DNA from: an uncultured virus (IMG/VR IMGVR_UViG_3300008262_000183)
Lineage: Duplodnaviria > Heunggongvirae > Uroviricota > Caudoviricetes
Virus record (IMG/VR): IMGVR_UViG_3300008262_000183
Strand: one strand, 5' to 3'
Length of the DNA: 64,000 nucleotides
Shown: positions 1 through 64,000 of the stretch, one piece after another
Numbering within the stretch: the first letter of the stretch is position 1
How the letters are laid out: each line of letters begins with the position of its first letter
Translations under genes and position numbers: made by a program
The notes under the pieces: generated by a model
Told to the model about the DNA's origin: nothing
Seen by the model: the letters and a program-made list of their open reading frames with translations, nothing else
Databases searched by the model: none

Positions 1-1077
1 AAGAAAAATTTTGTTGTGGTATCTGATGGTAATAAAATACCAATAATACCAAAAATATTGACAATACAAAGATGGGCTCAGATAATGAATACTTGGGAAT
101 TTTCAGATTCTGATGGTAATTTACAGGTTCCATTTGTTGGTGTGATTAGGAGACCGGATGTTCAACCAGGTACAAATCCATCAATTATTAGAACTATTCC
201 CGAAAGATTACAGTTTCATTATGCTTCTGTCGCAACATGGAACGGAACACAAATGGGGGCGGATATATATAAAATACCACAACCTGTACCAGTTGACATT
301 ACATTTGACGTGACGATAGTTTGTACTAAACTTAGAGAATTAAATAGATTTAATAAAATTGTACTTCAGAAATTTGCATCAAGACAGGCGTACACAATAG
401 TAAAGGGGCATTATGTACCAATTATTATGGATAAGGTTGAAGATAATTCTCCAATAGATCAATTGGATGGACGTAGATTTTATTCTCAAAACTATTCGTT
501 TACTATGTTAGGATTTTTAATTGATCAGGAAGAATTTGAGGTAAAACCCGCTGTTAGTAGATTTTTCCTATTAAATGAGTTTGCTAAAGGAACAAATTAT
601 CAAAAAAAATATATTAATAAAACAATTGATATAACGGTAGCAACATTTACTGCCGATGGTATGCAGACACAGTTTAGTGTTGGTGAAAGTATTGGTATTT
701 TGTTTAATGTTTCTATAAATGGTTTGTTGCAAGAGAGAGATATTGACTTTTTCCATATTGCTGGTACATCAAAAATAACATTCCCAACACCACCACTTGA
801 GGGGGATATAATTACTATAACTTATTATAAGGGAAGAAATAGCGTCTTTATAGATAACTACGGAAAACCGGTTCAAGTTGCAACAGAAAACTTTGTTTAT
901 AATGGGACAACTCTTGCTTTTACAACGATGAACGCAATTGATAGTGTTGTTTCGTTAGATATCAATGGTCTTGTTGAGGAAGAGGGTGTTGGGTTTAACG
1001 TTTCTGGTCAAGCGGAAATTACATTATCTTCAGCACCAGCATTAAACTCTAAAATAGGTGTGACTTACCTATATTAA
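1..1077 (+). CDS. Tail completion/terminator-like virion protein with C-terminal beta-rich repeats (5' partial)
   Basis: The frame is open from the window start. PQPVPVDITFDV and YSQNYSFTMLG resemble myovirus tail-completion proteins. It lies directly upstream of the sheath. Confidence 0.55.
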   Translation, partial: KKNFVVVSDGNKIPIIPKILTIQRWAQIMNTWEFSDSDGNLQVPFVGVIRRPDVQPGTNPSIIRTIPERLQFHYASVATWNGTQMGADIYKIPQPVPVDITFDVTIVCTKLRELNRFNKIVLQKFASRQAYTIVKGHYVPIIMDKVEDNSPIDQLDGRRFYSQNYSFTMLGFLIDQEEFEVKPAVSRFFLLNEFAKGTNYQKKYINKTIDITVATFTADGMQTQFSVGESIGILFNVSINGLLQERDIDFFHIAGTSKITFPTPPLEGDIITITYYKGRNSVFIDNYGKPVQVATENFVYNGTTLAFTTMNAIDSVVSLDINGLVEEEGVGFNVSGQAEITLSSAPALNSKIGVTYLY

Positions 1078-1232
1078 TCTTCATCATATAAATCTGTTTT
1101 TTTGATTTTGCAGTTTGCTTCAATCAACTTCTCAATAAATTTATAGATTTTTAATCCGTTTTTTTCACAGTGCTTTTTTAACATTTCATGATGTTTTTCA
1201 CTGATTTTTATGTTTTTGTTATTGTTTTCCAT
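1074..1232 (-). CDS. Small ribbon-helix-helix DNA-binding protein (52 aa, not in the ORF track)
   Basis: Manual translation gives MENNNKNIKISEKHHEMLKKHCEKNGLKIYKFIEKLIEANCKIKKTDLYDED, a strand-helix-G-helix RHH pattern. A TATTTAT motif lies on the minus strand at 1241-1247. Confidence 0.7.
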   Translation of the reverse strand: MENNNKNIKISEKHHEMLKKHCEKNGLKIYKFIEKLIEANCKIKKTDLYDED

Positions 1233-1314
1233 ACTAAAGTATAAATAAAGATAAAAAAGGATAAAATACTATCTAAATACAAAAAATTGAGGAAATCTTT
1301 GCTAAAAACAAAGA

Positions 1315-1321
1315 TATTTAT
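1315..1321 (+). promoter_or_regulatory. TATTTAT putative late promoter (one example of a recurring motif)
   Basis: The same heptamer precedes many structural genes: 4371, 5930, 7922, 18849, 28636, 30983, 37947, 49954, 50641, 51083, 62072. Confidence 0.6.
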
Positions 1322-1358
1322 TTGATAAGAATAAAAATTTTTAACCAAACATTTATCA

Positions 1359-4172
1359 ATGGCAAATTCAAACAGAATTTTCGTTTCTCCGGGTGTATAT
1401 ACATCAGAGAAAGATTTATCATTCGTGGCACAGAGTGTTGGAGTTACGACACTTGGTTTAGTTGGCGAGACTTTAAAAGGACCAGCGTTTGAACCTATAC
1501 TAATTTCTAACTTTGACGAATTTAAAACATATTTTGGAGGTACATCACCAACAAAAGACGGTGCTGGTAACCCTAAATATGAATTACCATATGTTGCAAA
1601 ATCATATTTGCAAGAATCAAATCAATTGTTCGTAACAAGAGTACTTGGTTTAACTGGCTATATGGCCGGTAACACATATGGAATCAAAACATTAGGTGGG
1701 GTATCAGTAAATTTAAATGCAACACCAACATCAACAGGTGGAACAATTGATCCTACAGATATGGCTAATGGCGATTTCTATTCTGATTTAACAGGAAAGA
1801 CATCTACAGAAGGTACTTCTGTTGTATCATTTATATCTGGAAGAACCTATAGTCACAATAACTGGTTTACAATTGGACAAGTTCCAACCAGTTCAACCAG
1901 TTCATTAACGGGTACACAACTTTCGTCACCAATCGGATCAAACAATAATAAAAACTGGTACAATACATATTTTACAAAAACAGGCGCAACTGATTCAACA
2001 ATTGATGGTGTGTACTCATATTTGTTTGTGTATTCAACCGGTACTACAGAATTTACAGTAACAAGATTCAAATATAGTGCATCTTTAAATCAGGATTATG
2101 CCGATAAGGTTGTATTAGCTTTAAGATCAAGAGGCTCTTATGCTTCTGAGGTTTTAACACAAAGAGTTACGGGAAGTACAGCTGTACAAATTACAGGTAC
2201 ATCAATTGATGTAAACCCACTATCAGATTTTACATTATCAGTAACTGATATTGATTCTAATGTGAAAACGTTTAATTGTTCATTAGATTCAAGCTCAACA
2301 AAATATGTAACAAAAGTTATTGGTAGTGATGTTTTTGATAAAGATAAATTGGCTTTCCCAGTTTATGTTCATGAAGCATATCCTAATTTAGTTGCAAACT
2401 TATTTGAGCAAGGATTGATTAGAGGTTTAAGTACCACAGAAGTTGTTGTTGACGATGATGATAATTTCACAACTCAATGGGATACTGCGGCTTCTTCAAC
2501 AGTTGTTTCTGAAGTTAGAGGTGGTATTGTTTCTGATTTATTTAATATTTTAACAATATCAGATGGCGAAGCATCTAACTTCAATGTTAAAGTTACAATT
2601 CAAAATATTGATTTGGAAACTGGTGAATTTGATCTTATTGTTAGAGATTTCAATGATACTGATGAAAATCAAGTTGTATTAGAGAAATTTACTAGATGTT
2701 CAATGAATCCAGATGTACCTGGATATATCGCTAGAAAAGTTGGTACATCTGATGGAGAATATGAATTAAGATCTAAACATATTATGTTGGTTATGGCTTC
2801 AGACCATCCAACAGACGCTGTTCCTGCTGGTTTTAAAGGATTTACAACAACTAATAATATTGGTGGTGTGACCTTCAAAACAAAATACTATGATGCTGGA
2901 GACACATTATATTATGCTGCTAGCGGAGCTGCAGTAACAACAAACGGTGATAAAGTTAGAAAGGTAACTTTAGGTTTTTCAACAAGTGATCATTTTGAAT
3001 ATGATAGAGATATGTTGAAGTTTAAAGGAACTGGAGCATCACAAGCGACATTTGGATTCCACTTATCGACAAATGCTTCAACAATTACTGGATCAACAGG
3101 TAACTATTTGTATAAAACAACAGCATATAATTTAGAAGGTACTGATAAAGGTAAATTGAACACAGTTGCAAACCGTAAATTTACAATGCCAGTATTTGGC
3201 GGATTTGATGGTTGGGATATTTACAGAAATACAAGAACATATGGTGATTCTTATATTTTTGGTAAAACAACATACACTGCCGGTGTAAACGCAGGTGTGT
3301 TTAATGCACAGGTGGGTAATTCAGATTACTATGCTTACTTAGCAGGTATTGAAACATTTGCTAATCCAGAAGCAGTTGATATTAACTTATTTGCAACACC
3401 AGGTATTGATTGGTACAACAACAGTTCTTTGGTAACACAAGCAGTTGATATTATTGAAAATGATAGAGCCGACTCGTTATATGTGATCAACTCTCCTAAT
3501 TTCACTACAGCTGATGAGGCAATCGGAGGTTTGGAAGATTTAGGGTTTGATTCTAACTACTCAGCAACTTACTGGCCTTGGATTCAAGTAAGAGATACTG
3601 ATAATGCAACACAACTTTTCATACCACCAACAGGTGAAGTTTTAAAAAATATTGCATTAACAGATAACGTTTCTTATCCATGGTTCGCTCCAGCAGGTTA
3701 TTCAAGAGGTTTAGTTAATGCTATCAAAGCACAAAAGAAACTTACTTTGGACGAAAGAGATAGTCTTTACAAAGCAAGAATTAACCCAATTGCAACATTC
3801 TCTGATACAGGTACAATTATCTGGGGTAATAAAACACTTCAAGTTAGAGAATCAGCACTTGATAGAATCAACGTAAGAAGATTGCTATTGAGAGCAAGAA
3901 AGTTAATTTCTGCTGTTGCTGTGAGATTATTGTTTGAACAAAACGATGAACAAGTAAGACAAGAATTCTTAAGATTGGTTAATCCAATTCTTGAATCAAT
4001 AAAGAAAGAAAGAGGTTTGTTTGATTTCCGTGTAACGGTATCTAATGATCCAGAAGACATCGATGCTAACACATTGAGAGGTAAGATTTATGTTAAACCA
4101 ACAAGAGCATTAGAATTCATTGATGTTGAGTTTATCATAACTCCAACTGGAGCTTCTTTTGAAAATATTTAA
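1359..4172 (+). CDS. Contractile tail sheath protein
   Basis: N-terminal SPGVY..E.D. C-terminal YWPW, PWFAPAG..RG, INPI, IWGNKTL, RINVRRL, LFEQND and IYVKPTRALEFI. Confidence 0.95.
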   Translation: MANSNRIFVSPGVYTSEKDLSFVAQSVGVTTLGLVGETLKGPAFEPILISNFDEFKTYFGGTSPTKDGAGNPKYELPYVAKSYLQESNQLFVTRVLGLTGYMAGNTYGIKTLGGVSVNLNATPTSTGGTIDPTDMANGDFYSDLTGKTSTEGTSVVSFISGRTYSHNNWFTIGQVPTSSTSSLTGTQLSSPIGSNNNKNWYNTYFTKTGATDSTIDGVYSYLFVYSTGTTEFTVTRFKYSASLNQDYADKVVLALRSRGSYASEVLTQRVTGSTAVQITGTSIDVNPLSDFTLSVTDIDSNVKTFNCSLDSSSTKYVTKVIGSDVFDKDKLAFPVYVHEAYPNLVANLFEQGLIRGLSTTEVVVDDDDNFTTQWDTAASSTVVSEVRGGIVSDLFNILTISDGEASNFNVKVTIQNIDLETGEFDLIVRDFNDTDENQVVLEKFTRCSMNPDVPGYIARKVGTSDGEYELRSKHIMLVMASDHPTDAVPAGFKGFTTTNNIGGVTFKTKYYDAGDTLYYAASGAAVTTNGDKVRKVTLGFSTSDHFEYDRDMLKFKGTGASQATFGFHLSTNASTITGSTGNYLYKTTAYNLEGTDKGKLNTVANRKFTMPVFGGFDGWDIYRNTRTYGDSYIFGKTTYTAGVNAGVFNAQVGNSDYYAYLAGIETFANPEAVDINLFATPGIDWYNNSSLVTQAVDIIENDRADSLYVINSPNFTTADEAIGGLEDLGFDSNYSATYWPWIQVRDTDNATQLFIPPTGEVLKNIALTDNVSYPWFAPAGYSRGLVNAIKAQKKLTLDERDSLYKARINPIATFSDTGTIIWGNKTLQVRESALDRINVRRLLLRARKLISAVAVRLLFEQNDEQVRQEFLRLVNPILESIKKERGLFDFRVTVSNDPEDIDANTLRGKIYVKPTRALEFIDVEFIITPTGASFENI

Positions 4173-4178
4173 TAAAAA

Positions 4179-4202
4179 GGGTGAGTTGGAAACAGCTCAC
4201 CC
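4179..4202. terminator. GC-rich hairpin after the sheath, with a U-tract only on the minus strand
   Basis: GGGTGAGTTG-GAAA-CAGCTCACCC, preceded by AAAAA (4174-4178). Confidence 0.6.
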
Positions 4203-4219
4203 AAAATAAAAATTTGTAA

Positions 4220-4306
4220 TTAGAATATTAGAACTTAGTTAATTAGTATATTAGAAATTTAGTATTTTAGTAGATTAGTTATTTAGTATTTTAGTAAACT
4301 AGTATA
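4220..4306. repeat. Degenerate tandem array of TTAG boxes with 8-bp period (11 units)
   Basis: TTAG at 4220, 4228, 4235, 4243, 4251, 4259, 4267, 4275, 4283 and 4291, CTAG at 4299, with AT-rich spacers. Confidence 0.85.
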
Positions 4307-4412
4307 CTACTTGCAAAAAGCTAAGGAAAAAAAATGACAAAGTCAAATAATTAAAAAAAATATTTGACAATATTTATAAAGAGAATAAAAGAAAAAACAT
4401 AATTCAAATACA

Positions 4413-4901
4413 ATGGCAGATTTACTAATGAAAATGCCGGTTCCATATGAACCGAAAAGAAAAAATAGATTTATACTTAGATTCCCGTCTTCTTTGGGTA
4501 TCAATGAGTGGTATGTAACATCTACCTCTAGACCAAGTGCTAAAATCAATGCAACAGAAATTCCGTTTTTAAACACGTCAACCTATGTTGCTGGTAGATT
4601 TACTTGGGAAGAGATCAAAGTTACATTTAAAGACCCAATTGGTCCATCTGCTTCGCAAGCATTGATGGAATGGTTCCGTTTACATGCTGAATCTGTAACA
4701 GGTAGAATGGGTTATGCAGCTGGATATAAGAAAAACGTAGAACTTGAAATGTTAGACCCAACCGGAGTTGTGGTTGAAAAGTGGATTTTAGAAGGTTGTT
4801 TCTTAAGTAGCTTAAACTTTGGTGAATTGAACTATTCTGAAGATGCTTTAGCTTCAATTGATGCTTCATTAAGAATGGATAGATGTATTCAAGTTTATTA
4901 A
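4413..4901 (+). CDS. Tail tube protein (T4 gp19-like)
   Basis: EPKRKNRF, YVAGRFTWEEI.VTF.D and LEMLDPTG.VVEKW.LEGCF. It follows the sheath. Confidence 0.9.
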   Translation: MADLLMKMPVPYEPKRKNRFILRFPSSLGINEWYVTSTSRPSAKINATEIPFLNTSTYVAGRFTWEEIKVTFKDPIGPSASQALMEWFRLHAESVTGRMGYAAGYKKNVELEMLDPTGVVVEKWILEGCFLSSLNFGELNYSEDALASIDASLRMDRCIQVY

Positions 4902-4925
4902 TTTTTTAAATTTATATTTTTTACC

Positions 4926-4957
4926 AACCCATCTCTTTCTAAGAGGTGGGTTTTTTA
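4926..4957 (+). terminator. Intrinsic terminator
   Basis: AACCCATCTCTT-TCT-AAGAGGTGGGTT followed by a T-run. Confidence 0.8.
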
Positions 4958-4987
4958 TTTAATTGATTTTCAATTAGTTATAACCAT

Positions 4988-5003
4988 GTTTCCACGTGGA
5001 ACA
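4988..5003. promoter_or_regulatory. parS-like palindrome
   Basis: GTTTCCACGTGGAACA matches TGTTCCACGTGGAACA at 14/16 positions. It is intergenic. Confidence 0.6.
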
Positions 5004-5061
5004 ATGTTTTATTGATTTTTAAATAAATTATACTTATATTTTATAAAACAAATTATACAAC

Positions 5062-5802
5062 ATGGACAATTTTGACCCAACAATATCATACGATGTCGTT
5101 CAGCTACCTTCTCAGGGAATACATTATTCAAATGGAAAAAAATCATTAAGAGTAGCGTACCTAACCGCTGCTGATGAAAATATCTTAATGTCTCCAAATT
5201 TGATTCAATCTGAAACAGTTATTGAAGAACTATTAAGAAGAAAAATCTTAGATAAAGAAATTTCTTTAGATGATTTGGTTGAAGAGGATAAGCAAGCTAT
5301 TTTAATATTTTTAAGAAATACAGCATTTGGTAGTGAATATACTGTAAGCTTAACAGATCCAGTAACTAAAAAACAATTCGATGCCCAATTAGATTTATCT
5401 GTATTGAAGGTTAAAGACTTCAAGTTAGAAAAAGACTCAAATGGTGAATATACTTTTTTGTTACCTATTACTAAAAAAAATGTGACATTTAAATTTTTAA
5501 CAAATACACAAGAAAAAGAATTACAAAGTATTAAAGAATCTGGAACAAATGCTGTTATACCAATAAACACAAAAAGACTTGAAATGATGATTAAGTCTGT
5601 TGATGGCCAGAGGGACCAAATGGCGATATATCAGTTTATTCAAAATTTACCAATTAAAGATTCTCAAGAATTTAAAAAATTTGTATCTCAAAATAAACCA
5701 GGTTTAGACCTAATAGTTGATGTAATCGCCCCGTCAGGAGAAAAAGTCCCAGTAATGGTTGACTTTGGGGTGGAATTTTTTCGTCCCTTCTATGGTATAT
5801 AA
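5062..5802 (+). CDS. Tail assembly chaperone / baseplate hub assembly protein (T4 gp26-like)
   Basis: LPSQG, YLTAADENIL, D..AILIFLRNTAFG..Y and C-terminal FGVEFFRP. It lies between the tube and tape measure genes. Confidence 0.7.
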   Translation: MDNFDPTISYDVVQLPSQGIHYSNGKKSLRVAYLTAADENILMSPNLIQSETVIEELLRRKILDKEISLDDLVEEDKQAILIFLRNTAFGSEYTVSLTDPVTKKQFDAQLDLSVLKVKDFKLEKDSNGEYTFLLPITKKNVTFKFLTNTQEKELQSIKESGTNAVIPINTKRLEMMIKSVDGQRDQMAIYQFIQNLPIKDSQEFKKFVSQNKPGLDLIVDVIAPSGEKVPVMVDFGVEFFRPFYGI

Positions 5803-5923
5803 AAAGCATCAAATAGATGCGATACTTTTTCTTTTAAGTAAGGGGTTTACATATAGGGATATTTTAATATTACCAATTCACGAAAGAAATAACATTATAA
5901 CTGCTTTAATAGAAAATAGTTGA
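5792..5923 (+). CDS. Small ORF (43 aa), probable frameshift extension of the chaperone
   Basis: MVYKKHQIDAILFLLSKGFTYRDILILPIHERNNIITALIENS lies in the +1 frame and overlaps the end of the upstream gene. Confidence 0.65.
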   Translation: MVYKKHQIDAILFLLSKGFTYRDILILPIHERNNIITALIENS

Positions 5924-5954
5924 TAAAGCTATTTATTAGATATACTATTATATA

Positions 5955-7904
5955 ATGGCAGATTCTAAATCACAATTTTACGACTATTTAACCAGAACGC
6001 TAGGTGTTGAGCCTGGCGATGCAACTCAAGCGGCTAATAGATATGAACAAGCATTAAATGAAGTTCGTAGAAGCGCCACGTCCTCATCTTCATCTTCTTC
6101 GTCTTCTTCATCAAGTTCTCTTGCTGCGGCATTAGGAGCTGGATTTATAGACCAACAAGTTGGTAAAATAGGTAGAATTAGTACTGATACTGGTACAAAA
6201 ATAATAGATGCAATAAAAAACAGTGCAAGTCTCAACCCTCTTAAAATCGCTTCTGGAATATTTGATGGCTTATTAAGGGGTACTGAGGCAATATTGAAAG
6301 ATGTTGCAACTATTGACAAAGAACTTATTGAAAGAACTAGGGGCGCTGGTGGATATGTTGGGGCTATTGCTACAGGAATGGGCGAGTCGATTAGACTTGC
6401 GATGTATGACGCACAACAATATGGTGTTGCTACGAATGAAACTCTTGAAGCTTCAGAATCTATGATGAAGGCTTCGGAAAGAATGTCAATTTATAATCAA
6501 CAAACCATTTCTGATGCCATGGTTGCATCTTTAGCGTTTACAACAAGTTCAGGAAAAATATTAGAAAATGTTGAAAATTTTAGAAATGTTGGTATTGGTT
6601 TAGATGGTGCAGCAAAATCTATAACAGAAATAGGTTCAAGATCTGTAGCTCTAGGATTAAGTGCAAAAGCCACTTCAGAAGAATTAGTAAAACAAATAGG
6701 TAATTTAAACAAATACGGTTTCCAAAATGGTATAAAAGGGTTAGGTAAAATGGTTCAAGAAGCGCAATCTTTAAAAATCAATATGGATGAAATTTTTAGA
6801 GTTGCTGATGATTTATTTGATCCCGATAAAGCTATTAATTTATCAGCTAATTTACAGGTTGTTGGAGGTGCTGTTGGTGATTTAGCAGATCCCATTAAAC
6901 TAATGTATGATGCAACTAATAACGTTGAATCTTTACAAACAAGTATTATTGGGGCCGCTAGAAGTTTAGCAACATATAACGCAGAACAAGGTAGATTTGA
7001 AGTTACTGGTGCTAACTTGAGAAGAGCAAAAGCAATGGCAGAAGCACTTGGCATATCAATGGGAGAATTAACAAACATGGCGGTTAAAGGTGCTGCTAAA
7101 TTTGAAGCAATGAGTGAGCTTGACATGTTTCCTAGTTTAACTGAAGACCAAAAGGAATTTGTTTCAAATATTGCAACAATTAAGGACGGTAAAGTTGGTT
7201 TTGATATTCCAAAAAATATAACCGATAAAATGGGGTTAACAAATATTCAAGATGGGTTTGTTAGTTTAAGTGATTTATCTGATGATCAAGTAGTTTTATT
7301 ACAAAAATTACAAGAGAGCGCAGATAATGAAAAACCAATAGATATCGCAAGAAACCAATTCAATGAAACAACAAAAATACTTAATGTTGCTACAGCAATT
7401 TATTTACAAATATTGGAAGGGCAAAGGAAAGGCCCACTTGGCCAAGCTTACTATGATGGACTAAAAAGAACTTCTGAGATTATGGAGAAATTAAATCCAA
7501 CAACTCAAAGTGGTGCTGAAATGTTTAACACATTTACGAATGAAATTGGAAAACAAGTTAACATGAGCCCAGATCAAATTCAGAAAGAAATAGAAAAATA
7601 CATAAGTCCAGAAATGTTGGAGTTTTTTCAAAATGCGAAAGAAAAGGTTATAAATGCCCCAGATGAAATTAATTTACCTGAAATGTATGAGAGGTTAAAA
7701 AGAGAAATACAACCAATTGCTGAACCTCTAATAGATAAAGGTAAAGAATTCTTAAGAGAGATGGGTATAACAGTAAAAGTTGATTTGAATAGTAGTAGCC
7801 CAGAATTGGCTGAGGTATTTGTTGCAGAAATAAATAAAAATCCACGATTAAGATCAGATTTAGCACAAAGCATTTTCGGTAATAAGAAAGAGTTTGTTGC
7901 GTAA
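5955..7904 (+). CDS. Tape measure protein
   Basis: A helical, Ala/Gly-rich 649 aa protein downstream of the tube and chaperone genes, with a poly-Ser run near the N-terminus. Confidence 0.7.
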   Translation: MADSKSQFYDYLTRTLGVEPGDATQAANRYEQALNEVRRSATSSSSSSSSSSSSSLAAALGAGFIDQQVGKIGRISTDTGTKIIDAIKNSASLNPLKIASGIFDGLLRGTEAILKDVATIDKELIERTRGAGGYVGAIATGMGESIRLAMYDAQQYGVATNETLEASESMMKASERMSIYNQQTISDAMVASLAFTTSSGKILENVENFRNVGIGLDGAAKSITEIGSRSVALGLSAKATSEELVKQIGNLNKYGFQNGIKGLGKMVQEAQSLKINMDEIFRVADDLFDPDKAINLSANLQVVGGAVGDLADPIKLMYDATNNVESLQTSIIGAARSLATYNAEQGRFEVTGANLRRAKAMAEALGISMGELTNMAVKGAAKFEAMSELDMFPSLTEDQKEFVSNIATIKDGKVGFDIPKNITDKMGLTNIQDGFVSLSDLSDDQVVLLQKLQESADNEKPIDIARNQFNETTKILNVATAIYLQILEGQRKGPLGQAYYDGLKRTSEIMEKLNPTTQSGAEMFNTFTNEIGKQVNMSPDQIQKEIEKYISPEMLEFFQNAKEKVINAPDEINLPEMYERLKREIQPIAEPLIDKGKEFLREMGITVKVDLNSSSPELAEVFVAEINKNPRLRSDLAQSIFGNKKEFVA

Positions 7905-7944
7905 TATTTTTTTATTTTATCTATTTATTAAGTAAAAGAATAGG

Positions 7945-10900
7945 ATGCCAAATTATTTAAATTTTGATAGCACAAAAAGTTTTAGAGATGCTTTAATATC
8001 TAAAACACTACAAGCACCTAATGGTCCTCAGACCTTTAGTAAAACTTCCTATTCAGTACAAAATCTAAACAATTTAGCCAATAAAAATAATGGTGATGTT
8101 GTTGTTAATGATAGATATGATAGAGCATCATTACTAAAAGATACATATGCAATCAATAGATTTGGTCCAGAAAGCGACAAACAATTTGTTATAATTGAAG
8201 ATGTTCAGACAGTACCAGCAATTGGTAATTTAGCATTATACCCATATTTTCAAATACAGGATGTTTTAGGTAGAAGTCTTATTGGGGCATTAAATTCAGA
8301 AAATTATGAATTTGAATCAAAATTAGCTCAGTTTTCAAATAGATATTTGAAAGATAGCCCAGACGGCCCAGTACAATCTAGAATTAGACAAAATTTACAA
8401 ACAGCAACATTAGGTAGACTAAGGGTATTAGATGCTATTAATGGAAATACTGCAACAGCAATCAATATCATCAGAGGTAAAGAAAATTTAGTTGAAAAAA
8501 ACTATAAGGTAACTGTTGCAAAATCTATTCCAGGTAAGATTGTTGATTTTGTTCAAACTGTTGCTGGAGTAGAATTTCCATTTTCTGAAATTCCTGGACA
8601 ATATTTAAGCGATCCGGCTAATCCAATAAATTATAGACCAGAACCCAAAACAGCTGTTGGAGCATTTTTACAAGATGTTACTGGTGCAATAGGTTCTTTA
8701 ATTGGTATACAAAGAAGACCAAAGAGATCTAGCAAACCATCTGACATCATGTATGAATATATGGGGTCCGGACAAAAAGATATCCTACACGATAATTTAT
8801 CATATTCAACATATAAACCAGATTATACAACAGTTGCTAGATCACAACAATCAAGTAAATTGTTTAATTTTCCAAATGCTATTGCTCAAGGAATAAAAAA
8901 TTTAGTTGGTGTAGAAGCACCAAGAGGTAATGCGTATATTGGAGATGATAGAGGTGAAAATGTTTTAAATATTTTACAAGACTTTAATGATAATAAGGTA
9001 TTAAGCCCATATTATCTTTCTTATAAATTTGATTCAGTTGCAAGTGATGTATTTTCAAATCAAAAAAATATTTCAGAAGGTGGACAAATATCTGGGAAGT
9101 TAACTTGGTATAGTAAAAATTCAAGAAATAAACTTGGAGAACATAATTTAGAATTTGAATCTGAAAGATCTAAGTTCGAAGAAAGTGTGTCAACTAGAAA
9201 TGAATTTAGACAAGATTCTATTTTAGCAAAAACACAAGAGTTATTAAACTCAATGCCATTGGATGGTGCGCTTTCAAGATCTCATGTTGGAAATGTAATT
9301 GACCAAACTAGTAGAATCTTTAAAGAAGGTAATAGTTTTATTTCAAGAGGTTCTGCAATAAAATATGTAAACAAGATAACAGGAAAAGAAGACGGTACAG
9401 AATATTGTAGAGTTTGGACAAAGGATAGGGCTTATATGAACTATTCTGACACAATGAAAAGAACTGGATTGATAAGAGGTGTTAAGGATAGCGTAATATC
9501 AACACCTTGGAATTTAAATATTGCCCCTATTTCTAATGGAGATAGAGATTTTAAAAACTCAACAAATATCGAACAAATTACCGCAGATCCATTAACTGGT
9601 AAAGCAAAAAAATATATGTTTTCTATTGAAAACCTTTCTTGGAAAACATCCAATAAGCCTGGTTTCACTGTTGAGGATTTACCAATCTGTGAAAGAGGGG
9701 CGAATGGTGGTAGAGTTATGTGGTTTCCCCCATATGATTTAAAAGTTAATGAGGTTAATACTGCAAACTGGGATTCTAATAAATTTTTAGGTAGACCAGA
9801 ACCAATATATACATACAAAGATACTGAGCGATCAGGAACAGTATCATTTAAAGTAGTTGTAGACCACCCAAGTATATTAAATCTTTTAATAAAAGATATT
9901 AGTGATGCAGAGGCTGAAAATTATTTGAATGCAATTTTTGCTGGTTGTGAAGACATAGATTTTTATACTTTAGTTAGAAAATATACAACATTAGATAGAA
10001 CAGATATTGAATTAATATTATCATATCTAGATTATTATAAAAACGGAAACACTAAAGATGTTACGGATTTAATAGCATTTAATAGAATAGCTGGTGACGT
10101 TACTGTTGAAAAAGAGGTAACTACTGAAGATACTTTACTTCCAGGAACACCAATAGACAAATATAAAGGAAAAGTATTTTTTCCAAACGATATTCCTTAT
10201 CCACAAAGTGGTTTGTATGCTGATAAAGATTATGATAAAGTTTATGAAGAATATATTGCCGGTAAAGATAATTTCTTATCTGTTTTAGATACTCAATTAA
10301 ACAATATATTAACAATTAATAACAGTGATAATGTTTTAGATAGAGAGGTGATATTTGGAGATAAAAATCCTTTATCGATTCCAGGTACAACACTATCATC
10401 TTTAAAACTAAAGAAAAGAGATGAAATTATTGCTGGATTCAATCAGTTAGAAGCAGACTTTTCTAAATTATCACAAAAGCTAGCGGAAATAAAACCGTTA
10501 ATCGAAAAAAATGAAATAGAAGATATTCAAATATACATAACATCTACAACATCTTTTGTTCATGAAGAAGATTACAATATTTTGTTATCATATAGAAGAT
10601 CCGATAGTATTGTAAAATATATAATTAAAAATTTATCTAGACTTGGTGAGTGGCCTTCTAGTGTTCCAGAAAAAAATTATTGGAAAGCAACCCCAGCACA
10701 ATTAGAAGCCGGCACAACATTAGAAAGTAAAGAAGAAAGAACAATACCATTAAAAGATCTTGGTTATGGCGATGATATAAATGGATCGGTAAAAATATAT
10801 TTTACAAATAAAGGTGAGAACGCAACAATTAATACTGAGTATGATTGTAATAAAAATATTATAAGAAATAAGGGTGGGTTAAAATTATATGCCCCAGTTA

Positions 10901-12717
10901 CCTTTTTCTGTAGAGCCGCTGAATTAGAAATACAAACTAAAACAAAGATGAGTACTTTACCTGGGACAACAATCCCTGGAAAGACAACTATTGGCCCAGA
11001 AAAAATAGAAATTGTTTCCGATAGAATTGAAAAGAATAGAAAACCACCTTTAGATATTGTTAAGAAAATAATAATGAAAACATTATCAGAATGTTTTTAT
11101 TTCAAAAAACTAGAAGAAACAGATCCAGTTGTTTTTAGTAGTTTAAAAGAAAGATTAAAATATTTTCATCCAGCATTCCATTCAACAACCCCGGAAGGTT
11201 TAAATTCTAGATTAACATTTTTACAACAATGTTTAAGACCGGGTGATACAATTCCAATTAAGGGATTGGGAACAAATTCTAGTTTAAATTTTGATGCCAG
11301 AAACACTTCATTTGGTCCACCACCTATTTGTGTTTTGAGAATTGGTGATTTTTATCATTCAAAAATTGTCATAACAAATATGAACATAAGTTTCGAAAAC
11401 TCTACTTGGGATTTTAATCCAGAGGGTATCGGAATGCAACCAATGGTAGCAGATGTTACATTACAAATTAATTTTATTGGTGGCCAAGGAATTAAAGAAC
11501 CAGTTGCTAAATTACAGAATGCATTAAGTTCTAATTTCTATGCAAATACTGAAATTTATGATTACAGAGCCGAATCAACAGTTGATCAAAAAGAGTTAAT
11601 TGAATTTAATTTAGATTTTCTTGAAAAACTATATCCAAAAGATACTCCAAATAGTCCAACTTCAGAAGTATCTCCAGACAGCCCAATAAATGGAAATTAT
11701 ATTGGAGCAATAGACGGTGGAAAATTAAATTATTCAAACAATATTAAATCATTGATAGATAATACGAATAATTATTTTAAAATTTTTGGTCAAACATATA
11801 ACGAATTACAAAAATTATTTGGCCCAGAATTATTACCATTGTTTATATCCCCAACATATAGATCGATAAATTCGGTCGATGCTCAAAATACAACAGCTGC
11901 AACACAAATATCTTTATTGGGTAGATATAAGAAAGGAAAGGATTTTATAAATCTATTTGAAAATTTTAAGAAAGGTTTTATAGATAAGGTTAATTCTTCT
12001 GACCATAATTTAATACTGGATCTAGACATGCAACCAGGATCAACAAAATATGTTAGATCTAGAAAAATTATTGACCCACTAATTTTAACGTATGTTACCG
12101 AGTTTATGGGTAAAATTGAAGAAAATAAAAATATTTCTGCTTTAGAAAATGCTAGGGATTTATTAATTGAAGATATTGATAAATTAAACTTTATCATGTT
12201 AACAAATGGAATAGATGCGAAAATAGAAACCAATACTGTTACAGCACAGTCGTTGACAAATTTTCAAAATACCGATTTCTATGAAAAATATTCAGATGCT
12301 TTTACATTGATAAGTACAAAACATGGCATTTTTACAAGTGAACTAGATTCGACATTTGATTTCACCAGTTCAAGTATTAGCGATGAAGCATATAAAAAAG
12401 TTTTATCGTTTATTTTGAATGATAAAATAGATGCCATTAAAACCGAATACACTAATTCTCCGGATGATGATCTTTTTAATGAAAATACTGTTAATAAGAT
12501 AGGTAGGAGAATAAATAAATTTATAAAAAATAATCTATCTGATTCAAAAGATAAAAATTTTAAATACAAAGAAGTTAAAATTAAAAAAGAAATTGAGCCA
12601 TACTCATTTTCTGCTGGAACATTAACGTCTGGTCAGGAAGAGGTAATAAAGAAGATACACAATACAAAAGATTTTTCTACGGAAACTAGGTTAAATTTTT
12701 CAAAAGCAACTAAATAA
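7945..12717 (+). CDS. Large baseplate hub/tube-initiator protein with an embedded OmpA-like domain
   Basis: MWFPPYDL...GRPEPIYTY..TERSG and PPICVLRIGDFY..KIVI resemble tube-initiator folds. FFPND...YNILLSYRR...KGE...CR is OmpA-C-like. Confidence 0.55.
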   Translation: MPNYLNFDSTKSFRDALISKTLQAPNGPQTFSKTSYSVQNLNNLANKNNGDVVVNDRYDRASLLKDTYAINRFGPESDKQFVIIEDVQTVPAIGNLALYPYFQIQDVLGRSLIGALNSENYEFESKLAQFSNRYLKDSPDGPVQSRIRQNLQTATLGRLRVLDAINGNTATAINIIRGKENLVEKNYKVTVAKSIPGKIVDFVQTVAGVEFPFSEIPGQYLSDPANPINYRPEPKTAVGAFLQDVTGAIGSLIGIQRRPKRSSKPSDIMYEYMGSGQKDILHDNLSYSTYKPDYTTVARSQQSSKLFNFPNAIAQGIKNLVGVEAPRGNAYIGDDRGENVLNILQDFNDNKVLSPYYLSYKFDSVASDVFSNQKNISEGGQISGKLTWYSKNSRNKLGEHNLEFESERSKFEESVSTRNEFRQDSILAKTQELLNSMPLDGALSRSHVGNVIDQTSRIFKEGNSFISRGSAIKYVNKITGKEDGTEYCRVWTKDRAYMNYSDTMKRTGLIRGVKDSVISTPWNLNIAPISNGDRDFKNSTNIEQITADPLTGKAKKYMFSIENLSWKTSNKPGFTVEDLPICERGANGGRVMWFPPYDLKVNEVNTANWDSNKFLGRPEPIYTYKDTERSGTVSFKVVVDHPSILNLLIKDISDAEAENYLNAIFAGCEDIDFYTLVRKYTTLDRTDIELILSYLDYYKNGNTKDVTDLIAFNRIAGDVTVEKEVTTEDTLLPGTPIDKYKGKVFFPNDIPYPQSGLYADKDYDKVYEEYIAGKDNFLSVLDTQLNNILTINNSDNVLDREVIFGDKNPLSIPGTTLSSLKLKKRDEIIAGFNQLEADFSKLSQKLAEIKPLIEKNEIEDIQIYITSTTSFVHEEDYNILLSYRRSDSIVKYIIKNLSRLGEWPSSVPEKNYWKATPAQLEAGTTLESKEERTIPLKDLGYGDDINGSVKIYFTNKGENATINTEYDCNKNIIRNKGGLKLYAPVTFFCRAAELEIQTKTKMSTLPGTTIPGKTTIGPEKIEIVSDRIEKNRKPPLDIVKKIIMKTLSECFYFKKLEETDPVVFSSLKERLKYFHPAFHSTTPEGLNSRLTFLQQCLRPGDTIPIKGLGTNSSLNFDARNTSFGPPPICVLRIGDFYHSKIVITNMNISFENSTWDFNPEGIGMQPMVADVTLQINFIGGQGIKEPVAKLQNALSSNFYANTEIYDYRAESTVDQKELIEFNLDFLEKLYPKDTPNSPTSEVSPDSPINGNYIGAIDGGKLNYSNNIKSLIDNTNNYFKIFGQTYNELQKLFGPELLPLFISPTYRSINSVDAQNTTAATQISLLGRYKKGKDFINLFENFKKGFIDKVNSSDHNLILDLDMQPGSTKYVRSRKIIDPLILTYVTEFMGKIEENKNISALENARDLLIEDIDKLNFIMLTNGIDAKIETNTVTAQSLTNFQNTDFYEKYSDAFTLISTKHGIFTSELDSTFDFTSSSISDEAYKKVLSFILNDKIDAIKTEYTNSPDDDLFNENTVNKIGRRINKFIKNNLSDSKDKNFKYKEVKIKKEIEPYSFSAGTLTSGQEEVIKKIHNTKDFSTETRLNFSKATK

Positions 12718-13037
12718 TGAATCAATATTTTAATAGATACGAGTATTTTAACGTCGATGGGGAACATCAGATTGTTCCTGGTATTGAAATACCTTTAAAA
12801 GGTACTGATAAATTTACTCAGTATAAAAGAGGTAAGCACAGGATGGATAAACTATCTCAGGAATATTATGGAACACCATTATTTGGTTGGCTTATAATGC
12901 AAGCTAATCCAAAATTAGGTTCATTAGAATTTGAAATACCAGACAATTCTATTGTTAGAATACCATATCCGTTGATTAATACTTTACAAGATTATAAAAA
13001 GAACGTAGAATTGTATAAGCTATACTATGGCGAATGA
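12717..13037 (+). CDS. LysM-like baseplate wedge protein (gp53/tail X-like)
   Basis: RMDKLSQEYYGTPLFGWLIMQANP...IPDNSIVRIP. Confidence 0.7.
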   Translation: MNQYFNRYEYFNVDGEHQIVPGIEIPLKGTDKFTQYKRGKHRMDKLSQEYYGTPLFGWLIMQANPKLGSLEFEIPDNSIVRIPYPLINTLQDYKKNVELYKLYYGE

Positions 13038-16000
13038 TAAAATAAATCAGAGTGAGAACATATTAGTAACAGTTGATCAACAAAACATTATACATATTGA
13101 CCCAAATAGTATAGTTGATAGTAATGGACAAATACAATCAAGACTTGTTGATCATGAAAATCTAGTTATGTATGTTAACTTGGAAGCAGATTTGGTTCCA
13201 AGAACGACTTTCTATGCCGATGGGCAACAAAGCACACTTTTAAGTATAGCTGAAGGTTCATTTAATTTACTAAGAAATCAAGGGGATAAAAACGAATTTG
13301 AAAATAACCTAGACACTAATTGGACTGAAACTTTTGTTTCTAGAAAAAATGTTGGGCTAAATAGAACAACGGGCGGCGAAGCGGTTTACGATCCAACCGC
13401 ACAAACTTTTGGTATACAGAATATAACAATCATAACAAAAGGTGTTAACAATATCCCTCAAATAACAATAAACTTTTTAGATGTAAGAGGAAAGACATTA
13501 TTTGAAGCACCAGCAAATTCACCATATAGCGCTTTTTTTCATCAGCCGTGGCCAATATTTTATTTAACAGTAAAGGGTTATTATGGTAAAGCTATTCGAT
13601 ATAGAATACAAATGGTTGATTTTAAATCTAAGTTTAATGGGTCAACCGGAAATTTTGAAATTATTGCAAAGTTTGTTGGTTCTTCATACGCATTTCTAAA
13701 TGATATACTTTTTCAAAATGCCGTTAATGCACCATTCATGTATATGGTTGAAAAACAAGATGAACCATATAGAGTTAATGAAAAAACTGGACTTATTGAA
13801 AAGAAAATATCCAAAACAACAAAAGGATTTTCAATATTAAAATCAATTTATTCAGATTACAAAGCAAAGGGTTATATTCCCCAAGATTTTCCAGATAAAA
13901 CGCTAAGGGATTTAATTATGACTGCAAAATCCCTAGATAAAATAATTGAGGCACAACTATTTTCAGAAACTGTCGACCCAACCGTATTAACACACGTTGC
14001 GGAATTTGATGCGCTATTAGATAGTTTTGAAAGAAGCATTGTTTCTTGGAGTAATAGAAATTTAAATTCAACTGAGAACGAGGTAAAAACCGAAACTATC
14101 ACTAATAGTGATGGAACTCAAACAGTTTACAAATATTATAGATTAATAAAAGCATTAAATGACCAAACAAAACTTACTAATGGGCCTATAAGCTCAGATA
14201 TAATCACAAATGGTGAAAATAAAAAGTCGTTACAATACCTAATAAATTTCTTTATAGCTAATTCTGAAAAAAATACTGCATTTGGAAAAAAATCATCGGA
14301 AAGAGCAAAAAAAAGTAATGGTGAAGATTTTACAATAACAACTACACCAATTTCAATTGATCGAATTAGAAACATAGGTGATTTTTATACACTTGAAAAT
14401 GGTACATATGGTGTTGCTATTGAAAAATTAGTTAATGAAATTAAAGCAATACAAGCAACTTTCATTACTAGTAGAAATTCAGTTGAACTTAAAATTGAAG
14501 AAGAGATGAACAAAGTTATCCAAAATCCAAATATGGGTGGCTTTGGGTTCAAACCAACTATTAGAAATATTTTTGCGGTTATATTAGCAAATGCTGACAC
14601 CTATATCAGATTGATGAAAGATGTTCATCAAAAAGCCATACAAAAATCTAATGAAAGAAAAGGTAATTTAGTAAAACCAACAGATAAGAATAAAGATGAA
14701 TATTTTTATCCTTGGCCAGAAATATTGAAAAAGGATGATAGTGAGCGAGACGTATCTTTTTACCCAGCTGATCCAGCAATTGTTAGTGATACAAAAGGAA
14801 ATGATTTTAGTTTATGGCCGGAAGTGGAATTTATTGAAACATATAATAGTGTTGCAACAAAAAGAGTTGATCCATTAACAGGTACAGAAATTGATTCATC
14901 TGATTTATCATTCATTTTTGATAATGACCAAGAAAGAAGAAACGTTAAAAAAATAAGCACACTATTTGAAATAGATCGTGTTATCCCATATACAGATAAA
15001 TCTATAATAAATGTATTGTATGAAATATATGAAAGAGCATTTTATGTTACATCGTACAATAATTTTCAATATGGTAAAGGTTTAGAAGAGATTGTTAACG
15101 CAGAATTTGAAACATTAAAAAGTTCATTAGAAAATGATATTGATATAAAAGATTTAATAAAAAATCAAGTTAAGACCGTAAACGGAGAAACAAATAGTCT
15201 TTTATATACCTTAAGAACAAAAGAAAGGTTTCCATTTTTTCAAAACAAACTTTCGACCGTTGAATATATAAAAGAATTAGTTGACCAAGATTTTGAAATT
15301 ATTGATTATACAGCTTCAAATAATAACACAGCCACTAGCACCGAGCACCCAAATTTACAAGCAGCAATAAATGACTATTCAATAGAAGAATATAGATTAT
15401 ATGAATTTCCTTTTGGATCTGATTTATATAAACAATATTTAAAAAAATCTTTATCTGCTAGTGACTATAAATTTAAGAATGTATTTTCTATAAATGTTAA
15501 TGACAGTTTTATTAGTTCACCAGTTAAACCAGAAGCTTGGTTACAATTAGGATTTGATCAAAATATTTTTTCAAATAAAATAAAATTAACTGCAATAAAC
15601 AGTAGTGGAGATTCGGTTGATTTTTATGAAAATTTATTAAATACTCCATATTTCCATAAACAGTTATATAATGACTTTTTAAAAGGTGGCGTTGCAAACA
15701 GGTATGTTGGATCGGCTTATCTTTTATTAAATTCATTACCATACAAAGACTTAGATGATGAAATAGATTTTAACGGAAACAAAGTATTGATATCTTCTTT
15801 ATTTAAAGAAATATCTGCGACACATTTCGTTCCATATCACCTATTATTAAAGTGGGGTTCACAATACCATAGATATAAAAGATATTTAAAAGACGGGGTT
15901 GATATTATCAGCGGCGCAACAACTTCTATTAGTGGTAGTACTTTTTTTGACAATGCAACAAATGTAACATTTAATTTATCTGGAATAACTGCGCCAATGA

Positions 16001-18828
16001 CAGCGGTTACCTATAATTCAAATCAATATATTGGTCTGTATCCATACTATTTTGGAATTTTTCATCAAATAACAAATGGATATAGTTTTTATAATCCATC
16101 TGGATTTACTGAAGTATCCGCTTCTACAACAAACGTAACTCAATTATATGCCGATACGGTTACAAGTGGAATAACAAAATATTCAGTAAACAAAACATCT
16201 GGCGGCCCAGGTTATTCATTAACCAGCTTTGTTGATAATAGTATATTTTCTGTAAACGATACTAGATACACTGTTTTACCTTCATCACAAATTTTTAGTG
16301 ATGTTAAAAACTTAACAACAAACTTTAGTTATTTTGAACAAGATTCATTTAAAATTATTTTAAATAATCCTGGTGTGTATGATACATTAACACCTTATAA
16401 CACCTTCACCATGCCAGCTTATGGTGAAACATTTAAAAATGTGGATGGGGTATATTCGTTAATCGGGGAACAAAGAAAGTTTGTTGATCTGATCGCAACA
16501 TTTAGCCCAGCATTATTAGATAAAATGGAAGAAATGTTTTTAGTGTTTTCTTCATTAAATCTACAAATAGATACGAAGAATACAGTTCAAGATTACAAAA
16601 CTTTTCAAGGTTTATTAAAAGCAGTATGTTCAATTTCAAAAGAAAATATTGATTTTTCAAATGATAATCATAAGCTTAATATAATTCAAAACCAAGAAAA
16701 AAATCTAGAACAAATAACTAAAAATTTATTAAGTAATGAAAATCTAAAAGTGTTAAGATTAGGTAATCCAAAACAAATAGATGATTATACATTATTTGGA
16801 TTTATTGGTGATAGTCAAAATTATAGCCTTGGTTCATACAACGCATCACAATTAACTGCGAGCAACCTAAACTTAATAAAGCTATATATTGGTGAGGAAG
16901 CCTATACCGGCACAACACCAACAACATATTATAGGGATTTCTTTTCTTTGGCAGACATAGAAATTAATGAAGAAAACATTATTAACCATAGAGAATTAGC
17001 AAGAATTTATGCTGGATGGGCGAAAAGACAAACAACAGCAATAACAAAAACTACTTTTGTTAATTATATTAAAACACAAATTACTGAACCAGAAAAAACA
17101 CGTTTATTTAATTACCTATCTAACCTTATTGTGAAATTACAATCAAAAGATTTTCAGGTCAACAATGATCAAAATAATAAAATCACAATTTATCATGGAT
17201 TCAATGAAGCCAAGACAACAAAATTAGATTTATATCAGTTTTTTAAATCTTTTAACGATAAATGGATTTCTGGTAATGCGATTGGACAAAGACACCTTAT
17301 GGACGAGTTTTTGTTTTTAGATAAAGCAAACAGAGATATTGGTGACGATGCGTACATCTCACTAGAAAGATTAATTTCTCTTAGTGATGAAAAAAACATT
17401 AAAGTAGACTTATATTCAGCTGTATCAATTTTAATACAGGGTACTAATTTTGATATGAGACCACTTCCGGCATACATCAATTTTTATGGAACAAACTCTT
17501 CAAACAAATCTAGAATAACTCCATCAAAAAATTTAGCAAAAAATTTATTTGGTACCCATCTCGATGTTGATTATCAAGATGCAACACCAAAGATTATCCT
17601 ACAGTATGTTAACGGTACATCTAAGTATTTGGACATGCAAAGGGTAAATAAAAAATTTAAATTTAAAAATGATGGATTTGATATTAAAGATACAACAAGA
17701 AATCCACTATTAGTAGAACCAAAGATTTTTATGGATGCAGATCTATCTAAATCAAATAGAGTGGTTTCATTTGAAATTAATTTTGGTGATTATAGTCAAG
17801 GTATTTTTAAAGAAATATCTTTAGATCAAAGCACGTATAAAAATACTACAGAAAGTGCTTTAGCACAAGAAAGATTAGCCAGATCACAGGGTGGTGGTGG
17901 AACCCACCAGGTAGATATTGGATTATTTGATATCTACAAAACTGCATCTTATCAGTGTACCGTTAAGATGATGGGTAATGTAATGATACAACCAACCATG
18001 TATTTTTATTTGGCAAACGTACCTATGTTTGAAGGAACCTATCTTGTTTTTGATGTTACCCATAGCATATCTGACAACACTATTGAAACAACACTGACTG
18101 GTGTCAGACTTTCAAACAGTAGTCTACCAAACCTAGAAAATTCTTTCATGGCTAGTTATAGACCTCTATTTAGTAAGTTGCTATCATCAGCAATAAGAAA
18201 AAAACAACAAATAGATAGTCAACAAACAACAGAAAAAACAATAACATTACCAAATAGTGAAAGCGCCAATATTAATCCAGGTAATGAGTTGGCTGGCGAA
18301 GATTTATACAAAAAATTAGTTTATACATCTGGTTTTTATCAAGAAATGATCCCATATAATGGAGCAAAATATAATGGTAAAGAAGAGAAATATGTTCAAT
18401 TGATAGATCTTGGTGGAAACAATAATCAATGGTTAAGAGCTAGAGTTGTTAGAATGGGTGGTACAAATAATCCAATTGATGACAAAGTTGCTATGGACCT
18501 TATTTCTGGGCTTAGCTCTACGGAAAACATAATCAAAAAATGGGAAAATATTAAAAACTCGTTAGGAGAATACTATTCAGTTAGATTAAACGGAAGTCAA
18601 GCAAATAAAGAAAAATTATTAAACTATAAAACTGAGTTTTTAAATCCTAGAACGAATGCAAAATATACACTTGTATCGACAAGAGATGCAACAACAAATC
18701 TATATAATGGACCTGTACTTAACGGCCCAGACCAAAGTATTGGTAATTATGGAATAGGTATGAACTCAATGTTGATGAGAAAATTAAAGGTAAACGAAGG
18801 GGATGTCGTTTATTTTAGACTTATTTAG
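13027..18828 (+). CDS. Large baseplate hub protein
   Basis: C-terminal YQCTVKMMGNVMIQPTMYFYL.NVPMFEGTYLVFDVTHSI resembles gp27/late-control-D hub folds. The position fits. Confidence 0.55.
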   Translation: MANDKINQSENILVTVDQQNIIHIDPNSIVDSNGQIQSRLVDHENLVMYVNLEADLVPRTTFYADGQQSTLLSIAEGSFNLLRNQGDKNEFENNLDTNWTETFVSRKNVGLNRTTGGEAVYDPTAQTFGIQNITIITKGVNNIPQITINFLDVRGKTLFEAPANSPYSAFFHQPWPIFYLTVKGYYGKAIRYRIQMVDFKSKFNGSTGNFEIIAKFVGSSYAFLNDILFQNAVNAPFMYMVEKQDEPYRVNEKTGLIEKKISKTTKGFSILKSIYSDYKAKGYIPQDFPDKTLRDLIMTAKSLDKIIEAQLFSETVDPTVLTHVAEFDALLDSFERSIVSWSNRNLNSTENEVKTETITNSDGTQTVYKYYRLIKALNDQTKLTNGPISSDIITNGENKKSLQYLINFFIANSEKNTAFGKKSSERAKKSNGEDFTITTTPISIDRIRNIGDFYTLENGTYGVAIEKLVNEIKAIQATFITSRNSVELKIEEEMNKVIQNPNMGGFGFKPTIRNIFAVILANADTYIRLMKDVHQKAIQKSNERKGNLVKPTDKNKDEYFYPWPEILKKDDSERDVSFYPADPAIVSDTKGNDFSLWPEVEFIETYNSVATKRVDPLTGTEIDSSDLSFIFDNDQERRNVKKISTLFEIDRVIPYTDKSIINVLYEIYERAFYVTSYNNFQYGKGLEEIVNAEFETLKSSLENDIDIKDLIKNQVKTVNGETNSLLYTLRTKERFPFFQNKLSTVEYIKELVDQDFEIIDYTASNNNTATSTEHPNLQAAINDYSIEEYRLYEFPFGSDLYKQYLKKSLSASDYKFKNVFSINVNDSFISSPVKPEAWLQLGFDQNIFSNKIKLTAINSSGDSVDFYENLLNTPYFHKQLYNDFLKGGVANRYVGSAYLLLNSLPYKDLDDEIDFNGNKVLISSLFKEISATHFVPYHLLLKWGSQYHRYKRYLKDGVDIISGATTSISGSTFFDNATNVTFNLSGITAPMTAVTYNSNQYIGLYPYYFGIFHQITNGYSFYNPSGFTEVSASTTNVTQLYADTVTSGITKYSVNKTSGGPGYSLTSFVDNSIFSVNDTRYTVLPSSQIFSDVKNLTTNFSYFEQDSFKIILNNPGVYDTLTPYNTFTMPAYGETFKNVDGVYSLIGEQRKFVDLIATFSPALLDKMEEMFLVFSSLNLQIDTKNTVQDYKTFQGLLKAVCSISKENIDFSNDNHKLNIIQNQEKNLEQITKNLLSNENLKVLRLGNPKQIDDYTLFGFIGDSQNYSLGSYNASQLTASNLNLIKLYIGEEAYTGTTPTTYYRDFFSLADIEINEENIINHRELARIYAGWAKRQTTAITKTTFVNYIKTQITEPEKTRLFNYLSNLIVKLQSKDFQVNNDQNNKITIYHGFNEAKTTKLDLYQFFKSFNDKWISGNAIGQRHLMDEFLFLDKANRDIGDDAYISLERLISLSDEKNIKVDLYSAVSILIQGTNFDMRPLPAYINFYGTNSSNKSRITPSKNLAKNLFGTHLDVDYQDATPKIILQYVNGTSKYLDMQRVNKKFKFKNDGFDIKDTTRNPLLVEPKIFMDADLSKSNRVVSFEINFGDYSQGIFKEISLDQSTYKNTTESALAQERLARSQGGGGTHQVDIGLFDIYKTASYQCTVKMMGNVMIQPTMYFYLANVPMFEGTYLVFDVTHSISDNTIETTLTGVRLSNSSLPNLENSFMASYRPLFSKLLSSAIRKKQQIDSQQTTEKTITLPNSESANINPGNELAGEDLYKKLVYTSGFYQEMIPYNGAKYNGKEEKYVQLIDLGGNNNQWLRARVVRMGGTNNPIDDKVAMDLISGLSSTENIIKKWENIKNSLGEYYSVRLNGSQANKEKLLNYKTEFLNPRTNAKYTLVSTRDATTNLYNGPVLNGPDQSIGNYGIGMNSMLMRKLKVNEGDVVYFRLI

Positions 18829-18874
18829 TAAAATACTCATTTTTATAATATTTATAGTAATAATATTTAAAATT

Positions 18875-19072
18875 ATGGAAAAAATTAATAAATCATTAGA
18901 CCAGTTTTTAGCCCCTAAAGCTTCAAAGCCGGTTGCTAATAGTGCGATTGAAAGAGAAGAGTGTGATCTACAAACTGGGGAATGTTATATTATCAGATCC
19001 AAAGATGGTATTGTAGAAAGAATTAATAAAAAATATATTACCGAAGACGGTAGACAATTATTACAAGACTAA
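18875..19072 (+). CDS. Hypothetical protein (65 aa)
   Basis: ATG at 18875 follows a TATTTAT motif. Contains EECDLQTGEC. Confidence 0.65.
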   Translation: MEKINKSLDQFLAPKASKPVANSAIEREECDLQTGECYIIRSKDGIVERINKKYITEDGRQLLQD

Positions 19073-19076
19073 AACT

Positions 19077-19718
19077 ATGTTAGAACAAAAATTATTAGAA
19101 GAGATAAATAGATTTAAGTCTATTAACAGAAACGCCAGCAATCATTATTTAATTAATGAACAAGACGCGAGCCCATTACCACCACCTCCAGCTGACGCAC
19201 CTATGGATGCTCCAGCAGCGGATGCTGGTGCCGCTTCACCTGAAATGGCCCCTCCACCACCTATGATGGACGAGCCAGCGGAAAGCACTGAGGAAGTTGA
19301 TGTTACTGATTTGGTTAATATGACCAAAAATATCAAAAATGAACTTGAAATGTCTAAAAACGAGAACGACAACGTTTTAAGAAAAATGGATGACGTTTTT
19401 TCTAAATTAGATGATTTGGAAATGAAACTTGGTAACATGGACGCTGTTCTTGATAAAATTGAACAACTTGGTTCTAAGGTTGAACAGATGAAACCAGCAA
19501 CCCCACAAGAAAAATTAGAAATGCGTTCGTTGGATTCGTATCCGTTTAACCAAAAACCTCAAGAATTTTTTGCAAACAAGCAAGATGAAATGAGAGCTAG
19601 CGGTAAAAATGAGTATGTTTTAACAAAAAGTGACGTAGAGAACTATTCTAAAGAAGAATTAGCAAAAACATTTAATCCTTATAGTAACGATGAACAAGAA
19701 TCTAGATTCCAATATTAA
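19077..19718 (+). CDS. Pro/acidic-rich coiled-coil protein, possibly a head-internal or scaffold protein
   Basis: PPPPADAP linker, a heptad segment and LLEE/LINE motifs. Confidence 0.5.
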   Translation: MLEQKLLEEINRFKSINRNASNHYLINEQDASPLPPPPADAPMDAPAADAGAASPEMAPPPPMMDEPAESTEEVDVTDLVNMTKNIKNELEMSKNENDNVLRKMDDVFSKLDDLEMKLGNMDAVLDKIEQLGSKVEQMKPATPQEKLEMRSLDSYPFNQKPQEFFANKQDEMRASGKNEYVLTKSDVENYSKEELAKTFNPYSNDEQESRFQY

Positions 19719-20070
19719 TTTCTTTTTCCATACTCAACTACAATTAAAGGTGCTTCACTGGCAAACTAAAGGGTATGCTAGACATAAAGCATTTGGCGAA
19801 ACATACGAAACTTTAGAAGGGCTTATTGACGAATATGTTGAGGTGTGTATGGGTAAACATGGTAGATTTATTTTACAAGAACAAAACAAAACCATTACAA
19901 TTGAAAATTTACCGGAAGTAGATATTGTTGAGTTTTTACAAAAAACAAAAACAGCTTTAATTGGCATATCAAAAGACCTTTCAGCACAATCTGATACAGA
20001 TTTATTAAATTTAAGGGACGAAATGTTAGCTTCAATCAATAAATTAGCTTATCTTTTGACTTTAGAGTAA
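19690..20070 (+). CDS. Ferritin/Dps-like four-helix protein (DUF5856-like)
   Basis: LHWQTKGYARHKAFGETY..L..LIDEYVE resembles the Dps HW...H...Y...D...E motif. Confidence 0.7.
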   Translation: MNKNLDSNINFFFHTQLQLKVLHWQTKGYARHKAFGETYETLEGLIDEYVEVCMGKHGRFILQEQNKTITIENLPEVDIVEFLQKTKTALIGISKDLSAQSDTDLLNLRDEMLASINKLAYLLTLE

Positions 20071-20090
20071 AGAAAAAAAAATATTTAAAA

Positions 20091-20124
20091 AAAGAGACCC
20101 AGATTTTTTTATCTGGGTTTTTTT
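20091..20124 (+). terminator. Intrinsic terminator (bidirectional-type)
   Basis: AGACCCAGAT-TTTTTT-ATCTGGGTTT flanked by A- and T-runs. Confidence 0.75.
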
Positions 20125-20168
20125 ATTTATCTTATCCTAAGATTATTAACAATTTTAAATTAAAAACT

Positions 20169-21020
20169 ATGTCTAACGTATTAGAAGCAGCATTGGCGCA
20201 GTATGAAAAAAATACTCAGTCAAGCAGTTCAGCGCAAAAAATCAGCTCTGAAGAAAGATTAAAAATGTATTTCGCTGCAATCCTCCCAAAGGGACAAACA
20301 AGCGGAATGAAAAGGATTAGAATTCTACCTCCACTAGAAGGTCAACAAGTGTTTTGGACCGAAAAATATTTCCACGAAGTTCAGGTGGATAAAAAATGGG
20401 TAAAATTGTACGATCCTGCACAAGATGGTGAAAAATCCCCATTAAATGAGGTTGGTGATGCACTAAGAATGACTGGTAGTGAAGCAGATAAGAAACTTGC
20501 TGGCCAGTATCGTTCAAGAAAGTTCTATATTTTCCGTGTTATCGACAGGGACAATGAGCAAGATGGTGTTAAATTCTGGAGAATTAAGCATAGTCTTAAA
20601 AGTGATGGAGCTTATAATAAGATTATGGATGTCATGAAGGCTAAAAGAGAAGACATCACAGATCCAGAAACAGGTAGAGATTTGACTCTTACTTTAAATG
20701 TTTTGAAGAATCCTCTTGGCGGTGAATACACTGCAATTACAAGTGTAATTCCTGATGATAAATCGCCATTAAGTGAAAACAAAGAACAAAAAGAACTTTG
20801 GTTATCAAACACACTTACTTGGCAAGATGCGTATTCCAAAAAACCTATTGAATATCTTCAGGGTGTTGCTGAGGGGTATGTTCCTAAATGGAATGACAAA
20901 CTGAAAAAGTTTGTTTATGGTGAAGAAGCAGAAGCAATGATGGGTGGCGGATCTAGCACAAGTGCTGAACTACCAGACCCACAAGAAGATGCGGATACTG
21001 ACGAGAATCTTCCGTTCTAA
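20169..21020 (+). CDS. Single-stranded DNA-binding protein (T4 gp32-like)
   Basis: RIRILP, VIDRDNEQDGVKFW, DITDPETGRDL and an acidic tail ending DENLPF. Confidence 0.8.
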   Translation: MSNVLEAALAQYEKNTQSSSSAQKISSEERLKMYFAAILPKGQTSGMKRIRILPPLEGQQVFWTEKYFHEVQVDKKWVKLYDPAQDGEKSPLNEVGDALRMTGSEADKKLAGQYRSRKFYIFRVIDRDNEQDGVKFWRIKHSLKSDGAYNKIMDVMKAKREDITDPETGRDLTLTLNVLKNPLGGEYTAITSVIPDDKSPLSENKEQKELWLSNTLTWQDAYSKKPIEYLQGVAEGYVPKWNDKLKKFVYGEEAEAMMGGGSSTSAELPDPQEDADTDENLPF

Positions 21021-21027
21021 TAATTAA

Positions 21028-21064
21028 AGACATTCTCAAGGGTGCATAGCCTTTGAGAATGTTT
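21028..21064 (+). other. Long intergenic hairpin between the SSB and recombinase genes
   Basis: AGACATTCTCAAGGG-TGCATAG-CCTTTGAGAATGTTT, with no strong U-tract. Confidence 0.65.
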
Positions 21065-21082
21065 AAAATAAAAAAATATAAA

Positions 21083-22114
21083 ATGGCTATTAAAAAACAA
21101 AATTTCGCAATTTCAAGTATCGCATCAAAATACTCTAGTTTAACTAAGTATAAACCAGACCGCTTTTTAGATTTGGGTGATGCTTTTCTTGATGCGACCG
21201 GTTTACCAGGACCGGCGATGGGGCATATTAACATGTTCTTAGGCCATTCTGATACCGGTAAAACAACGGCACTTTTAGCTGCTGCTGCGGATGCAATTAA
21301 GAAAGGTATTTTACCAATTTTCATAATTACTGAACAAAAATTTGATTTTGATCATGCAAATATTATGGGAATTCCGGTTGTTAAGGAAGTAGATCAAGCC
21401 ACTGGCGAAGTCACATATTCTGGAGATTTCATTTTCAAAAATGATTTCGAATATATTGAGCAGATTACCGATTTCATAAATGAAATGCTTGATTTGCAAG
21501 AGAAGGGTGAATTACCATATGATATTTTATTTTTATGGGATTCTGTTGGATCTGTACCATGTAAAATGACATGGGAAGGCAAGGGTGGTAAACAGCACAA
21601 TGCATCTGTATTATCAGATAAAATTGGTATGGGTATCAACCAGAGAATTTCTGGTTCAAGAAGAGCAGACAAGCCTCATACAAACACATTGATTATCGTT
21701 AACCAACCTTGGGTTGAATTACCAGATAATCCATTTGGCCAGCCTAAAATTAAGGCTAAAGGTGGTGAGTCAATCTGGTTAAACTCTACGTTAGTTTTTA
21801 GATTTGGAAATGAAAAGAATTCTGGCATCACCAAAATTTCTATCACAAAAAATAAGAGAACTATTACAATTGCTACCAGAAGTAAAATATCTGTTATGAA
21901 AAATCACGTTAACGGTATTGCGTTTGCTGATGGTAAAATAATGGTTACGCCACATGGATTCATGATGGCAAAAGAAGCGGCTGAAGAGAAAAAATCCAGA
22001 GAAGATTATGTAAAAAATAATTTGGATTATATCAGCTCACTATTTGAAGAGAGAGTTTCAGACGTTGGAGAAATCAAGTTTGAAGACACTCCAGAAGAAG
22101 ACAACGAAGATTGA
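21083..22114 (+). CDS. uvsX: RecA/UvsX-like recombinase
   Basis: Walker A GHSDTGKT, Walker B LFLWDSVG, IIVNQ and KGG. Start placed at ATG 21083. Confidence 0.9.
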   Translation: MAIKKQNFAISSIASKYSSLTKYKPDRFLDLGDAFLDATGLPGPAMGHINMFLGHSDTGKTTALLAAAADAIKKGILPIFIITEQKFDFDHANIMGIPVVKEVDQATGEVTYSGDFIFKNDFEYIEQITDFINEMLDLQEKGELPYDILFLWDSVGSVPCKMTWEGKGGKQHNASVLSDKIGMGINQRISGSRRADKPHTNTLIIVNQPWVELPDNPFGQPKIKAKGGESIWLNSTLVFRFGNEKNSGITKISITKNKRTITIATRSKISVMKNHVNGIAFADGKIMVTPHGFMMAKEAAEEKKSREDYVKNNLDYISSLFEERVSDVGEIKFEDTPEEDNED

Positions 22115-22143
22115 TTGTTTAACATTTTAACTTAAAAGACGTA

Positions 22144-23166
22144 ATGTCTAATGTATTATTAGTTGATGGAGATAATCTATTAACTATTGGGTTTCACGGG
22201 TTGAAAAACCACTATTATAAAGGAAAACACATCGGTGGTATCTACCACTTTATAAACACGTTAAGAAGATGTTTTGAAGCCTTTAAATTAGACAAAATTT
22301 GTGTTTTTTGGGATGGTAAAGATGGATCTCTTTCTAGAAAGAAAATTTATCACCTCTATAAAGAAAATAGAAGGACAAGGGTAAAAACTGAGGAAGAGAT
22401 CCAATCTTACCAATATCAAAGAGAAAGATTAAAACAATACTTAGAAGAGCTTTATATAAGACAAGGCGAATTTGAATATTGTGAATCTGATGATTGTATA
22501 GCATTCTATACTCAAAACTCTCCAAAAGAAAAAAAATTCATATTTTCCTCTGACAGGGATTTAATGCAACTTATTTCCGAAAACGTTTCATTATATAACC
22601 CTGCTCACCAAAAAGTATATAACTCAAATGACCTAGTAGAATATGATAAAGAAAATATCATAGTTGAAAATGTCAAATTAGTTAAAATACTATGTGGTGA
22701 TCCATCTGATAACATTTATGGTATCAGAAACTTAGGATTAAAACGACTGATTTCCCTATTTCCAGAAATACGTGACAAAAAATTAACCCTAAGCGAAGTT
22801 AGGGAAATGGGTAACGTATTGTTTCAACAGGACAAAGAAAATAAATTAATTCAGAATTTCCTAACTGGTGTTACCAAATTAGGGGTATTTGGAGACGAAT
22901 TCTTTGATATCAACAACCAAATTGTATCATTAGACGAACCAATTTTAACGGAGCAAGCTAAACAAGACATCATAAGTCTTATAAACGAAAATCTAGATTC
23001 AGAAGGAAGGTCATATAAAAACACAATGAAAATGATGATGGAAGATGGTATTTTTACTTTATTACCAAAAGGCGAAGATGCCTGGATAAACTTCTTAAAT
23101 CCTTTCTTAAGATTAACTAGAATAGAAAAAAATAAACAAATAATAAAATTCAAAATTAAAAAGTAA
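22144..23166 (+). CDS. 5'-3' exonuclease / flap endonuclease (T4 RNase H-like)
   Basis: LLVDGDNL, YKENR, ESDDCIA, SSDRDL.QL and GDPSDNI.GI..LG.K. Confidence 0.9.
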   Translation: MSNVLLVDGDNLLTIGFHGLKNHYYKGKHIGGIYHFINTLRRCFEAFKLDKICVFWDGKDGSLSRKKIYHLYKENRRTRVKTEEEIQSYQYQRERLKQYLEELYIRQGEFEYCESDDCIAFYTQNSPKEKKFIFSSDRDLMQLISENVSLYNPAHQKVYNSNDLVEYDKENIIVENVKLVKILCGDPSDNIYGIRNLGLKRLISLFPEIRDKKLTLSEVREMGNVLFQQDKENKLIQNFLTGVTKLGVFGDEFFDINNQIVSLDEPILTEQAKQDIISLINENLDSEGRSYKNTMKMMMEDGIFTLLPKGEDAWINFLNPFLRLTRIEKNKQIIKFKIKK

Positions 23167-23169
23167 ACT

Positions 23170-23628
23170 ATGAACACAGTAAAATCAGCAAACGATGAAA
23201 TGAACAAATTTGAGTTCCTTTTAACACTTGATGGGAACATTATTTGTCAAAGGTATTTTTTTGTTAGGGACCATAACCCCAAAACAAAAAGATCTATGGA
23301 CCTACATTATGAGGTAAAAAATATTTGTGAAAAAATTTCAGAAGATTTGAAAATAAAAAGTTCTAATTTTCTGGTTGAAAATCAAGATATTTTCTTTAAT
23401 ACTGAATATGTGGAAGATCCTAATGAGAGAGATGAACAATATTTTTTGTTACAAATTAAGCATCTTGATGATGTATTTATTGAAAGGATTTTCGCCGCTC
23501 ATTACTATCCGCCTAAGGTTAGATATACGGTAGACATCAGACCGATGTTAAAGAGAGTTCTAAATGATTTAACTGAAATATTGTCATTGAAAAGACCGGA
23601 CATGACATATCTTCAGTACCAACTTTAA
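23170..23628 (+). CDS. Hypothetical protein in the replication cluster
   Basis: A 152 aa ORF tightly packed between the exonuclease and helicase genes. Confidence 0.7.
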   Translation: MNTVKSANDEMNKFEFLLTLDGNIICQRYFFVRDHNPKTKRSMDLHYEVKNICEKISEDLKIKSSNFLVENQDIFFNTEYVEDPNERDEQYFLLQIKHLDDVFIERIFAAHYYPPKVRYTVDIRPMLKRVLNDLTEILSLKRPDMTYLQYQL

Positions 23629-23652
23629 TTTACTAACTATAAAAATTATTTA

Positions 23653-25056
23653 ATGACTGAGAAAAATTTTGGGGCACTAGGTGCTGAGTATCAAACGTCC
23701 CTTTTAAAAATTATTATTGAAGATAAAAAATTTGCTGAGACAATTATTGATGTAATTGAGCCGTCATATTTTGACAACAATTCTTTTAAATTTATAATTA
23801 AGAATTTAAAAGAATGGAATGAGAATTTTAAATCATTCCCATCTTACGATGCTCTTAAGCAAAAAATACAATCAGAGAATTCTAGCGATACTGTTTTAAG
23901 ATCAAACATTGATACTTTAGACGCTATTAAAAAACACGAGTTAGCCGGTGGTGACATAAATTTCACAAAGGAAAAAGCTTATAATTTCTGTAAACAACAA
24001 GTTTTGAAAAAAGCTTTGAAAGAAGTTGAAAGTATCACTGTTAGCGGTGAGTTTGAAGAATATCATAAGATTGAAAAAATTATACAGAAGGCTCTTCAGG
24101 TTGGGGTAACAAATGATGAGCTGCAGGATGTTTTTGAAAATATTGGAGATGCCCTTAAAGCTGACTCTAGAAACCCAATTCCAACAGGAATACTTGGACT
24201 AGACAACTGTCTAAAGGGTGGTTTAGGTAGAGGTGAACTTGGTGTAGTATTAGCGCCAACTGGTACTGGTAAGACAACAATGTTAACTAAGATATCTAAC
24301 ACAGCGTATAATACCGGGTTTAATGTTGTTCAAATATTCTTTGAAGACAACATTAATAATATTAAGAAAAAGCATTATACGATATGGACTGGTATTTCGC
24401 CAGATGGGCAAATAGAAAATCCAGAAGAAACCATGAAATTGGTTGAAGAGGCTCAAACAAGATCTGCCGGACAAATAAAATTGCTTAAATTGCCTAGCGA
24501 TTCTATTACAATTTCTGAAATTAAATCAAAATTGAGAAAGCTTATGGCAGATGGGTTTAGAATAGATTTATTAACTTTGGATTATGTTGATTGCATTACA
24601 CCTGAAAGAAGCACACATGGTGAAGAATGGAAAGGTGAGGGGTCTATTATGAGATCTTTAGAGGCAATGACATCAGAGTTTGATATCGCTATTTGGACAG
24701 CAACACAAGGTAATCGTGAATCTATTTCATCTGAGGTGGTTACCACAGATCAAATGGGTGGTTCAATTAAAAAAGCACAGATTGGCCATGTGGTAGTTTC
24801 AATAGCAAAAACCCTTGAACAAAAAGAGCACAACTTGGCAACAATAACTTTATTAAAATCTAGAATAGGTAGAGATGGTGTTATTTTTAGTAATTCTAAA
24901 TTTGACAATGAGTATCTTGATATTGATACTGATTCACAAAACACCTTACTAGGTTTCAAAGAGGATAAAGAAGTTGAAAATAGAGAAAGAATAAAAAAGG
25001 CTCTTGAATACAAAGAGAAAGTCACCAATCAGACTAGAAAATCAGTTAACAACTAA
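23653..25056 (+). CDS. Replicative DNA helicase (DnaB/T4 gp41-like)
   Basis: [32 protein letters not shown] and LKSRIG. Confidence 0.9.
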
Positions 25057-25072
25057 AATTAAAACAAATATT

Positions 25073-26044
25073 ATGACCGAGAAGATTTTAATCGACAATC
25101 CCGGACGCTTCGTCCTTTTCCCAATTGAACATCATGATTTATGGAAACTTTATAAACAGCAAGAAGCGTGTTTTTGGACTGCAGAAGAAATTGATTTGCA
25201 GCAAGACACCTATGACTGGGAAAATAAATTGAATGCCGATGAGCAACATTTTGTTAAACATGTATTAGCTTTCTTCGCGGCATCAGATGGTATTGTTAAC
25301 GAGAATATCGCAATGAACTTTGTTAACGCCGTTCAATATACTGAAGCTAAAATGTTTTATGGCTTTCAGATTATGATGGAAAACATTCACAGTGAGACAT
25401 ATTCATTGTTGATTGATACATACATCAAGGATAAAGAAGAACAAAATAAATTATTTAATGCCATTGAAACTGTTCCAGCTATTAAAAGAAAAGCTGAATG
25501 GGCATTAAGATACATTGAAAAGGGAACCTTTGTTGAAAGGCTTATTGCTTTTGCTGCAGTTGAAGGAATTTTCTTTTCTGGATCTTTCTGTGCTATTTTC
25601 TGGTTAAAGAAAAGAGGGCTAATGCCAGGATTAACATTCTCTAATGAATTGATTTCTCGTGACGAAGGGATGCATTGTGATTTTGCTTGTCACTTGTTTA
25701 ATCATCATATTGAAAATAAATTAACACAGCAACAGGTTAGAGATATTATTTGTGGTGCATTAGAGATTGAAAAAGAATTCATTCTTGAAGCATTACCAGT
25801 AAGACTTATTGGTATGAACTCAGATTTAATGGCTCAGTATCTTGAATTTGTTACAGATAGATTATTGGTGGCATTAGGTGTTCCTAAAGTTTATAATTCA
25901 GAAAATCCATTTGATTTTATGCAAAATATTGCTTTACAAGGAAAAACTAATTTCTTTGAAAAGAGAGTTGCTGAATATCAAAAAGCTGGAGTTAATAATG
26001 CTGCAGAAGATTTAAGTTCTGCATTTGGTGATCTTGATTTTTAA
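25073..26044 (+). CDS. nrdB: Ribonucleotide reductase class Ia beta subunit
   Basis: [35 protein letters not shown] and SRDEGMH. Confidence 0.95.
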
Positions 26045-26059
26045 AATATTATAAATAAA

Positions 26060-28492
26060 ATGAAAGTATTAAAAAGAGACGGTTCCTTAGAGGAAATGAG
26101 ATATGATAAGATAACTAGAAGAATAGGCGCTTTGTGTGAAGACTTAAATCTAGAATACATTGACCCAACATATATTACATTAAAAGTTACTCAAGGGATA
26201 TATGACGGTATTTCAACAACAGAGTTAGATGTATTAGCTTCAGAAACTGCAGCATCTATGACAACAGTACATCCAGATTATGCTAGATTAGCTGGTAGGC
26301 TGGCTGTTACAAATTTACATAAAACAACACCCAAGAAGTTTTCACAGTCAATAAGAGAACTTCACTCATTTGTTGAACCAAAAACAAACAAAGAGTCATC
26401 ATTAATTGATGACAATGTTTACAAATTTGTTATGGAAAACAAAGACGTTTTGGATGGTGCGATTGTTATAACAAGAGATTTTGACTTTGATTATTTTGGA
26501 TTCAAAACGTTAGAACGTTCATATCTTTTGAAAATTGGTGAACGTGTTGTTGAAAGACCACAATATCTATACATGCGTGTTGCAGTTGGTATTTGTAATG
26601 GTGATTTACAAATGGCTTTAAGAATTTATGATGATTTATCACAACATTTTTATACACACGCAACACCAACATTATTTAATGCCGGAACACGTAGACCACA
26701 AATGTCTTCTTGTTTCTTAATTGGTAACAAAGGTGATGATATCGATGGATTATTTGATACAATCAAAGACGTTGCCAAGATTTCTAAATGGGCTGGAGGT
26801 ATTGGTTTGCACGTTCATGATGTGCGAGCTAAAGGTGCATACATTAAAGGAACTGGAGGAATGTCAGATGGATTATTACCAATGTTGAAAACATATAATG
26901 AGGTTGCTCGTTGGATTAATCAAGGTGGTAAGAGAAAAGGTTCTTTTGCGATTTATCTTGAACCATGGCATTCAGATGTTTTTGAATTTATTGACCTAAG
27001 AAAAAATCATGGTAAGGAAGAATTAAGGGCAAGGGATTTGTTCCTTGCAATGTGGACACCGGATTTATTTATGCAACGCGTAGAATCAGATGGTGATTGG
27101 TCATTATTTTCTCCAGATGAGGCGCCAGGATTGTCTGATGCATATGATTCACCAGAAAATAAAGCATTTACTAAGCTTTATGAACAGTATGAGCAAGAAG
27201 GTAAAGCAAGAAAGGTTATTAAGGCTAGAAAATTGATGGATGCAATTTTAACTGCTCAAATCGAAACTGGTACACCTTATATGCTGTATAAAGATCCAGC
27301 TAATTATAAATCAAATCAAAAGAATTTAGGCACAATTAAATCTTCAAATTTGTGTACCGAAATTATTGAATATAGTTCGCCAACTGAACAAGCCGTTTGT
27401 AATTTAGCATCAATTGCATTACCAAAATATGTTGTTGATGGTGAATTTAATCACGATCTACTTTATGAATACACATATCAAGTTGTTAAAAACTTGAATA
27501 ATGTTATTGATTTGAATTTCTATCCAACAGAAGAGACAAAAAGATCTAATTTTAAACATAGACCAGTTGGTTTGGGTATTCAAGGATTGGCAGATGTATT
27601 CTGTATGTTGGATATTCCATTTGAAAGTGATGAAGCAGATAAATTGCAAACAGACATATTCGAAACAATTTATTTTGCCGCAATGACATCTTCTAAAGAT
27701 ATATCTAAAGAGGTTGGTCCATATGAATCAATATCAGGGGCGCCAATTGAAAAAGGCGTTTTCCAATTTGAAATGTGGGGTAAAACAGACAAAGAATTAT
27801 CTGGTCGTTGGGATTGGAAAAGTCTAAGAAAAGAGGTTGTTAAATTTGGTGTTAGAAACTCATTACTCGTTGCACCAATGCCAACAGCGTCAACCGCCCA
27901 AATTTTGGGTAACAACGAAGCGTTTGAGCCATTTACAACAAATCTATACTCAAGAAGAACACTTGGTGGTGAATTCATTGTTGTAAACAAACACCTAGTT
28001 AAAAAATTGATGTCTCTTAATTTGTGGAACGAGGATATTAAAAAGAAACTAATTCTTGAAAATGGTTCGGTACAAAATATTCCAGAAATACCTACAGATG
28101 TTAAAGAAGTTTACAAAACCGTTTGGGAGATGTCACAAAAAAGATTACTACAAATGGCAGCAAATAGATCTATTTTTATTGATCAATCACAATCATTGAA
28201 TTTATTTATTGCTGATGCAACTAAACCAAAACTTCTTGCCGCTCATTTATTTGGCTGGAAAATGGGATTAAAAACTGGTATGTACTATCTGAGAACAAGA
28301 TCGGCTGTAGATCCGTTAAAAGGATTAGGAATTGATACTTCAGCTAATAAACCTGTTGAGCAAGTACAACAAACGGTATCATATTCAACGCCAACGAATA
28401 ACGCAATTATAAGTGAAGAAACACCTGAGCTTATTATGACAGCACAAAGACCTACAGATTCACCTTTTGAGTGTGAAGGATGTGGTTCATAA
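26060..28492 (+). CDS. nrdA: Ribonucleotide reductase class Ia alpha subunit with ATP cone
   Basis: N-terminal VLKRDG ATP cone, ATPTLFNAG, SSCF, SNLCTE, PMPTASTAQ, KTGMYY and C-terminal CEGC. Confidence 0.97.
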   Translation: MKVLKRDGSLEEMRYDKITRRIGALCEDLNLEYIDPTYITLKVTQGIYDGISTTELDVLASETAASMTTVHPDYARLAGRLAVTNLHKTTPKKFSQSIRELHSFVEPKTNKESSLIDDNVYKFVMENKDVLDGAIVITRDFDFDYFGFKTLERSYLLKIGERVVERPQYLYMRVAVGICNGDLQMALRIYDDLSQHFYTHATPTLFNAGTRRPQMSSCFLIGNKGDDIDGLFDTIKDVAKISKWAGGIGLHVHDVRAKGAYIKGTGGMSDGLLPMLKTYNEVARWINQGGKRKGSFAIYLEPWHSDVFEFIDLRKNHGKEELRARDLFLAMWTPDLFMQRVESDGDWSLFSPDEAPGLSDAYDSPENKAFTKLYEQYEQEGKARKVIKARKLMDAILTAQIETGTPYMLYKDPANYKSNQKNLGTIKSSNLCTEIIEYSSPTEQAVCNLASIALPKYVVDGEFNHDLLYEYTYQVVKNLNNVIDLNFYPTEETKRSNFKHRPVGLGIQGLADVFCMLDIPFESDEADKLQTDIFETIYFAAMTSSKDISKEVGPYESISGAPIEKGVFQFEMWGKTDKELSGRWDWKSLRKEVVKFGVRNSLLVAPMPTASTAQILGNNEAFEPFTTNLYSRRTLGGEFIVVNKHLVKKLMSLNLWNEDIKKKLILENGSVQNIPEIPTDVKEVYKTVWEMSQKRLLQMAANRSIFIDQSQSLNLFIADATKPKLLAAHLFGWKMGLKTGMYYLRTRSAVDPLKGLGIDTSANKPVEQVQQTVSYSTPTNNAIISEETPELIMTAQRPTDSPFECEGCGS

Positions 28493-28493
28493 G

Positions 28494-28562
28494 ATAATGG
28501 GTGGTGCCCCTTGAGTACCCAGGACTTGAGAATATAGGGCGCAAATATCAAGTCACTATTAT
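28494..28562 (+). ncRNA. Candidate structured RNA (three-way junction with kissing loops) in the nrdA 3' UTR
   Basis: Stems GGGTG/TACCC and GACTTGA/TCAAGTC, complementary loop segments GTGCCC and GGGCGC, closed by ATAAT/ATTAT. Confidence 0.5.
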
Positions 28563-28572
28563 TGCGACACTT

Positions 28573-28609
28573 ATCGCGACATTTTTTTAGGAAAGTGTCG
28601 CGATTTTTT
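28573..28609 (+). terminator. Intrinsic terminator after nrdA
   Basis: ATCGCGACATTTT...AAAGTGTCGCGAT followed by TTTTT. Confidence 0.8.
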
Positions 28610-28646
28610 ATTTATATCTATTTTCTTATTGTTTATATTTATAGTT

Positions 28647-29102
28647 ATGAGTTCAAAATACGGTATAGATTTTCCATTTAGAGATAGTTTCGTAGGAGAC
28701 TATGTAAGAATGACTCAATCAGTAGACGAGGAAGTTCGTGCAAATCTTGTTCACTTACTTTTAACGAGAAAGGGTAGTAGATATTTCTTACCCGATTTTG
28801 GCACTAGATTGTATGAGTATATTTTTGAACCAAACGATTCTGTAACTTATTCAAATATTGAAGAAGATATTAGAGAAACTGTTGCAGCATATATACCAAA
28901 TTTAGAAATAAATTCAATAAAAATAACGAATCCGGAAATAGAGTCAGAAGACTCTTCGTCTTCTGTTAAAGAAGAACAAGATAGTAGATTATTTAGAATA
29001 GGAAGTTCTTCAACAAAGCCTTATACAGCAAAAATAAGAATTGATTATACAACAAATAATTCAACTTTTGTCACTTCAGATTTTATAATTATCAATATAT
29101 AA
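28647..29102 (+). CDS. Baseplate wedge protein (T4 gp25-like)
   Basis: GIDFPF and NLVHLLLTRKGSRYFLPDFGTRLYEYIFEP. Confidence 0.9.
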   Translation: MSSKYGIDFPFRDSFVGDYVRMTQSVDEEVRANLVHLLLTRKGSRYFLPDFGTRLYEYIFEPNDSVTYSNIEEDIRETVAAYIPNLEINSIKITNPEIESEDSSSSVKEEQDSRLFRIGSSSTKPYTAKIRIDYTTNNSTFVTSDFIIINI

Positions 29103-29103
29103 T

Positions 29104-30936
29104 ATGAGCAAAAAAATAGCATATACTAATCGTGATTTTGCTGGGTTAAGACAAGATTTAGTTAAATTAACTAAAGAGTATTACCCAGACTTAATACAAA
29201 ATACAAACGACGCGTCAATATTTTCCGTTTTATTGGATTTAAATGCGGCTGTTACCGATAACTTGCATTTTCATATTGATAGGGTATGGCAAGAAACAAT
29301 GTTGGATTTTGCTCAACAAAGACAATCTTTATTTCATATTGCTAAAACATATGGAATTAGAATTCCAGGACTAAGACCATCTGTTGCATTATGTGATTTT
29401 AGTATTATTGTTCCGGTTAAAGGTGATTCCGAAGATAATAGATACTTAGGTATATTAAGAGCCGGAACACAAATTTCTGGAGGCGGTCAAATATTTGAAA
29501 CTGTTTCAGATATTGATTTCTCAAATCCGTTTAATGAAAGAGGTGAATCAAACAGATTAAAAATCCCAAATTTGGATGGAAATAGTAAAATTATTTCTTA
29601 CACGATAACAAAAAGAGAACCAGTTGTAAACGGGGTTACAAAAATATTTAGAAAAGTTATTACTCAAAAAGATCAAAAACCTTTCTTAAAATTAGTTTTA
29701 CCAGAACAAAATGTTTTAGGGGTATCATCTATCATACATAAAGATGGAACCAATTTTACAACAAACCCAACCAATTCTGAATTTAACGCACCATTGAATA
29801 AATGGTATGAAGTAAAAGCTCTAGTACAAGATAAAGTTTTTGTTCCAAATACAACAGCAACTTCAGATAGAGCTAATTTTAAAGCTGGACAATACATTAG
29901 TGTAAATAATAAATTTATCACAGAGTATACCCCAGAAGGTTATTTTTTCATAACTTTTGGATCTGGAAATGTTGATCCGCTAGACAATTTGGATAACTAT
30001 ATAACAAACACCCTTAAGGTTAATTTAGCGACTTACTTAAATAATATGTCTTTGGGGGCTATACCTAAACAAGACACTACCTTATTTGTAAAATATAGAA
30101 TTGGTGGTGGTAAAGAGAGTAATTTAGGTGTTGGTGTTCTTAATAACATAGAAAATTCGGAGTTTATTGTTAATGGACCAGCAGCAAATGTAAATTCACA
30201 AGTTATACAATCATTAACTGTTACAAACGTAACTCCAGCTGTTGGTGGTGCAGATCAACCAACTATTGAGGAATTGAGAGGTATGATATCTTACAATTTT
30301 GCAGCACAAAACAGAGCGGTAACATTAAATGATTACAAATCATTAATTGAAACAATGCCATCAACATATGGTGCACCAGCTAAAGTGAATGTAATGGAAG
30401 AAGATAATAAAGTAAGAATCAAATTATTATCTTATGATGAAAAAGGGAATTTAACAAATATTGTGTCAAATACGCTAAAGCAAAATATATTAAATTATTT
30501 GGCAGAGTATAGAATGATAAATGACTATATTGATATTGTTAGTGGTGAAGTTATTGACTTTGAATTAAAATTGGATGTTTTATTAGATAAAAATCAAAAT
30601 CAAACAGAAGTTATTAGAGAAATTATAACAGCAGTAAGAGAATATTTTTCGATTGACAAAAGAAAAATGGGTGACCCATTATTCATTGGTGAATTGATGA
30701 AAGAGGTTAACAATGTTTCTGGTGTTGTCAACGTAATTGAGGTTAGAGTTTTCAATAAAGTTGGTGGAGAATATTCGTCATCCCAAGTAGCCCAAGCTTA
30801 TAAAGATCCCGCAACCAAAGAAATCTTACAAAAAGATATGGCGATTTATATGAAATCTAATCAGATTTTTCAAATAAGATTCCCTAATAAAGACATTCAG
30901 GTTAGAGTAAAAACTCTAGATATCCCTACATATTAA
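29104..30936 (+). CDS. Baseplate wedge protein (T4 gp6/P2 J-like)
   Basis: YTNRDF..LR..L, YRIGGG..SN, GGAD and AQNRAVTLNDY. Confidence 0.9.
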   Translation: MSKKIAYTNRDFAGLRQDLVKLTKEYYPDLIQNTNDASIFSVLLDLNAAVTDNLHFHIDRVWQETMLDFAQQRQSLFHIAKTYGIRIPGLRPSVALCDFSIIVPVKGDSEDNRYLGILRAGTQISGGGQIFETVSDIDFSNPFNERGESNRLKIPNLDGNSKIISYTITKREPVVNGVTKIFRKVITQKDQKPFLKLVLPEQNVLGVSSIIHKDGTNFTTNPTNSEFNAPLNKWYEVKALVQDKVFVPNTTATSDRANFKAGQYISVNNKFITEYTPEGYFFITFGSGNVDPLDNLDNYITNTLKVNLATYLNNMSLGAIPKQDTTLFVKYRIGGGKESNLGVGVLNNIENSEFIVNGPAANVNSQVIQSLTVTNVTPAVGGADQPTIEELRGMISYNFAAQNRAVTLNDYKSLIETMPSTYGAPAKVNVMEEDNKVRIKLLSYDEKGNLTNIVSNTLKQNILNYLAEYRMINDYIDIVSGEVIDFELKLDVLLDKNQNQTEVIREIITAVREYFSIDKRKMGDPLFIGELMKEVNNVSGVVNVIEVRVFNKVGGEYSSSQVAQAYKDPATKEILQKDMAIYMKSNQIFQIRFPNKDIQVRVKTLDIPTY

Positions 30937-30996
30937 TCTATTTTTTACTTATCTTTTTAACTACAGAAAATTGATAAGTTTCTATTTATAGTTAAT

Positions 30997-33900
30997 ATGG
31001 TTCAGAAGCACAGAATTAATACCAATTTAAACACAGATAAGCGAGTTGTTGTTGAATTAAAACAAAATTACGACCTGCTAGAAATACTGTCTTTAAAATT
31101 TACACAACAAGACGCATATACGTCTCTGTGTGCTGATTACGGCGTTGTTTGTGGTAGAATTTCTGTTAATAATGGTCTTGGAGTACCAAATGCAAGGGTT
31201 TCAATTTTCGTACCATTAGCAGAACAAGATGAATTAGATCCACTTATTTCACAATTATATCCTTATAAGGTAATAAAAGATTTAAACAGTGATGGGTATC
31301 GATATAATTTATTACCATCAAGAAAACAGCACGGCGGACATGAGCCAACCGGTACTTTTCCAGATCAATCAGATATATTAGGTAGAGAAGAGTATCTTGA
31401 AGTATTTGAGAAATATTACAAATACACAGCAAAAACAAACTCATCTGGTGACTTTATGATATGGGGGGTTCCACTTGGTGAACAACAAATTCATGTTGAC
31501 GTCGATTTATCAGATATCGGTTGTTTTTCATTAAGACCCGATGATTTTATTAAACAAGGTAGAGGTATTGATTCATTCAAAAATACATATTCCTTTAAAT
31601 CATCAACAGATTACGCTTCATTACCACAAATCGTTTCTTTTGATAAAACAGTAGACGTGGCTCCGTTTTGGGGTAACGCAGATTTATGTCAAATAGGTAT
31701 AACTAGAACCGATTTCGATTTATCCGAACAGGGGGTTAAAATAGAACCCAAAGCATATCTATTGGGGTCAATATTCTCAGATCAAGGTAATAGTGCAGTA
31801 AACAAAAACTGTACACCAAGATCAGGAATGGGAAACAAATGTTTATTAGTTACTGAAGAAGCTAAGATTGAAATTTTAAGATTTACAAATTCAAAAGATT
31901 CAAACGGAAGACCGGTTTTAGAATATTTGGAATTTGATGGAGATATTGATGATAGTGGTTCATTTGCTATAACGTTACCTATGAATTTGGAGTATGTTTA
32001 TACAAATGAATTTGGTGAAAACGAAATAACGAACGACCCAAACAAAGGTGTACCAACTTCAGCATGTTATAGATTTAGAATATCTTCTAAAAATGAATCT
32101 TTAGGTAGAGTTAGGACTATTGGTTCTTATCTAATTCCTAATATTAGAGAATATACATCACAACAAGATGAATCCTATGCCTGGTCAACAAACTGGAGTG
32201 ATTATCCATCTGCAGCTTTAAGTGATACCATGATTTTTAATAACCAATTAGGGTCATATTACCCTAAAGATTATTTTTATAGATTTAACTATAATAAAGT
32301 TTATAGTGTATCATCATTTATTGGATCATATGGGAGCGAGCAATTAGGCATCACTCAAATTGCGCCAAAAGAAGAAGATGATTGTCAAAATAATGCATTA
32401 ACACCACCAATTAATCATGCAACTAAAGTAATTTCTTTTTCTATTTTATTGGCAATTATTTTAAATACATTTGAGAGAATAAGTTATTATACACTTATTG
32501 CTGCTATTCAGATAATAATAGTTCCATTTCAGGCTTTATATAATTGGCGAATTTATTTAAGAGCACTTGGTGTTACAATTATTGATTATTATCCATTCAG
32601 AGCCGGCGGTATAATTGATGTTGATGCAAAAGTTATTGAACCATTACAAAGATTTGGTACAGTTAGATTAGGTATTGCAATATATCCAGAATGTGAAACT
32701 TGTGATAACCTAGATTATACTAACGAGCCCCCGGTATTAAATGAAGATCCAGAAACATTATTTACGCAGGCCGCTAGTGGTTTTGCTATACCGGATAATT
32801 ACATGGCTACGTATGGTTGTTCCGGTTATACTGATAGTGATACATCAGTAACTAGAATATATTTTATTATTCCTGGAAACACATGCGCACCAATATCAAA
32901 TTTAAACCCATCGTACAACGGTACATATAATCAATCACAGTTGTTAAATGAATCTGGTAGATTTATGGTTAAATTTACCGCTAGTAGTGGGTCTACAATA
33001 TTAAATTTAAATAGTGAAACAATTAGTGGAAACACTGTATACTATTTTGATGACACTACTAAAAAAAGTTATGTTGGAGGTACTACTGAGCCAACTTCAC
33101 AAATACAATATAAAATATTCGACACACAAACATCATTAAATGGTGGTGCAACAAATAGTGGTCTTAATAGTGAACTAGAAGGTGGATGTCAACAATATGT
33201 TACGGTATATAAAGAAAGTATTGTATATGGTACCTATTGTACAAGTAATTCATCAACACCATATAGTGGATTAACCTCAAGCAATATTGTTACTGGAACA
33301 ACATGCCCATCTGGTCAAATTCCGGTGGGTCAAGTTATTATGGGTGTTAATCAGAATCCGTGTGGTACATGTGGTACACATAGTGGTTATTCTGAATTTA
33401 GATATGGTTTATTTACAATTATACCTGCGGCGAGTATATCTAATTGGGGGGATAATTTTGATGCGATAACAGAGTATGCTAGAAGAAAGTTAGTTGCTAA
33501 AGTATTTTGTGGCGGTATTGCAAATTATAAGTTTATTGATAATTGGTTACATGGTGCATTATATATGTTTCCGTTCAAAGCAAAAGTTAGATGGGACGAT
33601 GAAGAAACGTTAGATTTAAATGTTAGAAGAACAAAATATTGTACAGACTTGGTATATTTTAAAGCTGGTTCTCCAGAAAATCCACACAAAAGATTTTACC
33701 CAACGTCGTATCAAAATTTTAAAGAATTATTAGGTTTATATATTAATTATAAATTAGATTACTTAGCGACAGGTAGTAGTACAACAGGTGATTATAATTC
33801 ATTTTTTGAAAATACTGGTTACACATCCTCAGGTGATGTGATGAATGGTGATGTACTTCAATTAATATCAATTAATAATGAAGCTGGTGTTGAAGAATTT

Positions 33901-34449
33901 GATTTACAGAATAGAAATTATGCTGTTTATACCCCACAAGTATTGGACGTTGAATCTTATCCTGGATTATTAAATGGTGGTCCAATCCCAATAAATTTTG
34001 TTTTAGACGATGGTGAGGGGTATAGAGTTAGGTCGTGTTTAAATGAACCAGGAAGACTAACAGAATCATCACAAGAAGTACCATTTTATTTATGGGAAAA
34101 AGGTGGAACTGGGTTTGGGTCTGGTGTTAGCCAACACTGGGATTATAATAACATCGAGGTTCAACCATTACAAGGTATGACTAAAAATTATAAGTATAGT
34201 GGTGATACATCGCACAAGTATATTTTATTTCCAATGACAAAACAATATAGTGGTGACACCTTCACATATACTGGAATTACATATGCTGATGTTTTTGCTG
34301 ATGTTGAAACAACCGGCACAACCCATACAAACTATAATAATCAAGAAGAAGGATTTACAGTTTTAGAAATAGCAACTGGAACTGAAAATAATCCATTAAC
34401 TGGTACTCTATGGATTAGAACTGGAGATACACGCATTCCCATCAGCTGA
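30997..34449 (+). CDS. Large baseplate-associated structural protein (C-terminus possibly corrupted)
   Basis: N-terminal GVVCGRI...GVPNARVSIF...TNSSGDFMI.GVP is a prealbumin-like beta-sandwich. There is a central hydrophobic segment and the protein is Cys-rich. Confidence 0.55.
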   Translation: MVQKHRINTNLNTDKRVVVELKQNYDLLEILSLKFTQQDAYTSLCADYGVVCGRISVNNGLGVPNARVSIFVPLAEQDELDPLISQLYPYKVIKDLNSDGYRYNLLPSRKQHGGHEPTGTFPDQSDILGREEYLEVFEKYYKYTAKTNSSGDFMIWGVPLGEQQIHVDVDLSDIGCFSLRPDDFIKQGRGIDSFKNTYSFKSSTDYASLPQIVSFDKTVDVAPFWGNADLCQIGITRTDFDLSEQGVKIEPKAYLLGSIFSDQGNSAVNKNCTPRSGMGNKCLLVTEEAKIEILRFTNSKDSNGRPVLEYLEFDGDIDDSGSFAITLPMNLEYVYTNEFGENEITNDPNKGVPTSACYRFRISSKNESLGRVRTIGSYLIPNIREYTSQQDESYAWSTNWSDYPSAALSDTMIFNNQLGSYYPKDYFYRFNYNKVYSVSSFIGSYGSEQLGITQIAPKEEDDCQNNALTPPINHATKVISFSILLAIILNTFERISYYTLIAAIQIIIVPFQALYNWRIYLRALGVTIIDYYPFRAGGIIDVDAKVIEPLQRFGTVRLGIAIYPECETCDNLDYTNEPPVLNEDPETLFTQAASGFAIPDNYMATYGCSGYTDSDTSVTRIYFIIPGNTCAPISNLNPSYNGTYNQSQLLNESGRFMVKFTASSGSTILNLNSETISGNTVYYFDDTTKKSYVGGTTEPTSQIQYKIFDTQTSLNGGATNSGLNSELEGGCQQYVTVYKESIVYGTYCTSNSSTPYSGLTSSNIVTGTTCPSGQIPVGQVIMGVNQNPCGTCGTHSGYSEFRYGLFTIIPAASISNWGDNFDAITEYARRKLVAKVFCGGIANYKFIDNWLHGALYMFPFKAKVRWDDEETLDLNVRRTKYCTDLVYFKAGSPENPHKRFYPTSYQNFKELLGLYINYKLDYLATGSSTTGDYNSFFENTGYTSSGDVMNGDVLQLISINNEAGVEEFDLQNRNYAVYTPQVLDVESYPGLLNGGPIPINFVLDDGEGYRVRSCLNEPGRLTESSQEVPFYLWEKGGTGFGSGVSQHWDYNNIEVQPLQGMTKNYKYSGDTSHKYILFPMTKQYSGDTFTYTGITYADVFADVETTGTTHTNYNNQEEGFTVLEIATGTENNPLTGTLWIRTGDTRIPIS

Positions 34450-34452
34450 ATA

Positions 34453-36213
34453 ATGGAAAAGAAAACAATAATATTACCAAAGCTTAGATATAAGCAAGCG
34501 CCATCTGAAGACCTACAAACAAAGGTTGGATTAGATAGTAGTCAAGAGCTTCTTAGAGAAGGTGATAGAAATATTATTCTTGATATTGAAACATTATTTT
34601 CCAAAGAAAGAAATGAAAGTAAAAAATATAAAATATATGGTAAATTAAAAATGATATTCAGAAACCTTTATTTGGGTACTTCGCCATATAGTAATTTAGA
34701 AGAATATTTGGCTTTAGGTGGGGACGGATCAGATAATAATTTTAGTGGATATCTTCCATATGATGAGTTTGCTTTTATTAGAAGAGATGTTAATAAAAAT
34801 GAAATTTCAATACCAAGTGTTAGCGGATCAACATATGGTACTTATGTACCAACATTAAGTAGTCCAACTAGACCTAAAAATAAACATATGAATATTTCAA
34901 CTATGGATGCACCGTATCATAATTGGAATTTATATTTAAGTTATGTTTATAGCGGTGACACAAATTACCCTATGAAATATACATTAAGTGGGGCAACTAA
35001 AGTAGAGGGTACAAATATTATAACATTTACTAGTGGTAAAGGCATACCATGTAGAGTACAAACAACAGCAACTCATTTTAAATTAACAACTCCGGTGGAG
35101 CATGGATTTAATATTGGGGAATATGTGATATTTTCATCACAATCTGCAATTAGTGGAAAAACATATTCTATTAGTAGCTTAGGTGATGAAAAATTTAATT
35201 CAGAAAAATATGTTATAAATTTAAATAGACAACAATTTAGCGGTACAACGCTACCAAACTTGGTCACAATAAAAAGATGTATTGATGAAAATAATATTAG
35301 CGGAACAACCTCAACTTATTATGTACATAAACACAAAACCATAACAGATGTCTCTGATTATATAATGGACAGAGCCGGTTTTGAAACACCAATATTTGAA
35401 GATGAAAAAAAATTACTTATTGAAAACTCAAACGGCGATAACGATATTTTGGTTGAAAGAAATAGAATGGAATCTATCATATTTGATTTTAGAGACCCAT
35501 TTATCTTAACTGGATTAACAAACAATTTAGGATATACTCCTACAGAAGTTTATTTAACAACCATTTTTAGAAATGGTTCAGGGTATTTTGAATACCCACC
35601 TAAAAATGGATACAAATTCAATTTTCATAACAGTTGGATTGATAATCATTTTAGTGGATCAACATCCGTTGAAACAACAATTCCATATACAACTGGGACT
35701 ACGAGTGGTGTTACGTTTACATATGGATCAGTATTGCCATTAAATACAGTGCTAACTGGTGCATTTGTTGAATACAATAGACGTGAATTAAAAGAGAGAG
35801 TTATTTCAGAATCTTTTCATAGGATTGCAAATCCAACATCAATATTTGATTATGATCAAGATCAAAATGTTACCGGATTTAGCGGGGCAACAGCAAATAA
35901 TAAAATGGGGTTAGTGTATCAGCCACATTATAGAATAAAATTAAGACAACTATCAGCTTACATAGAAACTTCGAACACAAATAATATTGAGGATTTGCCA
36001 GAAAACGCAGAATATTTTTCAGATGAAAGATTATGGAAATGGAAAGACGTGTTTGACCATGGATATATTGACCAAGATGGTAATGGTACCGATTTTCCAT
36101 TTGTTAATGGACAACATTATGTGAAATCAGATTTTAATTTTTATTTTAAGAATGAAAGATATTATTTAAATAAATCAGACCAAAACAAAGAATTTAAATC
36201 TCCGAATTGTTAA
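34453..36213 (+). CDS. Structural protein of the baseplate region
   Basis: 586 aa ORF in the structural operon, rich in (S/T)G(S/T)T motifs. Confidence 0.6.
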   Translation: MEKKTIILPKLRYKQAPSEDLQTKVGLDSSQELLREGDRNIILDIETLFSKERNESKKYKIYGKLKMIFRNLYLGTSPYSNLEEYLALGGDGSDNNFSGYLPYDEFAFIRRDVNKNEISIPSVSGSTYGTYVPTLSSPTRPKNKHMNISTMDAPYHNWNLYLSYVYSGDTNYPMKYTLSGATKVEGTNIITFTSGKGIPCRVQTTATHFKLTTPVEHGFNIGEYVIFSSQSAISGKTYSISSLGDEKFNSEKYVINLNRQQFSGTTLPNLVTIKRCIDENNISGTTSTYYVHKHKTITDVSDYIMDRAGFETPIFEDEKKLLIENSNGDNDILVERNRMESIIFDFRDPFILTGLTNNLGYTPTEVYLTTIFRNGSGYFEYPPKNGYKFNFHNSWIDNHFSGSTSVETTIPYTTGTTSGVTFTYGSVLPLNTVLTGAFVEYNRRELKERVISESFHRIANPTSIFDYDQDQNVTGFSGATANNKMGLVYQPHYRIKLRQLSAYIETSNTNNIEDLPENAEYFSDERLWKWKDVFDHGYIDQDGNGTDFPFVNGQHYVKSDFNFYFKNERYYLNKSDQNKEFKSPNC

Positions 36214-36214
36214 A

Positions 36215-37033
36215 ATGAGAATAATTCATAAAAATATTGATAACAGTATTATCTTAAATCAAAGCACAGACTTTTCAAATAGTTTGGGTTGGGAGGAATC
36301 TTTTAAAGATTATGAAGATAAAGTACTTGAGTCAATAATAAATCCAGTTCAAAACTATGAGACTATAAGGTACATTCATGAACCATATAGTGCGTCTACT
36401 GGAAATATATGTGATATATGGTATTTCTTTTATTTTATCGATTCATCAAATACATATGCTAAAGGGTTAGATTATAATTTAGTTGGTATAACACCACAAG
36501 AAAATGCACTTTTATTAAAACAAACAGCAAAAAGCTTTTTTAGATTAGAATTCTACACAACACCAAATAGAGAAACACAAAAATTAGTTTTTGCTAAAAA
36601 CTTATCAATTCCGCTTGGTCAAAAGGTTTTTGATCAAAATATTTCTAATGATATATTTGTTCCTGTTTTTAATGGAAACAATTACAAAAACACTGAGAAT
36701 ATGTATTTGTTTTGGTTTGGAGATGATACTGTTTTTAGTGGAACAACATTTTATATGACTGCTAGATTTTTTAATGCAGATGACGGTACTATAACACAAC
36801 TTTTAAATAAAGATATTAATAATCCTGTTGTTGGAAATAACCAAAGAGTAGGTTTATATTCAACACCGGTTAAATTTTATGAAGTCGCATCTAACTATAG
36901 TGTAGTTCCTGAAAATGATTTTTATTATAAAGTTGTTTTTAGAAGATCCGATCACACATATAAAATAAGCAGATTCTCGGCCCAATCATGTCAGTTCTCT
37001 AGCGGAACGGCAACAGCATCAATTTTATCATAA
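36215..37033 (+). CDS. Structural protein
   Basis: 272 aa ORF. Its C-terminal CQFSSGTATASI motif is shared with 50654..51067. Confidence 0.55.
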   Translation: MRIIHKNIDNSIILNQSTDFSNSLGWEESFKDYEDKVLESIINPVQNYETIRYIHEPYSASTGNICDIWYFFYFIDSSNTYAKGLDYNLVGITPQENALLLKQTAKSFFRLEFYTTPNRETQKLVFAKNLSIPLGQKVFDQNISNDIFVPVFNGNNYKNTENMYLFWFGDDTVFSGTTFYMTARFFNADDGTITQLLNKDINNPVVGNNQRVGLYSTPVKFYEVASNYSVVPENDFYYKVVFRRSDHTYKISRFSAQSCQFSSGTATASILS

Positions 37034-37034
37034 C

Positions 37035-37940
37035 ATGAATAAGAATAGTTATCAAATTTTATGGACATCAGGTACAACATATGATCTACCTATTATGCTC
37101 GAATCAAATGCAGATGAACTAGGTGTTATGGTTGGATTTGATGGGGATATAGAACAAATTGAACAGTTATGTAATTTTACATATACTGCAAATAATTTGG
37201 TATTAACAGTTTATAACACAACAAATACTAATAAAATTAATAGGGTTGTTGATGCCACATTTGAAATAAATTGGGGGGATGGGTCTCCAACCACACCAAT
37301 AGGTATTTTACAAAACTCTGGACACACATATACTTCTAGTGGAACAACAACTGTTACTATCACAATGAACAGTCCTTGGGGGATTAAAACAACCAGCAAA
37401 AAAATTAAATTACCACTCCAACAAAATAATCCAACGGATTTGGGTAGTCTAACATTTAATATTCCTTATACAGAAATAACCGGATTTACTCAAAATTATC
37501 AGAAACCATATGATTATAGTACAACCGGATATACTGGAACAACCACTTTTTTTGCAATTGGTAGAAGTAGAATAATTGAAAAACAAATATATGGTGGTGG
37601 ATATACTGGTACAACAACCGGAACAACAACAATTTCTGGGCAATCTTATCAGTATACCGGATACACAATAGATGGGCTAGCGCATCTAGACTTATCTGAT
37701 GGTACAACATATATTAGTGGAAATACTGCTAGTTTCCAATCCGAGGTAGAGTTCACTAAAAAGTTAACCAGAAATGAACATTATCTTGGTTTTATAAATG
37801 AACCAATGATCTATTCTGACATATTTGTTGAAAGAGGTAAGATGGGTGTATCTGAATTTAATTTAAGATTAAGTGAAATTGATAATTTAGGCGAACTAGA
37901 CATTTATGGAAATGGATTTTTTAATGTGCAAAAACAATAA
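37035..37940 (+). CDS. PKD-like domain structural protein
   Basis: INWGDGS...HTYTSSGTTTVTIT is a PKD-like signature. Confidence 0.6.
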   Translation: MNKNSYQILWTSGTTYDLPIMLESNADELGVMVGFDGDIEQIEQLCNFTYTANNLVLTVYNTTNTNKINRVVDATFEINWGDGSPTTPIGILQNSGHTYTSSGTTTVTITMNSPWGIKTTSKKIKLPLQQNNPTDLGSLTFNIPYTEITGFTQNYQKPYDYSTTGYTGTTTFFAIGRSRIIEKQIYGGGYTGTTTGTTTISGQSYQYTGYTIDGLAHLDLSDGTTYISGNTASFQSEVEFTKKLTRNEHYLGFINEPMIYSDIFVERGKMGVSEFNLRLSEIDNLGELDIYGNGFFNVQKQ

Positions 37941-37965
37941 AAATTATATTTATAATTAAAAGAAT

Positions 37966-38874
37966 ATGGCAGTAGGTAGTTACGGGACAATTAGGCCAGC
38001 AGATGTTTCACCAGATGATGTGGAAATAATAATGCATTATGTTGCTGACAGAACAGCAGCTGCGGATGTTTCATTAGTTAAACTAACAGCATCTAGCGTA
38101 TTAACACCGGTTTTTCACAACAGTTCTACCGGTGGATCTAATGGTGTTGAAATTTTGGGGGGTATGTATAATCTAAGGTTAGAAAGTAGCACTTTTGACG
38201 AAAAAGGGCTTTATACATTACACATAAGACCAAAGCAAATCAGAGTCCCAATATCCGATTGTGGTGTTTTATCATCATTACCCTCTGTTAGAGGTATTGT
38301 TATTGACTTAACAAACGTACCACAATTAGATAGAAATAAATTTACACCACAGGGTTTAGTTGGATATAGAGTAGAATATATTGATATAAACAACTCACAA
38401 AAAGTACCAAACTTTTATAAAGTTGTGACATCTTCTTTTTATTGCGAACCAGTAACAACAAATCTAACTAATAGTACACAAAAGTCCATTAGATACAGAT
38501 ATACCGATACGCCAACAAATTTAATGTTCCTTACGGTAACCCCATCTTCTTCACCAACAACAAGACCAAACATTGTTCCTTTTATAGGACAACCTGGTCA
38601 AAATATTATTTTAACCAATAGTTATTTTAATCCAACAACCATAGAGATCGAAATGGTTGAACATGATATATCTACATTAGCGCTAGCACTTTACGGTAAT
38701 CAAAGTAAGGCGTTGAATTCAGGTATTTACACAATTTATGACGGTAGCAATAATATCTATAAGCAGTTTAATCTATATGAAGTTAAAGATCAATTTAACG
38801 AAACATTATATGAAGTTCGTGAAGAAAGAACTGATATAGATCAGACTTTAAATTTTGGTGATATTACAGAATAA
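37966..38874 (+). CDS. Structural protein
   Basis: 302 aa ORF preceded by TATTTAT and coupled to the next gene by TAATG. Confidence 0.6.
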   Translation: MAVGSYGTIRPADVSPDDVEIIMHYVADRTAAADVSLVKLTASSVLTPVFHNSSTGGSNGVEILGGMYNLRLESSTFDEKGLYTLHIRPKQIRVPISDCGVLSSLPSVRGIVIDLTNVPQLDRNKFTPQGLVGYRVEYIDINNSQKVPNFYKVVTSSFYCEPVTTNLTNSTQKSIRYRYTDTPTNLMFLTVTPSSSPTTRPNIVPFIGQPGQNIILTNSYFNPTTIEIEMVEHDISTLALALYGNQSKALNSGIYTIYDGSNNIYKQFNLYEVKDQFNETLYEVREERTDIDQTLNFGDITE

Positions 38875-41800
38875 TGGCAAACAGAAAAGTTCCGAGTCAA
38901 TCGGGTGGTGGTTTTGAAACATTTAGTGATAGTCTTGTCGGTAGACAAATTACCGACGGTACTAGTCAATTAACTAATACCAACTTTACACTAGATAGAA
39001 CTACACCAGAAAAAGACGAAAAAACTTTTAGAACAGCACCATTTTCAGAATTTCTAACCTTAGATACATTAAAGGTTGAAGAAGATGTACCCACAACGGT
39101 TGTACAATCTGATGGTAAAAAAAGACCGATAAGATTTAATAACTCTAAGAAAGATGCTGCAAAATCTTTATTCGGTTCATTAAGAGAAAGATTAAGAGTT
39201 TCAATTGCTAGGATTGTTAAAAACTTTCCAGCGGGACTTTATGCGGATTCAAGCAGTATATTTTCTGTTAATAATCTTACTTGCGAAAATATAGTATATA
39301 CATCTAGTAGTAATAAAACCACATTTAATGTTCACTCAACAAAATTTTTCAATCCATTTGAAATAATTTTAAAAAAACCACCACAAGCGGATTTAGTTGA
39401 AAGCGAAAATAAATTAAGAAATTTTTACTCTTCATATAAAAAATATTCATTAGAAATTAATGGTGTACTATATCCAATTGTAAGTTATACTGAACCAGAT
39501 GTAAACAAATACATTCAATTAGAAGTAACTGGTAAACCATTCACTGGATCAACATACACCTCAAGTTATTTGATTAAACCAAATGACTCTGTTGTTGAAG
39601 AATTCTTTTTAGGATTGGACGATCTAGAATCAACTATTCTAAATAGAGAAACATATCCGATTTATGAATCATCATTTAAAGTTCCTAGAACTAGTTTAGA
39701 TGAAAGTAAAACAGAAATTGTTTCTGTGGTTGTTAACTGGCCATTAGCAAAAGATAATTGGAATATTGCAATAGATGGTTTAGCTTTTGATGAATATCTT
39801 AATAAGTTAAATAATTTAGCAGATGAAATTGATGACTATAAATCAAATTTGGTTACAAGATTTCTAACTGCACCACAATTATTTGAGTTTGACAGCAAAG
39901 ACCAGAAAGCGGATAAAATCTTTCAACTATATGGCCAAAGTTTCGATAATGTAAAAAAATACATTGATAATATTGCTTATATGAGAAATGTCTCATATGA
40001 TTCAATAAACAATATTCCAGACGTATTCTTAAAAAATTTAGCAAATACTTTAGGTTTAAGCACAATTGATTTATTTGATGAAAAATCATTAGAAGAACAG
40101 ATATATAAAAACTCCAATGTAATATACAATGGACAATCGATTGGTAAAAATCTTGTTGAGGGTGAATTAGAGTTTTATAGAAGATTATTAGTAAACTTAG
40201 CTTACATATATAAATCTAAGGGTACAAGAAGTAGTTTACAATTTTTCTTAAAGTTTATTGGTGCTCCAGACCCACTTATACGAATAGACGAATATACGTA
40301 TAGAGTTAATAGTGCAATACCTGCCGCAACAACTGAAGAAGATATTTTTAATGTTATAAATAATGTTGGAACAAACAACAGAATATCATTTAATCAAACA
40401 ACTTATACCTATAGTTTAAGTGCTGCAACTGGAACAACGTCGGTAACACAAACAAGTGATTACCCAGTCGATCCAGTAACGTATCAACCAAAAGCCCCAA
40501 CAACAAATCAAGACAATGTCTTTTTCCAAATGGGTTCTGGTTGGTATACAACAACTCTTAATCACAGAGGACCAGATATTTTAGATACGGAAAACTCAGT
40601 ATTAACTGGTAGAACAAAAACCATATTAACAACAGCAAAGCCATATACATATGGTGAAGATTATTTTAATATATATAGAACATTACCGGGTCTTGATTAC
40701 GGTTTTACATTAACAAGCCAAATAGATAATGTTAAAGGGCAAATTTTAGATGATGAAAATTCTTCTAATTTAACTCTTAATAGAAAAAATATTAACGTCT
40801 TTATTGATGCTGCTAATGCAGTAAACTATGACATCTGGACAAAATCTAGACAATTAGAAGTAACATTTGGCACAAATAGTCTTGAGCCACAAACATCTAT
40901 AAGCTTCAGTGAATTTTTAGGAAACGTATTAAACGGACAGATAAAAAATTCAAATACAATCAAGTATAAGAAAAATTATATTCAGTTAGAAGATGTGTAC
41001 CAAGATTATGTAAATCAATTACAATTGTCTGGATACACTCCATATGATATTGTAACAGTATCAGATTTTGTTAATAAAATGAGTCCATATTGGACTAGCG
41101 TTTTAGATCAAATCGTTCCATCAACAACATTGTGGATGGGTGGTAACTTAGTTACAAATAGCGTTTTTGGTAGACCAAAATATGCGTACAAAAAACCATG
41201 TAAACCATTAGAAATTGTTGAAAATTTATATCCGGATTTTGAATCATTTATTGAAGAAGATCTTGAAACAATTATTGGTGAACCAGATAAGTTAAGAGGA
41301 TTGACATATTTTAGTGGGGTTACATTCACACTATCTATTGAGATAGATGGTGTTGAATATACGGGATCAACACAAGTTTCAATTACTGGATCAACAATTT
41401 TTCCTAGTGGATTTACCGCGTCAAATAGTTGTGATATTTTAGCAAACTCTTCAACTGCAATTCCTTTAATTTGTGAATATAAAAATTGGATAAGTTTAAA
41501 CTTAACAACAATAAAAGCAAATTGGGATCAAGCAATTGCTAACCTCGTTGCTAATATAAATGACACATATACACAGTATAGCGCAACAAACGTTCCTAGT
41601 TATGTGCCCACAGGCGCCACGTTATCTAGAGATAGCCAGCTATTAAGTTATGAAATATTTGAAGATACCAACCAAGTTAAAAAAATTAAATTTATTTTAA
41701 ATAATAATGGTGATTGTAGAGGTGATAGATCTTTAGATTTTTATTTTTCAGCAAATTATGGTGTAACACAAGACCCAAAATGCTACATGGATGCGGAAAT

Positions 41801-43937
41801 ATTCGCTGTGTGTGATGTTTACACCGGGCAAACTGATTGTAAATTAGTTAGTGATGTTGTTATTAATTTAACTGGCGTAACTGTTCAAAACAATTATACT
41901 GGGGTTCCTAATTGGGGAATCTACATGCATAAAAATTGTGATGAAGGGGTTAACGTTTATCATGGTGTTACTAATGACCCTACAACATTTTTCCTTAAAT
42001 CGACTGGAGATACCTGTCAATTTATTGTTACAAATGTAAAAGAAGACGATGAGATTGATGTTTTAATTACCGATGCAGCGAACTGTGATCTTAAATTTAA
42101 AATACAAGGTTTAGGAATTAATTATGTTTCAGAAACTGCACACACAATATCTCCAAATGTACAATTTAGAAACAGTTATGATGTTGGATTAAAATCTGAT
42201 TCAAAGGTATATCGTGTAAGTGGTGTTACAATTAATTCTAATACAACATCTCAAGATATAAACAATTACATTACATCGGGAAATTTAATCGAAACAAATG
42301 TTTCAGCATTAGTTAGCGGCCAAACAATATTAACCGCGAATTTATTACCATGTTCTGGATTCACGAGCAGTATGTTTGAAAATTCAGAATTAAGTGGTGA
42401 TTATTCTTTCTCATATGATTATTCAGCAAGTACTATATCATATATTGATTGTCTTGGATCGGTGAAAACTAGTTTAATTACCGGTATAACATCAAATGGT
42501 GTATATGAAGTATTTGAAGTTTTACCAACAACAAAATTAAGAGTATATACAAATAAAGTTGTTGACGAAAGTGGTGTGCAACCAATAACAAGAAAAAAAT
42601 CTTACTTTTTTGTTAGTAGATCACCAGAGTTTTTACAATTAAAACCAGAAGAACAACAAGAACCATGTTGTGATTATCCATCAGATTATTATGATACTGG
42701 TGATTTTATCATAACTGAAACTGGGGAATTAATCGAAGTTGTTTCGGTAGATTTAAATTATTGTGAACCAAATCTTTATTTCAATATAAATGTAACTGGT
42801 GATACTAATTTAACAAACTTAGTAGTATTCAATGGTAATAATAACCACACATTATTAGTTCAACACGAATATGTTGAGACAAATCCAATGGATGCCTATC
42901 TTCAACAATATTATGTTAATGAACCATATTGTTCACCAATACCAATCAGTGGTTTAACTAGAGATATTGATGGTTTTGATGTATGTACTGATCCACCTAT
43001 TGCAACATGCGATATAGTGTATGGATATGTTACGCCAACACCTACACCGGTACCAACAACTCCAACCGCAACACCAACTAGTACACCTACGCCAACTCCA
43101 ACAGCGACTCCAACTGCAACACCTAGCCCAACGCCTAGTTCAACACCTACTGCTACACCTACGCCAACACCAACTGTTGATTGTTCATTTGATGCAACAT
43201 TTACAGAAGTGTTTATTACTGCTACACCAACACCAACACCAACTGCTACGACTGGACCAACACCAACTCCAACTGCGACATCTATTATTAGTAGTACACC
43301 AACGCCTACACCAACTCAATCATTTAATACAACTTGGTTCTACACTAATGGAAGGATATGTGAAAATAATATCTATTGGTTGAATAACACACCACAAGAA
43401 GTTGCAGATTATATAAATCATGTACTGATAAGTCCTAATTCAAGTTATGGTGGGTCACAATATGCATATCCATCATCTCAAACATTAGGTGTTGGAACAG
43501 AAATATATAGTGGAAATATTACATACAATTTCTGTAGCTCATGTAATTTTACGGCGGTACAAACAGATTTTCCAGGAAATATAGACCGAAATGTGTCTAA
43601 TATAATTAAGGTTGTTAATGGTATAGTAACTGAATTCACGCCATTAACATCATTTACATTTAATGCGATTTCGTGTCCTGTTACAATTTATAATATTAGC
43701 ACTGGACAAACCAACCCATCGACAGAAGGTTGTACAGAATTGTCTGGACCATATCCATATACAGCATATGGCAACAACTCAGATTGGACATTAGTAACTA
43801 GATTCTATTCTGAAGCCACTATGTCAGTGCGATATTATGGACAAAATAAATATTATGGTAGCAATCATGCATCAAATGCCGGAACGGAATTAAAAATAGA
43901 TAATAATGGTAATGTGACAGACTCATATGCGTGTTAA
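38874..43937 (+). CDS. Baseplate wedge/tail protein (gp7/P2 I-like) with PT linkers and a C-terminal accessory domain
   Basis: LKNLANTLG...YKSKGTRSSLQFFLKFIG is a P2-I-like motif. Pro/Thr repeats run from about 43030 to 43320. Confidence 0.6.
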   Translation: MANRKVPSQSGGGFETFSDSLVGRQITDGTSQLTNTNFTLDRTTPEKDEKTFRTAPFSEFLTLDTLKVEEDVPTTVVQSDGKKRPIRFNNSKKDAAKSLFGSLRERLRVSIARIVKNFPAGLYADSSSIFSVNNLTCENIVYTSSSNKTTFNVHSTKFFNPFEIILKKPPQADLVESENKLRNFYSSYKKYSLEINGVLYPIVSYTEPDVNKYIQLEVTGKPFTGSTYTSSYLIKPNDSVVEEFFLGLDDLESTILNRETYPIYESSFKVPRTSLDESKTEIVSVVVNWPLAKDNWNIAIDGLAFDEYLNKLNNLADEIDDYKSNLVTRFLTAPQLFEFDSKDQKADKIFQLYGQSFDNVKKYIDNIAYMRNVSYDSINNIPDVFLKNLANTLGLSTIDLFDEKSLEEQIYKNSNVIYNGQSIGKNLVEGELEFYRRLLVNLAYIYKSKGTRSSLQFFLKFIGAPDPLIRIDEYTYRVNSAIPAATTEEDIFNVINNVGTNNRISFNQTTYTYSLSAATGTTSVTQTSDYPVDPVTYQPKAPTTNQDNVFFQMGSGWYTTTLNHRGPDILDTENSVLTGRTKTILTTAKPYTYGEDYFNIYRTLPGLDYGFTLTSQIDNVKGQILDDENSSNLTLNRKNINVFIDAANAVNYDIWTKSRQLEVTFGTNSLEPQTSISFSEFLGNVLNGQIKNSNTIKYKKNYIQLEDVYQDYVNQLQLSGYTPYDIVTVSDFVNKMSPYWTSVLDQIVPSTTLWMGGNLVTNSVFGRPKYAYKKPCKPLEIVENLYPDFESFIEEDLETIIGEPDKLRGLTYFSGVTFTLSIEIDGVEYTGSTQVSITGSTIFPSGFTASNSCDILANSSTAIPLICEYKNWISLNLTTIKANWDQAIANLVANINDTYTQYSATNVPSYVPTGATLSRDSQLLSYEIFEDTNQVKKIKFILNNNGDCRGDRSLDFYFSANYGVTQDPKCYMDAEIFAVCDVYTGQTDCKLVSDVVINLTGVTVQNNYTGVPNWGIYMHKNCDEGVNVYHGVTNDPTTFFLKSTGDTCQFIVTNVKEDDEIDVLITDAANCDLKFKIQGLGINYVSETAHTISPNVQFRNSYDVGLKSDSKVYRVSGVTINSNTTSQDINNYITSGNLIETNVSALVSGQTILTANLLPCSGFTSSMFENSELSGDYSFSYDYSASTISYIDCLGSVKTSLITGITSNGVYEVFEVLPTTKLRVYTNKVVDESGVQPITRKKSYFFVSRSPEFLQLKPEEQQEPCCDYPSDYYDTGDFIITETGELIEVVSVDLNYCEPNLYFNINVTGDTNLTNLVVFNGNNNHTLLVQHEYVETNPMDAYLQQYYVNEPYCSPIPISGLTRDIDGFDVCTDPPIATCDIVYGYVTPTPTPVPTTPTATPTSTPTPTPTATPTATPSPTPSSTPTATPTPTPTVDCSFDATFTEVFITATPTPTPTATTGPTPTPTATSIISSTPTPTPTQSFNTTWFYTNGRICENNIYWLNNTPQEVADYINHVLISPNSSYGGSQYAYPSSQTLGVGTEIYSGNITYNFCSSCNFTAVQTDFPGNIDRNVSNIIKVVNGIVTEFTPLTSFTFNAISCPVTIYNISTGQTNPSTEGCTELSGPYPYTAYGNNSDWTLVTRFYSEATMSVRYYGQNKYYGSNHASNAGTELKIDNNGNVTDSYAC

Positions 43938-43957
43938 AAAATAATTATATATAAAAA

Positions 43958-45847
43958 ATGTCAAGATACTTTAATATAAAAATTACATCAGGAACATCGG
44001 TTGGACCATACAACGTTTACTACAACGCAACGGGTTCAACATATGCAACCTTGGTTAGTAATGGAAGTAACGCGACGGGCTTAACATATAGTCAATTAAC
44101 AACTGGAAACGGTGTTTTAGTTTCAATACCAACTGAATCAACAAGTATTATTTTATATAATACATTAGAAGAATGTAAGTCAGATATAACATTTGTATTC
44201 CCAACTCCAACCCCAACTCCAACGCCTGATTGTGCGTTTGATGTTAATACAAATGTAATTACAGCAACTCCGACTCCAACCCCAACTCCAACACCTGATT
44301 GTGCATTTGATGTGGATTTAAATGTTGTTACAGCCACACCAACACCAACTCCTACCCCAACTGAAAACTGTGAGTTTGATGTGGATTTAAATGTGATTAC
44401 CGCAACACCTACCCCCACACCAACACCAACACCTAATTGTGAGTTCGATGTAGATTTAAATGTTGTCACTGCGACTCCTACACCAACTCCAACTCCAACT
44501 GAAAATTGTGAGTTTGATATCAATTTAAATGTTGTGACGGCCACGCCAACTCCAACACCCACACCAACTGAAAATTGTGAATTCGATGTAAACTTAAACG
44601 TGGTAACAGCAACCCCAACCCCTACATCGACTCCAACACCAACCCCTACCCCAACTGAAAATTGTGAGTTTGATGTAAACTTAAATGTTGTAACTGCTAC
44701 CCCAACTCCAACACCGACACCGACCTCTACCCCAACGCCAACACCTACTCCAACTGAAAACTGTGAGTTTGATGTTAACTTAAATGTAATAACAGCCACG
44801 CCAACACCTACATCGACACCAACACCAACGCCAACTCCAACTGAAAATTGTGAGTTTGATGTGAATACAACCGTGGTAACAGCAACCCCAACACCTACTG
44901 AAACCCCAACACCTACTCCTACTCCAACTGAAAATTGTGAGTTTGACGTAAATACAATTGTTATTACAGCAACTCCGACACCGACACCAACACCTACTGA
45001 AACACCTACCCCTACTCCAACACCAACAGAAAATTGTGAATTTGGTGTTGATGCAAATATTATCACAGCCACTCCAACCCCAACGGCTACACCAACACCG
45101 ACTCCAAGTCCGACCCCAAGTCCGACACCAAGTCCAACACCTACTGAAACACCTACCCCTACTCCAACACCAACAACAGATTGTGTATTTGAGGGGGCAA
45201 TTGGTCAACCATTAGTGGTGGATGAGAATACAGAAATAAACATATGGTTTGATGATAGTGGATCAATGAATGCGACATTAACACCACTACAAACTATGAG
45301 AAACACAATATTAAGAGATTGTTTAGTTCAGTTCTATAACAATGACTATGATCTATATGATCAAAATGTTACTGTAAGTAATTTCAGTGCTAAATCAGGT
45401 GGATTTGAAAGAACTTTATTTATGTTGAATACTAGTGGATCTACACCAAGTACAACAAAAGTTATTAATCTAGTATTCCAAGATGAAGCATCACCGTATA
45501 GTGCTGATGGTAGCTCATTTAATACCGGAGTAAGAACCGCACAATATGATTTGGATTTAGCTTCTTTAAGAACAAATCTTGGCAGTGCACCTAATAATAG
45601 TTATTATAGAGGTATCGTATTTAGAGTAAACACTGGTCCAAATTCATACGATGGATTTAGACAATTCTTAGCTGCTGTTAAGAATGGTACAGGATCATAT
45701 TCTGGAACAAATGGTTTATCAGACAAAAATGAAATTACATATATTGAAAATGTAACACAAGGATCAACACCACAATATTATGCGGATCAAATAATAACTG
45801 GATTAAATACGTTAGGTTATAGCTTAAACCTATGTAGTGGAAGTTAA
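43958..45847 (+). CDS. PT-repeat adhesin-like protein with a C-terminal vWA-like domain
   Basis: Twelve (TP)n-xxCxFDVxxNVxTA modules. [11 protein letters not shown] contains a MIDAS DxSxS motif. Confidence 0.65.
44200..45195 (+). repeat. Coding tandem repeat of about 12 units of 69 nt or more
   Basis: Recurring gaaaa(t/c)tgtga(g/a)tt(t/c)gatgt core separated by acNccN runs of variable length. Confidence 0.9.
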
Positions 45848-45870
45848 TGAGTAAATAATTATATAAAGTA

Positions 45871-48800
45871 ATGGCGAAACAATACACGGTTAATATAGTA
45901 TCAGGAACAGCACCAGGACCATACAACATCTACTATGATGTTGTTAATCCTTCAAATATTGCTACCGTTGTATCAACATCTCAACCAGCAACAGGGATCA
46001 CATATTCTGATTTAACAGATATTGATGGTGTGCTAGTTTCTGTGCCAGATGAAGCAATAAAAATAGTATTATACAATACAGATCAAAACTGTTTGGCTGG
46101 AGATGAATTAATATTACCAACACCAACCCCAACACCGACTCCAAGTCCAACGCCAACTCCGAGTCCAACCCCAACCTCAACTCCGACACCAACACCTACA
46201 CCAACACCGAATTGCGATTTTGATGTTAATACAAACGTAATTACCGCAACACCAACCCCGAGTCCGTCTCCAACACCAACACCAACGCCAACACTTAATT
46301 GTGAATTTGATGTTAACGTTAATGTTAATTTCCCGCCAACAGATATTTCATTAAGTAATAACACAATTAATGAAAATAGTGCTATTAACACTACTATTGG
46401 TACACTATCTGTCACAACATTAGATAATAGTGACACACACACATATACAGTTATAAGTGGTGGAACAAACTTTAATATTTCTGGTACGTCATTAAGATCA
46501 TCACAAAGTTTTAATTATGAATCCGCAACATCACATAGTGTTACAATAAGAGTTACAGATAGCGTTGGTCAATATTTTGATAAGGCATTTACAATTAACA
46601 TTCTTAATGTTAATGAAGCACCTTATGGTTTAACTATTAATAATAGTTCACAACAAGAGAATACAGCAACCGGAACAACAATTGGTACATTTAGTGCATT
46701 AGACGTTGATGCTGGGGATACTTTTACATATGCTTTAGTAAGTGGAACTGGCGACACAGATAATGCAAGTTTTACACTATCTAGTGCTGGTGTGTTAAAA
46801 AATGCGGTAGTTTTTAATTACGAGTCAAAAACATCTTACTCAATAAGAGTGAGAACAACAGATGCTGGCGGATTAACATACGATGGAACATTTACAATAA
46901 ATGTAACAAATGTTAATGAAGCCCCAACAAATATTTCTTTAAGTTCTTCATCTATATCTGAAAACGTACCAACAGGAACAACTATTGGAACACTATCGGC
47001 AACAGATCCTGATGCTAGTGATACTTTTACATTCACATTACATGATACCGTAACATATCCCGATAACTCAAGTTTTTATATTGATGGAACAACATTAAAA
47101 AGTTCTGTTGTTTTTAATTATGAAACTAAATCTAGTTATTCAATTAGGGTTAGAGCAACAGATGCCGGTGGGTTAACATTTGATAAAACCATAACAATTA
47201 CAATTACAAATGTAACAATTTCTGTAACAGCGTCAGCAACAACAAATGTAACATGTAATGGTGGATCTAACGGTGTTATAACAGTATCAAATGCTAGTGG
47301 AGGTACCGCAAGTTACACATATTCTAAAGACGGTAGCAATTATCAATCAAGTACTATTTTTAGTGGATTAACTGCGGGTTCTTATACAATTTATGCAAAA
47401 GATTCTTATAATGAAGTTGGTAGTACTTCAGTTACAGTTACACAACCATCGGTTGTTTCAGTAAGTGCATCCGGCACTAATCCAACTTGTAATGCCAGTA
47501 CAGATGGATCAATTACCGTTTCTTCTGCTTCTGGTGGATCTGGAAGTGGGTACACATATTCTAAAGATGGTACAAACTATCAGACCGGCACAACTTTTAG
47601 TAATTTAGCAAATGGAACATATACAATTTATGCTAAAGATAGTAACAATTGTACGGGATCAACTTCAGTTACATTGAGTAGGACTCAGGTCACAGCAACG
47701 GTATCTCAAGTAAACAACACTTGTTATGGTGCATCAGGTGGTGAAATAACGGTATCGTCATTAAGTGGCGGACAAGGTGGCCCATATTCAACAAAATTAA
47801 ATGCGGGTGGAACTTATCAAGTAATAACAACATCTAGAACATATTCTTCATTAGCTGCTGGAACATATACCATTTATGTTAAAGATAGTGCAAACTGCGA
47901 AAACACATATTCGGTAACAATAACAGAACCAACACAGATTAGTATTTCAGCATCAGGGACAAACCCAACTTGTTGGGATGGTAGTGATGGTTCTATAAGC
48001 GTATCGGCGTCTAGCGGGACAGGAACAAAAACATATTCAATAAATGGCACGAATTACCAATCTTCTGGTACGTTTAGTAGTTTAAGTAATGGTACTTACA
48101 CAGTTTATGCAAAAGATGCAAACAATTGTGTTGTAACAACTTCAGTTACACTAAATAGAACAGCTCCAAACGCCACATTTACACCAACAAATATTGCATG
48201 TAATGGTGATAGTACTGGATCGATAGCTGTAACAAGTTTTACTGGAGGAAATTCACCTTATCGAGTTTCAAAAGACGGGACAAATTATACTGGATTCGTT
48301 TCATCACATACTTTCACTTCTTTGTCCGCCGGAACTTATACCATTTATGTTAAAGATAATAGCAATTGTGTTAAATCATATTCTGTTACTGTTACACAAC
48401 CAACAGCACTTTCAATTAGTGTGACAGATGCAACAGCACCAACTTGTTGGGATGGTAGTAACGGAAGTATCACCGTTTCTGGTTCTGGCGGTACTGGAAC
48501 AAAAACATATTCAATAAATGGTATAAACTTCCAATCAAGCGGAACATTTAGTAGTTTAAGTAACGGAACATATATTTTATATGTAAAAGATCAAAATGAT
48601 TGCGTTACGGCAACAACACAAGTATTATCAAAATCTGCACCTAATGCAACAACAACAGTAACAAATGTAACCTGTTTTAACGATTCTACTGGCCAAATTG
48701 CAGTAACAAACGGTACTGGCGGAAGCGGAAGTGGGTATCAAGCAAATATAAGTGGCGGGGCATATTTTAATTTACCAAAAACATTCACTGGATTAAGTTC

Positions 48801-49929
48801 CGGTACCTATACAATAGGTATTAAAGATGGTGCAACATGTACACAAACATACAGCGTAGCTGTAACACAAAATTCAATAGTAACAGCATCAGTTTCATCA
48901 ACAAACCCATCCACATATACCGGAACAGGAACAATTACAGTTAGTAGTCCACAGGGTGGAACTGGATCTGGATTTGCAGATTATGATGTGAAGCTAAATT
49001 CTGGTACATATGAAACGTTTAGTTCAAGTAGTAAACAATACACAGGATTAGGATCGGGGACATATAGTGTTTATGTTAGAGATAATTCAGATTGTGAAAG
49101 AATTGTTTCAAATGTAACAATTACAATTCCTACAGCACCAACAGCGCAAATAGCGTATTCAAACATTAGTTGTAATGGTGGATCTGATGGTAGCTACACA
49201 ATCTCAAATCCTAGTGGTGGAAGTGGTAGTGGTTATCAAGTTGCATTTAGCGAAGATGGTTATTTCCCATATTATAATTTACCTAAAACATTCAGTAATT
49301 TAGTTGCTAATACAACATACACATTTAGGGTAAAAGATGGTGCTAACGCAACAAATGATTTGACCCCAGCCCAATTGTCACAACCAACACAAGGAACAGC
49401 ATCGATATCCGTTGTTACACAACCAGATTGTGATAGTAGTGGTGTTATTCAAGTATCTTCTAGCGGCGGAATTTTCCCTAAAACATATCAAGTTTATGAG
49501 GATAATACATCACCATATAATGATCCTATTAACACATCTTTAATTGCAACATTTACTGGCGTCAATAGTGGTGATGCAACTAGAAATGTAACCGGATTGA
49601 CCGCTTCTTTTGCATATCGTGTTAAAGTTACTGATGCAAATGGTTGTGTGGTTACAAGTAGTATGGTGACACTAGATTCATGTGCTCCAGCATATGATTA
49701 CTATAATGTTGAGGTTTATAACTGTAGCGGTTGTAGTTTATCCGGAACAGGTGTTGCTAGAATCGCAGCGGGGGCAATAGTAGCATTGAATGAGTTCTAT
49801 CCATCATCCGCAGGCCCTGATGGTTATGCATATAAACTAGTAAGTAATGCTTCTGGTCCTAGCTACGTTTATGAATTGACAGAGATTTATGGATCATTTA
49901 GTTCATGTTCACAATTATGTAATGCTTAA
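45871..49929 (+). CDS. Tail fibre/adhesin with PT linkers, three cadherin-like domains and SprB-like repeats
   Basis: [17 protein letters not shown] and NVNEAP are cadherin motifs. TC.G..DGSITV..SGG...Y.YS.....F..L..GTYT.Y.KD.N.C is the SprB repeat. Confidence 0.8.
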
Positions 49930-49977
49930 AATAATTTATTTACAATAAACGGATATTTATAATAAAAAAAGAAAACA

Positions 49978-50568
49978 ATGACAATTACATTCACATTACA
50001 ATCGCCTTATACTGGTGCAACATATGTGGCCGGTCCATTTAATATTTCAGGAACAACTACTGGTGGAACCACCTATCAATTAGCAACAGGGGTAACGAAA
50101 AATCAATTAATAAGTGGTTATACAATAAACACCACATATGAAACATTAAGTGGTGGTACAATACAAAGCACTGGAACATGTAGCACAAGTCAAGAATGGT
50201 TAACTGGAATTGGTGGCGGTGGAGGTGGAGGCGGATCTCTGGTAGATCTACAAGTATATGGTAAAGATCTTGATGGTACACCAGCAAATGCTTCAGTTTA
50301 TTATCAAGTAAACAGTGGAACAACAGAATATTTAACAACGCTTGATCCATTGACAAATAGTTGTTCTTTAATTGGTACAATTACTGGATTAACATTAGGT
50401 GATATTGTTACAATTGGAACAGACCAAACTTATGCGATGGTCGGGGTTGGGTCATCAACATGTCCAGGATCAGCTACTGGAGGTAACGCAACATATGATC
50501 ATACGATTGGAATTACCAGTGGAAACGATTATGTCGCGTTTGTTTTAGATTCGGGCGCAAGCGTATAA
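49978..50568 (+). CDS. Small two-domain virion accessory protein with a poly-Gly linker
   Basis: The N-terminus AGPFNI...ATGVTKNQL resembles those of 43958 and 45871. GGGGGGGS linker. Confidence 0.55.
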   Translation: MTITFTLQSPYTGATYVAGPFNISGTTTGGTTYQLATGVTKNQLISGYTINTTYETLSGGTIQSTGTCSTSQEWLTGIGGGGGGGGSLVDLQVYGKDLDGTPANASVYYQVNSGTTEYLTTLDPLTNSCSLIGTITGLTLGDIVTIGTDQTYAMVGVGSSTCPGSATGGNATYDHTIGITSGNDYVAFVLDSGASV

Positions 50569-50592
50569 AATTTTTAAATAATATTTTTAATT

Positions 50593-50620
50593 AAAACCCC
50601 TTTATTAAAAGGGGTTTTTT
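50593..50620 (+). terminator. Intrinsic terminator
   Basis: AAAACCCCTTT-ATTA-AAAGGGGTTTT followed by a T-run. Confidence 0.75.
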
Positions 50621-50653
50621 ATTTAAATTTTTATTATCGGTATTTATATAGGT

Positions 50654-51067
50654 ATGGGTTTACACATTAGAGTATATGATATAAATTGTCCAAATCCTTT
50701 TGAACTTTCATATAGGATTGCACCTACACCAGGTAATGAAACAGTTATTGCTACTGGTTACACACAATATGGTGGTACATATCCTTCTAGTGCATCTAGG
50801 AATTATTATACAAACCCAGTTATTTTAACTGGGGCCACATTTGATGATATATTTTTTGACACAGTTTGGATAAAAATACAAGATACTGTTACGGATGGGT
50901 ATATTATTGAAAATGTTAAAATTCATAGTGAAAGTTATTACGATCCGTGTATGCCGATTTGTGATTTTAGTGGCGGATCTGCAACAGCATCAATAACCCC
51001 AACACCAACACCAACTGAAATAATATATTGTGATTTTAACAGTGGAACAGCAACAGCAACAATATAA
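50654..51067 (+). CDS. Small virion accessory protein
   Basis: Two C-terminal CDFxxGxATA motifs separated by TPTPTPT. Confidence 0.6.
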   Translation: MGLHIRVYDINCPNPFELSYRIAPTPGNETVIATGYTQYGGTYPSSASRNYYTNPVILTGATFDDIFFDTVWIKIQDTVTDGYIIENVKIHSESYYDPCMPICDFSGGSATASITPTPTPTEIIYCDFNSGTATATI

Positions 51068-51094
51068 AAATAAAAGAATTAATATTTATAAAAT

Positions 51095-52231
51095 ATGGCA
51101 TTTAACGCGCTAGTAAATTTAGGTACAGTTGGTGAAGATATAACAGGTAGTACTGTTTCAATATCTGGTTGTACAGGTGCTTCTTGTGGAAGTGGTTGTA
51201 CAAGTTTGGCAACAGGACAAGCTGTTTCTGGGTTTCCAAAAACAATATCAATAACTAACGATTTGGTAACCTCTTTATATGTTAAGGTTGATAATGGGCA
51301 ATGTTCGGGGACAACACAATGTATTAATATTAATTTTGTTGCTGGAGCTACAGCAACTCCAACCGCAACACCTACTAATACACCAACACCAACGCCTACA
51401 GCAACGCCCGTAGGTCCAACCGCAACACCAACAAGTACACCAACAAGCACACCTACTAGTACACCAACACCAACACCTACAGCAACAGTTGTAATGTATG
51501 GTTGTGGTGATACTGTGTCTGATACATACGCACCAAGTACATTTGTAACACAAACAAAATATCTCGATTTGAGTGATGCAACAAATGGCGATATAGTTAC
51601 AATCACATTTGTGGCAAATGATAGACCAAATAGATTTAACATATATGGTGATAGCTCATTAATTGCGAACAGTGGTTGGGTTGGATCTGATAATACATAT
51701 GCCGGCCCTTGGGGTAGCGCAGGTAGTTTGGTTGATACTGATGGTAATGGATCATTTAACTTTACATATTCATCTGGAACAACATATGAATTACGTGTTG
51801 ATGTTGGCCCAGCAAATCCTGATGGAACACCACCAAATCCATCAGATGCTTGGAGTGTAACAATAGGCTGTAGCCCAGCACCAACTGCAACACCAGAGCC
51901 AACAGCGGTACCTTACTACGATTTTTATATAGCTTCTCCATCGCAAACGAGTCAAACTCAAACAACATATTGTTCGAGCCCTGGATATGTTATGTCAGCG
52001 GTAGTTAAATCAACGTCATCTACAATTTCAGGAATGCTTAATTATACTATATATGATTCCAACGGTGATCCGATTGTTGGTGCGGGATCAGGTTATGTTT
52101 ATGCAATTAGCACAACCCAATATGAAAACACATATACTCTTGGAACATATTATTTTGTCGAAATCGATTCAATGGGTATGGTAACTAATGTTGGAAATGT
52201 GTCGTGTAGCGGCGGCGAAAATCCATTTTAA
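51095..52231 (+). CDS. PT-linker multidomain virion accessory protein
   Basis: Cys-rich N-terminal domain, PT linker and two beta-rich domains. Confidence 0.6.
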   Translation: MAFNALVNLGTVGEDITGSTVSISGCTGASCGSGCTSLATGQAVSGFPKTISITNDLVTSLYVKVDNGQCSGTTQCININFVAGATATPTATPTNTPTPTPTATPVGPTATPTSTPTSTPTSTPTPTPTATVVMYGCGDTVSDTYAPSTFVTQTKYLDLSDATNGDIVTITFVANDRPNRFNIYGDSSLIANSGWVGSDNTYAGPWGSAGSLVDTDGNGSFNFTYSSGTTYELRVDVGPANPDGTPPNPSDAWSVTIGCSPAPTATPEPTAVPYYDFYIASPSQTSQTQTTYCSSPGYVMSAVVKSTSSTISGMLNYTIYDSNGDPIVGAGSGYVYAISTTQYENTYTLGTYYFVEIDSMGMVTNVGNVSCSGGENPF

Positions 52232-52251
52232 ATAAAAATATAAAATAAAAT

Positions 52252-54357
52252 ATGAGCTTTTTAGATAGTAATAATTCAGAATATTTGTCAGCCAGAATAA
52301 CCAGAAAGGGTAGAAAGTCTATTGCTGAAGGTAATTTTGTTATAAAATATTTTCAGGTTGGCGATTCTGAATTTGATTATACGTTTAGTGGATATACTGG
52401 TACAACGCACCAAAGAGTGTTAGCACCTATGGACGGCGATCAACATATCAAATATCCATATCTAGTTAGCTCTGGTGAAACAATTAATTTTGGTAATGCT
52501 ATTCAACAATCTTTAACAGAAACAATTAAAAACCCGATGGGCCCAGCAGGGTTTGTATCAAATTATAAACCATATGATGCTGAAGAATGTAGCGGTACAA
52601 CTGTTGAGTGCTTAGTTAAAGAAATTGATATTACTCAAATCGATGGTACAAATTTATTATCAGTTACTGGTGCAACCGGATACACTGGTTGTGAATATAT
52701 TACGATATTATTTAAAACAAGATTATGCGGACAGGATTATACATTAACTGGTGAAACACAAAGTTTAGTTTATAAGATAGTAGATATTTCTGCAAATGAA
52801 ATTGAACTAGATAGACCTATGCCTAATTTAACTGGAGAAACTGGATATGCACAAGTTATATGTAATAAGTGTAGTTTAGAATATCCAGAAACACCAACAG
52901 AATCAACAGTTTGTTCACCTGTACCGGTTGATAATTTAGACCAACACGATCCATGGTCATTAGAATTAATCTGGACTCAAAAACCAGCGGGATTAGATTC
53001 AAATGCTTTTCAAGATTTACTTGATGAAAATATTAGTGGATATACCGGAACCCAATTTGCATCACTAAAAGAGTATCTTGGGTACACATCAACATCTGGC
53101 CAAACATTTACAAATTTAACTGGAGGGACAATTTCAAATCCAACATCTTACACAAATTCATTTGGTGAAAAGATTAATATCAAACCAGAAGATCAAAGAT
53201 GTATTGCAGTTATTCATTATTCAGAATTAGGTGATATTGTTAATGATCCTGAAAGATTTTTTAAGTATGATGATTATATCGGATCAAGTACAACAGATGA
53301 GTACGAAATTGATGGTGTAGATGTTTCAGATACAGATTATTTTGAGGTCTATATTCCGTTTGTTTTTTATCACAGAAATACTGGAAGTACTATCGGTGCA
53401 AAATTTGTAATGGATACAACAAATTATTATGTTTCATCATCAAAAAACAATAAACCAAACACTAATAATGTTAAGTTTAGATTTTTGTTGGATGAACAAG
53501 GTAATAGAGTTGGTAAAGTTTTCGTTGATAAAAAAATAATTGTTTTTGATGACCAAGAATTGGTTGCAATACTTGATTATAAATCAAATAGAAAATGGAC
53601 ACTTCCAGCACCTAGGTTTAGTACAGTTCCAGTTGATCTACCAACATTCTATGATTTAACACCGGTTGTTCAAACCGGAGAAACAGCGTGGGTGACCTAT
53701 ATGTTCCAATACACCGGAGATACTGGTAGAAACGGTATGCACTGTAATTATTATGGGAAAATAACTGGATCAACAGATTCAAATATTGGTTTTAAATTTG
53801 ATACTAATGATTTCGCTTATTTAAGCTCATCATCATATTTCACAGGATTTACAGCAAATAAGTTTTTTGCCTTAGTTCAAGTAATACCCACAGGAAATCA
53901 ACCAACAACAGATGATTGGAGAATGGTTGATTTAACATCACAAATATCTGGACATACAGTTGGTAATTTAATACCAGGTAATAAAATGTGTGGATATCAA
54001 TTTGTTGTAACTGGAGACATGGTAGATTCTGCTGATTATTATGATATTGAAGAATTCTTAGGAAATCAACCATCAGATACTCAGACAACATTACCACAAT
54101 TTGGAGACACACAACCATTCCCCGGAGCGGTTAAGTTAACCAGAGCAACAGACGTTGAGGTATTAAACTTCATGGTTAATCTACCATCAACACAATTCTT
54201 ACATACACAAAATCCAACTTATGTTTCTGGTTTACCTAAAAAAATTACTGAGGTTGCATTATTAAATGATAACAAAGAACCATTAGTAATTGCTAAAACG
54301 GCTAAACCAATAACCAGAACTGCGGCTCAAGTGTTCTCCGTAAAATTAGATTTCTAA
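52252..54357 (+). CDS. Baseplate/tail-fibre attachment protein
   Basis: ITRKGR..IA.G...IKYFQVGD at the N-terminus and ITEVALLND...LVIAK..KPI at the C-terminus resemble tail-collar/fibre attachment domains. Confidence 0.55.
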   Translation: MSFLDSNNSEYLSARITRKGRKSIAEGNFVIKYFQVGDSEFDYTFSGYTGTTHQRVLAPMDGDQHIKYPYLVSSGETINFGNAIQQSLTETIKNPMGPAGFVSNYKPYDAEECSGTTVECLVKEIDITQIDGTNLLSVTGATGYTGCEYITILFKTRLCGQDYTLTGETQSLVYKIVDISANEIELDRPMPNLTGETGYAQVICNKCSLEYPETPTESTVCSPVPVDNLDQHDPWSLELIWTQKPAGLDSNAFQDLLDENISGYTGTQFASLKEYLGYTSTSGQTFTNLTGGTISNPTSYTNSFGEKINIKPEDQRCIAVIHYSELGDIVNDPERFFKYDDYIGSSTTDEYEIDGVDVSDTDYFEVYIPFVFYHRNTGSTIGAKFVMDTTNYYVSSSKNNKPNTNNVKFRFLLDEQGNRVGKVFVDKKIIVFDDQELVAILDYKSNRKWTLPAPRFSTVPVDLPTFYDLTPVVQTGETAWVTYMFQYTGDTGRNGMHCNYYGKITGSTDSNIGFKFDTNDFAYLSSSSYFTGFTANKFFALVQVIPTGNQPTTDDWRMVDLTSQISGHTVGNLIPGNKMCGYQFVVTGDMVDSADYYDIEEFLGNQPSDTQTTLPQFGDTQPFPGAVKLTRATDVEVLNFMVNLPSTQFLHTQNPTYVSGLPKKITEVALLNDNKEPLVIAKTAKPITRTAAQVFSVKLDF

Positions 54358-54398
54358 TTTCTATTTACATTATTATTTTTTTGATTTATAATTAATCT

Positions 54399-55001
54399 AT
54401 GGATGCTAAAATTAAAAGTAAGTCCAAGATACTTGGATTAGACATTTCAACAAAAACCATAGGTTGGGCTTTGTTTGATTTAACTGGTAAAAATTTATTA
54501 GAATTAACACATTTCTCACCTAAGATCAAACCACAACCAGAGGACAAATTAGAAGAACTAATAAAGAAAGCAGATGCGTTTAATAAAAAATTGAGTGAAT
54601 ATGTGGGGTTAGGTATTGTTAAAGTGATAATCGAAGAACCATTACTTAATTCAAATAATGTGTATACTGTAGGTACTCTTTTGCGTTACAATACCATGGT
54701 GTGTAAATCAGTATATGATACCCTAGGTATTGTTCCAACATTTATTTCAACATATAACGCTAGAAAACATGCGTTCCCAGATTTGGTTGGCGATAATGGT
54801 AAAAATAAACATGTGTTATTTGGTGGCTATCCAAAAGACATTGACAAAAAGCATGTTATTTGGGAGCACGTTAATGCTGTATGCCCAGAAGTAAAATGGT
54901 TGTACGGAAAAGGTGGAAATTTAAAAAAAGAAAATTATGATATGGCCGATGCAGCAACAGCTGTTATTGGTTATATCAATATGATAAAACAAGGCGAATA
55001 A
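54399..55001 (+). CDS. RuvC-like Holliday junction resolvase
   Basis: ILGLDISTKTIGW, VIIEE and YDMADA. Confidence 0.8.
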   Translation: MDAKIKSKSKILGLDISTKTIGWALFDLTGKNLLELTHFSPKIKPQPEDKLEELIKKADAFNKKLSEYVGLGIVKVIIEEPLLNSNNVYTVGTLLRYNTMVCKSVYDTLGIVPTFISTYNARKHAFPDLVGDNGKNKHVLFGGYPKDIDKKHVIWEHVNAVCPEVKWLYGKGGNLKKENYDMADAATAVIGYINMIKQGE

Positions 55002-55054
55002 AAAAGGCAACAAATATTTCCAAATAATTTTTTATTTGTTTATATTTAATTTAA

Positions 55055-55128
55055 GGCGGAAATGTAATAGTTTTTATTACATTTGGTTGGTTCCCTCAGA
55101 GGGTGGTGTCTCTGGGGGATTTTTTTTT
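55055..55128 (+). ncRNA. Candidate small RNA / double hairpin ending in an intrinsic terminator
   Basis: AAATGTAATAG/TTATTACATTT stem, then GGTTGGT, then TCCCTCAGAG/CTCTGGGGGA and a T9 run. Confidence 0.4.
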
Positions 55129-55154
55129 ATCAAATAATTTATTTATATTTCACT

Positions 55155-55734
55155 ATGAACACCACAGAATTAGATTCTTCCGCTATTGTAGAGATCCTAG
55201 AAGACATTTTAGGTGACTACTATTTGCATAATGATGCAAAGGGACAAATTTCCTTTGATTGTCCTGTTTGTTCCTTATGAGGGGCCATATAGTGGTAGAA
55301 TAATAATCCCATCGTACAATTCTGAAAAAGAATTAAATTATTTTGTTGCCAGATCCTATTTTGATAATACCAAGATGAAATATAAGAATCCGGAAGTTCA
55401 AAAAGAGATAATCATTTTTAATGAAAGTTTAATTGATTGGGACAAAGAGGTTTATCTTGTTGAAGGGGCGTTTGATAGCATTTTTGTTGAAAACTCAATA
55501 CCATTACTAGGTAAAGTAATGAGCGAACACATACACTCTACCTTGTATGATAATGCTAAAAAAATAACCATAGTTTTGGATGGGGATGCCTGGGAAGACG
55601 CACAAAATTTATTTCATAAATTGAATACAGGTAAATTATTTGGTAAAACATGGATTGTTAAACTACCAAAAGATAAGGATATTGCTGATTTAAAAGGCGA
55701 TTTCACCAATTTAGAAAAAATACAATTAGATTAA
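55155..55734 (+). pseudogene. DNA primase (DnaG-like), split with an apparent internal deletion
   Basis: 55155..55280 ends after a single CPVC. The +1 frame continues GRIIIP, YFVARS, KYKNP and TOPRIM VEGAFD/LDGDA. Confidence 0.75.
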
Positions 55735-55735
55735 T

Positions 55736-56497
55736 ATGGAATTACTACTAGAATTAAACAAGTTTGACCACATTAAGTATCATGATGAGCCACATCATTA
55801 TTATATTAATGACAAACTAATGACATCTGCAACCACTTTCATTGGAAAATTTAAAAATAAATTTGATAGTGACGGGCAAGCAGAAAAATATGCTAATAAA
55901 CATGGTTTAATTAAAGAAAATGTTTTAGCAGAATGGGATCACAAGCGTGATTATAGTACTATTAAGGGTAGTGCGGTTCATGATTATGCTGAAAATCACT
56001 GGAATAATAAAATTTTTCCATATGACGACGCTCCAGCAGTAACTAGATTTGGTGAGGACATTGTTAAACCAGCTTATGATAAATGCGTAAAATTATTTGA
56101 CAAATTTTATCAAGATAGTAGAGTAAATTTAGTACCTTTAAAAAGCGAATTTGTTATTGGTGACGAAGAGTTAGGTATTTGTGGTATGATCGATCAATTA
56201 TTTTGGAATAAAAAATCTAATCAAATACAAATTTGGGATTGGAAAACCAATAAAGCCATTAACATGAAAAGTGATTATGGTAATAAGTTTAAAAAACCGA
56301 TTTCACATTTGGATGAGTGTGAATTTAACACATATAGTTTGCAAACAAGTTTGTATAAGTACATAATTGAAAAAAATACAAACTTAAAAATTGGTGACTT
56401 ATATTTTGTTTGGTTGTTTGAGGGTAACGATAACTACCAAGTTTTTAAATGTAAGGATATGAAAGAAGAAATTATTTCCATGTTAAATTACAAGTAA
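55736..56497 (+). CDS. PD-(D/E)XK exonuclease
   Basis: SATTF, KGSAVH, GMIDQLF, IWDWKT and YSLQTSLY. Confidence 0.8.
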   Translation: MELLLELNKFDHIKYHDEPHHYYINDKLMTSATTFIGKFKNKFDSDGQAEKYANKHGLIKENVLAEWDHKRDYSTIKGSAVHDYAENHWNNKIFPYDDAPAVTRFGEDIVKPAYDKCVKLFDKFYQDSRVNLVPLKSEFVIGDEELGICGMIDQLFWNKKSNQIQIWDWKTNKAINMKSDYGNKFKKPISHLDECEFNTYSLQTSLYKYIIEKNTNLKIGDLYFVWLFEGNDNYQVFKCKDMKEEIISMLNYK

Positions 56498-56498
56498 G

Positions 56499-57317
56499 AT
56501 GATTAAAAAAATTGTACATATTGCTGATCTACACATAAGAACAATTCAATTACACGAATTGTACAAAAAACAATTTGATAAATTGTTAGAGGAAATTCAT
56601 GAGCATTCAGTAGTATGGACATCAGAAGGTGTTCATTGGGATGAAATTCGTATTGTTATTGCTGGAGATATTGCACATCAAAAAATTAACATATCAAACG
56701 AGCAATTATTGTTAACAGCTTGGCTATTGAATAAATTAAGTAGTTATGGTAAAGTTGTTATTATCCCAGGCAACCACGATTTTCTAGAAAACAATACACA
56801 AAGATTAGATAGTATAACACCAGTTGTTGAATTATTAGACAATAAAAATATTGTTTATTATAAAGATTCTGGTGTTTATGTTGACGATAATGTTGATTGG
56901 GTTGTCTATTCGCTATATCAGCATAATGCGAGACCTGATTTTAAAAAAGAAGATGATAGGTTTAGAGTTGGATTGTTTCATGGTCCGATTCAAGGAATGT
57001 CTACAGATTTAGGATTTAAATTTGAAGATGGTTATGACAGATTAAACTTTGTTGGCTTAGATTTACTTCTTTGTGGTGACATCCATAAAAGACAAACATT
57101 TATTCTACCTGGTGGTGGTAATGCGGTAATGGTTGGGTCTATTATTCAACAGAATTTTGGAGAAACAGTTAAGCATCATGGTTACGGTGTTTATGATGTG
57201 AAAACAAATAATTATAAATTCTTTGATTTGGAAAATGAACAACCATTTATGCACTTCAGGATAAACGATATAAAAGACATCGAAGATGAAAAAGAAACAC
57301 TTGTTAACGCTGGATGA
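56499..57317 (+). CDS. Metallophosphoesterase, SbcD/Mre11/gp47-like nuclease subunit
   Basis: ADLH, AGDI, PGNHD, FHG, GDIH and GS..QQNFGE. Confidence 0.85.
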   Translation: MIKKIVHIADLHIRTIQLHELYKKQFDKLLEEIHEHSVVWTSEGVHWDEIRIVIAGDIAHQKINISNEQLLLTAWLLNKLSSYGKVVIIPGNHDFLENNTQRLDSITPVVELLDNKNIVYYKDSGVYVDDNVDWVVYSLYQHNARPDFKKEDDRFRVGLFHGPIQGMSTDLGFKFEDGYDRLNFVGLDLLLCGDIHKRQTFILPGGGNAVMVGSIIQQNFGETVKHHGYGVYDVKTNNYKFFDLENEQPFMHFRINDIKDIEDEKETLVNAG

Positions 57318-57789
57318 TGACTTTGTAAAATATTGTGAGATAAACAATATTAAAGATGTTGAATCTTTGGCAAAAAAAGTATTTCAAAGAGGATTTACCA
57401 TAGAAAAGTATGGTGAGACCCCATCAATGGTTAAAGGGAAAGAAACTGTTATCGAAAAAGAAGTTATAAAAGAGATAATCAAAGAAGTTCCTGTTGAAAA
57501 GATTGTTGAAGTGATTAAAGAAGTGCCGGTAGAGAAGATTGTTGAGATAATCAAAGAAGTGCCAATAGAGGTTAAAGGCGAAACTCAAATAGTAACAAAA
57601 GAAGTTATAAAAGAGATTTCAGTTGAAAAGCCGATGTGGGATAATAAAAAAGAAAAAATGCTTGAGGATTTACAATCCGAAAATAAAAAGCTAACAATAG
57701 AGTTAGAAAAAATCACAAATACTCTTGAGAAAATAAATAAAGCAAAATATCTTAAGAGTAGTGATCTTAATAATTTATATGATGAATAA
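57286..57789 (+). CDS. Protein with EVPVEKIVEVIK repeats and a C-terminal coiled coil
   Basis: Repeated EVIKE/EVPVEK units. Ends NLYDE. Confidence 0.7.
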   Translation: MKKKHLLTLDDDFVKYCEINNIKDVESLAKKVFQRGFTIEKYGETPSMVKGKETVIEKEVIKEIIKEVPVEKIVEVIKEVPVEKIVEIIKEVPIEVKGETQIVTKEVIKEISVEKPMWDNKKEKMLEDLQSENKKLTIELEKITNTLEKINKAKYLKSSDLNNLYDE

Positions 57790-57801
57790 AAAAACAAGTT
57801 T

Positions 57802-58113
57802 ATGGATTTATTAATTTTATGGACATTCATTGGATATGGAATGTCAACAATTTTGGTTTATGGGTCAATTTTCGAAACAGCAAGAACCTGGATAAAAAGA
57901 AATTCCAAGTTCTTTGGTGATTTAATTGGCTGTATAATGTGTACATCAACATGGGTGGGATTTTTTATGTCACTAGCATTAGGTGGTTTAACAATCAAGT
58001 TTTTAAATGTTCATTGGTTCGTAGGTATATTCTTTGACGGAATGTTTACTTGTGGTGCTGTTTGGGCGGTAAATGCAATTATTGAATTTTTTGAGGAAAG
58101 TAGATTAAAATAA
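57802..58113 (+). CDS. Small membrane protein with CxxCxxxW (DUF1360-like)
   Basis: Three hydrophobic segments and LIGCIMCTSTW. Confidence 0.65.
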   Translation: MDLLILWTFIGYGMSTILVYGSIFETARTWIKRNSKFFGDLIGCIMCTSTWVGFFMSLALGGLTIKFLNVHWFVGIFFDGMFTCGAVWAVNAIIEFFEESRLK

Positions 58114-58117
58114 AAAT

Positions 58118-60320
58118 ATGAATCCATTTATTAAGGTTGAGTGGGAGGATGTTGTAGAAAACTTTACTCCAGAAAGAATTAAAAGAGTTAAAGCGTATTT
58201 CCAAAAGAAATACAATGCAACTAATGTACAAGTAATTACTAAAACATTATCTGGTGCAAAAGACACCAGATTAAAGACATTAGAAGTTACCGATAACATT
58301 CTAGATCCACAATATCAAAAAACATTAATGAAAGATTTTCTTTCAGAGAATAAAGTTGATGTTTCTTGGGAAATGATTGATCGTTTGGATAACAGAGTTA
58401 ATTCTGAAATTGATAAGATAAAACAGAATACCGTTAGATATAATAAATGGTTTATAAAAAAAGTTGAGTTTTCAAATTTCCTTTCATTTGGTAAGGATAA
58501 CACAATTAATTTTACTGAATTAGATGGCATAACAGTTATCGAATCAACACCAAGAAATTTTGGTGGTAAATCAACTTCATCCGTAGATTTATTAATGTTT
58601 TTGTTTTTTAATTCAACAACAAAAACAAAAACCAATATTGAAATTTTTAACAAGTTTACTGAAGATGATACTGTTTTAGTAAAGGGATATCTAACAATTG
58701 ATGGCGAAGATTATGTTATTGCCAGAACTCTTACTAGAAAGAAATCTAAATCGGGCGAATATAATGTTAAAAGTGATTTAGAGTTTTATAAAGATAACGG
58801 TGATGGAACATTAGAAAACTTAACCGGTGAACAAAGACGCGAAACCGAAACGTTTATTGCATCTGCTATTGGATCGGAAGAAGATTTCTTATCAACCATA
58901 TTGACTACTGGGTATAATCTAGAAGAATTGATCGAATCCAAACCAACCGCAAGAGGACAAATTCTTACTAAATTTTTAGGATTAGAAAGTCTTAAGCAGA
59001 AGGAAGAAATAGCAAAAGAGATATTCAATGATTGGTCTAAGAAGTTAGTTGGGAATACATATAATGTCGTTCAATTAGAATCTGATATTGAAAATTTTAA
59101 AGAAAGTATCACAGATTCAAATAACCAAATAAGTCAAAATGAAACCTTATTGGTTGAATATGGTAGTAAACTTAAATCATTAGAAGATCGTAGAGATTTG
59201 ATCTTAGGTCTTAGAAGTAACGATATTGATCAAGAGCTAATTAAAATTAATCCAGACTCATTACAAAAAGATATTGATGAGTTGGAGCAGAAAAAAAATG
59301 CTGCTAATTTAAATGCAAATGCGGTTGTTGTTGTTGAGCCATCAAAATATTATGATGAAGCTGAACATAAAGAACTTAGAAGTAAAATGTCAGAAATACA
59401 AGGGTTAGATGCCGTCTACAAGTATGAGAAAAGTGATAAAGAAAAATTGCTTAAACAACTAACCGATGGTACCATTTGTCCAACTTGTAAAAGAGCGTTA
59501 GATGATGTGGATCATAGTGATGAAATTGATGAGCTAAAAAAGCTTATCGAAGACATAACTAAAGAGATGATCTCTAATCAAGAAAAATTTGATCAGTTAA
59601 AAAATGAATCAAATACTTTTGATTTATTAAAAACAGAGTTTGAGACTTACGAAAGAAATAAACTTCGTAAAGAAAGATTTATATTAGAGTCTGAACAGAA
59701 ACAATTTGAAATAAATCAAATTAAGGATAAGATAACCCGCTATGAAAATAGTAGAAAAAAACTAGAAGAAAATCAAAAGATTGATGCCGAACTAATAACC
59801 CTCAGAACCAGAATTGAGACAGTTAATGGTGATATTAGAGTATCAAACACATTGATTGAAAGAAATAAGAATAACATTACTTCAATGCAAGAAAAGATTT
59901 AATCAGGAACTACATCGTTTGCTTATTGATAGTTGTTATTTTATTTTGGAATTAAACATTAATGAAAAAAATGAAGTTGAGTTTATTATGATTGATTCGG
60001 ATACCAGGGTTGTCAAACCGCTCACCGCTGGTTCAGGTTACGAAAGAACCATATCATCTTTAGCATTAAGATCTGTTTTAACTAAGATATCTTCATTACC
60101 AAAACCAAATATTGTTGTTATGGATGAGGTGTTTGGTAAAATTGCTGATGAGAATTTAGAAATGGTTGGTGAATTCTTCAAAAAGATTAAGAATTACTTT
60201 GAACATATTCTTGTCATTTCACACAATCCGTTAATCAGGAATTGGTCTGATAATATCATAATGATTAAAAAAGAAGATAATGTATCTTCAATTGACTACA
60301 TCACAACAGGTATTAGTTAA
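58118..60320 (+). pseudogene. SbcC/Rad50/gp46-like ATPase, split near 59900
   Basis: NFLSFG, Walker A NFGGKST and Zn-hook CPTC lie in 58118..59902. Signature GSGYE, Walker B VVMDE and ISH lie in the +1 frame ending at 60320. Confidence 0.8.
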
Positions 60321-60344
60321 TTTTTTTTATTAAAATATTTTAGC

Positions 60345-60352
60345 TATATTTG
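60345..60352 (+). promoter_or_regulatory. Bacteroidota-type -7 promoter element
   Basis: TATATTTG matches TAnnTTTG, 20 nt upstream of clpP. Confidence 0.5.
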
Positions 60353-60372
60353 TTATAGATAAAACAAATAAT

Positions 60373-61047
60373 ATGACCCAGAAGGATTTAAGAAGTTTTG
60401 ATCTTTACGCAAAAGATCGTGGCATCAGCTCATCAAACTTACATTATTTTAATAAAAATATTGAAAGTAGCTTAACACCATATATTTTAGAGGAAAGACA
60501 GTTAAATGTTACTGCTATGGATGTTTTTTCTAGATTAATGATGGAAAGAATTATTTGGGTAGCTGGTGAAGTAAATGACCACATGTCGACAATAGTTCAA
60601 GCGCAATTAATGTTCTTGGATAGTTTAGATAATAATGATATTACGATGCATATTGACAGTCCAGGTGGCTCTGTCAAATCTGGGTTATCTATGGTTGATG
60701 TTATGGAATACATTAATTCAGATATTAGAACAATCAACACCGGAATGGCTGCCTCTATGGGCTCGATTCTTTTGGGTGCAGGTACAAAAGGTAAGAGAGG
60801 TTCACTCAGATTTTCACGCACAATGTTGCATCAATCTAGTGGTGGATTTCGCGGGAATATCCAAGATGCAAAAATTGATATGATTGAGTGGGAAAAACTC
60901 AATAATTTACTTTTCGAATTATTGGGCGGCTATTGTGGTAAAGATGCTAAACAAGTTATGCAAGATGCGTCTAGAGATTTATGGCTATCTGCTGAAGATG
61001 CATTAGAATACGGTATTATTGACGAGATTGTCAAAAAGAAAAAATAA
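60373..61047 (+). CDS. clpP: ATP-dependent Clp protease proteolytic subunit
   Basis: DVFSRL..ERII, DSPGG, GMAASMG (Ser), MLHQ (His) and RDLWLSA..A.EYGIID (Asp). Confidence 0.95.
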   Translation: MTQKDLRSFDLYAKDRGISSSNLHYFNKNIESSLTPYILEERQLNVTAMDVFSRLMMERIIWVAGEVNDHMSTIVQAQLMFLDSLDNNDITMHIDSPGGSVKSGLSMVDVMEYINSDIRTINTGMAASMGSILLGAGTKGKRGSLRFSRTMLHQSSGGFRGNIQDAKIDMIEWEKLNNLLFELLGGYCGKDAKQVMQDASRDLWLSAEDALEYGIIDEIVKKKK

Positions 61048-61067
61048 TTTTTGCTTTTTTTAGATTT

Positions 61068-61099
61068 AAAGAGGGAAGTTTTTGACTTCCCTTTTTTTT
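61068..61099 (+). terminator. Intrinsic terminator after clpP
   Basis: AAAGAGGGAAGTT-TTT-GACTTCCCTTTTTTTT. Confidence 0.8.
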
Positions 61100-61122
61100 A
61101 TCTTTTCCTTATACTTATTATT

Positions 61123-61195
61123 AGACCTTGTGGTTGAATCGGAAGTGTCCTTGTGGCATTTGAGTTGGAATTGATACCAACGAATTCGGGTTCAA
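61123..61195 (+). ncRNA. Candidate structured 5' leader RNA
   Basis: TTGAATCGGAA/TTCGGGTTCAA encloses AGTGTC/GGCATT and GTTGG/CCAAC. Its 5' end is complementary to 62028-62040. Confidence 0.55.
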
Positions 61196-61216
61196 ATACA
61201 AAAAAATATAAGGAAA

Positions 61217-62020
61217 ATGAACAGAAGAATTTCAGTTAACACTGGTCTTGCTGTACCACAATCTTTCATTACCAAAGGTAAACAAAGATTAAAACAGCAC
61301 ATAGACACCGTATATCTTAACAACGGTGATGAGTTCGAAATCGAGCTTTACAATCCCACACAAAATAAAGTTTTAGCAAAAATCGAATTGAATGGTAATT
61401 CAATAGGGTCTGGTATTATTCTTCGCCCAGGTGAAAGAGTATTCTTAGAAAGATATTTGAATGAAGCCAAAAAGTTTTTGTTTGAAACATATAATGTAAA
61501 TGGGAATAATGAGGAAGTACAAAGAGCTATCGCTGAAAATGGTGATGTTACCGTTAAATTTTACAACGAAACAACACCAACCTATGGAACATACGGATCA
61601 GGTAGTAGCACGTTAACAATTAATAACCCAAATATAGGCTGGACTACAACAACAGGTACACCTTATTATGGAAATATGTTCACAACGACGTCTACTAACA
61701 ACGTAAATACATTTTATAATACGTCATTAACAAGTGGAACGTTCAGCACTTCTAACACCCTTCTTAAATCAAATTCAACAAACACAATAAGAAGTGTTGA
61801 GACAGGTAGGGTTGAAAAGGGATCAAGTTCGGATCAATCATTTACATATGATAGTTCGTCATTTTATACCCACCCATTTCATACAAATTGGTGGAAATTA
61901 AAACCACAGTCTACTAAGCCATTAGTTGCTGAGGATTTAGCCGTTTATTGCACAGAGTGTGGCGCAAAACGTAAAAAAGATAATCATAAGTTCTGTCCAC
62001 ACTGCGGAACAAAATACTAA
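61217..62020 (+). CDS. Protein with a beta-sandwich N-domain, Thr/Ser-rich linker and C-terminal zinc ribbon
   Basis: EFEIELYNPT...LRPGERVFLERY and C-terminal YCTECG...KFCPHCG. Confidence 0.75.
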   Translation: MNRRISVNTGLAVPQSFITKGKQRLKQHIDTVYLNNGDEFEIELYNPTQNKVLAKIELNGNSIGSGIILRPGERVFLERYLNEAKKFLFETYNVNGNNEEVQRAIAENGDVTVKFYNETTPTYGTYGSGSSTLTINNPNIGWTTTTGTPYYGNMFTTTSTNNVNTFYNTSLTSGTFSTSNTLLKSNSTNTIRSVETGRVEKGSSSDQSFTYDSSSFYTHPFHTNWWKLKPQSTKPLVAEDLAVYCTECGAKRKKDNHKFCPHCGTKY

Positions 62021-62046
62021 ATAAACTAATCACAAGGTCTTGTCTT

Positions 62047-62067
62047 GAGGTCGCATTTTGCGACCTC
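62047..62067 (+). terminator. Perfect 9-bp hairpin (terminator or processing site)
   Basis: GAGGTCGCA-TTT-TGCGACCTC with a weak U-tail. Confidence 0.6.
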
Positions 62068-62093
62068 TTGATATTTATAGGAAAACCAATTTT

Positions 62094-62495
62094 ATGAAAC
62101 TTCAAACAAGTAATAATAAAACGAACATATTAATCATTATAATTGGTATTATGGCTGCATACAATATTTTGCAAACCAAAGGTATAAAAACCGATGTATC
62201 AGCATATAACAAAAAAATTGATTTAATACAAAAAGAAATCGATTCTGTACAGGTTTTAAATAAACAGTTAAACATACAGATCGCAAATATCGACACAGAA
62301 ATTGATAAAGTTGATGGCGATATTGGTAGAGTAACAAAAAACATAACAATTATTAAAAATCAAACAAATGAAAAAATTGATGCTGTTAATGAGTTTACTT
62401 TTAGTGACCTCGCTAAGTTTTTCTCAGACCGTTATGACGCAAGAGAAGACAGTAGTGCAGGACACAATAGTACCCCTCAAAACCCAAATCGCTAA
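62094..62495 (+). CDS. N-terminally anchored coiled-coil membrane protein (i-spanin-like)
   Basis: ILIIIIGIMAAY transmembrane segment followed by heptads. ATG 62094 follows TATTTAT. Confidence 0.55.
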   Translation: MKLQTSNNKTNILIIIIGIMAAYNILQTKGIKTDVSAYNKKIDLIQKEIDSVQVLNKQLNIQIANIDTEIDKVDGDIGRVTKNITIIKNQTNEKIDAVNEFTFSDLAKFFSDRYDAREDSSAGHNSTPQNPNR

Positions 62496-62796
62496 ATTAG
62501 TCATAAAAGATTTGATCAGGGGTGATGGTGCCATTGTCGAGGTTAAAGAATTAAACAAAGTGATTGGATTAAAAGACGAACAAATCAGATTGTTTAAAGA
62601 AAAAGACCTTTTAAAAGATCAAAAAATATCAAACTTGGAGGTAATCATTTCTAAAAAAGATGAGCAATTTTCTTTAGAAAGAGAAAAATCTGAAAAGTTA
62701 TATAAAGAATTAAAGGGACAAAGAACTAAAACCTTTTTATATAAAGTTGGAACATTTGTTGGGCTACTTGCCACATCAGTATTACTTGTTAAATAA
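62368..62796 (+). CDS. Secreted coiled-coil protein with a C-terminal membrane anchor (spanin partner-like)
   Basis: Signal peptide MKKLMLLMSLLLVTSLSFS-Q and C-terminal VGTFVGLLATSVLLV. It overlaps the upstream gene by 128 nt. Confidence 0.6.
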   Translation: MKKLMLLMSLLLVTSLSFSQTVMTQEKTVVQDTIVPLKTQIAKLVIKDLIRGDGAIVEVKELNKVIGLKDEQIRLFKEKDLLKDQKISNLEVIISKKDEQFSLEREKSEKLYKELKGQRTKTFLYKVGTFVGLLATSVLLVK

Positions 62797-63444
62797 ATGA
62801 AAAAACACATCACCCCACCCAATATTGCCCTATTAGTACTAGTTTTATTATTAATATTATCAGTATTAAATCCATGGGGAATAATACCCAATAGAGTAAC
62901 AAACGTTCCTGTCTATGTGGTTGATTCTATACCATATCCACAGCACGATACAATACCTTTTGAAGTCGAGGTTGAGGTTGAAGTACCCGTAGAAGTTGAA
63001 GTACCATATACGGTTCATGATACCATATTAACCCCGGTGGATACTATGGCGATATTAAAAGATTTTTACACAAAAAATATTTCAAAAGAAGAATTAAAAC
63101 TACCTAATAATCAAGGTGTTATAAGCTTGAGTCAAACTATTACCGAGAACAAAGTAGTGTCAACAGAGTTTAATGCTAAAATAACCCCTAAAGTCCAAAA
63201 GGATACCATTTTATTGCCTGAGCCAAAGAAAACTCAACTTTATTTTGGCGTTGTTGGGGGTGTGTCTAAACCAGATTTTATTTCAAATGTTGGTGCTGGG
63301 TTATTACTTAAGACAAAAGAGGATAAAATATATAAATTTACAATTGGTGCCGCAAATAGATTAACCAGTGATATTAATGGTACATTCCATCCATACATGG
63401 AAGGTGGGGTGTTTTGGAAAATCAAAGCCAAAAAAAGAAACTAG
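62797..63444 (+). CDS. Membrane-anchored periplasmic protein with C-terminal beta strands
   Basis: IALLVLVLLLILSVL transmembrane segment, VEVEVPV stretch and terminal GGVFWKI. Confidence 0.6.
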   Translation: MKKHITPPNIALLVLVLLLILSVLNPWGIIPNRVTNVPVYVVDSIPYPQHDTIPFEVEVEVEVPVEVEVPYTVHDTILTPVDTMAILKDFYTKNISKEELKLPNNQGVISLSQTITENKVVSTEFNAKITPKVQKDTILLPEPKKTQLYFGVVGGVSKPDFISNVGAGLLLKTKEDKIYKFTIGAANRLTSDINGTFHPYMEGGVFWKIKAKKRN

Positions 63445-63499
63445 AGCACAATTCAAACATTTTGTTTAATATTATTATAATTTTTATTATATTAAAATA

Positions 63500-63952
63500 A
63501 TGAAAACATACATTCTTTTTATCTTCGCTTCCTTTTCTGACCTAGAAGAACTTGAATTTTTCTGTTTTGAACATTTCCCACAACTTTCGATAGGAAGTAT
63601 TAAGTATGTTATAGAATCTAGCGGTAATTGTATTATAATATTTGATAGTGATAAGCAAAAGGAACCCCTGGTTAATTCTTTAGATGAAACCCTATCTTTA
63701 GAAAGTATAAGATTTTATATGATTTTCGAAAAAAGTTCAATTTTCTGGTCCAAATTGCCAACAGATCTAAATAATTTCATATTCAAGCCACAGCCCAAAA
63801 ACTTAGGCATATTTAAGATTCTAGCTGAAATGGATAAACAACCACTAGAGTCACAATTTAACCTAGATGAGATACTAGAAAAAATCCAAATTGATGGTAT
63901 TTCTAGTTTATCCCCCGAGGAAAAAAAATTCTTAGACGATTTTGGAAATTAA
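63500..63952 (+). CDS. Hypothetical protein with a DUF6576-like C-terminus
   Basis: LDEILEKI...GISSLSPEEKKFL. Confidence 0.6.
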   Translation: MKTYILFIFASFSDLEELEFFCFEHFPQLSIGSIKYVIESSGNCIIIFDSDKQKEPLVNSLDETLSLESIRFYMIFEKSSIFWSKLPTDLNNFIFKPQPKNLGIFKILAEMDKQPLESQFNLDEILEKIQIDGISSLSPEEKKFLDDFGN

Positions 63953-64000
63953 AAAAAAAATGTTATCTTAGCTTAACAAATAATTCCAGAATATGAAGAA

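Follow-up and report, generated by a model that had tools for sequence, protein, structure and literature searches.

Two short sequences that flank a zinc-ribbon protein gene of an uncultured virus (Caudoviricetes) can form a long-range helix, here called P1, which would close the predicted monocistronic mRNA end to end. Comparison with relatives strongly supports pairing of P1 at the level of RNA. Judged from the combined analysis, the function of P1 is most likely post-transcriptional, and we give a probability of roughly 0.6 to the reading in which P1 shields the mRNA ends and ties the lifetime and yield of the message to completeness of the transcript. Below, 'the window' is the whole 64,000-nucleotide stretch of DNA that was analysed.

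A long-range helix around one gene

In the window, positions 61123–61135 (AGACCTTGTGGTT) are complementary to positions 62028–62040 (AATCACAAGGTCT) through 12 Watson–Crick pairs and one G·U (G61133 opposite T62030). This 13-bp pairing had been pointed out in a preliminary description of the sequence; it is confirmed here and can be extended, as a second G·U (G61136/T62027) lengthens P1 to 14 bp, with an energy of −20.2 kcal/mol in the window. Two further details of that description also hold: a TACTTAT box (61112–61118) lies 4 nt ahead of the 5′ arm, and the 3′ arm of the 13-bp pairing begins 7 nt past the stop codon (62018–62020), before a 9-bp hairpin. The features of the locus are collected in Table 1.

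Table 1. Features of the P1-closed unit and its upstream border; positions are those of the window.
Feature	Position	Strand	Details
Intrinsic terminator of upstream ClpP gene	61068..61096	+	13-pair stem, then T run
−10-like hexamer TATACT, putative promoter element	61110..61115	+	predicted start ~61123
P1 5′ arm	61123..61136	+	AGACCTTGTGGTTG; core ACCTTGT invariant
Leader domain closed by P2	61135..61194	+	P2 = 61135–61144 with 61185–61194
P3 hairpin	61145–61149 with 61155–61159	+	inside P2-closed domain
P4 hairpin	61164–61168 with 61177–61181	+	inside P2-closed domain
A-rich linker	61195..61216	+	Shine–Dalgarno-like AAGGA at 61210–61214
CDS	61217..62020	+	267 aa; beta-sandwich domain, disordered Ser/Thr/Asn-rich linker, C-terminal zinc ribbon
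P1 3′ arm	62027..62040	+	TAATCACAAGGTCT; between stop codon and terminator hairpin
Intrinsic terminator of unit	62047..62076	+	9-pair hairpin 62047–62067, T-rich tail TTGATATTTA

Taken within this single AT-rich window, P1 is unremarkable against chance. When helices of at least 12 bp were counted (at most one G·U, arms 150–3000 nt apart), the window contained 121, and 30 first-order Markov simulations averaged 104.6; with up to three mismatches, the motif occurred 23 times where 18 copies were expected. What is distinctive for P1 is that both arms are intergenic and flank one gene, while the two longest other long-range helices examined, 16541/16964 and 38171/39051, lie inside ORFs. The significance of P1 therefore comes solely from the comparison with relatives. 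Chance complementarity without function, with which the helix counts of the window would agree, is refuted by the conservation with compensatory change seen there, and we regard its probability as negligible. A second CCTTGTG of the window (61149–61155) was considered as an element and rejected, as it is not conserved and two copies were present in only 20 of 115 loci.

Conservation and compensatory change among relatives

The relatives were distinct homologous loci from large-phage contigs, taken as the best 80 per scan of more than 900 homologous loci. An exact CCTTGT upstream together with an exact ACAAGG downstream was found in 115 of 127 distinct flank pairs, and 9 of the remaining 12 differed by one base or had the motif at a shifted position. 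Across 119 distinct loci P1 is 9–17 bp long (mode 13); its 3′ arm begins 4–17 nt past the stop codon in 116 of them, and a terminator-like hairpin follows 0–12 nt beyond the arm in 118. In three loci (L037, L038 and L046) that encode a C-terminal extension of ~70 aa, the 3′ arm is placed after the new stop codon. Homologous flanks lacking complementarity had been named beforehand as the evidence that would tell against the pairing; when the comparison was run, the flanks proved complementary in ~120 distinct loci.

The outer and inner pairs of P1 change by compensation. In 125 distinct loci, with a register search that is biased towards pairing because the best-scoring partner was picked, position −2 is G–C in 69 and A–T in 44, position 6 is G–C in 98 and T–A in 20, and position 7 is G·T in 82, A–T in 23 and G–C in 6. 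A tree inferred from the coding columns alone shows the Watson–Crick type switching at least six times at position −2, at least six times at position −3 and at least twice at position 6.

RNAalifold was given 46 of 123 rows, selected so that their helix columns differed and none exceeded 990 nt. From these diverse full-length sequences (1211 columns) it predicted P1 blind, as columns 10–20 with 1192–1202, together with the leader helices P2–P4 and only 9 further scattered pairs; compensatory changes were seen in 19 of its 39 pairs. In the structure that we tested, 18 of 30 pairs had changes on both sides. P1–P4 were paired in 97.4% of 1380 cells against 84.6 ± 0.6 in shuffles, none of 500 of which reached the observed value; this control is biased towards pairing, as the tested structure came from the same alignment. 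For P1 alone, 95.5% of cells were paired against 87.0 in shuffles (again 0 of 500 reached it). When the partner was slid by 1–3 columns, pairing fell to 33–44%.

The four helices contain 138 G·U/U·G cells against only 9 A·C/C·A cells (31 against 7 in P1; 107 against 2 in P2–P4). The excess of G·U over A·C therefore identifies plus-strand RNA, not a DNA repeat, as the level at which pairing is maintained. An inverted repeat acting in DNA could mark the termini of a mobile cassette, belong to a segment that inverts, or provide a DNA-binding protein with a pair of operators; paired binding sites or terminal inverted repeats also predict two-arm compensation, and among the relatives the gene is found in several genomic contexts. 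We nevertheless consider this explanation highly improbable. Mismatches are one-sided, and the commonest state of position 7, G·T, would be C·A on the other strand. Conservation does not end with the 5′ arm and continues into the −10-like box. The 5′ core lies upstream of the gene in 124 of 125 distinct loci, with the gene inverted in none, and strand-changing joints were not found in the contigs of four runs. P1 is also continuous with the RNA helices P2–P4. The neighbouring genes encode a ClpP protease (ORF 60373–61047, upstream), an SbcC-like ATPase and unnamed proteins; their annotation bears out the earlier statement that no recombinase or reverse transcriptase is adjacent, and a transposase is not among them either.

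Thermodynamics points the same way. Of 20 transcripts of 914–1013 nt, 19 had P1, scored as present if at least 9 of 12 pairs formed, in their minimum-energy fold, with mean pair probabilities of 0.75–0.99; in the exception, L210, 0 of 12 pairs formed and the probability was 0.18. In the transcript of the window, forbidding the 3′ arm cost 13.2 kcal/mol of ensemble energy. The preliminary description had proposed RNA-level pairing of the flanks of a monocistronic message, and this proposal is now backed by covariation, the G·U bias, RNAalifold and thermodynamics. As P1 abuts P2, the whole coding region becomes a loop whose two ends meet in a single stacked junction.

In the distant homologues L216–L221 we found only AT-rich duplexes at inconsistent places instead of P1, and a covariance model of the leader (R1, see below) gave 0 matches; the same was true of Lak-A1, Lak-B4, Lak-C1 and two other huge-phage records. 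P1 and the leader being absent from distant homologues, the element is not essential to the gene. An 11-bp duplex of L049/L216 was rejected as a candidate P1, as it is lost in 86%-identical relatives.

The structured leader and the predicted transcript ends

The larger part of the element is a conserved leader with three helices, P2, P3 and P4, which the preliminary description had overlooked. The leader is ~90 nt long, and in the 46-sequence alignment compensatory changes occur in 8 of 9 pairs of P2, 5 of 5 of P3 and 2 of 5 of P4. The covariance model R1 matches positions 61123–61212 with 96.6 bits (E 6.9e-20), which is its single match in the 64-kb window. A scan of positions 60000–63000 against Rfam 15 (E ≤1) returned two weak unrelated rows, neither near its gathering score: one reached 25.4 bits (gathering score 60) and the other, over the ClpP terminator, 21.4 bits (gathering score 58.7).

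We compared the conservation of the leader with that of the protein. The leader is the more conserved of the two: ACCTTGT, TTGAGTTGG and CCAAC-GAA vary little or not at all, while identity between the proteins drops to 45–53%. The TAAGG of the Shine–Dalgarno region is nearly invariant among relatives, and the unpaired bases of the P1/P2 junction are conserved. The leader is also present only once in the 118-kb nearest record, and among 80 pattern matches examined there were 9 true leaders, all 9 ahead of this zinc-ribbon gene family. The protein itself ends in a Lys/Arg-rich zinc ribbon, which hits Pfam Zn_Ribbon_1 (PF13240) with E 2.1e-5 and 24.6 bits against a cut-off of 25, and all 36 homologues compared share its cysteines C245, C248, C260 and C263.

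Such a leader, more conserved than the protein, with conserved unpaired junction bases and found ahead of this gene only (in the window, the 118-kb record and the 80 pattern matches), might be a platform on which a phage or host factor binds the P1/P2 junction and the unpaired leader and sets translation or decay. One such factor might be the encoded basic zinc-ribbon protein, acting in autoregulation. The protein, however, has no match in PHROG, a PDB fold search returned nothing at E ≤0.001, its fold resembles uncharacterised viral proteins only, and the Atlas clusters that match it are all 'hypothetical protein'. We regard a binding platform as unlikely to be the main explanation; it is also compatible with end protection rather than exclusive of it.

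The adjoining of P1 and P2 recalls the processing stalks of rRNA, long-range helices that enclose a functional RNA and are cut by RNase III. In icaR of S. aureus the 3′ UTR pairs with the 5′ UTR, masks the Shine–Dalgarno sequence and recruits RNase III. The phage element has in common with icaR that a 3′ region is paired to a 5′ region of the same transcript, and with the stalks the enclosure of an RNA by a long-range helix. P1 on P2 could be a substrate for an RNase III-type enzyme that trims both ends or starts decay, and on our reading of the structure the stacked P1 and P2 would measure ~22–24 bp, about two helical turns. However, P1 alone has only 9–17 bp, which is short for RNase III and shorter than the duplexes of rRNA stalks, and the junction interrupts the P1/P2 stack. 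We consider processing of this type quite improbable.

The gene is placed between two terminators, of which that of ClpP insulates the 5′ side of the unit, and promoter-like and terminator-like signals bracket both arms. It is from these signals that we infer the transcript ends, with a predicted start at ~61123. A TATAnT-type hexamer is conserved ahead of the 5′ arm in 117 distinct loci, and its spacing to the first P1 base is 6–8 nt in 79 of them; 73 of the 117 also have a −35-like hexamer, and 44 lack one. In the window, a sigma-70 scan gave no promoter directly upstream of the 5′ arm, and no −35 passes. Nineteen RNA-labelled runs cover parts of the window; the four examined are contigs and uninformative on ends or strand. 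One RNA-library contig extends 46 nt upstream of the 5′ arm, and another, of 3.9 kb, covers ClpP and the gene; either may represent read-through RNA or contaminating DNA.

Possible roles of the closure and related systems

In the reading that we favour, transcription would start at ~61123, and P1 would bury the 5′-terminal nucleotides and keep them beside the terminator hairpin. Both ends would be closed in the complete transcript only. Closure would guard the message against nucleases dependent on a free 5′ end or on a cleavage site in the leader, and also against decay from the 3′ end, so that mRNA lifetime and protein yield would depend on a whole transcript. Conservation of the unpaired parts of the leader, together with the invariance of the helix core, suggests that the junction is additionally recognised by a protein or by the ribosome. 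Two points go against a simple shield. The invariant 7-nt core is unexplained by the need to pair alone, and a ribosome terminating 4–17 nt upstream should transiently open P1, which fits poorly with a shield that is wholly static.

The invariant core could be explained if translation were licensed by completion of the message. The core of the 5′ arm, CCUUGU(G), is anti-Shine–Dalgarno-like, the ribosome-binding site is UAUAAGG, and the 3′ arm, CACAAGG, is a mimic of the Shine–Dalgarno sequence; in a transcript that is unfinished or truncated at its 3′ end, the 5′ arm would pair with the ribosome-binding site until the 3′ arm pulls it away, and only complete messages would be translated. The core would then be under a three-way constraint (16S rRNA with Shine–Dalgarno, Shine–Dalgarno with arm, arm with 3′ arm). 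A 6-bp helix of arm and Shine–Dalgarno is possible in 68 of 68 distinct combinations. A seventh pair is possible in 48 of the 68, and T6 is opposite A in 13 of 13 (0 of 2000 shuffles reach this), although this covariation concerns one column and is uncorrected for relatedness. The duplex of arm and Shine–Dalgarno (−6.8 kcal/mol) is weaker than P1 (−20.2). It appeared in the minimum-energy fold of 7 of 20 truncated leaders, and CCUU:AAGG had a probability above 0.2 in 63 of 118 truncated leaders but, for arm and Shine–Dalgarno, above 0.5 in only 11 of 118. Moreover, withdrawal of the arm lifted the mean unpaired probability of the Shine–Dalgarno sequence only from 0.56 to 0.67 (118 leaders), the leader of the window showed a fall instead (0.75 to 0.29), and for many lineages the predicted partner of the free arm is instead UACAA, beside P2. 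Given the 11 of 118, Shine–Dalgarno sequestration was demoted from main mechanism to rival, and we hold licensing to be possible but of low probability.

There is a bacterial counterpart to such a distant element. In B. subtilis, according to a preprint (Gill et al., bioRxiv 2025, PMC12697547), anti-Shine–Dalgarno-like sequences hundreds of nucleotides away pair with ribosome-binding sites, promote decay and block initiation. The phage element resembles these in that a distant pyrimidine-rich CCUU-type element can pair with the ribosome-binding site. The B. subtilis elements, however, are inhibitory and depleted from genes in that account (PMC12697547), whereas in the phages the element is invariant, and a segment of the 3′ UTR serves it as a dedicated partner that binds more strongly.

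A composite scheme, which we would advance only tentatively, makes the transcript a sensor of its own completeness. The 5′-terminal CCUUGU box would act as an anti-Shine–Dalgarno and keep the ribosome-binding site silent as long as a transcript is nascent or truncated; the box would be freed only once the Shine–Dalgarno mimic before the terminator is transcribed and captures it. P1 would then clamp both RNA ends and bring the stop codon beside the start region, and each terminating ribosome would breathe P1 open. Translation, ribosome recycling and decay would thereby be coupled in one junction, with the zinc-ribbon protein as a possible reader.

End protection, the preferred reading, has its closest parallel in hbs mRNA of B. 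subtilis. As described in the report (Braun, Durand and Condon 2017, PMC5737220), its 5′ and 3′ UTRs interact through ~14 bp (~−19 kcal/mol); the pairing was validated by compensatory changes at the bench, and experiments linked the lifetime of the mRNA and the yield of protein to the interaction of its ends. In both systems a highly structured leader belongs to a short monocistronic message, the 5′ UTR of which pairs with a segment just upstream of an intrinsic terminator. Of the traits of the hbs type, three are found here: complementary segments in the 5′ and 3′ UTRs, a 3′ segment before the terminator, and compensation (natural in the phage element, bench-made in hbs). The 5′ segment of hbs, however, is internal to the leader, follows two hairpins and coincides in part with a site for RNase Y (PMC5737220), whereas the predicted phage transcript begins with its 5′ arm, next to which lies a domain of three helices. 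The two are unrelated in sequence, the setting of one is a phage, and the effect on decay is known from hbs alone.

Closed messages are also found among toxin mRNAs, hok of plasmid R1 and a related type I toxin mRNA, AapA1 of H. pylori. In the account of hok/Sok, a long-distance 5′–3′ closure (tac/fbi) stabilises the full-length mRNA (PMC9841398). The phage message is predicted to be likewise closed from 5′ to 3′ when full-length, and a 5′ element able to change partners would be a further shared trait. In the same account the closed form of hok has a sequestered Shine–Dalgarno sequence and is translationally inert until 3′ trimming activates it (PMC9841398); in the predictions for the closed phage message, in contrast, the Shine–Dalgarno sequence stays largely unpaired (mean unpaired probability 0.67, 118 leaders), and the logic of licensing would be the reverse of that of hok. 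Furthermore, hok involves a small toxin and an antisense RNA, and the phage ORF encodes a 267-aa beta-sandwich/zinc-ribbon protein. We rejected assignment to the hok type, as an ORF for a small toxic peptide is absent and the Shine–Dalgarno sequence is not predicted to be sequestered in the closed form.

The preliminary description had called the arrangement an undescribed system. The kind is already in print (PMC5737220, PMC9841398), and in this respect the claim does not stand; it does stand for the family and for the fold of the leader, which are without a match in Rfam. In this phage family, both the closure and the leader are new. Literature searches for 5′/3′ interactions in phage mRNA found nothing relevant, which is weak evidence, as the spelling '5′ UTR' may escape the search terms.

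End-to-end pairing of mRNA has been described in very few bacterial cases (hbs, and hok with its relatives), mostly from bench work on single species. Here ~120 distinct natural sequences carry the same design with repeated compensation, which places P1, with its span of ~900 nt, among the best phylogenetically supported long-range mRNA helices in prokaryotic viruses. The new structured leader could be filed as an RNA family. With ~90 nt and 14 nt, the element is a compact, portable system in which the effects of end closure on mRNA decay, on translation and on the quality control of unfinished messages can be studied, and it is of interest for gene expression in phages and for designing stable messages. 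The encoded protein, unstudied but conserved in very large phages and with relatives in Lak megaphages, would be one whose dosage is controlled with unusual care.

A long-range helix enclosing one gene

The preliminary description had proposed that complementary 13-mers enclose the gene for a zinc-ribbon protein, and the window sequence agrees: both arms, the promoter-like box, the stop codon and the 9-bp hairpin lie at the positions and spacings it gave (see table). The 13-mers form 12 Watson-Crick pairs and one G.U, and the helix (P1), which joins the start of the leader to a segment after the stop codon, reaches 14 bp once a second G.U is counted (61123-61136 with 62027-62040). Since the upstream ClpP gene has its own terminator and a T-tailed hairpin follows downstream, the ORF forms its own unit. 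Judged from the window alone, P1 does not stand out from chance: there are 121 helices of 12 bp or more whose arms are separated by 150-3000 nt, and 30 simulated sequences averaged 104.6. The question was therefore settled by comparison with relatives.

Features around the gene, in window coordinates
Feature	Coordinates	Remarks
SbcC-like ORF 1	58118-59902	594 aa; matches phrog_77, SbcC-like
SbcC-like ORF 2	59856-60320	154 aa; weak SbcC_Walker_B and SMC_N matches
Second terminator	61068-61096	ends upstream ClpP gene
TACTTAT box	61112-61118	last base 4 nt before 5' arm
P1 5' arm	61123-61135	AGACCTTGTGGTT; 13-mer
P2	61135-61144 with 61185-61194	compensatory change in 8 of 9 pairs
P3 hairpin	61145-61149 with 61155-61159	compensatory change in 5 of 5 pairs
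P4 hairpin	61164-61168 with 61177-61181	compensatory change in 2 of 5 pairs
SD-like AAGGA	61210-61214	before start codon
ORF	61217-62020	267 aa
Stop codon of ORF	62018-62020	last base 7 nt before 3' arm
P1 3' arm	62028-62040	AATCACAAGGTCT; 13-mer
Hairpin with T-rich tail	62047-62067	9 pairs; downstream of 3' arm

Relatives of the protein are numerous, and their contigs reach 435 kb. An initial scan gave 51 loci; profile scans found a relative encoded in 514 of 576 candidate stretches of viral contigs and in 450 of 598 of metagenome contigs, from which the best 80 of 514 and the best 80 of 450 were taken. The set comprised 211 loci; both flanks were available for 198, which amount to 127 distinct flank pairs, and exact CCTTGT upstream was accompanied by exact ACAAGG downstream in 115 of these. 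Among the 12 exceptions, L049 has neither core, ORF tracing ended early in two (L088 and L161), and nine have a one-base variant or a 3' core copy farther away, several of these variants being transitions that preserve a wobble pair. Complementary flanks in homologues, named as a check in the preliminary description, were found: P1 is present in 119 distinct loci with constant anatomy. It is 9-17 bp long (mode 13), its 3' arm begins 4-17 nt past the stop codon in 116 loci (39-57 nt in the remaining three), and in 118 a T-tailed terminator-like hairpin, whose sequence varies from lineage to lineage, begins 0-12 nt past the 3' arm. In L037, L038 and L046, where the protein has a C-terminal extension of ~70 aa, the 3' arm sits after the new stop codon.

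In the predicted structure of the 267-aa protein (mean pLDDT 68.5), residues about 10-120 and strands 194-230 make up a beta-sandwich, residues 123-190 a disordered linker rich in Ser, Thr and Asn, and the C-terminus a basic zinc ribbon. Searches of PDB folds (E <= 0.001) and of PHROG gave no match. Predicted-structure matches were uncharacterised proteins of a marine phage (E 5.4e-19) and of giant viruses, nudiviruses and iridoviruses (E down to 7.7e-10), as well as of nimaviruses, some matched viral proteins carrying the name immediate-early protein; going by these models, the combination of beta-sandwich and zinc-binding tail seems to be common among large DNA viruses, whether of prokaryotes or of eukaryotes. 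In L037, L038 and L046 (proteins of 341 or 330 aa) the extra domain follows the zinc ribbon; the best viral structural match bears the name SHOCT-domain protein. Near the gene, an SbcC-like ATPase (58118-60320) is read as two ORFs that overlap in different frames; splitting of the gene, a frameshift or faulty assembly may account for this.

Covariation and the level of pairing

Compensatory changes between homologue flanks, the other part of that check, were observed at the ends of P1 in 125 distinct loci. With positions numbered from the first C of CCTTGT, the 5' arm core (-1 to +5) is invariant and the helix ends co-vary: position -2 is G-C in 69 loci and A-T in 44; -3, A-T in 53 and T-A in 23; -4, G-C in 21, A-T in 25 and T-A in 20; 6, G-C in 98 and T-A in 20; and 7, G.T in 82, A-T in 23 and G-C in 6. 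On a quick tree of coding columns only, in which recombination is possible, the Watson-Crick type switched at least six times at each of pairs -2 and -3 and at least twice at pair 6. The anchored register search leans towards pairing, and RNAalifold was added as a separate test, using 46 diverse full-length sequences with 12 nt past each arm (1211 columns). It recovered P1 over ~1,180 columns (10-20 with 1192-1202) and three local leader helices (P2-P4), with only nine scattered pairs elsewhere; compensatory change was observed at 19 of its 39 pairs. Across the 30 pairs of P1-P4, a structure that came from the same alignment tested, 97.4% of 1380 cells were paired versus 84.6 +/- 0.6 in column shuffles, and 0 of 500 shuffles reached the observed value on any of five measures. 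Shifting the partner by 1-3 columns dropped the paired share to 33-44%. A separate script agreed helix by helix, with P1 alone 95.5% paired versus 87.0 in shuffles.

The arms could instead act at the DNA level, as an inverted repeat, as a mobile cassette or as an invertible switch. However, non-Watson-Crick cells in P1-P4 (RNAalifold pair types) comprise 138 G.U/U.G versus 9 A.C/C.A (31 versus 7 in P1, 107 versus 2 in P2-P4). As G.U cells would be mismatched in the complementary strand or in double-stranded DNA, this one-sided bias speaks against a DNA repeat, as does conservation that runs beyond the 5' arm into the -10-like box. The 5' core lies upstream of the gene in 124 of 125 distinct loci, none of which has the gene inverted between the arms, and no strand-changing joint was seen in assembled contigs of four RNA-labelled runs. 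No recombinase was found near the gene, as the preliminary description had noted and neighbour annotation bears out. Bias, orientation and lack of a recombinase thus make these DNA-level explanations unlikely. Pairing at the RNA level, which that description favoured, is backed by covariation, G.U bias and RNAalifold, well beyond what its author could see.

A three-helix leader and the predicted transcript start

Conservation of the leader (61123-61216) exceeds that of the protein. The preliminary description was right about P1 and overlooked the three further helices. P1 and P2 are separated by 0-1 nt. The RNA leaves the junction via an A-rich linker to the SD-like AAGGA and the start codon, re-enters it 7 nt past the stop codon, and has the terminator hairpin 6 nt beyond P1. 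In this arrangement the coding region forms a single large loop, closed by the stacked P1 and P2. The leader's covariance model, R1, has a single match in the window (61123-61212, 96.6 bits, E 6.9e-20), Rfam holds nothing comparable, and the leader is present once in the 118-kb nearest record. A pattern scan (at least 119 stretches) gave nine true leaders among 80 loci examined, 9/9 preceding this gene family. In this phage a second CCTTGTG (61149-61155) lies inside the P3 hairpin; as just 20 of 115 loci have a second copy, it is probably incidental.

When 20 diverse transcripts of 914-1013 nt were folded, 19 had P1, counted as present with at least 9 of its 12 pairs, in the minimum-energy structure, and its mean pair probability there was 0.75-0.99; the exception, L210, has 0 of 12 pairs and probability 0.18. 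In the window the duplex is worth -20.2 kcal/mol, and forbidding the 3' arm costs the ensemble 13.2 kcal/mol. Many loci have TTTACA, 17 nt and TATACT or TATATT upstream of the arm. A -10-like hexamer occurs in 117 distinct loci, 6-8 nt from the first paired base of P1 in 79; from this spacing we infer that P1 starts at or beside the first transcribed nucleotide. Against this predicted start, a -35-like hexamer is missing in 44 of the 117, and a promoter scan of the window gave none directly upstream of the 5' arm. One RNA-library contig extends 46 nt upstream of the arm, and another, of 3.9 kb, covers ClpP and the gene; both may be read-through RNA or library DNA, and assembled contigs do not resolve ends. 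Contigs of 19 RNA-labelled metatranscriptome runs partly cover 61050-62120 (shares 0.09-0.24), four runs containing relatives at 85-99% likeness, which is suggestive of common expression, with DNA carry-over a possible source. Positions 61103-61119 (TTTTCCTTATACTTATT, -10-like region) and 61201-61217 (AAAAAATATAAGGAAAA, SD/start region) are 88% complementary over 17 nt, a pairing that could be relevant only in ClpP read-through transcripts and that looks weaker by eye in relatives with CATTATA instead of CCTTATA.

The element is a feature of the main clade, for which the run labels mostly indicate fresh and river water. P1 and R1 matches are missing from a distant protein clade (L216-L221, whose first member, L049/L216, has 38% identity to the window protein) and from homologues in five huge-phage records, three of them of Lak megaphages (43-49% identity over parts). 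By eye, L216-L219 retain a P4-like hairpin (GAGT...ACTC) ~60-100 nt before the start codon, and an ACCTTT box to which AAAGGA, ~40 nt downstream, could pair locally; such sequences hint that CCUU:AAGG pairing may be older than its long-range form. Stop-codon reassignment has been reported for Lak phages, and an in-frame TAG (table 11) two codons past the likely start in L222 (Lak-A1) and L224 (Lak-C1), near locus position 600, fits this.

Proposed closure of the message

Paired 5' ends are known to protect bacterial mRNAs. The best reading of P1 is a cis-acting closure of the message, in which the 5'-terminal nucleotides would be paired and clamped beside the terminator hairpin. Such closure would form only in the complete transcript and, by analogy with B. 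subtilis hbs mRNA, would be expected to make it harder for nucleases to attack the 5' end and leader or to enter from the 3' side. The hbs study describes a 14-nt, -19 kcal/mol interaction of the leader with a segment just upstream of the terminator, which restrains leader cleavage; without it primary transcripts decay faster, and wild-type levels return in compensatory mutants (PMC5737220). A translation switch is the main rival: the core CCUUGU would pair with the SD region, and the SD-like 3' arm, as a decoy, would free it. This would account for the invariance of the core; each of the 68 distinct combinations allows six core:SD pairs and 48 allow a seventh, T6, where present, always lying opposite A (duplex, -6.8 kcal/mol), and a preprint abstract has anti-SD-like sequences acting at long range (PMC12697547). 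However, predicted core:SD occupancy is low, exceeding 0.5 in 11 of 118 truncated leaders, and SD accessibility rises only from 0.56 to 0.67 (118 leaders). Protein binding at the junction and RNase III-type processing are also possible. Each time a ribosome terminates, 4-17 nt ahead of the 3' arm, it should open P1, which argues for a dynamic rather than static role of the proposed closure.

The 'undescribed system' of the preliminary description is of a known kind, the 5'/3'-UTR long-range interaction that hbs also has; the phage leader is new. Unlike known cases, the phage pairing takes in the first bases of the predicted transcript, is stacked on a three-helix leader and is supported by natural covariation. 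The phage family is a good experimental system.
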